Shown here in pieces: positions 1 through 34,536 of a DNA stretch of 34,536 nt (positions are counted from its first letter, which is position 1; each line of letters opens with the position of its first letter). The notes under the pieces are model-generated. The model saw only the letters and a program-made list of their open reading frames with translations. It was not told where the DNA came from and did no database searches. Both the position numbers and the translations under genes were made by a program. Location of the stretch: positions 1 to 34,536 of the IMG/VR virus record IMGVR_UViG_3300037067_027639. One strand, written 5' to 3'. Source of the DNA: a virus.

Positions 1-9
1 CATGCCCTC

Positions 10-237
10 ATGGCGGACACGATTGTCGCGGGATACTTCGAGGAAGGCCGCTGGATGCCGGTCACCTTCGGCGAATATGTCGAATTGATCTGGGACACGG
101 GCGTCCCACCGGCATACTTGAAACCAGCGGAAGGATTCATCGGGATCCTCGTGATGGTCGCAAGGCCCGGTCTCCCGCTCCCGGACGTCGCAGTGCCGAA
201 GTTCATGCCTGGTGTAGTACCAGAGAGGCGGTCCTGA
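10..237 (+). CDS. Hypothetical protein, 75 aa
   Basis: ORF track; stop overlaps next start (TGATG at 235-239). Confidence 0.6.
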   Translation: MADTIVAGYFEEGRWMPVTFGEYVELIWDTGVPPAYLKPAEGFIGILVMVARPGLPLPDVAVPKFMPGVVPERRS

Positions 238-425
238 TGCCCCCGTTCAAAGAACCTGATGAAAAGACGTGGGTAGTCCTGCTCGAATATGAAAACAGGT
301 GCTGCCCGCACCGGACTTATCCGGGGACAACAGTCTGCTGCAACCATCCCGAATCGGTTGGGCGTGGCGAGGATGAATGCAAGGAGGGGAATTGCCCCGC
401 ACACATCAGGGACGTGCTCGAATGA
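237..425 (+). CDS. Small Cys-rich hypothetical protein, 62 aa
   Basis: Coupled by TGATG upstream and ATGA downstream; CCPH..CCNHP..C...CP pattern. Confidence 0.7.
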   Translation: MPPFKEPDEKTWVVLLEYENRCCPHRTYPGTTVCCNHPESVGRGEDECKEGNCPAHIRDVLE

Positions 426-667
426 TCGATATCATTTTCGACGGCGAGAACGCGGACGGTTCCGGTGTCGGGACCATCAAGATCGCCTGCATGCACGACC
501 CGTATGATCTGCGGTGCCCGGTATGTGGCCATTCTGTTTTTTCACATCTTACGAATCCAGTCCTTGAGACCGGCAACTCATTCGCCTGCGAGACATGCGG
601 AGTCCAGATCACCTTATTCCCGGATAAGGGTAATTGCCGGTTTTTGATGGAAATCCAGGGGGCTTGA
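422..667 (+). CDS. Zinc-ribbon protein, 81 aa
   Basis: ATG 422 overlaps previous stop (ATGA); CPVC and CETC pairs; in frame with track ORF 377..667. Confidence 0.75.
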   Translation: MIDIIFDGENADGSGVGTIKIACMHDPYDLRCPVCGHSVFSHLTNPVLETGNSFACETCGVQITLFPDKGNCRFLMEIQGA

Positions 668-668
668 A

Positions 669-1310
669 ATGGAAATCGACATCACTATCAGGAACGCCAC
701 GCCCGAAGAGGCACAGCGGGTCCTCATCGGCATGAGTTTTGCGGAGGATATCCTTGGCAAACTCTCACCCGCAATCAGGATTGAGAAAGCACAGAAGAAG
801 CAGGTACCGGATCCGACCTGCGACGAGGAGACCGGCTGTGCTGGGTGCGACAACACCGGGGCCATGGATGCGGACCGCTGCGACAAGTGCAGCCCGCCCC
901 CGGCTCATAAACCCGCCGACGGTTTACCGTCGAAGACCGGGAGACGCAAAGGCAACAAGTTCGGCATCCCGACCGAGCTGGCAAAGACCGATAAGAAACT
1001 CTTCGATCGGCTCTGGCAGCGGTGCAAGTCGCATGGTATCACCTATGAGGAGGCCGTGAAACTCAAACCCACCAAGAGGGGCAGGAAACCGAAAGCCCCG
1101 AACGCCTCCAAATTGACTCAAGCAATTGATTCAAGCAATGAATGGACCCTGGAAGAGGATGCCGCGATCCGGGAGTGCCCGAACGAGGACATGGCGCTCA
1201 CCCATTTCATGAACAAGTTCCCCGAGTCTGAACGGACGGCCGTGGAGGTCTCCCAGAGATGGCAGGAGCTCAGGGGATTGGCAGATGAGATGGCGGAGGC
1301 AGAGGCATGA
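669..1310 (+). CDS. Cys-motif protein with C-terminal Myb/SANT-like HTH, 213 aa
   Basis: Central C..C..C..C..C cluster; C-terminal WTLEED...F...RT...V..RWQEL pattern. Confidence 0.75.
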   Translation: MEIDITIRNATPEEAQRVLIGMSFAEDILGKLSPAIRIEKAQKKQVPDPTCDEETGCAGCDNTGAMDADRCDKCSPPPAHKPADGLPSKTGRRKGNKFGIPTELAKTDKKLFDRLWQRCKSHGITYEEAVKLKPTKRGRKPKAPNASKLTQAIDSSNEWTLEEDAAIRECPNEDMALTHFMNKFPESERTAVEVSQRWQELRGLADEMAEAEA

Positions 1311-2146
1311 CCGGGGATGTCCGCATCATCGAGTCCGAGATCGGGCCGGTCATCCCCCTGGTCGATATCGCGGACCAGCTTCATTATACCTCATCAGGAC
1401 TGCGGAAAGTCGTCGGGAGACACCCCGGGACGTTCCAGGCCGAGAAAGTTTTCATACCCATTCCCACGGCTCGCGGCCCGCAGAAAGGCTGGTGTCTGAC
1501 CAGGAAAGGCATGGAAGATCTCATCCTCCTGATCTCTCCTGGATCAGGGACGAAGGCCGGCCTCCTGGAGAAACGGGTGGAGAAGTTCCACATGGGGCCG
1601 GCCGCCCCGGCCCTGTCATCCCCACAACCCGATCCGGTGATCACGTACCTGAAACGCAACGCGGAGATTGCGGATATCCTGGTCAAGGGATATGGCTACA
1701 CAGAGGAGGTTGCCCACCGCCTCGCCATGCAGGACGCGGTCAACAAACACGGGGAGGTTCTGGCACCGTTCAAGGCTCCGGCGCTCTTACCTGCGGCAGA
1801 TCCGCAGGAGCCGGTTGCCTATGAGCATTGCGAGAGTTGCCTGATCAAAGAGGAGGATCCCGACTTCGACCGGTACTTCTCGCTGCGGAAAATCGCCGAG
1901 ATCACCCACGAGTCGGAGGACCGGGTCCGCAACATTCTGGAGAAGGAGGGACTGCTCAGCTACCATCACGGCGTCTGGCATCTCACCACGCTCGGCCAGA
2001 AGTTCGGCAAGGTTTTCACCCACTACCCGCTTTTCCCGCATCGTCTCACTAAAAAGAATATGATCCGGTGGTCTCCTGCGGCGATCGAGCGTGTGAAAGT
2101 CCACTTATCAGCAGGCCAGACGTCCCTGGTGCCAGCTCACGGGTGA
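1307..2146 (+). CDS. Phage antirepressor-like DNA-binding protein (Bro-N/KilA-like N-terminus, ANT/KilAC-like C-terminus), 279 aa
   Basis: ATGA overlap; motifs LVDIADQL..IPTARGPQKGWCLTRKGM and SLRKIAE...LEKEGLL..WHLTTLGQKF resemble these families. Confidence 0.6.
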   Translation: MTGDVRIIESEIGPVIPLVDIADQLHYTSSGLRKVVGRHPGTFQAEKVFIPIPTARGPQKGWCLTRKGMEDLILLISPGSGTKAGLLEKRVEKFHMGPAAPALSSPQPDPVITYLKRNAEIADILVKGYGYTEEVAHRLAMQDAVNKHGEVLAPFKAPALLPAADPQEPVAYEHCESCLIKEEDPDFDRYFSLRKIAEITHESEDRVRNILEKEGLLSYHHGVWHLTTLGQKFGKVFTHYPLFPHRLTKKNMIRWSPAAIERVKVHLSAGQTSLVPAHG

Positions 2147-2151
2147 CCTCC

Positions 2152-2400
2152 ATGCCACACAAGTCATGGAAGGCGAAACATCGCCGCAAAGAGCCCGCAG
2201 CACAGCCGGCACCGACCCGACCCGCGGATCCCCTGAGGCTCGAAACCATCATCGAGCGCAAGACCCAGGCCCAGATCTATGAGGACCTGATCCGGAAACA
2301 TCGCGGGGACGTGCCGGCCCGGGAATGCTGGAACCACCTCGCGGACCGAAGAGAAGCAGCGATCACCACAACACACGGGGCGGAGTTTGCGCGGAGCTGA
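2152..2400 (+). CDS. Small basic hypothetical protein, 82 aa
   Basis: ATG 2152 just after the previous stop, in frame with track ORF 2068..2400. Confidence 0.6.
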   Translation: MPHKSWKAKHRRKEPAAQPAPTRPADPLRLETIIERKTQAQIYEDLIRKHRGDVPARECWNHLADRREAAITTTHGAEFARS

Positions 2401-2404
2401 TATC

Positions 2405-3943
2405 ATGCAAGCACTCCAGGCACAACCGCAGACGTCCGCCGAGCTCGCCGCACGGTTCGGGGTTTCGGACAGGCACATCCGCAGAACCATAGCGGACCTC
2501 ATCCTCGAAAAGAAAGTCAGCAGGCAGCGGGCCGGCCGTGATTTCCTCTACTCGCTTGCTGCGGCGGTGGTGGAGGAGGATGCTGCTACTACTACTATTA
2601 CGGGTTCAGCGGGAACCGCGGACAATTGCGGACATAATGTCCGCGATCGCGATCTCGGACATACCTCGGACACCGGGGAGACGATCGCGGACATTCGCGG
2701 ACATGATCGCGGACATGGGAAACCGCAGAACTCGAAGCAGCGGCACCGGATTACGAAACGGACCCCCTCAATGCATGGTCCCGCCGCAAACGGGCCCCCC
2801 TGCGGCCCCGGACCCGGCCCCTTAACGCCGTGCGGGGACAGCGGCACCAATCTATGTCCGCAATTCTTCGCAGGGTTCGAGCGGGACATGATCCAGTTCG
2901 TACTGTTCGACAAGATATTCAGGGACCTCCTGATGACCCGGGCGGATGAGAGGGGCTGGCAGGTCCGCAAGGTCCACGGCCTGACCTGGATCTATCCGAT
3001 GAACACCCTCTCGCTCCAGGTGGGGAAAGACACCGTGACATTTTACAGCAGCGAGCCGGGCGACATGTCCGTGATCTCCCGGTGGGTCCAGGACAATTTT
3101 GCGGTTGAGTATGGAGACATCAAATCGCTGGTATGCCGGATCAAGTATCCGCAGAACCTCTCGTCAGAAGAGTTGACGGTCGTTGTCAAGCGGCCAGAGA
3201 CCATTCAGGCAATCCGGACCAGCATCGGGAAATCCATGGTTAACGGCCAGTTCAACCTGCAACACCCGAGCGAAGCCATCCCGGGCCTGAAAATCTACGA
3301 GCGGGACAGCACCATGCGGATAGAGTTCATCGTCCACAACCACAAGACTGGGGCCGCTGCGGTCGACATGCGGGAAGAGCTGATGCGGGACCTCCCGAGA
3401 ATTCACGGGACCCCCGGCCTGTTCTGGGAATTCGTCCAGAAATACTACTCGGCACTCCATCACCCGCTGATTATCGACACGGGGGGCCACGACTTCCTGG
3501 CGGCCCTGGACAAGATCACCGGTCACTTCACCGGAGCACTTCGGGACCTTGCCGCCAAGATCCCCGCGGCCCCGACCGGCAGGGAACTGCAGCTCAGGGA
3601 ACTGAGGGACGCAATTGAAGCCCTGGAAAGCGGCGAGTTGGGAGACATCATCCGGACCTTCAGGGACCTTGCGAACATCGAGGAAACCCCCACCAAAGTA
3701 TTCCTGGCAGCCTGGGTGATCTGGAACAACCGGCACCGGAAAGGCCGGGTCAACAAGGCCGAGATTGCGGGCATGCTGATGAGGCAGAACGACCCGCTTA
3801 CCCTGGCACAGATAGCGGACGCTGTCGACCGGTTGAAGATGGTCGGGCTGATGGACGAGAATCCGAAGATTGAGATCTGCTTCTCGGCAGCAGGGCGGGA
3901 GATAGCCGAGATTCTGATAGCGAAAAAGGAGGGGATACAGTGA
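2405..3943 (+). CDS. Winged-helix protein, putative replication initiator, about 512 aa (alternative start 2387)
   Basis: N-terminal wHTH (TSAELAARFGVSDRHIRRTIADL..RQRAGRDFLY), second wHTH-like C-terminus, internal repeat array, position before resolvase and PCNA; GGAG precedes ATG 2405. Confidence 0.6.
   Translation: MQALQAQPQTSAELAARFGVSDRHIRRTIADLILEKKVSRQRAGRDFLYSLAAAVVEEDAATTTITGSAGTADNCGHNVRDRDLGHTSDTGETIADIRGHDRGHGKPQNSKQRHRITKRTPSMHGPAANGPPCGPGPGPLTPCGDSGTNLCPQFFAGFERDMIQFVLFDKIFRDLLMTRADERGWQVRKVHGLTWIYPMNTLSLQVGKDTVTFYSSEPGDMSVISRWVQDNFAVEYGDIKSLVCRIKYPQNLSSEELTVVVKRPETIQAIRTSIGKSMVNGQFNLQHPSEAIPGLKIYERDSTMRIEFIVHNHKTGAAAVDMREELMRDLPRIHGTPGLFWEFVQKYYSALHHPLIIDTGGHDFLAALDKITGHFTGALRDLAAKIPAAPTGRELQLRELRDAIEALESGELGDIIRTFRDLANIEETPTKVFLAAWVIWNNRHRKGRVNKAEIAGMLMRQNDPLTLAQIADAVDRLKMVGLMDENPKIEICFSAAGREIAEILIAKKEGIQ
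2619..2715. repeat. Iteron-like array of eight CGGACA motifs (7 direct, 1 inverted)
   Basis: CGGACA at 2619, 2629, 2656, 2667, 2688, 2698, 2710; TGTCCG at 2638; GCGGACAT-A-ATGTCCGC dyad at 2628-2644. Confidence 0.85.
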
Positions 3944-4134
3944 ACAGCAGGGAATCAAGGATCGAGAGATGGATTGCGAAACAGAAAATGGGGGCGACGT
4001 TCAAGACCGCCGAGCTGGCAAAAGAACTGAATTACGACCCCAAGACGGTCGGCCGGGTCATCGGGAAACAGCCGAACATTAAAGGCCACCACATTAGGGG
4101 ATCCTGTCATATCTGGGAGGTTGTTGCAACATGA
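3940..4134 (+). CDS. Small winged-HTH protein, 64 aa
   Basis: GTGA overlap; FKTAELAKELNYDPKTVGRVI HTH pattern followed by beta-wing. Confidence 0.75.
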   Translation: MNSRESRIERWIAKQKMGATFKTAELAKELNYDPKTVGRVIGKQPNIKGHHIRGSCHIWEVVAT

Positions 4135-4301
4135 CCGAAGAAATTCGGGACTGCCCGACCTGCCGGTACGATGTGCCGATGGAAGAACGGCAGAGGATCG
4201 GGCCCAGTGCGCCATTATGCCGGCACCCGGAAGAAGGCGAGCCCGGGTTCTGGGACCGCCGGATTGAGCAGTGCTGGACGCCCCGGGAAGGTGCGGAATG
4301 A
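4131..4301 (+). CDS. Small Cys-motif protein, 56 aa (below ORF-track cutoff)
   Basis: Hand translation MTEEIRDCPTCRYDVP...LCRHP...QCWTPREGAE; ATGA overlaps at both ends. Confidence 0.7.
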   Translation: MTEEIRDCPTCRYDVPMEERQRIGPSAPLCRHPEEGEPGFWDRRIEQCWTPREGAE

Positions 4302-4648
4302 AACCCGCCAGCTGCAAGGCCAAGGGCCGGGTGCTGCAGAACGAGATCGTGCAGAACCTCCGCACCGCATACCCTGAGCTCGGGGAACCGGACATCCGGC
4401 CCGCCATCATGGGGCAGAGCGGTATTGACATCCTCCTGAGCTCCCGTGCGCGGGACCTGTTCCCCTACGCAGTCGAGTGCAAGAACCAGGAGGCCCTGAA
4501 CATCTGGGAATGCCTGAAACAGGCCGAGGAGAACGGCAAGAAAGAACGGATGGTCCCGCTGCTGGTATTCCGCCGCAACCGTACGAAGACCTACGTGGCG
4601 ATTGAGTGGACTGAATTCCTGAACCTCGTGACGGCGGTGCAGCGATGA
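4298..4648 (+). CDS. PD-(D/E)xK Holliday junction resolvase-like nuclease, 116 aa
   Basis: KAKGRVLQNE...GIDI...AVECKNQE...PLLVFRRNR motif series typical of phage/archaeal Hjc-like resolvases. Confidence 0.8.
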   Translation: MKPASCKAKGRVLQNEIVQNLRTAYPELGEPDIRPAIMGQSGIDILLSSRARDLFPYAVECKNQEALNIWECLKQAEENGKKERMVPLLVFRRNRTKTYVAIEWTEFLNLVTAVQR

Positions 4649-7605
4649 GCTCCTGCAGCAGCGTCCCAACCCAGAAAGAAAAGAAGTGGGGAGTCAAGGA
4701 CTGCCGGGCGCGGAAATGTCCGGACTTGAGGAAAGACACGACCGGCCCGTTCCCGGAAGATAGCCCGGAACGGTGCCGTGCCCTTGGTGAGGACTATAGC
4801 CCGCTGCCCGGGACGTTGTCCTGCTGCATCAAGGACCTGGACGGAATGAAACCCGAGGAGTTCCTCCGACACGTGATATGGTCCCTGCGGGATGCCTGGG
4901 AGAAGAAGTTCACCGGCAATCGGAAAACACCCGGGGCGAGGAACTGTCCGGCCGGCTGCCCCTTCAAGATCTCCGAAGAGGGTGAGGTCAGAGACCGGAG
5001 CAATAAGGACGACTACTACGCGATGAAGAAAGGACTGATCTGGAAATGCGCCTTTTCCGGTGCCGAGCTCGGTTCAGGTCTCGCGGCATCGTGTCCCTGC
5101 CATGTCCTGGACAACCCGGACCAGGAGAAGTATCTCCGGGACTTGCAGACAACGATCAAAATCTATCAGCAGGACGGTTTCGATTATAAGTATCTCGATG
5201 TCAGATGCGCAACCTGTTCATGTCCCGACGGGATTCACCGCTGCAAGGACTGGAAGACCTGCCCCGTCATCAAGCTCCCGATAGCGGACATCAAGGAATG
5301 CCCGCTCTGGAGGATCCCCGGGACGCTGCTGCCGGCCACGCCCGCGATCGAGGCCCCTGCAAAACCCACGCCGGAGCCGGAACAGAATACCGAAAATAAG
5401 CCAGCACCCGAATCACCGGAAGAGAGACTGGCGCGAGGAAAGGCCATCCGCGAGGAGGTCAGGGAAAACCGGGAAGCGATGAAGAGAGTGATGTCGGGGA
5501 AATCGTCGGTGAAGAAAGCCAAGAAGGAGAAACCCGAACCTCCGGCCCTGAACGTCCTCTATCTGGAAGACTGCGAGAGCCTGACCAAGCGGATGGAGCC
5601 GGAGTCCGTGGACCTCATCTTCACGGACCCGCCATACCCGACCGAGCCGATCGATGAGGATGGCGTGACCCAGTGGGAACGGGCCTACGTCGCCCTGCAC
5701 CTCATTGCCTGCAAGGTCTTGAAACCATCAGGGTGGCTGATTACCTACGCACCGCAGGCCCACCTGCTCGATATCATGGAGATCCTGGCATACGGGTCCT
5801 CCTGGAACATCAACGTACAGGAAACCGGAGGACGCCTGGACTATTTCTGGATCATCCCCTCCATCAACGGGGGAGCCACCTGCAAGGCTCACAAGTGGAA
5901 CGCCCTCTGCCTGCACAAACCGATCCTTGTATACCAGAAAGCCCCGTTCAAGAGCCCCTCAAAATGTTTCGCTGACGTCGTCCGTGGCAAGAAACAGAAA
6001 TCACACCATGCATGGCAGCAGAGCGTGCATGACGCAATCGGCATCATCAGCCGGTTCATGGAGATAGGGCAGGTCCTCTATGACCCATACGCCTGCACCG
6101 CCACTTCGCTCATCGCTGCAAACCTGCTCGGGATGCAATGGATAGGGGCGGAAATTGACCCGGCAGCCCACGCGATAGGCGTCCGCGAGCTGCAGCAGCG
6201 GCCCATGGACCTGTTCACGTTCGGGGGAGAGGTCCCAGAAGCCCCGGCCCCGCGAGAAGTCCGGGAAGAGAGGGACACCAGCCGGCAGGCATCGATCGCG
6301 GATCCCGCAAAGGACGCCCGGCCGGTAGAGTGCAAGATCGAGGACCTCACGGAAAAGAAGGAACCGCTCTGCTATTGCACCCCCTGCAAGACCTGGGCGA
6401 CCTGCACGGCCAAACCGGAGAGCAAGGAGTGCCAGGAGCACCGCAAGCTCCAGGAAGAACCCGAAGAAGAGAAGGGTGGCTGCACCAACTGCGGCCATCA
6501 CAAGACCAAGAAGACCTTCAAGGAGTCCTGCACGCGGCTCAATGACCTGCTCTGGAAAGGCGGCGAGTATTCAGCCGCCCGGCTCATGGCAGAGGTTGCA
6601 GCGGACGGTTGCCTCGGCTGGATCCCGAAGGAAGAGGCGCCGGCAAAGGAGGAGAAGTGCGACATCCATTATTACAGCGGAAAGGACCTCTCACCCTCAC
6701 TTGGAACCTGCCCGGTAAAATGTCCGTATAGGAACGCGGGAAAATCCTCCTGCAATTTCATGGACCAGCAGTTCCTGCGAATGGAAAGCTGCCCGACCGG
6801 AGTGCTCCAGGGCAATGAAGCCGGACAGAAACAGCAGCTGGAGAACATGGCTAGGGCTCTAGCACGGCTGTCTGCACACATCCCCTCGGAAGAACAATGC
6901 CAGTGCAATCCCTGTCCGGACGGAGTCATCCGCTGCGGCATTGAAGACGAGAATTGCCCGTTCAGCAAAACCCCATTCTACGATATGGCCCTCTGCCCGA
7001 TGACGAACCCCCGCAGGGTCCGCCAGATACGAAGGGAGAACCCCGTCAAATTCGTGAGCATCGAGGAGAAGATACCATCAGTTCCCGTGGACACGGCGCC
7101 GGCACAACAAAAACCGAACTGCGGAGGCAAACGCCCGGCGCTCAACAGATGCCCGGTTGATTGCCCCGATCGAAGCATCGAGAAGGAAGGGGGATATCCC
7201 CAAGGCCGCTGCAAGCAGACTGGAGAAAAACTCCGGGAAATGCAGACCTGCCCGAACGACCCCCCGAAGCCGGCCAAGAAATCAAAGAAGGAGAAACCTC
7301 TCGAATGCCACGACCCGTTCCGGAAATTCCTGAACGAGCACCACGAGCAGATCACGACAGGCAAGGACCTCCCGATCGTCCCGCACGTAGTGGAACAGTA
7401 CAAGCGATTCGACCACCAGGAGCGGCGGGTCAGACTCTTCATCAGTGACGGAAAATTCCCGTTCGGCCCCTGGTGGACCCTCGCACCCTCTGGGATACTG
7501 CGATCGGTGAAGAAACCGACCGGAGATCTCAACCAGGGAGAATCATATCCTGACTGCAGATTCAGGTTCGAATGGCATTACGACGACAAGAAAAAGGAGG
7601 ACTGA
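4645..7605 (+). CDS. 986-aa Cys-repeat protein with embedded beta-class N6-adenine/N4-cytosine DNA methyltransferase domain
   Basis: DLIFTDPPY (DPPY at 5626-5637) precedes motif I-like VLYDPYACTATS..WIGAEID (6082-6108); MTase domain about 5548-6200; flanked by many CPxxCP-type modules. Confidence 0.85.
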   Translation: MSSCSSVPTQKEKKWGVKDCRARKCPDLRKDTTGPFPEDSPERCRALGEDYSPLPGTLSCCIKDLDGMKPEEFLRHVIWSLRDAWEKKFTGNRKTPGARNCPAGCPFKISEEGEVRDRSNKDDYYAMKKGLIWKCAFSGAELGSGLAASCPCHVLDNPDQEKYLRDLQTTIKIYQQDGFDYKYLDVRCATCSCPDGIHRCKDWKTCPVIKLPIADIKECPLWRIPGTLLPATPAIEAPAKPTPEPEQNTENKPAPESPEERLARGKAIREEVRENREAMKRVMSGKSSVKKAKKEKPEPPALNVLYLEDCESLTKRMEPESVDLIFTDPPYPTEPIDEDGVTQWERAYVALHLIACKVLKPSGWLITYAPQAHLLDIMEILAYGSSWNINVQETGGRLDYFWIIPSINGGATCKAHKWNALCLHKPILVYQKAPFKSPSKCFADVVRGKKQKSHHAWQQSVHDAIGIISRFMEIGQVLYDPYACTATSLIAANLLGMQWIGAEIDPAAHAIGVRELQQRPMDLFTFGGEVPEAPAPREVREERDTSRQASIADPAKDARPVECKIEDLTEKKEPLCYCTPCKTWATCTAKPESKECQEHRKLQEEPEEEKGGCTNCGHHKTKKTFKESCTRLNDLLWKGGEYSAARLMAEVAADGCLGWIPKEEAPAKEEKCDIHYYSGKDLSPSLGTCPVKCPYRNAGKSSCNFMDQQFLRMESCPTGVLQGNEAGQKQQLENMARALARLSAHIPSEEQCQCNPCPDGVIRCGIEDENCPFSKTPFYDMALCPMTNPRRVRQIRRENPVKFVSIEEKIPSVPVDTAPAQQKPNCGGKRPALNRCPVDCPDRSIEKEGGYPQGRCKQTGEKLREMQTCPNDPPKPAKKSKKEKPLECHDPFRKFLNEHHEQITTGKDLPIVPHVVEQYKRFDHQERRVRLFISDGKFPFGPWWTLAPSGILRSVKKPTGDLNQGESYPDCRFRFEWHYDDKKKED

Positions 7606-7611
7606 AACCCC

Positions 7612-8346
7612 ATGATGAAAATTACCCAGGAACGGCTGGCAGAGTTCTGCAGCATCGTACAGGCACTCGTGCCGGAATGCAAGATGGTGATCACGGAAAC
7701 CGGATGGAACACCATGGCCGTGGACACCGCGAACGTTGGCATGGTCGTCTGCCATATGCCAAACACCTCCTTCACCGAGTTCACGGTAGAGAAGATCGAG
7801 GTCGGCATGGACATGCAGAAGTGGAAAGACCTGCTGAACATCATGAAGGACCCGAAGGGGACCATCACGATAGACCCGATCACTTCAGGTAAACTCCTGA
7901 TCTCGGACGGCAAATATACTTACACCCACACGCCGCTGGACCCGACCACGATCCGGAAATGGCCAACCATGCCGAGCGTGAAACTGCCATCATCGATCGA
8001 CATCGACGCCCAGGAATTCGCCGAGTCCATCAAGGCGCTGGCCGTAATCGGGGATAAGGTCCGGTTCACGGCAAAGGGCGAAGTGCTGGAGATGAAAACC
8101 GAGGGTGACACCGACAGCCTGGTGAAGGAGCTCAACGTCCCGATCCCAGGAGACTCTCGCACGGAGTCATACACGTCTCTGTTCAGCATCGAGTACCTCA
8201 AGGACGTCTCAAAAGCCATGAAGGGCGCCGGGAAAATCACCGTGCATATGGGGAAGGACCACCCGATCCGGTTCGATTTCGACCTGGAAGGAATGGATTG
8301 CTCATATTTGCTGGCTCCCAGGATCGAGCAGGAGGAAGCGGCATAA
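7612..8346 (+). CDS. pcn: DNA polymerase sliding clamp, archaeal-type PCNA, 244 aa
   Basis: AVDTANVGMV, IEVGMD, YTSLFSIEYLKDVSKAM, HMGKDHPIRFDF, YLLAPRIEQE match PCNA signature segments; length typical. Confidence 0.93.
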   Translation: MMKITQERLAEFCSIVQALVPECKMVITETGWNTMAVDTANVGMVVCHMPNTSFTEFTVEKIEVGMDMQKWKDLLNIMKDPKGTITIDPITSGKLLISDGKYTYTHTPLDPTTIRKWPTMPSVKLPSSIDIDAQEFAESIKALAVIGDKVRFTAKGEVLEMKTEGDTDSLVKELNVPIPGDSRTESYTSLFSIEYLKDVSKAMKGAGKITVHMGKDHPIRFDFDLEGMDCSYLLAPRIEQEEAA

Positions 8347-8747
8347 TGGCGCTCTCAGTGAAAGTCGCCCTGAAACAGGAGGACGACGCGGAATACGGCC
8401 TCATCTGGAAGGCCGAAGTCAAGGACTGGAGCCTGAACGCCCAAGGTGACAGCCTGGAAGAGGTCCTCGCGGTGATGGAGCGGAAGATCATCACCTACCT
8501 GCACGAGACATTCGGCACGAAACGGAAGATCTCCGCGAGTGTCGGGCTCGCCAGTGCACGGGTAGAGTTCGAGTGCGAGATCATCACCGGTGATGGCTCC
8601 ACCCGGGCCCCACTTGAGAAGGTAATGGCAGCGGCAGAGAAGATCACAGACCTTGCGGAAAAGACCGGGAAGTCCCCGCTCACGATCCTCAAAGAGGCGA
8701 AGGCGAAACTTTCCGAAGAGAAGAAAAAGAAGGGGGCGCTGGAGTGA
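8346..8747 (+). CDS. HicB-like (RNase H-fold antitoxin-like) protein, 133 aa
   Basis: TAATG overlap; WKAEVKDWSLNAQGDSLEEVLAVMERKIITYL resembles the HicB core. Confidence 0.55.
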   Translation: MALSVKVALKQEDDAEYGLIWKAEVKDWSLNAQGDSLEEVLAVMERKIITYLHETFGTKRKISASVGLASARVEFECEIITGDGSTRAPLEKVMAAAEKITDLAEKTGKSPLTILKEAKAKLSEEKKKKGALE

Positions 8748-9493
8748 ACAAGACCGCGATCGAGTGGTGCGATTATACCTGGAACCCGGTCACGGGCTGC
8801 AAGCACGACTGCCCGTACTGCTACGCACGAAAGATAGCCGAGCGATTTAAGGGAGGGAAGGCATGGCCCAACGGCTTTGCCCCGACTCTGCATCCAGAAC
8901 GGATGAACGACCCGATGAGACAGAAGACACCGCAGACAATCTTCGTATGCTCGATGGCGGATCTGTTCGGCACCTGGGTACCGGACGGATGGATTCACAC
9001 GGTCTTCATGGCAATGCTTCGGGCTCCGCAGCATAGGTACATCATGCTGACGAAGGATCCGAATCGAGCCGGGCATCGTTTCATGGACAACTTCTATTCA
9101 TTCGGTGAGAAACTGCTCCCCTCAAAAATCCCGCGGAACTGGTGGATTGGAGCAAGCGTCGAGTCCTCGCGATATACCGGGCGAATTGACGATCTGCGAA
9201 GGATCCCAACCGGCAACCTCTTCGTCTCTTTCGAGCCTCTGCTCGGCCCGGTCGATTCGGAAGACTTCCCTCTCGATCTAAAAGGAATTGCACAGGTCAT
9301 CGTGGGTGCGCAGACCAATCCAACAGTTATCCCCCCGTCGAATGCAATCAGCGATATCGTGAAAACCGCGAAAAACCAGAATGCTCTGGTCTTCTTCAAG
9401 GACTCGATGAACGGTGTACCCTGGCCTGGACAAAGCACGTTTGTGAACGTTCACGATCTCGCATGGCCGCTGCGGAAAGAGGTGAGCGCTTGA
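8744..9493 (+). CDS. DUF5131 / phage Gp37-Gp68 family protein (radical-SAM-like CxxxCxxC), 249 aa
   Basis: TAIEWCDYTWNPVTGCKHDCPYCYA, IFVCSMADLF, MLTKDP, FVSFEPLLG, FFKDS are characteristic motifs. Confidence 0.9.
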   Translation: MNKTAIEWCDYTWNPVTGCKHDCPYCYARKIAERFKGGKAWPNGFAPTLHPERMNDPMRQKTPQTIFVCSMADLFGTWVPDGWIHTVFMAMLRAPQHRYIMLTKDPNRAGHRFMDNFYSFGEKLLPSKIPRNWWIGASVESSRYTGRIDDLRRIPTGNLFVSFEPLLGPVDSEDFPLDLKGIAQVIVGAQTNPTVIPPSNAISDIVKTAKNQNALVFFKDSMNGVPWPGQSTFVNVHDLAWPLRKEVSA

Positions 9494-9711
9494 GCCCCCA
9501 CGCCCTCCGCCCTCACTGCATCGTCTGCGGCGCGAAACTCCCACACATGTCCCGGAAGGAAGCGATCGAGAAAGGCATGGCTGCGGAGGTGCAGGTGGAC
9601 AAAGGCCCGGCGCGAACCTTCTACCGCTGCATCGGCCGGCACAGCACCGAAGAATTCCTGCAGGCGATCGGGCTCGTGCCGAAGTTCGTCCGGGCCGGGA
9701 GCTGCAAATGA
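9490..9711 (+). CDS. Small Zn-finger-like protein, 73 aa
   Basis: TTGA overlap at 9490; CIVC...C..H. Confidence 0.6.
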   Translation: MSPHALRPHCIVCGAKLPHMSRKEAIEKGMAAEVQVDKGPARTFYRCIGRHSTEEFLQAIGLVPKFVRAGSCK

Positions 9712-9824
9712 TAGAAGAACAATTGATAGCTTACGCCAGTTATCTTCAATGGATCCGCACAAATCCTCCGATCGTTGAAGAGGCACAATTCTGGATGGAT
9801 ATCGAGATGATGGTGCGACCATGA
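9708..9824 (+). CDS. Micro-protein, 38 aa
   Basis: Hand translation MIEEQLIAYASYLQWIRTNPPIVEEAQFWMDIEMMVRP; ATGA overlaps at both ends. Confidence 0.55.
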   Translation: MIEEQLIAYASYLQWIRTNPPIVEEAQFWMDIEMMVRP

Positions 9825-9985
9825 CCTGCCGATATCAGGACTGTTACCTCTGCCCGATGGAGGGAAAGAAAACGTTCACGGATGGCCTGTCACATGAAGA
9901 CAGAATGCTCGCCATGCGCTCGATAGAAGGAGGCTGCGTAAGAATCGGGATGTTCAGAATCCAGCCCCGGCGGACTTCATCATGA
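9821..9985 (+). CDS. Small Cys-motif protein, 54 aa
   Basis: Hand translation MTCRYQDCYLCPMEGKK...GGCVRIG; ATGA overlaps at both ends. Confidence 0.6.
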   Translation: MTCRYQDCYLCPMEGKKTFTDGLSHEDRMLAMRSIEGGCVRIGMFRIQPRRTSS

Positions 9986-10134
9986 CCCACCATATCTGCA
10001 GGGACTGCCGGAAACCCTACGAGCGGGATCCCGCGGTCCAGGAGCGATGGAACCGGACGCGGCCCGAGACCGAGGGCCTCTGCCTTGACTGCATCGGGCG
10101 ACTCGCAACGGACAAAGCCATGGAGGAACCATGA
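9982..10134 (+). CDS. C2-C2 zinc-finger micro-protein, 50 aa
   Basis: Hand translation MTHHICRDCRKPYE...GLCLDCIGRL; ATGA overlaps at both ends. Confidence 0.7.
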   Translation: MTHHICRDCRKPYERDPAVQERWNRTRPETEGLCLDCIGRLATDKAMEEP

Positions 10135-10325
10135 AGACGCTCTTCGATTACTCGCAGCCGGACCCGCAGCAGGAGCACAGTGTCCCGGTCGGCCCGGTCC
10201 CGATCCGGAACTGGCCCCTGGCACTCAGCACGGCCCGAGAATGTCTCGGGAGATACGGTCATGCCCTCCCGGTGAGCAACGGGAGCGAGGACCGGCCGGC
10301 CTCTGGCGAGTGGAACGGGAGGTGA
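10131..10325 (+). CDS. Hypothetical protein, 64 aa, N-terminus MKTLFDY
   Basis: GGAGG before ATG; ATGA overlap. Confidence 0.65.
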   Translation: MKTLFDYSQPDPQQEHSVPVGPVPIRNWPLALSTARECLGRYGHALPVSNGSEDRPASGEWNGR

Positions 10326-10330
10326 CGTAG

Positions 10331-10573
10331 ATGGCAGATGAGCAGCAGCAGAACCCGAAAGGCCGATGGGGCACCACAAAGACCGGCCAGCAGGTCCACT
10401 TCTTCGTACGGCGCTCCGATAATGGCAATTGCGAGAGCCTCTGCGGCCGTATGAAAAACTATGATGAAGCCGTCAATACCAGGCTTGGCATGGAGCACTG
10501 GGATCCTGGTGACCCCAGAACCTGCAAGACGTGCCTGTCACTCATGAGGTGGGTCGAGAAAATAAAAAAATAA
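10331..10573 (+). CDS. Zn-finger-like protein, 80 aa
   Basis: GGAGGTGA ribosome-binding site upstream; HFF...SLCG...CKTC pattern. Confidence 0.75.
   Translation: MADEQQQNPKGRWGTTKTGQQVHFFVRRSDNGNCESLCGRMKNYDEAVNTRLGMEHWDPGDPRTCKTCLSLMRWVEKIKK
10559..10573 (-). terminator. Oligo-T terminator candidate for the minus-strand membrane gene
   Basis: Minus strand reads TTATTTTTTTATTTT directly after the stop at 10574. Confidence 0.5.
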
Positions 10574-10798
10574 TCAATCTTTCTTTTCCAATCTACGAAT
10601 CGCCATCTCGGTGGCAAGGCAAGACTGGAGTGTCACAGCCAGTCCCATTGTTGTAAATGCAAGTCCTGCTAAGGCAATCTTGACAGTCAGATCTTCAAAT
10701 CCCAATATCCCAACACCGAACACAAATGAATATCCTACACAACCGATGGCAACCGCGATTCGGAATCCATCAAAAGCCGTGAATCCTTTATACGTCAT
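10574..10798 (-). CDS. Small two-helix membrane protein, 74 aa (moron)
   Basis: Two hydrophobic stretches; AT-rich codons; TATA box 23 nt upstream and T-tract downstream. Confidence 0.7.
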   Translation of the reverse strand: MTYKGFTAFDGFRIAVAIGCVGYSFVFGVGILGFEDLTVKIALAGLAFTTMGLAVTLQSCLATEMAIRRLEKKD

Positions 10799-10820
10799 GA
10801 AATTGGATTCGGATTATGAG

Positions 10821-10828
10821 CATATAAA
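10821..10828 (-). promoter_or_regulatory. Archaeal TATA box (TTTATATG) for a leaderless transcript of 10574..10798
   Basis: Plus strand CATATAAA at 10821-10828, 23 nt from ATG 10798. Confidence 0.6.
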
Positions 10829-10993
10829 GATGATATATTTTTAACACTTCCCAGACTTTTTAGAGTTTCAGCATTTTCGGCAGTTCTGGGTGTTTTAGAA
10901 CTTCCTGAAGGTCGTCCTTGCTTATCTGCACTCTCCTGCCACCACTCTTTTGTAATACTCCGGCCCGCGAGCCGGGGAAGAGTTGTACAACTT

Positions 10994-11530
10994 ATGGCGG
11001 ATTTCAACCCAGAAGACCTTGACCTTCGAATCTCGGAGGTCTGGATGCGGTCCCTCACCGGATCGGCATTCAACAGCATGACGGACCCGCACGAAGACGA
11101 GCCCGTGATCGAGATCTCGACCGCAGAGATCGAGCAGTTCGGGGCGGCCGGCAAGGACAAGATCAACTACCTCGTCGAAGCAGACCTCTCGAAGCTGCCG
11201 TTCAAGGCCGGCCTCCTGACCAGTGTTGCGTGGGATCCCGTGAAGTATCCCGGCAAACGCCTCCTCTACCAGGCCGACCTCGCCTCAGTCCAGCAGGTCA
11301 AGTGGAGGAACCGCTGCTACTACCTGCCGCGCTACAAGTACATGCGCCGCCCGGACGACCCGAAAACCCGGTATATCGATGAGGGCGAACACGAGCTCGA
11401 GATCATGGTCCAGCTCACCAACATCACCACGAACTGGCAGCACGACGGTGAGACATATACGGCCTTCACCGAGCACCCCCGGATCGGCGACATGGTCACC
11501 CGGAAGATCAAGGTCATCGTGACGGAGTGA
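10994..11530 (+). CDS. Hypothetical protein, up to 178 aa (start may be 11045, after GGAGGT)
   Basis: ORF track; virus-like codon usage in most of the ORF; beta-rich C-terminus. Confidence 0.7.
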   Translation: MADFNPEDLDLRISEVWMRSLTGSAFNSMTDPHEDEPVIEISTAEIEQFGAAGKDKINYLVEADLSKLPFKAGLLTSVAWDPVKYPGKRLLYQADLASVQQVKWRNRCYYLPRYKYMRRPDDPKTRYIDEGEHELEIMVQLTNITTNWQHDGETYTAFTEHPRIGDMVTRKIKVIVTE

Positions 11531-11536
11531 TCGGGC

Positions 11537-11686
11537 ATGGCACTCTACGGCCCCAAGATCCCGGAGACGTTCGAGGCTACCAAGTACCCGGACGGCTCCT
11601 ATGTCGTCACTCGGGACGGCAAGCCGGTCATCATTCCTGGCCCCGAGTTCGAGGCCAAATATGTCCCTTTTGTGCAGCAGGGGTGA
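11537..11686 (+). CDS. Micro-protein, 49 aa
   Basis: Hand translation MALYGPKIPETFEATKYPDGSYVVTRDGKPVIIPGPEFEAKYVPFVQQG; GGAGTGA upstream; fills the gap between neighbours. Confidence 0.65.
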   Translation: MALYGPKIPETFEATKYPDGSYVVTRDGKPVIIPGPEFEAKYVPFVQQG

Positions 11687-11688
11687 CG

Positions 11689-12273
11689 ATGGCAGACCAT
11701 CCGTCCGTCACGGCATCAGCAATCCCCCCGTCATCGGGCGGCCACTGGGAAGGCGAATACTGGGTCGATGGCGACTACCGCGTGCACCGGAAATGGTGCG
11801 ACCACTACCCGCAGTACTACGGCCCGTGTGCAATTGACCCGGACCATGGCCAGGGAGATATCGAGCTGGACGACGCCCTTGCAAAAGCCCTTGCCAAAAT
11901 CGACGGGTACGGTGGCGTGGGGTCCACCAGCGGAGAACGGCACTGCTTCCAGGCAGCGTTCCTCCTGGCACACAACTTTGTCGAATCCTCGGCAGACATC
12001 CCCCCCGTCCCCAAATTCTGGCTTGACGAGGCCCACTACTGGATGAGCGGCATCACTGCAGGGCGACTCCTGAAAAAACAGAAGACCGCAGAGCAGAAGC
12101 AGGAGGTTGCGGAGACCGCCCTCGAAACCCTCACAACCTGGGGCGGCCTCATCTGGTCGAACAAGGAGACCAGGGCAAAAGTCGCCGGTCTCGTGACCTC
12201 CGCACTCGTGGCCGGGGGGATTGCCATCCCGCCGCTCGTGCAGGCCATCCTGAACTTCATGGGGGCGACGTAA
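11689..12273 (+). CDS. His/Cys-rich protein with C-terminal membrane segment, 194 aa
   Basis: ATG 11689 after GGGGTGA, in frame with track ORF 11527..12273; C-terminal VAGLVTSALVAGGIAIPPLVQAIL. Confidence 0.75.
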   Translation: MADHPSVTASAIPPSSGGHWEGEYWVDGDYRVHRKWCDHYPQYYGPCAIDPDHGQGDIELDDALAKALAKIDGYGGVGSTSGERHCFQAAFLLAHNFVESSADIPPVPKFWLDEAHYWMSGITAGRLLKKQKTAEQKQEVAETALETLTTWGGLIWSNKETRAKVAGLVTSALVAGGIAIPPLVQAILNFMGAT

Positions 12274-12275
12274 GA

Positions 12276-12362
12276 ATGTCCCGGGCCGACAAGGTCGCGT
12301 ATGCCATCTGCATCATCGTGATCGTTGCCGGCCTGGTCTATCTCTGGAGGTATTGCAAGTGA
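12276..12362 (+). CDS. Single-pass membrane micro-peptide, 28 aa
   Basis: Hand translation MSRADKVAYAICIIVIVAGLVYLWRYCK, starting 2 nt after the previous stop. Confidence 0.5.
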   Translation: MSRADKVAYAICIIVIVAGLVYLWRYCK

Positions 12363-12731
12363 ACAACAACGGGGCCGCGTTCCACTCGGAAAGACACATC
12401 CTTTCAGGGATCCATTCTCCCGCTCATCCCGGGCCGGCCCCATTCCCCCAACGGCAGCAGTTTCCATCATCCACCTTATCACGCTGCTGCCTGCGGGGAT
12501 TTTATCACTCTCAAACGGCTGCCAGAGGGTCACCGGGCTCACTGTCGTCCCGGGGCAGCCAGTCACCCGGCCGGGTAATAATCGTACAGAATCGTGAATG
12601 CCATGCCTCAGGTACTCGATTTCATAATCTAACCTCCGTGAAGGGAACCCTCTCAAGTCTCTCATCATCCGGGATAATTGAGCATCAATAAACTCCCCAG
12701 GCCGGGACCGATCACCTCCTGAAAAAACAAA
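12363..12731 (+). ncRNA. Candidate structured non-coding RNA or long tRNA leader
   Basis: No convincing ORF; stems GGCAGCAG(12453-60)/CTGCTGCC(12484-91) with outer TCCCC/GGGGA, and GGCTGCC(12517-23)/GGCAGCC(12554-60) with inner CCGGG/CCCGG. Confidence 0.4.
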
Positions 12732-12813
12732 ACCGCCGTAGCTCAGTCAGGTAGAGCGCCTCGTCCCTACTATGTGGGGGAGGACGTCGCGAGTTCAAAT
12801 CTCGCTGGCGGTA
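12732..12813 (+). tRNA. tRNA-like element with extended, anticodon-less arm (isotype undetermined, possibly pseudo-tRNA)
   Basis: Acceptor ACCGCCG/TGGCGGT + A; D stem GCTC/GAGC; T stem GCGAG/CTCGC with TTCAAAT loop; 5-nt variable loop; anticodon arm 25 nt instead of 17; no encoded CCA. Confidence 0.8.
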
Positions 12814-12816
12814 TCA

Positions 12817-13047
12817 ATGAACACGCTCCAGGGCCCCACCCTTTCAGATGCAAAAGGCGAGCGGCGGATCCGCAAACTGGAAGACACCCGGCTCAACATC
12901 TGGGTCGCCATCCTTGCCGCCATGGACAAGGTGGGCTGCATCGACCACGAGATCGCGGTGCTCCGCGAGGACCTTGAGGTGGGGCGGCTGCAGGCCCTGG
13001 TGGACCGGCCGGACCTGGGCGAGCTCAGGAAGGAGGCGTGGCTGTGA
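12817..13047 (+). CDS. Hypothetical protein, 76 aa
   Basis: ATG 3 nt after the tRNA-like discriminator, in frame with track ORF 12772..13047; stop overlaps next GTG. Confidence 0.65.
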   Translation: MNTLQGPTLSDAKGERRIRKLEDTRLNIWVAILAAMDKVGCIDHEIAVLREDLEVGRLQALVDRPDLGELRKEAWL

Positions 13048-14276
13048 AAAAAAAGGAACTGAAAAACGTCCCGATCACCTCCCTGGTCCCATACCAGAAG
13101 AAACTCCACGACACGAGCAAGGCGGTTCCCGATATCGCCCACTCCCTGGAAAAATTCGAGTACGTCAAGATCTCGGTCGTTGTCGATGAAAACCTGCAGG
13201 TCATCTGCGGACAGGGCGTCCTGAAAGCGATGGAGGAGATCGGGTGGGAAAAAGTCCCGGAGGTCACCCAGGTCATCGGAATGCCCGAGACGCTCAAGCG
13301 GGAATACCGGATAGCGGATAACCAGGCTGGCAGCCGCTCGAAATGGAACCCCGAAGACCTCCTCAAGGAAATCGAAGAGATCAAGCTCGATGACCCGGCC
13401 TTCCAGGTGGACGACATCGCGTTTGACCAGCGGGACCTGGACCAGATGCTCCACGACCTGGAAGACGAGAAGACCGAAGAGGACGACTTCGACCCCGCCA
13501 CCATCCGGCCCACGGACATCAAGTACGGCGATATCTATCAGCTGGGTCCCCACCGGCTCATGTGTGGGGATGCCACAAAACCCGAGGACCTGCAGAAGCT
13601 CCTGGACGGCCGTCAGACTCACCTGGTCTTCACGGATCCCCCGTATAACGTCGACTATACCGGCAAGACAAAGGACGCCCTCAAAATCGCCAACGACCAC
13701 ATGACCGAGTCGGAATTCTATAAGTTCCTGCTGCAGGCGTACCGGTGCATGTTCGACGCCTGCATGCCCGGGGCCCCCATCTATGTCTGCCATTCGGACT
13801 CTGAAACCCTCGCCTTCCGGCAGGCGTTCAAGGAAGCCGGCTGGGAGCTGAAGCAGTGCATCATCTGGGTGAAAGACCAGTTCGTTCTCGGCCGGCAGGA
13901 CTACCACTGGCAGCACGAGCCCATCCTGGAAGGATGCAAGGGGCACGAGCCGGTCCTTTACGGGTGGAAAGGTGGCAAGGCCCACCGCTGGTTCGGAGGC
14001 CGGAACAAGAGCACAGTCTGGGAAATCCCGAAGCCTGCCCGTAATGCCGAACACCCGACAATGAAACCGATCGAGCTGGTGGCCCGGGCCGTGAAGAACT
14101 CCTCGGTCAAGGGCAACGTGGTCCTGGACCCGTTCGGGGGCCTCGGGTCCACTCTCATGGCCTGCGAACAGACCGGCCGGATCTGCTGCACGAGCGAGCT
14201 GGGCCCGCACTACTGCCAGGGCATCATTGACCGATGGGAAAAATTCACTGGCAAGACTGCGGAGAAGGTCGCCTGA
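13044..14276 (+). CDS. ParB-like N-terminal domain plus N6/N4 DNA methyltransferase, about 410 aa (alternative start 13038)
   Basis: VVVDENLQVICGQG..YRIADN (ParB-like); HRLMCGDAT, VFTDPPYNV, HPTMKPIELV, VLDPFGGLGST; classic position before terminase. Confidence 0.92.
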   Translation: MKKKELKNVPITSLVPYQKKLHDTSKAVPDIAHSLEKFEYVKISVVVDENLQVICGQGVLKAMEEIGWEKVPEVTQVIGMPETLKREYRIADNQAGSRSKWNPEDLLKEIEEIKLDDPAFQVDDIAFDQRDLDQMLHDLEDEKTEEDDFDPATIRPTDIKYGDIYQLGPHRLMCGDATKPEDLQKLLDGRQTHLVFTDPPYNVDYTGKTKDALKIANDHMTESEFYKFLLQAYRCMFDACMPGAPIYVCHSDSETLAFRQAFKEAGWELKQCIIWVKDQFVLGRQDYHWQHEPILEGCKGHEPVLYGWKGGKAHRWFGGRNKSTVWEIPKPARNAEHPTMKPIELVARAVKNSSVKGNVVLDPFGGLGSTLMACEQTGRICCTSELGPHYCQGIIDRWEKFTGKTAEKVA

Positions 14277-14782
14277 TGGTCCGGAAGAAACCCGCCGCGA
14301 AGAAGAAGACGGCGCCGGCAAAAATCAGGAAGACCCGGGGCGCACCGACCAAGTACGACCCCGACATTCACCCGATAAAAGGGTGGACCCTGGCACAGAA
14401 AGGCTGCATCAACAAAGAGATCGCGGCCGGACTCAGAATTTCAACAGCCACGCTCGCCTCCTGGGTAAAAAAATTCCCGGAATTCCTGAGTGCCATTAAG
14501 GAGGGCAAGGAAGTCGCGGATGGAAAGGTCGCCAAGGCCCTGTATAAACGGGCGATCGGGTATAAGATTCCCGAGAAGAAAGTCACCCAGAACGCCGACG
14601 GGAGTATCCGGAAAGAAGTCACCGAGAAAGAAATCAGCCCTGACGTCACCGCGATCAAGTTCTGGCTTACCAACCGGGACCCGGAGAACTGGAAGGACAA
14701 GGTCGACCACGAGATCGGTGGCAAGGACGGGAAACCCATCGCGGTCAAGGTCCTCCGCGGCGTTAGCATGGAGGACCTATGA
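14276..14782 (+). CDS. terS: Terminase small subunit, 168 aa
   Basis: TGATG overlap; GAPTKY..NKEIAAGLRISTATLASW HTH, VAKALYKRAIGY, PDVTAIKFWLTNR; directly upstream of TerL. Confidence 0.85.
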   Translation: MVRKKPAAKKKTAPAKIRKTRGAPTKYDPDIHPIKGWTLAQKGCINKEIAAGLRISTATLASWVKKFPEFLSAIKEGKEVADGKVAKALYKRAIGYKIPEKKVTQNADGSIRKEVTEKEISPDVTAIKFWLTNRDPENWKDKVDHEIGGKDGKPIAVKVLRGVSMEDL

Positions 14783-16344
14783 GCATGGCCGCCCCCGCCC
14801 CCTCATCCCCCTGGGTGATCGTCGAGCTCCCGGAAGGTGCAGCGCAGGGGTTCCAGCCATACGGCGGCGGTCTCGCGCTCTGGAAATACAAAGGCCCTGA
14901 AGTCATCATCAGCGGCCCGGCCGAGACTGGCAAGACCCGCACGGCCCTGGAAAAACTCGACACGCTCCTTTGGAAATACCCGGGATCGCAGGCAATCATC
15001 GTCCGGAAAACCTACAAGAGCCTGAAGACTTCGGTGCTCCTGACCTACGAGCGCAAGGTCCTCGGGGCCTGGAACAAAGACGGCACCACCACGATCCGGG
15101 ACGACGCGGGGCGGGTCATCAAGACGCTCAAGGGGGCATTCGACCAGAGCAAAACCCCGGTCGTGAAACTCGGAGGGGAGCACGTTGAGGGATACGTGTA
15201 CCCGAACGGCAGCCGCATCTTCCTCGGGGGCATGGACGTACCGCAGAAGGTCCTCTCGTCCGAATGGGATTTCGTCTATGTCAACCAGGCGGAAGAGCTC
15301 GACCTCAACGATTGGGAAATCATCAGCACCAGGACCACGGGCCGGGCGGGAAACTCTCCTTATGCCCAGATGATAGCGGACTGCAACCCGGACCGCCCCA
15401 CCCACTGGATCCTCTCCCGCCCCACGCTCAAGGTAATCGAGAGCCGGCATGAAGACAATCCGACGCTGTTCAACCAGGTAACCGGGGCCATCACCGAGCA
15501 GGGCAAGCGCACACTGGCGGTCCTTGATGCACTCACGGGCGTCAGGAAACTCCGGCTCCGACACGGCAAATGGGTAGCTGCGGAAGGTGTCGTGTACGAA
15601 GACTGGGACCGGTCCATCCACCTCATTGACCCGTTCCCGATTCCGGACACCTGGATCCGCATTCGGGCGATCGACTTCGGGTATACCAACCCGTTCGTCT
15701 GTCAATGGTTGGCGATCGACGGCGACGGCCGGATCTATCTCTATCGGGAGATCTACATGAGCCGGCTTCTGGTGGAGGACGCAGCGGCACAGATCAACAC
15801 GCTGTCATGCGCAGGACCGTCAAAGGTAGCCGTCACATGCCCCGTGTGTGGCACCCCCAACAAACCCGGGGTTGACCATTGCGAGAACTGCGGTCAACCG
15901 TGGATGGAAGATATCTACGCGACAATCGCCGACCACGACGCAGAAGACAGGGCAACCCTTGAGCGGCACGGGATCCCCACCGTTGCTGCGATGAAGGCAG
16001 TTTCCCCGGGTATCCAGGCAGTCCAGTCCCGGCTCCGGAAAGCCGGTGATGGCAAGCCCCGCCTCTTCGTCTTTCGTGGTGCCCTTGTCGATGTGGACCC
16101 GACCCTCCGCGAGGCCCACAAACCGGTATGCACCGAGGAAGAATGGGACTCGTATATCTGGAGACCGACGACGAGCGGCCCGAACAAGGAAGAACCGCTC
16201 AAGAAAGACGATCACGGGATGGACACGCTCCGTTATGCGGTCGCGTTCGTCGATGGCGTGACGGCCGGAGACGAGACAACAGAAGAGACTGTGACGGTGT
16301 TTGACGATGACGGAAGCGGGTATGGCGGGATCAGTCCCGTATGA
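14779..16344 (+). CDS. terL: Terminase large subunit, 521 aa
   Basis: Walker A SGPAETGKT, Walker B region YVNQAEE, DCNP coupling motif, nuclease IDFGYTNP and DDHGMDTLRY. Confidence 0.95.
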   Translation: MSMAAPAPSSPWVIVELPEGAAQGFQPYGGGLALWKYKGPEVIISGPAETGKTRTALEKLDTLLWKYPGSQAIIVRKTYKSLKTSVLLTYERKVLGAWNKDGTTTIRDDAGRVIKTLKGAFDQSKTPVVKLGGEHVEGYVYPNGSRIFLGGMDVPQKVLSSEWDFVYVNQAEELDLNDWEIISTRTTGRAGNSPYAQMIADCNPDRPTHWILSRPTLKVIESRHEDNPTLFNQVTGAITEQGKRTLAVLDALTGVRKLRLRHGKWVAAEGVVYEDWDRSIHLIDPFPIPDTWIRIRAIDFGYTNPFVCQWLAIDGDGRIYLYREIYMSRLLVEDAAAQINTLSCAGPSKVAVTCPVCGTPNKPGVDHCENCGQPWMEDIYATIADHDAEDRATLERHGIPTVAAMKAVSPGIQAVQSRLRKAGDGKPRLFVFRGALVDVDPTLREAHKPVCTEEEWDSYIWRPTTSGPNKEEPLKKDDHGMDTLRYAVAFVDGVTAGDETTEETVTVFDDDGSGYGGISPV

Positions 16345-16385
16345 AATCCGGGCGAAATCTCCCGGCGAAATCACAAATCCGGGCA
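16343..16385. repeat. Short intergenic direct-repeat cluster (AAATC x4; AAATCCGGGC x2)
   Basis: gaaatccgggcgaaatctcccggcgaaatcacaaatccgggc read directly. Confidence 0.6.
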
Positions 16386-16405
16386 AGGATTGAAGGTATT
16401 TGACC

Positions 16406-16621
16406 ATGACAGGACACTTTGAAAACGGAAGATGGATTGAGGATCCGGCCCCCGCGAAGGCAGGCGCCGGGCAGATAGATATGCACGTTAAGGTGCATGT
16501 GGACGACAGCGAACTGCGGGAACTCCGCGAGGTGCTTGATGGCATCCGGGACGTAATGAGCCCCCCCACAACATTCTGGGGGCGGGTCCGATGGCTCCTG
16601 TTCGGGGGTGAAATACGATGA
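16406..16621 (+). CDS. Hypothetical protein, 71 aa
   Basis: Between TerL and portal; ATGA overlap with portal. Confidence 0.65.
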   Translation: MTGHFENGRWIEDPAPAKAGAGQIDMHVKVHVDDSELRELREVLDGIRDVMSPPTTFWGRVRWLLFGGEIR

Positions 16622-18474
16622 AACCCAACGTCGATGCACTCGTGAAGCAGGTCCAGAACCTGACCGAAGCGGTACAGATCAGCGAGCGCAACCAGGAATA
16701 CCTCCAGGAGAATCTCACGGTCCTGGAACAGCAGCTGACCGAACAAGGGTGGGAACGCATCGGATCCGGATATTCCCGCGACTTCACCGAACGGGCCCGC
16801 GTCAACCTGTATGACTCCGCCCGGATCTACTGGCTGAAGAACCCCCTGATCCGGAGGGCCGAGCTCGTCCAGGCGCTCTACGTCTTCGCGCAGGGCATGA
16901 CCGTCAAGGGCGACCATGAGACTGTCGATGCCGTAGTCCAGAAGTTCATTGCCGACCGGCAGAACTACAACGCCTTCACCGGGCACCAGGCGTGGATGAC
17001 CAACGAAGCGGTCCTCACGCTGTCAGGCAATCTCTTCTTCATCCTGTTCACGAACGAGAGCACGGGCCGGGTCATCGTCCGGCAGATCCCCCTCTACGAG
17101 ATCTCGGACATCATCACCGATCCGGAAGACAGCACGATGCCATGGTTTTACAAGAGAACCTACACCATCAACGAGTTCAACGCCCTGACCGGTATCGTCA
17201 CGCCAAAGTCCGCGATCGCCTACTATCCCGACTGGAGACACAACCCGAAAGACCGACCGGACACCATCGGAGGCAACCCGGTACACTGGGACGCCCCGGT
17301 CTACCACGTCAAGGTCAACTGCCTGCCGGACATGAAGTTCGGTGTCTCGGAAGTCTATAGCTGTCTCGATTGGGCGAAGGCATACAAGACGCACCTGGAG
17401 AACGGGAACAAGATCTGGCAGGCCCTCGCATCGTTCGCGTTCCGGATGACCACGAAAGGCGGGTCGAACGCAATCACAGCGGCAGCCTCGAAGATCAGGG
17501 GGCTCATCGGCAAACCAGACGGAACCACAACCACGCCCGACAAGCGGCCAGTGGCATCAACGTTCACCAGCGGGGAAAGCGTCAAGCTCGAACCGTTCAA
17601 GACATCCGGCATGACAATCAGCATGGAAGACGCCCGGGCCCATCGGCTCATGATCTGTTCGGGGTCTGGCATTCCCGACCACATCGAGAGCGGCGACCCG
17701 AGCACCGGCAACCTCGCCACGTCCACTACCATGGAGCGGCCGCTCGAACTCCAGTTCCTGAACCGTCAGCAGCTCTGGATCGATATCTGGCAGGACATCC
17801 TCGAATACGTCATCGATCAGGCTATCCGGGCACCGAAAGGGCCTCTGGAGGGCGAGGAAGAAATCGATGAGTATACTGATGAAGTCCGGTGGGTCCTCAA
17901 TGGAGAGGAGAACCCGGAGAATCCGGAAGACGGCACCGAACCAATACCCCGCACGATCACGATAGCATTCCCGCCGCTCCTGGAGCACGACCAGCTTCAG
18001 ACCGTGCAGGCCATCATCGCAGGAGCAACCGCGGACGGCAAACCTCTGGCGGGCACCATGGACCTCAAAACACTCACGCAGTTGATCTTCAAAGCGCTGA
18101 AAGTCCCGAACGCAGACGAGAAGATTGACGAGCTGTTCCCGGAGGGGTCAGGACTGGTCATGCAAACCGCTTTCACCACGCAGCAGCAGGCCAACGCAGC
18201 AGCGCAGGCCCTTGCCCTGGCACAGCAGCCACGGGCGCCCCCGTATCCTCCCTCTGACGAGGAAGAGTGGGGGTCGGTCAAGGGTAGGAACGTTGACGTA
18301 CCTGCAGGAGGAGTCCAGGAGGCCTTTGGTGGCGTGAGAGGGATACCATTCGACATTGAGAACTCGCAGGCATATCGGGAGAGCTCGGCCGCTCTGATCG
18401 CAGCCCGCAGGAAGTTCACAGACGCGATCATGAAAGGCATCGAAGAGCATTACCCGGTCGAGGAGGGATCCTGA
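16618..18474 (+). CDS. Portal protein, 618 aa
   Basis: Position after TerL; LSGNLFFIL..VRQIPLYEISDIITDP, HVKVN..FGVSEVYS..W..AYK, SGIPDH..GDPSTGNLATS portal-like motifs. Confidence 0.88.
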   Translation: MKPNVDALVKQVQNLTEAVQISERNQEYLQENLTVLEQQLTEQGWERIGSGYSRDFTERARVNLYDSARIYWLKNPLIRRAELVQALYVFAQGMTVKGDHETVDAVVQKFIADRQNYNAFTGHQAWMTNEAVLTLSGNLFFILFTNESTGRVIVRQIPLYEISDIITDPEDSTMPWFYKRTYTINEFNALTGIVTPKSAIAYYPDWRHNPKDRPDTIGGNPVHWDAPVYHVKVNCLPDMKFGVSEVYSCLDWAKAYKTHLENGNKIWQALASFAFRMTTKGGSNAITAAASKIRGLIGKPDGTTTTPDKRPVASTFTSGESVKLEPFKTSGMTISMEDARAHRLMICSGSGIPDHIESGDPSTGNLATSTTMERPLELQFLNRQQLWIDIWQDILEYVIDQAIRAPKGPLEGEEEIDEYTDEVRWVLNGEENPENPEDGTEPIPRTITIAFPPLLEHDQLQTVQAIIAGATADGKPLAGTMDLKTLTQLIFKALKVPNADEKIDELFPEGSGLVMQTAFTTQQQANAAAQALALAQQPRAPPYPPSDEEEWGSVKGRNVDVPAGGVQEAFGGVRGIPFDIENSQAYRESSAALIAARRKFTDAIMKGIEEHYPVEEGS

Positions 18475-18475
18475 A

Positions 18476-19105
18476 GTGGTCCCCCCGCCCGAAACCCTGG
18501 AGCGCATCATCGCGACCGCAGCGGAGACACTCAAGCAAGATAGCATCTCGGCCCTCACCCGGAACGCAGTGGTCGCATCGGTCGAGGGGCAGGAGCATGG
18601 GGCCGCCACGCTCGGGATCTCGCTGAACTTCAACCTCGTCAATTCCTACGCGGTCCAAAAAGCCGTCGAGTATCGGGACCTGCTCGTGAGAAAGGGCGGG
18701 TCCATGATTGGCGGAGAGTTCAAGCCCTGGTTGAAAGACGCGATCGCAGCGGACCGCAAGGCTATCACGGACATCGTCACCGATGCCATCAAAAACGGCA
18801 CACCCCGCAGGGACGTCCGCAAGCAGCTCGAAACGGTGTTCACAGCACAGGAGCACAACAGCGGTCTTGTCGCATACCAGGAGACCCGCCGGCTCCTGAC
18901 CGACGGCTCGTTCGACCGGTGGGAAGGCGAGGGAATACAGGAAGGGACCTGGATCCATCTGGACCCGCAGATCAACCCCCGGCCGGAGCACCAGGCCCGC
19001 CACGGCAGGAGGTATGCACTGACCGACCCGATCTGGAACGACCTCGACGAATACAACTGTCACTGTTCATGCGAGCCGGTGATCCCGGCAGCAGGGAGCG
19101 CATAA
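18476..19105 (+). CDS. Head morphogenesis protein (Mu gpF / SPP1 gp7-like), 209 aa
   Basis: Follows portal; W....D..PRPEHQARHG...NCHC motif. Confidence 0.8.
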   Translation: MVPPPETLERIIATAAETLKQDSISALTRNAVVASVEGQEHGAATLGISLNFNLVNSYAVQKAVEYRDLLVRKGGSMIGGEFKPWLKDAIAADRKAITDIVTDAIKNGTPRRDVRKQLETVFTAQEHNSGLVAYQETRRLLTDGSFDRWEGEGIQEGTWIHLDPQINPRPEHQARHGRRYALTDPIWNDLDEYNCHCSCEPVIPAAGSA

Positions 19106-19356
19106 TGGCAAAAGGCAACCCGACCGGCAATAAGGCAAGCCTCCCCTATCCTGCATTAAGCGAGGAGGAACAGATCCTGATCCTCCGGCTCGCCCGGTAC
19201 CGTGAATCATTCTCACACGAGGATATCGCCAGAACCCTGAACGATGTCTTCAAAGAGCACAACCATGGGTGCCGGACCAGGGACGGCGTCAAGAAGTTCA
19301 TCGCAAAAAAGGAGAAGGAGGTGCAGAGTGGGCCCGTGCAAGCCAAAGCCGCGTAA
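19105..19356 (+). CDS. Small HTH-like protein, 83 aa
   Basis: TAATG overlap; LSEEE..I..L...SHEDIARTLN..F..RT..GVKK. Confidence 0.65.
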   Translation: MAKGNPTGNKASLPYPALSEEEQILILRLARYRESFSHEDIARTLNDVFKEHNHGCRTRDGVKKFIAKKEKEVQSGPVQAKAA

Positions 19357-19365
19357 GTAACCCCC

Positions 19366-19373
19366 TTTTTTTT
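19366..19373 (+). terminator. Oligo-T terminator of the packaging operon
   Basis: T8 run 9 nt after the stop at 19356; archaeal terminators are oligo-T tracts. Confidence 0.6.
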
Positions 19374-19374
19374 A

Positions 19375-19518
19375 TCATTGCTTTTTCCGCAGGTCCTGCA
19401 GCTCGTCCAGGAGCCGGTTAAGGAGGCTATCATCACTCTCGCGACCCTTCCGCTCTTCATCGTATCGGGCCTTCGTGCCAGGGAACACTCGCATGCTGGA
19501 CGGTTTATCGGTACTCAT
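19375..19518 (-). CDS. Ribbon-helix-helix-like micro-protein, 47 aa (below ORF-track cutoff)
   Basis: Hand translation MSTDKPSSMRVFPGTKARYDEERKGRESDDSLLNRLLDELQDLRKKQ; matches the archaeal RHH pattern x[IM]xV..TK..L......ES.D..[IL].RL. Confidence 0.65.
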   Translation of the reverse strand: MSTDKPSSMRVFPGTKARYDEERKGRESDDSLLNRLLDELQDLRKKQ

Positions 19519-19527
19519 AAATTTATT

Positions 19528-19662
19528 TTAAATTTTGATAATATAAGGAACTACGCGCTCCCCATCACCGGCCATGTGCCGGGCGGATTCCTCAAGAGTG
19601 TAGATATCATCACGGATTTCACCGTCGCTGATAATCAGCCAGACCTTCTTCTCCATGCTCAT
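19528..19662 (-). CDS. Micro-protein, 44 aa (alternative start 19680, 50 aa)
   Basis: Hand translation MSMEKKVWLIISDGEIRDDIYTLEESARHMAGDGERVVPYIIKI; tandem with the RHH ORF, TATA-like element upstream. Confidence 0.55.
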   Translation of the reverse strand: MSMEKKVWLIISDGEIRDDIYTLEESARHMAGDGERVVPYIIKI

Positions 19663-19752
19663 ATATTCAGTATACGGCATATATGAAAGTGCTGGAATTC
19701 CGGGCCCTGTTTTTATCGAGCCCCTATAAGGAACTCAGTTACAAATATAGTA
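19663..19752. promoter_or_regulatory. Divergent promoter region (minus TTTCATATAT near 19678-19687; plus TTTTTATC 19710-17 and CCTATAAG 19723-30)
   Basis: AT-rich gap between divergent ATGs at 19662 and 19753 with TATA-like boxes on both strands. Confidence 0.45.
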
Positions 19753-21018
19753 ATGCCACAAGATCCGGGCCAGAATTCCACTATTCTCAACAGCAGCCGC
19801 CCGGCTCCGGCATTCGCTCACGACCGGCCGAACGACCACGTGATCAACGTATCCGAGTCCGACAAAGGACAGGAGTCTGGCAATGTGACAGATTTTGAAA
19901 CATTTGTTGAAGCGGCTACCGAAGGACAGCAGCCGAACTTCATTGACAAGAACGGCAATGCCCTGGTTAAAATCATCAAGCCGGGGTGGGGATCAAGCGG
20001 GTATTACAAGGAAGCCGCCCTTGAGCGTGACGGTCCGAAGGTCTACGCCTACGGCACCCACATGCACATGGATCACCCCACCGCCATTGATGAAAAGGCC
20101 CGCCCCGAACGGAGTCTGACCACGCTTGCCAGTGTCATCACGAACCCGGGGAAATACCTCAAGAACGGCCCGAAAGGGGAAGGCGTGTATGCAGAAGTGC
20201 ATGTCTTCAAGCCGTACCGCGAGGCCCTGAACGAGATGGCACCGTTTATCGGGCTCTCCCATCGTGCAATCGGGCAGGGGAAGACCGGAACCATCGAAGG
20301 TCGAACAGGAAAAATTATCGAATCGCTCCAGAAGTGCCTGTCGGTCGACTGGGTCACGCTCCCCGGCGCAGGGGGTAGCGTTGTGCAGATGATCGAGGCA
20401 TGGAGAATCGAACACGAACCGCCCGCAGACCACGAAACGATCATCGAAAACCAAGAGGAAATCATGGGAAACGACAAGGAAACCGTAATCACGGTAGAAT
20501 CGCTCCGCAAGACCAACCCCGGGCTCTTCACCGAGCTCAAGGAATCTGTCCTGCAGGAGATCCAGGCATCCGAGGCCCACAAGCAGAAAGAGGCCGATGC
20601 CGCGAAGGTCCTGAAAGAGAACCAGGACATGAAGGTTGAACTCGACCGGCTCCGAGAGGCCCAGGTCATCCAGGAGTCTGGCAAGATAGTGATTAAGGCC
20701 TTGGAGAAGTCCACGCTGCCGGAGATCACCAAGACCCGGCTCATCGAGACCGTCCCCCGGCTTGCCCGGATGAAAGACGGCAAGCTCGATGAAGCCGCAT
20801 TCACCGCAGCCGTCACCGAGGCCATCAAGACCGAGACCGACTACGTGGCAAAGCTCACCGAGTCCGGCAAGGTCAAGGGTATGGGCGGAGGGAATGGCGG
20901 ATCCGGAAACGGTGGTGCCTCAAAGCTCAAGGAATCGTTCATCAAGGCATTCCGCGGCCAGGGCAAATCCCAGAAGGACGCCGAGATGATGGCAGAAATT
21001 GCCGTCAACGGGAGGTAA
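19753..21018 (+). CDS. Capsid maturation protease/scaffold fusion, 421 aa
   Basis: IIKPGWGSSGYY, HMHMDHP, IGLSHRA, SVDWVTLPGAGG protease-like motifs followed by a coiled-coil scaffold region; upstream of capsid genes. Confidence 0.8.
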   Translation: MPQDPGQNSTILNSSRPAPAFAHDRPNDHVINVSESDKGQESGNVTDFETFVEAATEGQQPNFIDKNGNALVKIIKPGWGSSGYYKEAALERDGPKVYAYGTHMHMDHPTAIDEKARPERSLTTLASVITNPGKYLKNGPKGEGVYAEVHVFKPYREALNEMAPFIGLSHRAIGQGKTGTIEGRTGKIIESLQKCLSVDWVTLPGAGGSVVQMIEAWRIEHEPPADHETIIENQEEIMGNDKETVITVESLRKTNPGLFTELKESVLQEIQASEAHKQKEADAAKVLKENQDMKVELDRLREAQVIQESGKIVIKALEKSTLPEITKTRLIETVPRLARMKDGKLDEAAFTAAVTEAIKTETDYVAKLTESGKVKGMGGGNGGSGNGGASKLKESFIKAFRGQGKSQKDAEMMAEIAVNGR

Positions 21019-21024
21019 AGGATC

Positions 21025-21822
21025 ATGGCAACACAGTATCCAGCAACCGGCCGGGTGGCCGGAGAAGAGGGATCGATCAGTGATCAGGGTCGCTATGTGA
21101 CCTTTGTTGAGAGCGATCTCGTGCATCCAACCCACACGGACGGACTCGCGGACAAGGGAGACCCGGTCAACATCGGGAACATTGTCGGAGTGGTTGACTC
21201 AGCAAGTCCGACCGCAGCAACCGATCTCGTCACAGTAGACACCGAAGGTATCTGGTATCTCAATGTCGTCGCATCCGATGACGCGGGCACCAGCGCAGTG
21301 GTCCTTGGCGATCAGCTCTTCATCGCCTCTGGAATCATCAGCAAGAAAGCCGGTGGCATCCCGTTCGGCAAGGCGATGGGGGCACTCACCGGATCCGGAA
21401 CCGCGGCGCTCTGTGCCGTAAAGGTCCACCAGGAAGACCCCGTCACTTCACTCAGTGGCCGCAAGTTCACGGTCTCGATGCCATTCGCCGCAGCAGACGT
21501 CACTGCGGGCAAAGGATTCTTCATCGCACCTGCGGCCTGCAGGGTCGTATCAGCCTATGAGGCACACGGAACCGTTGCAGGGCAGGCCGGCACGCTCCAG
21601 ATCGAGAAGTGCAATACCGGCGAGGCAAAGACTGCCGGCGATGTGGTCCTTGCATCCGCATTTGATCTCACATCTACTATCAACACCCCTGTCTCGACGG
21701 CAGCTGTCGCAGATGGCAAAGAACTGCTTGTAGCAGGGGACCAGCTTCGGCTCAACCTCGCAAGCGGTGCCGCAACGAGCCTGGCAGACGCGGTCATCAC
21801 CGTACTGATGCAGTGGCTCTGA
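21025..21822 (+). CDS. Capsid decoration/cement protein (DUF2190-like N-terminus plus extra beta domain), 265 aa
   Basis: GDPVNIGNIVGV..TVDTEGIWYL..GDQLF..PFGKA pattern; between scaffold and MCP. Confidence 0.65.
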   Translation: MATQYPATGRVAGEEGSISDQGRYVTFVESDLVHPTHTDGLADKGDPVNIGNIVGVVDSASPTAATDLVTVDTEGIWYLNVVASDDAGTSAVVLGDQLFIASGIISKKAGGIPFGKAMGALTGSGTAALCAVKVHQEDPVTSLSGRKFTVSMPFAAADVTAGKGFFIAPAACRVVSAYEAHGTVAGQAGTLQIEKCNTGEAKTAGDVVLASAFDLTSTINTPVSTAAVADGKELLVAGDQLRLNLASGAATSLADAVITVLMQWL

Positions 21823-21832
21823 GGAGGACAAC

Positions 21833-22984
21833 ATGGCAGAATTTATGGAAATGATGAAGGAAGGATGGGAGGGTTTCTCATCCGTCCGTGAGGCAGGCAT
21901 TGACGAGTCCGCAATCTCGGAAGCGCTCGACCTGCTCACCAACGCGAACCGCATGCCGGCCCACCGGCACGAATACCTGGTCAAGGAAGCAATCGCAACG
22001 ACTGACTTCCCGACCCTGCTCGGCAACATCATCGATCGCCAGCTGATCGCCAACTACAAGCTCCCGAGCACCATCACCGAGTGGCGGCAGTACATCAAGG
22101 TCGCACCCGGCGGGGTTCCCGACTTCAACGATGTCGAACGCAACCGCGTCGATGGCGTGGACCAGCGCCTTCTCCCGGTATCGGACGGTGTATTCCAGCC
22201 GGCGAAACCGAGCACCACCCAGTACAAATATCACCTGAACACCTACGGGCGGGTCTTTGAGATCACCCGGAAGGCACTGATCAACGACGCCATGGGAGCC
22301 TTCGCGGACATCCCCACCCGGTTCGCCCGTGCAGCTCTCCGGACCGAGGCATACTTCGCCACCAACCTGTTCTGCACTGCATCCGGCCCGAGGTCCACGT
22401 TCTTCGGCGCATCCATCGTGGATGCCGGCCAGACCATCACCAACCTGGGAGCACTCCCGCTGACCATCGGCAACCTTGAGACCACGCTCACCCTGATGAG
22501 CCAGCAGGTTGACCCCCAGGGCGAGGCAATCGAGATCGAAGGCACCCACCTGGTTGTCCCTCCCGCGCTCTACCTGACGGCAAAGTCCATCCTGACCTCA
22601 ACGTCGAAATTCTACGTTGATGTCCAGGGCGGCGCCGGCGCGTCGATCGTGGCCTACCCGACCGCCAACGTCATCAGCGATCTCCCGATCGTGCTGCACA
22701 AGAACCCGACCCTGAAAACCATCGACGTCGGCGGCAAGGTTGACACCACCTGGTATCTCCTCGCAGACCCGGCAGAAGGTGCGGCAATGGAAGTCGGATT
22801 CCTCCGCGGCCAGGAATCCCCTGAGATCTGCATAAAGGCATCCGACAAGGCATCCACCAGCGGAGGCGTCATGTCTCCGTTCTCCGGGGACTTCGCGTCC
22901 GACAAGATCGCCTACCGCGTCCGCCACGACATGGGCGGCGCCACCATGGACCCGCGGCTTGCATACGCGCAGACAGGGTCGTAA
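21833..22984 (+). CDS. Major capsid protein (HK97 fold, Mu gpT-like), 383 aa
   Basis: ATTDFPTLLGN, TYGRVFEITRKALINDAMGAF, HLVVPPAL, WYLLADP, EVGFLRGQESP, YRVRHDMG. Confidence 0.92.
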   Translation: MAEFMEMMKEGWEGFSSVREAGIDESAISEALDLLTNANRMPAHRHEYLVKEAIATTDFPTLLGNIIDRQLIANYKLPSTITEWRQYIKVAPGGVPDFNDVERNRVDGVDQRLLPVSDGVFQPAKPSTTQYKYHLNTYGRVFEITRKALINDAMGAFADIPTRFARAALRTEAYFATNLFCTASGPRSTFFGASIVDAGQTITNLGALPLTIGNLETTLTLMSQQVDPQGEAIEIEGTHLVVPPALYLTAKSILTSTSKFYVDVQGGAGASIVAYPTANVISDLPIVLHKNPTLKTIDVGGKVDTTWYLLADPAEGAAMEVGFLRGQESPEICIKASDKASTSGGVMSPFSGDFASDKIAYRVRHDMGGATMDPRLAYAQTGS

Positions 22985-23012
22985 TCTCATCTCTTTTTGA
23001 CGGAGGGATGAG

Positions 23013-23165
23013 ATGGCAAACTGCAACGTAAGGACGTTCGAAGGGGCGACCGCGGCAGCCGACGCAGAGACGTTCATCGAGACACTGGAGGAGACCAAAC
23101 TCCTCGCTCTCACCAGCTGGACGGCTGCAAACGTACCTGCCATAATGGTCGTCTACAAGACGTGA
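23013..23165 (+). CDS. Micro-protein, 50 aa
   Basis: Hand translation MANCNVRTFEGATAAADAETFIETLEETKLLALTSWTAANVPAIMVVYKT; GGAGG upstream. Confidence 0.6.
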   Translation: MANCNVRTFEGATAAADAETFIETLEETKLLALTSWTAANVPAIMVVYKT

Positions 23166-23173
23166 GGTTCCTG

Positions 23174-23332
23174 ATGGATCTGACACCAGTGACGAGAGAG
23201 GAGGAATTCCTTCAGGCTATCCTGGAACAGCAACAGGAGACCAACCGCCTCCTGCGTGAGCTCGCACCGGCCAAACCCCGGGAGGAGATCCTGGAAGAAC
23301 CCGCACGCCCGCAGCACAAGGGGAAACGATGA
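23174..23332 (+). CDS. Micro-protein, 52 aa
   Basis: Hand translation MDLTPVTREEEFLQAILEQQQETNRLLRELAP...; GAGG upstream, ATGA overlap downstream. Confidence 0.6.
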   Translation: MDLTPVTREEEFLQAILEQQQETNRLLRELAPAKPREEILEEPARPQHKGKR

Positions 23333-23676
23333 CTCACACGTACGACCTCACAACCGCGATAGGGCAGGTCCGCCGCATCCTGGGCAAACTCGAAACGGTA
23401 TCCACTACCGCTCTCTTCACTGACGAAGAGATCACCCAGGAACTCACCGAGCAGGGCGACGTCGTCAAACTCGCGGCTGCAAACCTGCTCGACATCAAAG
23501 CCTCCTACATCTCCGAGAAGAAGAAGTCCACCACGATCGGGAAGTATTCGATCAACGGGCCGGCAATGGCTGCGGACCTCCGCAAACACGCCGAGATGCT
23601 GCGCCAGGAAGTCGAGAACGGCACCAGTGGAACGGCGTTTGACGTTGCCACCCTCGATGAGGAGTGTGAGTATTGA
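23329..23676 (+). CDS. Head-tail adaptor/connector, 115 aa
   Basis: Helical protein with LFTDEEI...AAANLL..IGKYSI pattern at the usual position after MCP. Confidence 0.65.
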   Translation: MTHTYDLTTAIGQVRRILGKLETVSTTALFTDEEITQELTEQGDVVKLAAANLLDIKASYISEKKKSTTIGKYSINGPAMAADLRKHAEMLRQEVENGTSGTAFDVATLDEECEY

Positions 23677-23948
23677 TGGCCCCCGAACCAGTGAACGAGA
23701 TCACCTGCACGGGCCATCAGGAACTCCGCGACATCGTCATCGAGACGCGGAATGACGTGAAGCACATCCTGAGAGCTCTGGAGAAAGGCGATCAGAGGAT
23801 GGACACCATGGACACCGAGATCACCACGCTGAAAGGCAAGGAGGAGGCCCGGACGGCCGAGTCCAGGACAACCGCCCGCGACGCCGGGATCGTTGCTACC
23901 GTGATCAGTATTGCGATCGGAGTTGTTGGGTTTATCTGGAGGGGCTGA
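23676..23948 (+). CDS. Coiled-coil protein with C-terminal transmembrane helix (holin/XhlA-like architecture), 90 aa
   Basis: TGATG overlaps at both ends; C-terminal GIVATVISIAIGVVGFIW. Confidence 0.6.
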   Translation: MAPEPVNEITCTGHQELRDIVIETRNDVKHILRALEKGDQRMDTMDTEITTLKGKEEARTAESRTTARDAGIVATVISIAIGVVGFIWRG

Positions 23949-24277
23949 TGGGCGAGATTGACGACATCCTCAACGACACGATCACGATCGAGCCTTACAC
24001 CGGCATGGACGTGAACGGGGACCGCACCTACGGAACCGCCGTCACCTACCCTGCCTTCGTCTCGCAGCGGATCAAGATCGTCAAGAACCAGCAGGGTGAG
24101 AATGCCGTCAGCAACGTCAGCGTCATGCTTGACGGGGCGGTGGTCCTCGACCGCATGTGCCGGGACCGGATCACCATTGACCCCGGCACCGCATACGCAT
24201 CACAGCCGGTGATCCTTGCCATGGAAGACGCCAAGGACGGCGACGGGACACGCATCTATTGGGAGGTATCGACGTGA
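23948..24277 (+). CDS. Head closure/stopper protein, 109 aa
   Basis: Beta-rich; DTITIEPY..D.NG..TYG..V.YPAFV pattern; neck gene position. Confidence 0.65.
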   Translation: MGEIDDILNDTITIEPYTGMDVNGDRTYGTAVTYPAFVSQRIKIVKNQQGENAVSNVSVMLDGAVVLDRMCRDRITIDPGTAYASQPVILAMEDAKDGDGTRIYWEVST

Positions 24278-24885
24278 GCCACAGCGACCAATGGTACGGG
24301 TCGGTCTCCTATATCGAGGACACCCTTTCCGACGTTTCAGCCGGGTTTTCCCTCATGGAACGCTGGAACACTCCGACAACGAAGTTCGAGCTCACCGGTA
24401 CCAAGGAAGTGATGGCGAACCTCTCGCACATCCTGGTCGTTGCCGAACAGGCAGCATATGATCGACTTGGCCTGAACTGCGAGAGGATACTCGTGGAATC
24501 CGATAAGGAAGTCCCGGTTGACATGACCTACGAGACCCGCAACGTGATCAGGGCCCGGACCAGTAGAAGCAAGAGCAAAACCCGGCAATGGACCATCCCT
24601 AGCAGTATGCAATGGGCTGGTAACGCCGGAAAAGTCATGGTCAAGGTCCGCGGTCGGATGAAAGGCGGCTGGCTGAAATCCACCGGGACCGTCGAAAAAG
24701 TCCCCGAGATCAACGGGTATCGTGTAGGCTACAACACCCCATACGCCCACAGGCAGCACGAGGACCTGACGTACCGGCACACCCGCCCAGGAGCGAAAGC
24801 CAAGTATCTGGAGGATCCCGCCATGAGGATCGCGCCGACCATCGCTGCGGATATCGCAGAAGCGCTCAAGGGGTTCCTCCTATGA
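24274..24885 (+). CDS. HK97 gp10-like tail completion protein with basic insertion, 203 aa
   Basis: GTGA overlap; EVPVD...GWLKST..VGYNTPYAHRQHE..AKYLEDP. Confidence 0.7.
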   Translation: MSHSDQWYGSVSYIEDTLSDVSAGFSLMERWNTPTTKFELTGTKEVMANLSHILVVAEQAAYDRLGLNCERILVESDKEVPVDMTYETRNVIRARTSRSKSKTRQWTIPSSMQWAGNAGKVMVKVRGRMKGGWLKSTGTVEKVPEINGYRVGYNTPYAHRQHEDLTYRHTRPGAKAKYLEDPAMRIAPTIAADIAEALKGFLL

Positions 24886-25274
24886 CTGCCGAATCGGATA
24901 TCGCCGTGTATCTCGCAGCCAAAGGGCGGGGCACGCTCGCCAGCACGATCTTCGTCAACGACAAACCCGCATCCCCGGACGCCGTGATCTGCATTTTCGG
25001 GTATGCGGGCCAGGCGCCGGAATGGACCAACACCAACAAGTACGACCAACCGAGCGTGCAGGTCCTGGTCCGTGGTGCCAAGAACGGCGCCGGAGCCGCG
25101 AGAACCTTGATCGAGAACATCTACAAGGACCTCGATGGCGTGACCAACACGACCATCAACGGCACGTACTACCAGCGCATCGAGGCCGCCCAGTCGGGCC
25201 CGAACCCGATGGGCAAGGATGAGCTCGGACGTACGGAGTACGTCTGGAACTTCTACACATCAAAAACGAGGTAA
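24882..25274 (+). CDS. Tail terminator-like (minor capsid family) protein, 130 aa
   Basis: PSVQVLVRG...QSGPNPMGKDELGR..YVWNF; position before tail tube. Confidence 0.75.
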   Translation: MTAESDIAVYLAAKGRGTLASTIFVNDKPASPDAVICIFGYAGQAPEWTNTNKYDQPSVQVLVRGAKNGAGAARTLIENIYKDLDGVTNTTINGTYYQRIEAAQSGPNPMGKDELGRTEYVWNFYTSKTR

Positions 25275-25280
25275 CAAAAC

Positions 25281-26039
25281 ATGGGAGAACAGGCTGAATC
25301 AGCGGCAGGCTACCACGTCATCTGGGGAACCAGTTACATCGGGGAGACTGTCGATCCGAAAATGCCGGATGAGACCAGGAACATGGTCGACAACACCACC
25401 CACGACGCCCTCGCGGCGAATGGCGGGTATGAAACGAAGAGCAAGGGGACCATCACGCAGAGCGACGGCTCGATCAAGATCTACTACATCGGCTCAACCG
25501 TCCACAAATCCCTCAGGACCGACTTCCTTGCAGGAACCGAGCGGACCGTTTACTTCATACGGCCCTCCGGGGGGGCACTTGCATTCACGTGCAAGAAATG
25601 CACCGCTATCATCTCGAAGATGAGCGAGCCCATCGACAAGAAGGGCAACATCACCTGGGAACTGGCCATCACCCCGACATCGGGGCAGACAGATGTCGAG
25701 ACCGCAGCAGCTGGCCTCACGACACCGTTCTTCGCGATCGCTGACGACGACACGCCCGCGAACGCCATCACGCCGGTACCCGCAGCAGCAGCGGCCGTGT
25801 ATGCATATGAGGTCGAGCTCTACAGCGACAACGCCACGTTCACGGTAACCCCGACCGCAGCAGTTGGCTCGATCTACGTGGACGGGACAGTAGTCGTGTC
25901 CGGTGCAGCGTCGGGAGCCATCACGTCACCTGCAGCAGGGAAAAAGAAGTACCTCCCGATCGTGGTCTTCGAGACCAGCAAGTGCCCGAAGCCGTACCTG
26001 CTCATCGTGAAGAGGGGCCCGGTTGCAAAACCCGTGTGA
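25281..26039 (+). CDS. Major tail tube protein with C-terminal cadherin/Ig-like domain, 252 aa
   Basis: TRNMVDNTTHD..SDGSIKIYY..ITWELAITPTSG tube fold pattern; YEVEL..FTVTPTA..IYVDG..V.SG..S..I cadherin-like tail. Confidence 0.82.
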   Translation: MGEQAESAAGYHVIWGTSYIGETVDPKMPDETRNMVDNTTHDALAANGGYETKSKGTITQSDGSIKIYYIGSTVHKSLRTDFLAGTERTVYFIRPSGGALAFTCKKCTAIISKMSEPIDKKGNITWELAITPTSGQTDVETAAAGLTTPFFAIADDDTPANAITPVPAAAAAVYAYEVELYSDNATFTVTPTAAVGSIYVDGTVVVSGAASGAITSPAAGKKKYLPIVVFETSKCPKPYLLIVKRGPVAKPV

Positions 26040-26047
26040 GGTGACCC

Positions 26048-26422
26048 GTGACTGACCGATCCGTTCCGATCCAGCTGGACAAACTCCGGCATCTCCGGTT
26101 CCAGTTCAACGACATCGCAGACATGCAGGCAGTGTCGCCCGGGATCTTTGACAAGGACCTTACCGACTTCTCGGTCGTCCGGACCTACCTCTGGGGTGGT
26201 CTCAGGCACGAAGACAAGGACCTGCAGCCGTGGCCGGCGGGCGAGAAGAAGATCGGCGAGATTGTCGAGGCACTCCTCGATGAAGAGCAGGTCACCGTTG
26301 CGGACATTGTCAGGAAATGCAACGAGGCAATGGCCGTATCCACGACCATGACCTCGATCCGGAAATCGAACGCCGAACGGAAAAAGCCAGTGGGTGAGGC
26401 AGGCACCCCCACAAAAAACTAG
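26048..26422 (+). CDS. Tail assembly chaperone (lambda gpG-like), 124 aa
   Basis: Between tube and tape measure; ends at a slippery heptamer. Confidence 0.8.
   Translation: MTDRSVPIQLDKLRHLRFQFNDIADMQAVSPGIFDKDLTDFSVVRTYLWGGLRHEDKDLQPWPAGEKKIGEIVEALLDEEQVTVADIVRKCNEAMAVSTTMTSIRKSNAERKKPVGEAGTPTKN
26413..26419 (+). promoter_or_regulatory. -1 ribosomal frameshift slippery site A AAA AAC
   Basis: X XXY YYZ heptamer immediately before the TAG; -1 frame open to 26763; hairpin GGCGA-CTGGA-TCGCC at 26425-26439. Confidence 0.8.
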
Positions 26423-26763
26423 CGGGCGACTGGATCGCCGCGATCGAGCCGCTCGCGTACGGGATCTGCGGGATGACACCGGACCAGCTCTGGAACAGCA
26501 CCCCCGCAGAGTTCCATGCGATCCTCGCGGCACGAGTCGAGGACCGGAGCAAGCACGACAAGAACATCCTGGAATGCCTGGACACCATGAACGCAAAACT
26601 CTGCGAGGTGGTCGTCAAGGCACCCTACATCGAGGATCCGTCCGGGCGGATCCCATCGGAGTTCCAGGTCATGAAACGGGAAAGCAACGAACCGCAGCTG
26701 GACATGACCCCCGAAGGTATCCAGGAGCGGGCATTCGCGAGTTTCCGGGAGGTAAGTGGTTGA
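26419..26763 (+). CDS. Frameshift extension of tail chaperone (gpGT-like; fusion about 238 aa from 26048)
   Basis: -1 frame reads LAGDWIAAIEPLAYGICGMTPDQLWNSTPAEF..., continuous with track ORF 26473..26763. Confidence 0.75.
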   Translation, partial: LAGDWIAAIEPLAYGICGMTPDQLWNSTPAEFHAILAARVEDRSKHDKNILECLDTMNAKLCEVVVKAPYIEDPSGRIPSEFQVMKRESNEPQLDMTPEGIQERAFASFREVSG

Positions 26764-26764
26764 A

Positions 26765-28252
26765 ATGGTAGACGCAGGAAGTATCTGGATCAGGCTCGGC
26801 TTGAACGCCGACGAGCTCCGGTTCGGTCTCGACAAGGCCAAATACGGCCTTCAGGAATGGCGCGGAGAGGTCAACCAGAACAGCATGGAGATGGCCAAAT
26901 GGGGCGCTGCAATCGCTGCGGAACTCGCCCCAGTCGTCGCCATCGGGGCAGTCATCTACGATGCCACTACCAAGGCCGCCGCGTTCGGGGCGCAGATCAA
27001 GGATAACGCCCGGGACCTCGGCATGACAACCGACGAGTACCAGCAATGGTCCCACGCAACGGTGGCGGTTGGCGGGAATGCCGATGCAATGACCGAATCC
27101 GTCCGGATGATGACCGTCCGGATGAAGGAAGCTGTGGATCCTACCTCCGAGATTGGGATGCTGTTTGCAGATCTCGGTGTGAAAGTCGTGGACTCGCAGG
27201 GGAACCTGCGGAGCACCAACGAGGTCCTGCTCGATACGTTCGCAGCGCTCAACCGGCTGCCCGAAGGTTTCGCCAGGAACCAGGCCCAGATGCAGATCTT
27301 CGGGCGGGGATTTTCGAACATCTCTGACCTGGCAGAGATCTCCCGCGAAGAACTCCAGGCCCTCCTTGACCAGTCCCCGGTTTTTGACAGCGACAAGATC
27401 GAGAAGATGGACCGGTTCAACGACGAGCTGATCCTGGTCAACGAACAGTGGAACCTGATGTATGTCGAGCTCGGGACCGAGTTGATCCCGGTCGTTGAGG
27501 AGCTCATGCCGTTCATCCAGGACTACGGGATCCCCGCTGTTGCCGTTCTGGCCGATGTCCTGCAATACGCTGGTCGCGGATTCCATATCGTTGGTTCCGA
27601 GGCGAAAGCAGCCTACGAGATCATCAACAATCACGATCTCGATGCCGCGAAGAAAGAGATGGAGGATCTCGCGAAGTGGATACAGGCAACACAGACCGCA
27701 GACGCCCTTAAGGCTGCTGGATATACCGAGGGGGCGTATTGGGATGGCTCGAAATGGGTCAAACCCACGAAACCCGGAGGGGTTGCACCCGAAGTCGTCG
27801 ACAAGAACGCGGAGCAGGCCGAGAAGGACCGGGTCGCGGCCCTCGTGGATGCATGGAAAGAATACCAGGACCAGATTAAGAAGGTCCAGGACCAGAAAAC
27901 CAAACTCTACGAGCTCGATCAAAACTATCTGCAGGACGTCCAGTTCGCTGGCCGCGATGTCAGTCAGATTCGATCACTCACCATGTCCTACAATCGGTCG
28001 AGACAGGCAGTGGCGGCGGACCTTGGAACAGACCAGATGGCGCTGAACGCTGCAGCAACGGAGTTCAACGCGATCCGGGCAGGCCAGGCAATCGAGACCG
28101 TATCAGGTACCAAAGCCTACGAGGAAGCTCAGGCTAAAGCATCCGGGCCACTGGCAGGTATCACCATCACCGGCAACATCTACCTGAACGGCGATAAATC
28201 GTTTGAGAAATACCTTGCCGACCAGCGCAGGCAGAAAGGAGTGAGGACCTGA
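26765..28252 (+). CDS. Tape measure protein, about 495 aa (alternative GTG start 26756)
   Basis: AGSIWIRLGLNADE N-terminus, helical Ala-rich body, LGVKVVDSQGNLRS, QIFGRG; follows chaperones. Confidence 0.9.
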   Translation: MVDAGSIWIRLGLNADELRFGLDKAKYGLQEWRGEVNQNSMEMAKWGAAIAAELAPVVAIGAVIYDATTKAAAFGAQIKDNARDLGMTTDEYQQWSHATVAVGGNADAMTESVRMMTVRMKEAVDPTSEIGMLFADLGVKVVDSQGNLRSTNEVLLDTFAALNRLPEGFARNQAQMQIFGRGFSNISDLAEISREELQALLDQSPVFDSDKIEKMDRFNDELILVNEQWNLMYVELGTELIPVVEELMPFIQDYGIPAVAVLADVLQYAGRGFHIVGSEAKAAYEIINNHDLDAAKKEMEDLAKWIQATQTADALKAAGYTEGAYWDGSKWVKPTKPGGVAPEVVDKNAEQAEKDRVAALVDAWKEYQDQIKKVQDQKTKLYELDQNYLQDVQFAGRDVSQIRSLTMSYNRSRQAVAADLGTDQMALNAAATEFNAIRAGQAIETVSGTKAYEEAQAKASGPLAGITITGNIYLNGDKSFEKYLADQRRQKGVRT

Positions 28253-28599
28253 TGGTCACCTGCACCTTTGATGGCACGCTGGTTCCGAGCCGGCAGATTG
28301 TCCGGGAAAAGATTGTCGGATCGGGCGGCGGGTACGAGTATGAAGCCGAGGTCCTGTGCAGAACCAATTTGCACAGTGATTACACGGCCCTGGCAGCCAA
28401 GACCGGGCTGGTGTCCAAGGCTCGGCTGTTATCGAGAAAAATGCACATCCAGGCGCAGGGAGCAGTCTGCGGCACGCTGGTCCTGAACGGCATCTCGTAT
28501 ACGAACTGCTATATCGAGAGCCTCAGCGCAGCGGAAGTCCCGCAATCGAACCTGGGGGTCTGGGAATTCACGATCAGTTTTGTGAGGCACACAGTATGA
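28252..28599 (+). CDS. Putative distal tail protein, 115 aa
   Basis: TGATG overlap; beta-rich; first gene after tape measure. Confidence 0.55.
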   Translation: MVTCTFDGTLVPSRQIVREKIVGSGGGYEYEAEVLCRTNLHSDYTALAAKTGLVSKARLLSRKMHIQAQGAVCGTLVLNGISYTNCYIESLSAAEVPQSNLGVWEFTISFVRHTV

Positions 28600-28814
28600 C
28601 CGAAGCAAGGATTCGCGGAATTGCCGAATGCACGACGATTCACCGGGGCGTTCCCCCGGCGAACTGCGCCATGGGATGCCCGGAATATCTCTCGATCGAT
28701 ATCTGCGCAACCTGTTATCGGCGCCCGGTAAAGTCAGTCGAACACGTCAAGACCCCTGTCACTTATCGGAAGGGCCCTGATGGCAATCCAATCGACATTC
28801 AGGAGGAGAAGTAA
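28596..28814 (+). CDS. Small Cys-rich protein, 72 aa
   Basis: ATGA overlap; C...C..GCP..C..C. Confidence 0.6.
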   Translation: MTEARIRGIAECTTIHRGVPPANCAMGCPEYLSIDICATCYRRPVKSVEHVKTPVTYRKGPDGNPIDIQEEK

Positions 28815-28817
28815 CTC

Positions 28818-29195
28818 ATGGTAACAGTCACAATCGTGGGCCTCGAATACCAGGCCCGGTACACAAACCAGACCACTGCCGGATCTTGGCAGTATCTGGC
28901 AATAGGGGAAGGGGACACGGCAGAATCCGACGCTCACACGGCGCTTGTCAGCGAATGTACGGGGTCGGGCATGGCGCGGGCCCTCGCGACCTGCTCGTAC
29001 GAGTCGGCATTCAAGAGCGTGTGGTCCCACACTTTCACCAACAACACCGCTGCATCCATTGGGGTGAACGAAGCTGCTATCTTTGATGCCGCATCCGCAG
29101 GACACATGCTGATGCGGGGGAAGGCCCCGGCGACCAAGAACGTGGCGGTTTCGGAAACGCTCGAAGTCGTGATGAAACTCGCACAGGCGGTGTGA
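28818..29195 (+). CDS. Putative virion/tail-tip structural protein, 125 aa
   Basis: YLAIGEG..D..LVSE...EAAIFDAASAGHMLMR..TKNV pattern common in tail-tip proteins. Confidence 0.65.
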   Translation: MVTVTIVGLEYQARYTNQTTAGSWQYLAIGEGDTAESDAHTALVSECTGSGMARALATCSYESAFKSVWSHTFTNNTAASIGVNEAAIFDAASAGHMLMRGKAPATKNVAVSETLEVVMKLAQAV

Positions 29196-29983
29196 TCGTG
29201 ACCATCGCATCACTTGACGACTACATCGCAGCGGTCAAGCAGAAACCTGTCTTCTATAAGAGCGCGGCGAGGACGACCGTGGCGGCAACCCCGTTCACGC
29301 TGTTCGATCTCGCGGGGGTGCCGGGGCCGGGAACCCTGTCGCCCGGCAACACGGCTAACGGGATCGTGCCGACTGACGCAACGGACGGGTACCCGAAGAT
29401 CGAAGCGTTCACCGGCACCGGATACCTGACGCGGGTCATGTACTCGAACAGCGTGGTAGGGAACCTCCGTCTCTATGACCGGCTTTTCGTGGCCGGGGCA
29501 TACGCGCACAACGCCGATGTCACCCTGTCAGCACAGCCGTCGTTCGCCGCAAGAGTTCCGAACGGATTCTACAACGGCATCGAGCTCTGGTACGAACAGG
29601 TCACGGCAGGAACGGGCGTACCGAGTATCCAGATCAACTATCTCGACCAGGACGGCAATGCAGGTGACACGGGCGTCGTCTCGCTCGCCATCGCACACAC
29701 GCTCGGTCGTTGCACCCGCATCCCTCTCGCGTCTGGCGACTCCGGAGTCAGCGGCATTACCCGGGTCAGGGGAACCGTGGCCACGGCAGGCACCTGGAAC
29801 ATCATGATCCTCCGCCCGCTCTGGAACGGTCGGCTGACGATCATCAACGACCTCCGGGTGGACGACATGCTCAGCACGGGCATGCCGCAAGTCTATGACA
29901 ACTCCGCGCTGTATGTCCTGGACGACTCCGACGCAACATCATCCGGCACACCCTACATGGCAATCGAGATCGCAGACAAGTAG
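29192..29983 (+). CDS. Putative tail structural protein, 263 aa
   Basis: GTGA overlap; Gly/Thr/Ala-rich beta protein in tail module. Confidence 0.65.
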   Translation: MIVTIASLDDYIAAVKQKPVFYKSAARTTVAATPFTLFDLAGVPGPGTLSPGNTANGIVPTDATDGYPKIEAFTGTGYLTRVMYSNSVVGNLRLYDRLFVAGAYAHNADVTLSAQPSFAARVPNGFYNGIELWYEQVTAGTGVPSIQINYLDQDGNAGDTGVVSLAIAHTLGRCTRIPLASGDSGVSGITRVRGTVATAGTWNIMILRPLWNGRLTIINDLRVDDMLSTGMPQVYDNSALYVLDDSDATSSGTPYMAIEIADK

Positions 29984-29995
29984 GCGGCCTGCACC

Positions 29996-32278
29996 ATGGC
30001 GGCCTCGGTCTGGAGGAGGAGCATTGGCCGGAAACGCCTCACTTCCGATCACCTCCTCAACAAAAACGTCAACGGCACCCTCGCGCATATAGCGAATGCC
30101 TTTTTCGAGCGCGGGGGGTCCGATCTCGCGTTTCCGGTTGCTACGGTCGCGATATCGCCAGGCACGCTCTACCTGAGCGGCATCAACTCCGAACTGGTCT
30201 TCGAGCCCGTCACAATGACAGTCTCAGCGGACGAGCTCTGGACCTCGACCGACATGAAAACCACAGTCCGGATCTCCGGCCAGCTGTTCATCAAGGGGCA
30301 GAGCGATTTTCTCGTATTCGAAGAACCGGCAACCATCCAGCTGGCCGGCTCAATGGATCCGATTCTGCAGGACATGTCGTTCTGGACCGAAGTCCGGATC
30401 GAGGGGTCCATGCACTTCGGGCCTGCGCCGCCAACACCGGAATTTCACGGCAATGTCTGGCGCCGGTGCCCGGGTGGTGGACGGCTGAACTCGTCCCATC
30501 TCGTCAAACGGTTCGCGTATGACGATCCTTACCTCAAACCGATCGCCCGGCATTACTTCGAGCCGGGGCAGTTCCTGGCATTCGACGCCGCTACGATCAC
30601 ACTCACATCTTCGATGAACATCCAGGGCATCAACGCCCAGATGATTTTCGAGCCCGTGGAACTCACCCTGGCAGGCTCGATGCTGGCGAACCAACAGCTT
30701 GCGCTCGAAGGAACCGTCTATAACGTCCCGCTGCCAATCACGACAAAATCATACTTGCCGACCAGTGTCGAGACCGGCCTGCCCCCACTCTGCACGGGCG
30801 TGACGGTCACCCAGGGCCTGACCGACAAGATGGCAGCCGCCTCGTTCGAGTTTGTCCTTGCAACGACCGGAGGGGTATACAGCAGCATCTATTTCCGGGA
30901 TGTCGCAGTGAAAATCCCGGACTATGCCGGCACAATGCAACCGGTCTTCGTCGGGTTCATCCCGTCATCAACTGCCCGTCATGGTCCTGCAGAGGACTCG
31001 GAAACCATCAGGGCATACAACTACGCCTGGTATCTCTCGATGCAGTATCTCAACGATGCCGACATGACTATCCTCACGGAGGAAAGCCAGGCGTCGCAGA
31101 CTCTCCACCGGCTCTACTACGACTTCGTGGTCCACCACTTCAAGGTCGGTGACGTCGTGGTCGGAGGGACGACGGGCGACTTCGGCAAGGTCGTCGCTGT
31201 CAGACCATACGGGTATCCCTGGATTGAGATCGAGAACGCCACGGGCATTTTCCAGCACGGGGAACAGCTGCTTGTCGATGATGAACTGTATGCCTATGCG
31301 GACGGCCATGCTATCGACGTAACCGGGACTATCTCATCTACCGTCAGGTCCCCGGAGACGTGGGTCCGCGACGTGCTTGGGGGCACCAGTTGGCAATCCA
31401 TCACCGGGATAGAACCGTACCGGCTGGCGTCGACATCGGGAATTTACGGGACTACACTCAAACTGGCCATTGACTGGATCTTCCGCGAGAAGCAGACCAA
31501 GATCCAGGCCATCGAGGAGGTTGCCAAGTATCTGGGATTCATCTTCGTAGTGAAACACCGGGTCAGCGGCAGCCAGGTAATCCCTGCTGCCTACTTCATT
31601 CAGGAAGATGAGATCGACAACATCTTCACGGGGCTGGACCTACCGGCACCGGTCACCATCACCAACCCGGACCCGTACCTCATCACACCAGTCACGCTTG
31701 ACCAGGACGGCGAAGAGAAATACAACCGGGTGACGGTCCGGTGTCAGAGTTTCTCAGGGAAATGGTATTCCAAGACCCTCCAGAGCAGCGGTGTCGACGC
31801 GGGGCAGGAACTGCCGATCGAATATTACGAGATTAATCCCGACATCGCACTCCAGAAAGAATGTGACGCACGGTGCGCGGATCTCTGGGCATACTACAAC
31901 AGCCAGGTCCTGAAATGGACCGCAACGTTTCTGAAACGGTCGGACTTCCGATTACTGCAGCAATTGGTTTTCAGCGGGTATGGCGTGCAGATCCCCAACG
32001 GGACTTACCGCATCGTCTCAATCCAATATCAATATGCAGATGGAGGGCTGGTCAACCAGGTCACGGTCCAACTCGTGCCGGACAGCCAGTTCAGGGCATA
32101 CCTGAACCTCACGCGGGTCTTCACGGAATCGATCGGGGAAATCCAGGCGATTGTGAAAGGCGAACTTGCGCTCCTTGACGCTGTCGAGGCCGGCACGGTG
32201 ACTTCGGCCGAAGGCGGGAAAGTGGTGCTCAAGACTGAAAGCGGGCAGGTCCGGACCGGGCGGGACCCATCATCATGA
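29996..32278 (+). CDS. Large tail-tip/baseplate hub-like protein with duplicated N-terminal module, 760 aa
   Basis: Position; IQAIEEVAKYLGF..YNRVTVRC..hub-like C-terminal half; about 75-aa internal repeat. Confidence 0.7.
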   Translation: MAASVWRRSIGRKRLTSDHLLNKNVNGTLAHIANAFFERGGSDLAFPVATVAISPGTLYLSGINSELVFEPVTMTVSADELWTSTDMKTTVRISGQLFIKGQSDFLVFEEPATIQLAGSMDPILQDMSFWTEVRIEGSMHFGPAPPTPEFHGNVWRRCPGGGRLNSSHLVKRFAYDDPYLKPIARHYFEPGQFLAFDAATITLTSSMNIQGINAQMIFEPVELTLAGSMLANQQLALEGTVYNVPLPITTKSYLPTSVETGLPPLCTGVTVTQGLTDKMAAASFEFVLATTGGVYSSIYFRDVAVKIPDYAGTMQPVFVGFIPSSTARHGPAEDSETIRAYNYAWYLSMQYLNDADMTILTEESQASQTLHRLYYDFVVHHFKVGDVVVGGTTGDFGKVVAVRPYGYPWIEIENATGIFQHGEQLLVDDELYAYADGHAIDVTGTISSTVRSPETWVRDVLGGTSWQSITGIEPYRLASTSGIYGTTLKLAIDWIFREKQTKIQAIEEVAKYLGFIFVVKHRVSGSQVIPAAYFIQEDEIDNIFTGLDLPAPVTITNPDPYLITPVTLDQDGEEKYNRVTVRCQSFSGKWYSKTLQSSGVDAGQELPIEYYEINPDIALQKECDARCADLWAYYNSQVLKWTATFLKRSDFRLLQQLVFSGYGVQIPNGTYRIVSIQYQYADGGLVNQVTVQLVPDSQFRAYLNLTRVFTESIGEIQAIVKGELALLDAVEAGTVTSAEGGKVVLKTESGQVRTGRDPSS

Positions 32279-33729
32279 CCGTTGAGCAGAACGACAAGGT
32301 CCTGAACGTCCCTGACGCGGGCGGGAAAGGGATTTCGGTTGCAGTATCTGAAATCGAAGAGGATGACAAGGTCATCCTGATCCCTGACAAAACCGGCACG
32401 ACCGTGATCAGGACCGCTCCTATCGAGGTCGGCGATGCAGTGGTGCTCCTGCCAGACAAATCCGGCAAGAGGATCGCGGTTCGCGCTGACGCAATATCGG
32501 GGACCTCCATATCGGAGGAAGTAGATCCCTGCAAATCGCTGTCGGTCATGCCCGATCCCCTCAATCCCGCGAGACTGTTGATCCAGTGGATTCCTGGCGA
32601 CAACAACGATGAGGTCGAGTATGATATTTCACTCGATGGGTATCTGACAACTCCCAGAACCGGAGATATCTACAGAACGTGGGGGGTATCGACTACGGAG
32701 GCCACCGAGCCTCAGCTGAGATACTTTGTCTGGCACTTCGTGACGATTTGGGGGAAAAGGCGGGACCGGTATTCGAAGGTGGCACTGAAGGCCTCAATAC
32801 GGCTGGAACTTGATTTGGGCTTAGTAAGGCTATACACCTCATCAAATGCCGATCTCTCGGCAATGACCCCGGATTATGTTTGGGAGTCGGGGGTTTTCCA
32901 GTGCTATACTGGTGATTACTATCACTCCTCCGCAAATGCCGGCGGGGGCGCCCCGATTGCATTTGAATTCCCTGACTATAGGTGGTCATACCGAACCATG
33001 CAGTGGATGAAGGACAATGTCAAGACTTTGTGGGCAGAGGTCGAGAATACCGCGCTGACGGATGTCGTGGGCAGAACGGTTCTGGCAGGCACGATGCCAC
33101 GCGCACGATGGTGGGGGCGTGGAACGTTTTCCTATTACCCCTACGCAGATGGAATTCATAGCATGGGGTGGGACAGCATCAAGGACAACCCCAGAAGAAT
33201 CGTCGTCGATGTCTCTTGGGTTCTCGATATGCCCTCCGTTGACCTCCGATCAATCTACATTTATTATGACCCATTCCTTGGAGTGCATGCCGACGGGACT
33301 TGGGATCCATTGTGGGAGGTATACTACGGCGATCTAGCTCTCAAGGCATTAAGAGAGAAAGTGGTCGCTCAGTCATGGTGGATTTACGCAAATGATCCCG
33401 CTCCCCCATCGGGTATCGGGGGCAGCGGGGCATGGACTGTGACACGCAATAACGGGGGTTTGCCCTATGCCCACCGGACAACCTTCTTCGACGATGGTGG
33501 CGGCTCGTATAACATCGCCTATTTCGCCTACCGCGTGAGTGATCCAGACAAAGGGGTTCTGGAGATCTGGGCTGCGTGCGGGGGTTCGTACGATCCGCTG
33601 ACCGCTCGTTGGACGAAGGGCCGGGATCATCAACTCTACTTCGGCAACATCCTCCTCTGCGACAATATCCACTGGCAGACCGGCACCACGTATCATGGAT
33701 ACCTGCCGGTCAGTCTGCTGATGCTCTGA
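32275..33729 (+). CDS. Putative receptor-binding/tail fibre protein, 484 aa
   Basis: Last tail gene; three N-terminal about 23-aa repeats; Trp/Tyr-rich C-terminal region with shifted codon usage. Confidence 0.6.
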   Translation: MTVEQNDKVLNVPDAGGKGISVAVSEIEEDDKVILIPDKTGTTVIRTAPIEVGDAVVLLPDKSGKRIAVRADAISGTSISEEVDPCKSLSVMPDPLNPARLLIQWIPGDNNDEVEYDISLDGYLTTPRTGDIYRTWGVSTTEATEPQLRYFVWHFVTIWGKRRDRYSKVALKASIRLELDLGLVRLYTSSNADLSAMTPDYVWESGVFQCYTGDYYHSSANAGGGAPIAFEFPDYRWSYRTMQWMKDNVKTLWAEVENTALTDVVGRTVLAGTMPRARWWGRGTFSYYPYADGIHSMGWDSIKDNPRRIVVDVSWVLDMPSVDLRSIYIYYDPFLGVHADGTWDPLWEVYYGDLALKALREKVVAQSWWIYANDPAPPSGIGGSGAWTVTRNNGGLPYAHRTTFFDDGGGSYNIAYFAYRVSDPDKGVLEIWAACGGSYDPLTARWTKGRDHQLYFGNILLCDNIHWQTGTTYHGYLPVSLLML

Positions 33730-33771
33730 AAAATACAAACGATTATCGTCTCAAAATATACTGATTCTATT

Positions 33772-34536
33772 ATGGAGAAATGGCATATCGCAACGGTCCT
33801 TATGTGCCTCGCGCTCATCGTTTCCTGCGGCTGCGTCGGGCAGGCGACCGCCCCGCAGGCCACTCATGTCCCGACCGAATCGCCGACATTGGCAACCCCT
33901 TCACCAACGGCGTCGTTCGCGCCGGTTACCCGCGCGCAGACTCCCGCACCGACCACGACGCCCCTCACGAATATCGCAGCTGCGCAGGCCGCGTATGATC
34001 AGGCCCTCGCGACACTGAGCGCCGAGCAGGCGAAAATCCCGCAAATTGTAAAAGATGCCACGGAGAATATGGGCGGAGACGAGGGCTCGAAATCGTATCA
34101 AATGACAGTGATGCAATTAGATATCGAGAAGCAAAAGGCAATTGTTGCAGCTGCACAGGCTGATGCCGATGCGAAATATGCGGCGCTCCAGGCTGCGAAG
34201 GGGCAACCCATACCTACGACATCCCCAAAACCCCTGTCAGCTCAGGCAGTGCTGAAAGGTGTCGGCAGCAAGATCGTGTGGTTCGAAACTGTGGCGCCGG
34301 GGGAAGTCAAGATCAAATTCAAGACCGACCCGGATGTCAGCCGCGTAAAGAACTGCGATCTGAAAGATACACGACTCGATCTCGCGGGAACCTCTGTTGA
34401 TGCCAACCTATATCCAGGGCCGCGGGTCGGGGAGCGCCTGACCGATATAAAGACTGTCAACCTGATATTCCCGGGACGGTATTCCCTCTCGGTAAAATCT
34501 TGTTCAGGCTGGATAATCACAGTCGATAACACCTAA
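33772..34536 (+). CDS. Putative lipoprotein with Pro/Thr linker and coiled coil, 254 aa
   Basis: Signal-like N-terminus ending LIVSCGC, PT-rich linker, helical middle, beta-rich C-terminus; ends at the last base of the window. Confidence 0.75.
   Translation: MEKWHIATVLMCLALIVSCGCVGQATAPQATHVPTESPTLATPSPTASFAPVTRAQTPAPTTTPLTNIAAAQAAYDQALATLSAEQAKIPQIVKDATENMGGDEGSKSYQMTVMQLDIEKQKAIVAAAQADADAKYAALQAAKGQPIPTTSPKPLSAQAVLKGVGSKIVWFETVAPGEVKIKFKTDPDVSRVKNCDLKDTRLDLAGTSVDANLYPGPRVGERLTDIKTVNLIFPGRYSLSVKSCSGWIITVDNT

Follow-up and report, generated by a model that had tools for sequence, protein, structure and literature searches.

In phage lambda (O protein, ori-lambda) and in the lambdoid phages P22 (gene 18), phi80 and 82, the initiator binds repeats located in its own gene, where the flexible linker of the protein is encoded. 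In lambda O, this linker joins an N-terminal DNA-binding domain to a C-terminal recruiting domain, and the host replisome is needed for replication; the N-terminal domain and the iterons together form a specificity cassette that differs among related phages. Internal origins are also found in Gram-positive siphoviruses, in gene 38 of SPP1 (oriL) and in the rep genes of the lactococcal phages TP901-1 and Tuc2009. To our knowledge, how replication starts in tailed archaeal viruses without a helicase, primase, polymerase or Orc1/Cdc6 is largely unknown. Here we describe a locus from a virus whose host group is methane-producing archaea, and we lean towards the view that an array of short repeats in it is a replication origin placed inside the gene of its own initiator, in the manner of lambda O and in an unrelated archaeal family.

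The array lies in the gene for a 512-aa protein, P0001. Positions refer to the window, the whole 34,536-nucleotide stretch of viral DNA that was analysed, and the features discussed are as follows.

2405-3943, + strand: gene for P0001 (512 aa), ATG at 2405, stop codon at 3941-3943 (ORF list and translation).
2405-2569, + strand: N-terminal winged helix-turn-helix, aa 1-55 (Pfam, pLDDT, VIA-align).
2570-2890, + strand: disordered linker with the DNA elements, about aa 56-162 (pLDDT, alignment).
2582-2601, + strand: A/T-enriched tract ahead of the array, GCTGCT-ACTACTACT-ATTAC, with a TATTAC box as its last six bases (2596-2601).
2617-2717, + strand: putative iteron array of eight units, core CGGACA (motif count; conserved in all homologues as DNA).
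2628-2644, no strand: perfect dyad GCGGACAT-A-ATGTCCGC with 8-bp arms, two iterons head to head.
2853-2865, - strand: distal inverted iteron, AATTGCGGACATA on the - strand (pair I1, 19 nt, 89% complementary).
2884-2893, + strand: degenerate outlying copy GGGACATGATC (repeat D17), over conserved Glu-Arg-Asp-Met codons.
2891-3454, + strand: central domain made of two alpha/beta modules in tandem, aa 163-350 (structure model).
3064-3076, - strand: outlying inverted copy, GATCACGGACATG on the - strand (pairs I10, I19 and I20).
3635-3940, + strand: C-terminal helical region and second winged helix, aa 411-512 (VIA-align).
7612-8346, + strand: viral PCNA (Pfam PCNA_C, E 3e-8; PHROG 947).
14234-14782, + strand: small terminase subunit, TerS (phrog_309, E 4e-48).
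14779-16344: large terminase subunit, TerL, adjoining TerS (phrog_2, E 2e-27).

P0001 begins with a winged helix, continues through a disordered linker and a middle domain of tandem alpha/beta type, and finishes with a second winged helix at about aa 450-512. The N-terminal winged helix was modelled by AlphaFold with a pLDDT of 85-90, gave a sub-threshold match to Pfam HTH_11 (E 3e-5), and resembled the winged helices of ArsR/SmtB and MarR (VIA-align, Z 8-9.4). In its recognition helix, SDRHIRR, residues R23 and R27 are invariant across the homologue alignment and H24 is nearly so, and we propose that this domain reads the repeats. The linker has a pLDDT of 28-46 over aa 56-163, and it varies in length among homologues, with indels. 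In the model of the central domain (pLDDT 82, pTM 0.74), each module has a strand-helix-four-strands-helix topology that resembles half of TBP. The best structural matches of this domain alone had Z scores of 7.3 or less (CYTH, Med18/20, the RNase HIII N-domain and TBP); its modules aligned to TBP and the RNase HIII N-domain with Z 5-7.3 and an rmsd of ~3 A over ~80 residues per half, the Foldseek E value against TBP was 3e-3 or worse, and a structure search gave no P-loop-like match; the domain was assigned to no family. The C-terminal winged helix matched the HrcA N-domain (Z 10.3) and the winged helices of MarR and Rio2 (Z 8-9; VIA-align). A fold search with the whole model recovered the two winged helices only.

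The P0001 family is a small, uncharacterised group of Methanoregula-associated virus proteins. A search of 5.8 billion proteins found 43 homologues and a search of 1.84 billion found 37 representative clusters, while GenBank phages gave no match. Pfam and PHROGs returned generic HTH families only, and a profile search against PDB sequences returned only ArsR-type HTH proteins with E values above 0.02. There was a sub-threshold match of aa 5-72 to DUF1627, and in the ESM Atlas the top score (0.87) belonged to unnamed clusters and DUF7845 scored 0.81, values too low for a usable lead. Sequence and fold searches detected homology to no known initiator; they linked P0001 neither by sequence nor by a confident fold match to lambda O, Rep_3/RepA, Orc1/Cdc6 or DnaD. 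Inspection by eye found no convincing PIP box (the PCNA-interacting motif), and a literature search returned nothing on the P0001 family and nothing on iteron origins in archaeal viruses. One Methanoregula contig carries, directly upstream of the P0001 homologue, a paralogous winged helix fused to another C-terminal domain (L011:5998-6561).

The P0001 gene is like that of lambda O in having its sites in the linker-coding part, in the cassette behaviour of its N-terminal domain and repeats and, presumably, in the need of its virus for the host replisome; the layout for which an earlier note on this DNA had invoked lambda O is indeed present, as a DNA-binding N-terminal domain followed by a repeat-encoding linker and a C-terminal body. 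The Phage_rep_O family was not matched in Pfam and PHROG scans of P0001. The iterons of lambda are four 19-bp inverted repeats and are accompanied by a clear A+T-rich region; the P0001 loci have 8-15 units of ~12 bp, mostly in direct orientation, and only a weak A+T tract. Its tandem alpha/beta domain and additional winged helix also set P0001 apart from lambda O, and in an archaeal host its partner would be MCM rather than DnaB-P. With the replisome organisers of SPP1, TP901-1 and Tuc2009 it shares the position of the repeats inside the gene of a putative origin-binder, and it likewise comes from a temperate or tailed virus, one that would draw on the replication enzymes of its host. However, it belongs to an unrelated protein family from another domain of life, and phages of that type have a helicase loader or helicase beside the organiser gene, whereas none was recognised beside the P0001 gene. 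The Rep_3 initiators (RepA, RepE and pi) likewise combine direct repeats spaced by about one helical turn with inverted copies and possess two winged helices, and by analogy it is plausible that P0001 would bind direct repeats as a monomer and inverted repeats as a dimer. The two winged helices of a Rep protein, however, adjoin each other, and its iterons are located outside its gene, whereas in P0001 the winged helices are ~350 aa apart and the sites are intragenic, and the Pfam Rep_3 profile did not match P0001. The protein can also be likened to Orc1/Cdc6, an archaeal winged-helix reader of repeated origin boxes (ORB) that recruits MCM. A Pfam scan of P0001 found no AAA+ or Cdc6 family, Cdc6_C was absent from the related virus records, and the repeats of the P0001 loci presumably have no likeness to ORB boxes.

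CGGACA occurs on the + strand of the array at 2619, 2629, 2656, 2667, 2688, 2698 and 2710 and on the - strand at 2638. The eight copies within 97 bp (2619-2715) to which the earlier note had drawn attention were thus confirmed by count, and they compare with 27 copies in the other 34.4 kb on both strands. At that background rate a 97-bp stretch would be expected to contain 0.076 copies, the Poisson probability of at least eight is 2.6e-14, and multiplying it by all positions in the window gives about 9e-10. No other cluster of more than two copies occurs in the 34.5-kb window, and the array is the sole one of its kind in the 3.1-Mb assembly. The copies on the + strand are spaced by 10, 27, 11, 21, 10 and 12 bp; the spacing of 10-12 bp proposed in the earlier note therefore applies to four of the six intervals, and phasing to the helical turn is approximate only. 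The repeat unit (~12 bp) is longer than the hexamer, with the window consensus (g)ATCGCGGACAT and the core GGACAT, and the array comprises roughly 12-bp putative protein-binding repeats (iterons) carried in linker codons.

The array (2617-2717) encodes aa 71-105, in a part of the linker with a pLDDT below 50. Its location immediately after the N-terminal winged helix, also claimed earlier, agrees with the model, in which the winged helix is confident and aa 56-163 have a pLDDT below 50. The 8-bp dyad at 2628-2644 proved to be perfect and is likely a dimer site, and the 13-bp inverted partner at 2853-2865 is real, lying about 135 bp past the array over conserved Leu-Cys-Pro-Gln codons. The ACT run that had been reported ahead of the array is also there: three ACT codons at 2588-2596, followed by ATTAC, in a genome in which ACT accounts for only 9% of Thr codons. 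The outlying copy at 2884-2893 may be a mere consequence of the conserved peptide. In all, the gene carries about ten copies of the short DNA word.

The homologues, on which the earlier note had staked its reading beforehand, all keep the DNA word, in fixed codons, two frames and both orientations. We compared 16 homologous loci for which DNA was available, with ~33-86% protein identity where full length, and found 7-15 sites in the same linker in all 16. The core across loci is GGACA(T), with TAGACA mixed in in one clade, and it is still present where protein identity falls to about 33%. The repeat word occurs in two reading frames and on either strand, and is translated as ADI/ADM, xGH, MSA and xVR. 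Gly-His in the linker is encoded by GGACAT in 61 of 63 cases, against none of 16 elsewhere in the same genes; GGA and CAT make up 20% and 30% of their codon families, so that about 6% of Gly-His pairs would be expected to read GGACAT. Codon resampling that preserved the peptide gave a mean of 1.5-3.7 GGACA copies versus the 7-15 observed, and the observed count exceeded all 2000 resamples in 14 of 15 loci. A triple-GGACA pattern occurs in exactly one place in each of five related virus records (37-69 kb) and nowhere in the controls. Spacings across loci peak at 10-12 and 17-19 bp, with a further peak at 5 bp for dyads, and are only loosely helical.

Other elements of the locus are kept as well. 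The palindrome GCGGACATGTCCGC, equivalent to the dyad, is present in L001-L005, L017 and L018, with a looser inverted pair in L020. A copy is found at the codons of the distal inverted iteron in 13 of 16 loci, and the Cys codon within it is TGT in 13 of the 14 loci that have this Cys, versus 18% TGT usage genome-wide. L001, L002 and L003 each have a copy that corresponds in position to the outlying inverted copy at 3064-3076. The upstream ACT/TCA run and TATTAC box are conserved: TATTAC is present in all 16 loci (as TATTAG in L014), upstream of the first repeat by up to ~40 bp or, in clade B, abutting it, and the codon preceding it varies (ACT, TCT, AGT) with a constant final T. At the level of sequence comparison, these data show that the array is conserved as DNA, not as peptide, throughout the P0001 family, and the linker appears to be a clean example of a protein sequence dictated by DNA-level selection.

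The flanks of the core differ by clade. The unit is ATCGCGGACAT in the window, L014 and L015; AATAGCGGACAT in L001-L005, L017, L018 and L020; ACACCGGACAT in L007, L009 and L010; and CATGGACAT in L006 and L008, while L011 mixes TAGACA with GGACA. The recognition helix varies with them. Helices of the type RHxRR pair with C before GGACAT, and RHLQR accompanies either an A/T ahead of GGACA or TAGACA (5 of 5); on a tree of the C-terminal 360 aa, the QR helix type requires five independent changes. The wing motif D/NFL pairs with an ATCGC-type signature in 13 of 13 cases, with one exception in the other direction, P0020, which combines a different wing with an ATCGC-type signature. The DNA of the window and that of L001 are 96% identical from 2697 onward, whereas over 2460-2697, a stretch that takes in the winged helix and the greater part of the array, no similarity between them is detectable. 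Because the similarity breaks off there, the winged helix and the array appear to have been exchanged as one cassette, and as far as alignments can show it, modules have been swapped repeatedly, with the array and the N-terminal winged helix moving together. Since the two lie less than 250 bp apart, their co-transfer could be mere linkage.

The P0001 gene lies in an early DNA-metabolism module in all relatives, with a resolvase, methyltransferases and PCNA as neighbours in conserved synteny. PCNA is the only replisome part recognised in the window, and MCM, Prim-Pol, PolB and Cdc6 were sought in five related virus records, one of them rated 100% complete, and none was found, so that the replisome-poor gene content described in the earlier note extends to whole related virus records. 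An unrecognised replication protein or another origin may lie among the many unannotated neighbouring ORFs. Four of the five records carry an integrase, of the tyrosine type, and one has the status of a provirus; the relatives are integrating tailed viruses. MuF- and gpT-like head genes prompted us to consider Mu-like transposition sites, but these were rejected, as no transposase was recognised and the relatives carry tyrosine integrases. Cumulative GC skew, which the earlier note had suggested as a check, gave the origin reading no support: over the window the curve dips only slightly and locally around 2.5-3.5 kb, where the array lies, and reaches its global extreme at about 31 kb, and the measure is uninformative because nearly all genes lie on one strand. 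When 60-bp segments of a locus are ranked by A+T content, the array region comes within the top 0.1-6% in 12 of 15 loci. In the subclade of the window the array is G+C-rich, reaching only the 85th-90th percentile for A+T, and no strong unwinding element is apparent.

If the array is the viral origin, P0001 would be an origin-binding initiator or replisome organiser. Its N-terminal winged helix would recognise the repeats, binding direct copies as a monomer and head-to-head dyads as a dimer, and 8-15 bound copies together with the inverted copy ~135 bp downstream would form a wrapped or looped nucleoprotein complex. Opening of the DNA would take place at or next to either the comparatively A+T-rich array or the TATTAC tract; recruitment of the host MCM helicase and primase would fall to the C-terminal body, with its tandem alpha/beta domain and second winged helix; and the viral PCNA would then serve the host polymerase. 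The linker peptide would be a passenger, a disordered stretch that tolerates whatever the DNA sites dictate. The wider proposal, that P0001 represents an undescribed family of archaeal-virus initiators with a swappable winged-helix/iteron cassette, forming a one-gene minimal replicon that hijacks the Methanomicrobiales MCM replisome, seems to us evenly poised between right and wrong.

Among the alternatives, the one we take most seriously, though we consider it rather unlikely, is that the array is a regulatory site in the gene, a roadblock or autorepression site or an enhancer-like element for early/late switching, bound by P0001 or by another viral factor. A conserved array that co-varies with the winged helix would fit it equally well, both winged helices resemble those of ArsR, MarR and IclR transcription factors, and no homology of P0001 to initiators was found. 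However, 8-15 sites spread over 100-250 bp deep in a coding region would be unusual for an operator and are typical of origins, copies do not cluster at the 5' end of the gene, and the gene always sits in the DNA-metabolism module, in viruses in which no other initiator was recognised. Because iteron replicons combine regulation with initiation, this explanation is partly compatible with an origin. At the other extreme, the proposal that the repeats have no function as DNA, and reflect a His/Asp-rich peptide repeat or neutral slippage in a low-complexity linker, can draw on the recurring GH and ADI motifs of the linker peptide and on its low-complexity-like variation in length. It is scarcely credible, and effectively refuted already on the sequences compared, since one DNA word encodes unrelated peptides in two frames and on both strands, the Gly-His codons are fixed, resampling fails to reproduce the counts and the core outlasts the divergence of the protein. 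An RNA structure was rejected as the main explanation: the array gave z = -3.6, but its centroid was almost unstructured and the stems merely coincide with the DNA dyads.

The remaining explanations assign the array to other DNA transactions. Type II and III partition centromeres are arrays of ~10-12-bp repeats bound by small DNA-binding proteins, including the winged-helix TubR, and the array shares this form; a P0001-bound partition (centromere-like) or genome-maintenance site for the segregation of an episomal prophage is nevertheless improbable. The tyrosine integrases and the provirus record indicate that the relatives integrate and are not plasmid-like, no ParA, ParM or TubZ-type NTPase was recognised beside the gene in the window and six loci, and P0001, at 512 aa, is far above the size of centromere-binding adaptors. 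Slightly less probable again is a target for another site-specific transaction, either recombination or resolution or the action of a homing or competitor-directed nuclease. The array contains the mosaic breakpoint that separates the matching and non-matching parts of the window and L001, the paralogous winged helix with a different C-terminal domain lies upstream in L011, and a RusA-like resolvase is encoded 330 bp downstream, all of which would suit such a target. On the other hand, short homology alone predicts a breakpoint within repeats, P0001 has no detected recombinase or nuclease fold, the integrases are 7-11 kb away, and core recombination sites are not built as multiple phased direct repeats. 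Packaging (pac) sites often lie within the gene of their binding protein, as in P1, P22 and SPP1, and in P1 hexamer repeats are found inside pacA; residues 10-55 of P0001 weakly match the small-terminase PHROG phrog_57 (E 4e-4). We think a pac site very improbable all the same. P0001 is not the packaging protein, because a clear and separate TerS immediately precedes TerL, 12 kb away from the P0001 gene, which itself sits in the early module in all relatives, and the repeat type tracks P0001's own winged helix.

With the array read as an origin, the locus offers a concrete candidate for replication start in such viruses, made up of one protein and one 250-bp DNA element and provided with natural specificity variants. 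Shuttle vectors for Methanoregula and other Methanomicrobiales, methanogens for which few genetic tools are known, might also be built on it as a compact replicon. If the reading is true, the family would open a way into the recruitment of archaeal MCM by a viral protein, and the solution known from lambda, an origin in the linker of its initiator with an exchangeable specificity cassette, would have arisen independently in archaea.

Within the codons of the P0001 linker, the hexamer CGGACA is strongly clustered, as the earlier note had claimed. Eight copies lie in 2619-2715 (seven on the plus strand and one on the minus strand), with 27 more on both strands of the remaining 34.4 kb, and the Poisson probability of such a cluster is 2.6e-14 per 97-bp stretch, or ~9e-10 when corrected for position. 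We likewise found the 8-bp dyad (2628-2644), the distal inverted partner (2853-2865) and the ACT run (2588-2596) that the note had described. The hexamer proved to be the core of the repeat, the real unit being longer, (g)ATCGCGGACAT, at ~12 bp. The proposed spacing of about one helical turn was borne out in part: with all loci pooled, centre-to-centre distances peak at 10 to 12 bp but also at 17 to 19 bp and at 5 bp (head-to-head dyads), so that helical phasing is merely approximate. The window makes up nearly all of contig C21 in an assembly of 3.1 Mb (173 contigs), and no second clustered multi-copy repeat was found in either the 34.5-kb window or the 3.1-Mb assembly.

We compared 16 homologous loci with DNA, drawn from IMG/VR, JGI metagenomes and one Methanoregula MAG, whose proteins share ~33 to 86% identity with P0001 in full-length matches. 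Linker sites are present in all 16, with 7 to 15 in each; the core is GGACA, mostly GGACAT, and is partly shifted to TAGACA in one clade. The repeat word is read as GCG-GAC-ATx (Ala-Asp-Ile/Met) or xGC-GGA-CAT (x-Gly-His) and, where it lies on the other strand, as ATG-TCC-GCx (Met-Ser-Ala) or xAT-GTC-CGx (x-Val-Arg), giving four unrelated peptides from one DNA word. Of the 63 Gly-His pairs in the linkers, 61 are written GGACAT, from minority codons (GGA, 20%; CAT, 30%), as are 0 of the 16 outside the linkers of the same genes. When the linker peptide was held fixed and its codons were resampled by genome usage, the mean number of GGACA words was 1.5 to 3.7, versus the 7 to 15 observed, and the observed count exceeded all 2,000 resamples in 14 of 15 loci. 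Because one word is read as four peptides, its codons are fixed and resampling falls far below what is observed, we conclude that selection acts on the DNA. We also looked for what the note had named as counting against it, homologues lacking the DNA repeats or conserving a peptide repeat with variable codons, and found neither. It is very probable that this is an array selected at the DNA level for putative protein binding and tied to P0001.

Two further DNA features are conserved. All 16 loci have a TATTAC box, spelled TATTAG in one of them, at most ~40 bp upstream of the first repeat or, in clade B, abutting it; the codons before the box are rare Thr or Ser codons ending in A or T (ACT, TCA, TCT, AGT). 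An inverted copy lies ~135 bp past the array, over conserved Cys-Pro codons, in 13 of 16 loci. TGT encodes the Cys there in 13 of 14, versus 18% in genome usage; as the loci are related, such counts give an indication and are not independent.

An AlphaFold model of P0001, built from a 36-sequence alignment, has a confident N-terminal winged helix (residues 1 to 55) followed directly by a disordered stretch (residues 56 to 163; pLDDT of about 30), which places the array, as proposed, in the linker after that domain. Beyond it lie a structured alpha/beta region (residues 163 to 350) and a helical C-terminal part with a second winged helix at its end. A structural search supported both winged helices, with matches among ArsR/SmtB, MarR and the HrcA N-domain (Z of 8 to 10). 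Modelled alone, the central domain (2891-3454, residues 163 to 350; pLDDT 82, pTM 0.74) is confidently predicted as two tandem strand-helix-four-strands-helix modules. The same kind of search gave it no convincing structural relative, the best matches being weak and mixed (CYTH, Med18/20, RNase HIII N-domain and TBP; Z ≤ 7.3), and the resemblance to TBP and the RNase HIII N-domain hints that it might offer a further nucleic-acid-binding surface. Pfam, PHROG and PDB-sequence profiles detected in P0001 no ATPase, nuclease, primase or known initiator domain. P0001 belongs to a small family: a set of 5.8 billion proteins contained 43 members, and one of 1.84 billion contained 37 clusters at 50% identity. 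GenBank phages have none, and members with a name come from Methanoregula bins.

The repeat units differ among the homologous loci (L numbers) as follows.

ATCGCGGACAT: window, L014, L015
AATAGCGGACAT: L001 to L005, L017, L018, L020
ACACCGGACAT: L007, L009, L010
CATGGACAT: L006, L008
TAGACA mixed with GGACA: L011

In most loci of the AATAGCGGACAT clade, a GCGGACATGTCCGC palindrome accompanies the units. A recognition helix of the form RHxRR goes with C before GGACAT, and the five proteins with RHLQR have A/T at that position or TAGACA-type signatures. Among the RR proteins, D/NFL in the wing is paired with the ATCGC-type signature (13 of 13), with the homologue P0020 as one contrary case. In a maximum-likelihood phylogeny built from the last 360 residues, well-supported branches force five independent changes for the QR type. 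The DNA of the window and L001 is 96% identical over 2697-4124 and 77% identical over 2216-2460, and window 2460-2697 has no detectable DNA similarity to L001:6056-6311, a stretch that comprises the C-half of the winged helix, the linker and the first six iterons. The mosaic boundary is sharp, and its 3' breakpoint falls inside the array. Clade flanks track the helix, the QR changes recur and the window and L001 are mosaic, so that the winged helix has been exchanged together with most of the array, as one cassette. These sequence patterns fit a role for the winged helix as reader of the repeats, in a supportive way that falls short of proof, since helix and array are less than 250 bp apart and linkage alone could do the same.

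The window represents a tailed virus of archaea, as genome or provirus, with the following genes.

2405-3943, plus strand: P0001 gene (512-aa product), repeat array inside
4271-4648: RusA/PDDEXK-like resolvase, early module
4645-7605: methyltransferase fusion (986 aa), early module
7612-8346: PCNA, early module
8744-9493: DUF5131, early module
14234-14782: small terminase
14779-16344: large terminase
16618-18474: portal
18476-19105: MuF-like protein
21833-22984: major capsid protein

A protein identical to P0001 is also encoded on a 54.7-kb contig, so the window contig is probably incomplete. A 64-aa ORF (3940-4134) overlaps the P0001 stop by 4 nt. Its match to HTH_38 is weak (E = 0.012), and it appears to encode a small DNA-binding protein cotranscribed with the initiator candidate P0001. 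A tandem 13-mer, AATTGACTCAAGC, is repeated 2.2 times at 1111-1139, within ORF 669-1310. An ORF of ~280 to 300 aa lies 5' of the family gene; in L002 (147-1055) it matches the Bro-N/P22 antirepressor N-domain below Pfam's own cut-offs, and its window counterpart (1307-2146) matched neither this domain nor any other.

We lean slightly towards the reading in the earlier note, that the array is a replication origin and P0001 its initiator. Five related virus records (37 to 69 kb, one rated 100% complete) encode no MCM, Prim-Pol, family-B polymerase or Cdc6, a tyrosine integrase is present in four of them, and one is classed as a provirus; these viruses therefore integrate and must borrow the host replisome. 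In the related viruses, P0001 is the conserved DNA-binding protein of the DNA-metabolism module, and each of the five records has exactly one array. A centromere is argued against by the integration of the relatives and by the finding of no recognisable partition NTPase beside the gene in the window or in six loci, and an operator by the many phased sites deep within a coding region, which is unlike an operator. A pac site within the small terminase gene is ruled out, as a separate small terminase adjoins the large one. Counting against an origin are the lack of homology between P0001 and any initiator, a weak A+T tract, an array that is G+C-rich in the window's subclade and the many ORFs without annotation around the gene; cumulative GC skew, which the note had suggested as a check, was uninformative and gave no support.

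In L011 (Methanoregula sp. MAG contig JBFYKS010000204.1), a 187-aa ORF (5998-6561) lies directly 5' of the family gene (6573 onward). Over its first 45 residues it is paralogous to the winged helix at the N-terminus of the family (41% identity, E = 7e-6); its C-terminal part is unrelated, with a D...E-V-K pattern that is PD-(D/E)xK-like by eye, and a Pfam search gave no match. By analogy, and as a lead only, this ORF might encode a nuclease or competitor sharing the iteron specificity; an origin-directed nuclease is known from phage ICP1. L007, a related viral contig, encodes a reverse transcriptase (725-1993; RVT_1, E = 1e-21) ~4 kb 5' of the family gene, which may be part of a diversity-generating retroelement or of a retroelement of another kind. 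In the related provirus L006, an 806-aa SMC_N/AAA_23 (SbcC/Rad50-like) ATPase (529-2949) is encoded in the early module, and a C5 cytosine methyltransferase lies at L006:8699-10174. The L010 family gene (6001-7717) has five in-frame stops in the frame of its start and an intact array. A frameshift, an error in sequencing or decay of the gene with retention of the array may explain this.

Lambda O/ori-lambda and the replisome organisers of Gram-positive siphoviruses combine a DNA-binding domain at the N-terminus, a site-encoding linker and a C-terminal body with an exchangeable specificity cassette. The P0001 gene has the same order of parts and an apparently exchangeable cassette, bearing out the lambda O-like layout that had been proposed, and would work in the manner of lambda O with ori-lambda. 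Tested for membership, P0001 falls outside the O, Rep_3 and Orc1/Cdc6 families. The principle is known; what is new is the family of proteins, the domain of life in which it occurs and the presumed partner, MCM.

Follow-up and report, generated by a model that had tools for sequence, protein, structure and literature searches.

A tRNA-shaped element before the late operon of an archaeal virus: a candidate processing signal with exchangeable cassettes

We found a tRNA-shaped element 3 nt ahead of the first start codon of the late (packaging) operon in a tailed virus or provirus whose host is a methanogenic archaeon. Comparison with relatives leads us to favor, with moderate confidence, its reading as a t-element, that is, as a tRNA-shaped processing signal rather than a decoder, which would yield a nearly leaderless late mRNA. 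Related viruses and proviruses carry 17 distinct elements, all at the same junction between leader and first ORF, in six architectures that range from a near-normal cloverleaf to a bare minihelix of acceptor stem and T arm. Between relatives the cassette sequence is exchanged, but its position is conserved.

The stretch of DNA analyzed here, 34,536 nt long and called the window below, occupies positions 2–34537 of a contig of 54.7 kb that belongs to a 3.1-Mb archaeal MAG. We did not find mcrA in the window's own MAG; same-genus complete genomes carry it, so we take the host to be a methanogen. The host MAG contains an archaeal RNase P RNA (212.7 bits) and an RNase Z (305.6 bits, above the cut-off).

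The element, its leader and its operon

Positions 12732–12813 (+ strand, as are all parts of the element and its leader) are a full-length match to the Rfam tRNA family RF00005, scoring 49.1 bits against a gathering score of 29 (E 9.7e-08). The minimum free energy (MFE) fold of the element alone is a cloverleaf (−35.3 kcal/mol, z −2.67), with 3 of 200 shuffles as good, and the identical cloverleaf formed when a 454-nt context was folded. Coordinates of the sub-parts were verified letter by letter. The acceptor stem pairs its 5' strand (12732–12738) with its 3' strand (12806–12812) through 7 pairs. By Rfam alignment and fold, the D arm (12741–12757) has a 4-bp stem and a 9-nt loop that includes the GG of the tRNA elbow. 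A variable loop of 5 nt (12784–12788, by Rfam alignment) is followed by the T arm (12789–12805), with its 5-bp stem and 7-nt T-loop, and by an unpaired discriminator A at 12813, after which no CCA is encoded. The structural features of a t-element are thus all present in the window: an acceptor/T-arm stack of ∼12 bp, T54, C56 and A58, an unpaired discriminator and an unencoded CCA.

The 7-bp acceptor stem, D arm, T arm and T-loop consensus of a canonical tRNA are likewise present. Absent from the element is the canonical anticodon arm, with its 5-bp stem and 7-nt loop bearing U33, anticodon and R37. The place of this 17-nt arm is taken by a 25-nt arm (12759–12783, by Rfam alignment and fold), and the Rfam alignment puts 17 nt into the anticodon-loop region where the model expects 9. 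The arm consists of an outer helix of 4 bp (12759–62/12780–83), a GU bulge (12763–64), an inner helix of 6 bp (12765–70/12774–79) and a loop of 3 nt (12771–73). A preliminary description, made from the sequence of the window, had claimed a tRNA mimic just before the packaging operon with acceptor, D and T arms and variable loop intact and with just this fold of the extended arm; the Rfam match and the MFE fold bear it out on each count. It had, however, run the feature to 12819, which takes in the spacer and the ATG, the RNA element itself ending at 12813.

The odd arm is not an assembly error, since it was reproduced in two independent assemblies. It is identical in locus L144, from an independent Logan assembly, and differs by one loop base in L067, from an ENA assembly. 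The L144 element as a whole has a single change relative to the window, in which G-U at acceptor pair 7:66 becomes G-C. L067, the closest homologue, keeps the long arm and has the same change at 7:66. Its acceptor pair 4:69 is also swapped from G-C to C-G, a compensatory change; in addition, the discriminator differs and the variable loop is shorter.

Three nucleotides, TCA (12814–12816), separate the discriminator from the ATG at 12817. This ATG is taken as the true start because the N-termini of 12 homologues align there. It opens a conserved 76-aa ORF (12817–13047, + strand) that belongs to no Pfam family and is the first of the packaging operon. A DNA methyltransferase gene (13038–14276) follows, then a 182-aa ORF without a Pfam match (14234–14782), taken to be the small terminase by position only, and the gene for the large terminase (14779–16344). 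Judged by position only, a 618-aa ORF downstream of the large terminase, also without a Pfam match, is possibly the portal gene; also encoded downstream are a capsid protein (Phage_capsid_4, 7.9e-38) and a minor tail protein domain. No Shine-Dalgarno motif precedes ATG 12817, whereas many genes internal to the window are preceded, at normal spacing, by GGAGG-type sites.

Upstream of the element lies a structured non-coding leader of 369 nt (12363–12731) that is conserved and aligns across all cassette types. The leader starts just past the stop (12362) of an ORF for a hydrophobic 28-aa peptide; its last part is an A-rich (A/U-rich) single-stranded linker (12720–12731) that abuts the element. 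Compensatory changes between types were seen in three of its helices: 12453–60/12484–91; 12517–23/12554–60, which encloses an inner helix and a conserved loop (12538–47); and a long-range helix, 12566–72/12700–06, that ends ∼25 nt before the element. The tRNA-like element is the 3' domain of this larger structured leader, an arrangement that the preliminary description had missed. The leader matched no Rfam family and is an uncharacterized RNA in its own right. The search with the leader also returned YrlA (Y RNA-like), which at 16.9 bits against a gathering score of 69 we regard as noise.

Exchange of cassettes around a shared core

We traced relatives through homologues of the 76-aa ORF and of the leader in viral contigs, ENA, JGI and Logan assemblies, and host-family proviruses. 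The six architectures are termed types A to F. Type A, a full cloverleaf with the 25-nt arm, is that of the window, L144 and L067. Type B (L003, L148, L146, L145, L280, L285) is a four-helix cloverleaf in which a 6-bp hairpin stands for the D arm and an 8-bp arm with a 16–22-nt loop stands for the anticodon arm. Type C (L002) is a near-canonical cloverleaf whose 7-nt loop reads AGU; in its relative L131 a GAAA tetraloop takes the place of that loop. Type D (L075) combines an acceptor stem and a T arm with one small hairpin, and type F (L137, L139) is likewise made of acceptor stem, one hairpin and T arm, in a sequence unlike that of type D. Type E (the L068 group, L088, L097, L132) consists of nothing but acceptor stem and T arm, connected by a linker of 15 nt.

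Exchange is clearest in L003, a viral contig whose terminase is 96% identical to that of the window. The two align at ∼87% nucleotide identity over 12273–16344, and the flanks of the element align base for base, yet in place of the window's element L003 has an unrelated tRNA-like sequence. The downstream side varies as well. Depending on the genome, the first ORF encodes the 76-aa protein, one of several small Cys-rich ORF products or a ∼130-aa protein that has a winged-helix look when its translation is judged by eye. The tight junction of element and start is retained irrespective of which first ORF follows: the spacer from discriminator to start is 1–7 nt in the 15 tabulated elements and in L280 and L285, and mostly begins with U. 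The lone exception is L139, whose 15-nt spacer contains its own ribosome-binding site, AGGTGA.

Common to all types are a 7-bp acceptor helix stacked directly on a 5-bp T stem, a 7-nt T-loop and an unpaired discriminator, and in no element is CCA encoded. For RNase P and RNase Z, this shared core is the minimal substrate. G53:C61, T54, C56 and A58 are invariant in 15 of 15 tabulated elements, among which there are 13 different acceptor helices. Acceptor positions are nonetheless paired in 96% of cases, against 64% when partners were shuffled among sequences, and none of 5000 shuffles reached 96%; the sole systematic acceptor mismatch is at 7:66 in type B. Of the 25 pairs that RNAalifold gave for type B, 8 show double compensatory changes, and these 8 are distributed among all four helices. 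In these comparisons structure rather than sequence is conserved, and the covariation looked for in a t-element is found. With the compensatory swap in L067, the type B changes agree with the earlier suggestion of selection for shape rather than decay; random decay of all arms in the homologues, which would have spoken the other way, is contradicted by the compensatory changes and the conserved arm.

We estimated how often such a minihelix arises by chance: ∼10 non-tRNA matches to the search criteria were found in 6.2 Mb of host sequence, both strands included. A minihelix within ∼150 nt of the same junction in every such locus is far beyond chance. The module is not universal, since three more distant relatives of the 76-aa ORF (L133, L134, L136) have no element in the 330 nt upstream and yielded none in the minihelix scan. 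In proviruses the element is internal, for example in L132, which lies in a complete genome.

General searches recovered few of these loci. Distant blastn of 12600–13100 against a phage GenBank collection gave no match; Rfam at the gathering score gave no hit in 13 related loci, the other cassette types falling below the tRNA threshold; and ARAGORN, run on 60 terminase-related loci, called L002 alone. A metagenome scan with the 76-aa ORF returned nothing beyond a contig already known, and two scans of genome contigs returned bacterial terminase relatives only. A pattern built on the 3' helix of the leader made 40 matches in viral contigs, 3 of them real (L088, L097, L104). A looser leader pattern made at least 120, all due to chance among the matches listed, and a tighter one added a single new true locus, L280. 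BLAST with the leader in 228 host-family genomes added one new usable locus, L285.

For the window's cassette an origin can be suggested. A run of 27 nt, comprising the 3' side of the anticodon stem together with variable loop and T arm, is 96% identical to the tRNA-Thr(GGU) of the host genus, and the T arm is identical. The acceptor stem is unlike that of tRNA-Thr(GGU), and the 7-nt anticodon loop is replaced in the element by a re-paired 15-nt insert. The D arm is nearer to the tRNA-Lys(UUU) of the host order; the acceptor stem matches neither Thr nor Lys, and no host tRNA was found to match both halves of the element. The cassette probably descended, to judge by these similarities, from a tRNA-Thr-like gene, and type A resembles a gene derived from tRNA-Thr in which a self-pairing stretch of 15 nt has taken the place of the anticodon loop. 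A normal tRNA-Thr followed by the same six bases was noted on host contig C118; we regard this as coincidence, the contig being, as judged by eye, of low G+C and bacterial style.

Types A and B have in common a heptamer, ACUNUGU, at the apex of the long arm (12769–12775 in the window). No RNA partner complementary to it was found in cis. Such elaborate arms with a shared heptamer would be superfluous for a pure cutting signal, so a second function is possible in these two types.

A candidate processing pathway and its alternatives

In the proposed pathway, leader, element and operon would be transcribed together. Host RNase P would cut directly 5' of 12732 and so release the leader, and host RNase Z, for which a mature 5' end is required, would then cut after the discriminator A at 12813. 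The resulting late mRNA would have a 5' UTR of 3 nt (UCA-AUG), of which the TCA spacer is the whole, and, without a Shine-Dalgarno sequence, would be translated as a leaderless mRNA. A free tRNA-like by-product of ∼82 nt would remain, perhaps with a separate use. The genomic position, between the A/U-rich linker that follows the leader and a start codon 1–7 nt away, would suit a t-element whose ends are also those of the functional RNAs on either side. The acceptor stem and T arm alone would be required; the rest of the cassette, including the 25-nt arm, would vary between lineages. Should transcription start inside the leader or at the element, the RNase P role would fall away.

We favor the t-element reading because the core common to the types is the minimal RNase P/RNase Z substrate and the host encodes both enzymes. 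A tRNA-like shape alone is no guarantee of processing, since selected tRNA-like elements encoded in the Haloferax genome, other than the 5S one, reportedly remained uncleaved in vitro in the 2012 work of Hoelzle et al. A methanomicrobial RNase Z cuts just 3' of the discriminator and tolerates loss of the D, anticodon or T arm, needing the acceptor stem and a mature 5' end (PMC7479834). In Haloferax, RNase P and tRNase Z cleave t-elements in vivo, and the 5S rRNA owes its 5' end to one such element (PMC4326828, PMC4946936). In plant mitochondria, t-elements set mRNA 5' ends via RNase Z (PMC1920247). Of the two functions put forward in the preliminary description, tRNA punctuation that leaves a nearly leaderless late mRNA is the one that the comparative data support best.

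A more elaborate version, which we consider unlikely, would make the whole a modular late-gene switch, in which a conserved leader is combined with an exchangeable tRNA-mimic cassette and the host's tRNA-processing enzymes license late translation. The excised mimic, bearing at its long-arm apex a heptamer found in otherwise unrelated types, would then be a further product and might, for instance, serve as decoy or cofactor for some host or viral factor that binds tRNA.

Other readings keep the RNA but assign it a different job. The fold might stay uncleaved on the mRNA, as a shield against 5'-to-3' exonucleases, a platform to which a host or viral protein binds, or a translational switch by which the start codon is hidden or exposed. 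Membership in a larger leader with covarying helices would suit this, as would the extra arms and apical heptamer of types A and B, which suggest recognition beyond RNase P and RNase Z. We nevertheless hold it to be rather improbable: the sole features common to the six types are exactly those of the RNase P/RNase Z substrate, and initiation would be poor at a start codon that lacks a Shine-Dalgarno sequence and lies 4 nt from a stacked helix of 12 bp, unless the helix were removed. Alternatively, a released tRNA mimic, a stable small RNA that is possibly CCA-tailed, could act in trans as a decoy or cofactor for host factors that bind tRNA, for example tRNA-targeting defense nucleases, synthetases or modification enzymes, its position serving expression only. 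Swapping of the cassette between flanks that are ∼87% identical is a pattern also seen at diversifying or arms-race loci, and the arms of types A and B are structurally conserved. This account leaves unexplained, however, the spacing of 1–7 nt to the start codon across unrelated first ORFs. Nor can an anticodon-directed decoy, the other function proposed in the preliminary description (for anticodon nucleases or synthetases), be the function the types share, given that an anticodon arm is missing from types D, E and F, with the D arm also missing from the bare minihelices, and that L131 has a GAAA tetraloop. As the main explanation we give a trans-acting role little credence; it is compatible with the processing model as an added function, and an uncleaved 5' module is possible in the same capacity.

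Two further readings, one at the level of DNA and one that makes the element a tRNA gene, strike us as very improbable. The element might be the attP of a provirus that integrates into tRNA genes, as its stretch of near-identity to the host-genus tRNA-Thr(GGU) would suggest, or the pac or cos site of the adjoining terminase module, since it lies just upstream of the terminase genes. Yet the 3' acceptor strand differs from that of four host-genus tRNA-Thr(GGU) genes (alignment read by eye), so recombination at the element would not rebuild tRNA-Thr, and the 5' acceptor strand is kept complementary by compensatory changes, a mark of selection on RNA folding as opposed to DNA identity. In proviruses such as L132 the element lies inside rather than at a border; no integrase family was found in the ORFs scanned; and a host tRNA-Leu (contig positions 34555–34640), beyond the far end of the window, is not repeated inside the contig. 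The invariant T-loop bases and G53:C61 are features of tRNA, not of a pac site. That the element is instead a working tRNA, through removal of an 8-nt insert or unusual decoding, or else a decaying tRNA pseudogene, meets with equally little favor. It does pass the Rfam tRNA threshold, and when every 8-nt excision was enumerated, a formal deletion (12762/3 to 12769/70) was the only kind to restore a 5-bp stem, with U33, R37 and anticodon GUG in a 7-nt loop; the result for L067 is the same (read by eye). Splice-site geometry was judged by hand on the MFE fold: one cut site would fall at the 2-nt bulge and the other, across a 6-bp helix and on the wrong strand, in the apical loop, and there is neither a bulge-helix-bulge, with its 3-nt bulges 4 bp apart, nor a bulge-helix-loop. 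The GUG anticodon would specify tRNA-His, the identity marks of which are G-1 and C73; the element has A at both −1 and 73. ARAGORN, recommended as a check in the preliminary description, returned only forced and mutually exclusive calls, Pyl(CUA) or, when introns were allowed, Ser(ACU) with a 2-nt 'intron'. Among the sister cassettes at the same site are some that have no anticodon arm, and against pseudogene decay stand the compensatory changes and the conserved arm. Kinship with the 3' tRNA-like structures of plant RNA viruses was also considered and rejected, the present element being internal, 5' of an operon, in a DNA virus, and having an ordinary acceptor helix and no CCA.

Relation to known tRNA-like signals

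We know of no established natural t-element linked to an mRNA in archaea, and a full-text literature search for tRNA-like elements or t-elements of archaeal viruses found no paper. That tRNA-like structures can act as processing signals is already established. In plant mitochondria the 5' end of cox1 mRNA is made by an RNase Z cut after a t-element (Forner et al. 2007, PMC1920247), and the t-elements there resemble ours in being non-canonical cloverleaves or acceptor/T-arm modules with a conserved T-loop, placed directly at the 5' or 3' ends of mRNAs (PMC1920247). They differ in belonging to an organelle and in lying tens to hundreds of nucleotides from the start codon, rather than 1–7 nt; cassette exchange and the tie to a structured leader are particular to the present system. 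The 5S t-element of Haloferax volcanii is archaeal, is cut by RNase P and tRNase Z in vivo and sets the 5' end of the downstream RNA, and an engineered H. volcanii t-element has been used to release crRNAs (PMC4326828, PMC4946936). In Haloferax, by contrast, the downstream RNA is rRNA or an artificial crRNA rather than an mRNA, and the element is cellular, single and fixed.

Eukaryotes and their viruses offer further parallels. In the mascRNA of MALAT1 and MEN-beta, RNase P sets the 3' end of the upstream RNA and RNase Z releases a small tRNA-like RNA. Like the present element, it is a tRNA-like module with no working anticodon at the 3' end of a long structured RNA; unlike it, it belongs to a eukaryotic nuclear lncRNA with nothing translated downstream, where here an operon mRNA follows. 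Host RNase P and RNase Z are also directed by tRNA units in mitochondrial tRNA punctuation and in the tRNA-linked microRNA precursors of murine gammaherpesvirus 68, but those units are real tRNAs or pol III tRNA-like promoter units, whereas the elements described here are anticodon-less, highly variable and from an archaeal virus. To call this an undescribed system, as the preliminary description did, is therefore too strong, t-elements and mascRNA being known; its setting and arrangement are new. What is new, specifically, is the domain of the host, the placement before a viral late operon, a spacing close to zero that would make the mRNA leaderless, the exchange of cassettes and the coupling to a conserved structured leader.

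In Haloferax, compact and portable modules of this sort already serve as tools, and the present ones could do so for methanogens. The exchangeable cassettes amount to a natural mutagenesis series for the requirements of archaeal RNase P and RNase Z in vivo. Cleavage, if confirmed by transcript mapping, would make this the first natural mRNA 5' end in archaea or an archaeal virus to be made by the tRNA-processing machinery. It would also reveal a natural route to leaderless mRNAs that is independent of the position of the transcription start. Finally, if this reading is right, the 'odd tRNAs' and 'tRNA pseudogenes' that tRNA finders report in viruses can be processing signals rather than decoders, which would bear on how viral tRNA content is annotated and on claims of codon-usage compensation and stop-codon suppression.

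Leader RNA and neighbouring reading frames

The tRNA-like element directly before the first ORF of the late operon is itself preceded by a conserved non-coding leader of ∼370 nt (window positions 12363–12731). Three or more covarying helices lie in the leader, including a long-range pairing between 12566–72 and 12700–06, and among relatives it was found 5′ of all cassette types, the different tRNA-like elements occupying this junction. It matched no Rfam family. The leader probably represents a cis-regulatory or non-coding RNA belonging to the late operon that has not been described before.

Within the leader, a 10-mer at 12710–12719 matches the 3′ end of 16S rRNA, an anti-Shine-Dalgarno sequence, at every position. 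This 10-mer is kept in the leaders of type A (the cassette of the window) and type B (a four-helix cloverleaf), but is absent from the aligned leaders of type E, a bare acceptor stem and T arm (L068, L078, L088 and L132), and is therefore dispensable for the tRNA-like module.

Two ORFs border or overlap the leader. The first (12276–12362) encodes a hydrophobic product of 28 aa with a single predicted membrane helix, and its stop falls just where the leader begins; reading of the aligned nucleotides placed it also in the type B locus L003 and the type E locus L132. The second, a 210-aa ORF on the minus strand (12036–12668), covers the leader and overlaps its conserved structured RNA; it had no Pfam match and is probably spurious.

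tRNA genes in the host assembly

A tRNA-Leu(CAG) gene of the archaeal host lies 18 nt past the window end, on the minus strand of contig C21 (34555–34640). We found no repeat of this gene of 16 nt or longer elsewhere on C21, and no integrase family among the ORFs scanned. The gene is likely an integration target or the provirus boundary.

A normal tRNA-Thr(UGU) gene was noted on contig C118 (5569–5642) of the host genome assembly. Its six trailing bases resemble the window junction, a likeness that we take as coincidence. By eye, the sequence of C118 seems poor in G+C and bacterial in character, and it may be contamination of this metagenome-assembled genome.

Variation among the tRNA-like elements

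Cassette types A and B, otherwise unrelated, have in common a heptamer, ACUNUGU, at the apex of the long arm. It occurs at 12769–12775 in the window, at 3986–3992 in L003, and also in L145, L146 and L280; L285 has a variant. A search of the same loci for complementary sequence found none. The heptamer may be a protein-binding site.

In the provirus L139 the element (1111–1185) is followed by 15 nt containing the ribosome-binding site AGGTGA, and then by ATG. With L139 as the exception, leaderless mRNA would not arise from every member of the element group.

Sister cassettes in L002 (448–524) and L131 (1022–1093) differ in one arm: in L002 its 7-nt loop reads AGU; in L131 the loop is a GAAA tetraloop. 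A34, as in the L002 loop, is uncommon in archaeal tRNAs. Together the pair looks like a snapshot of anticodon loss.
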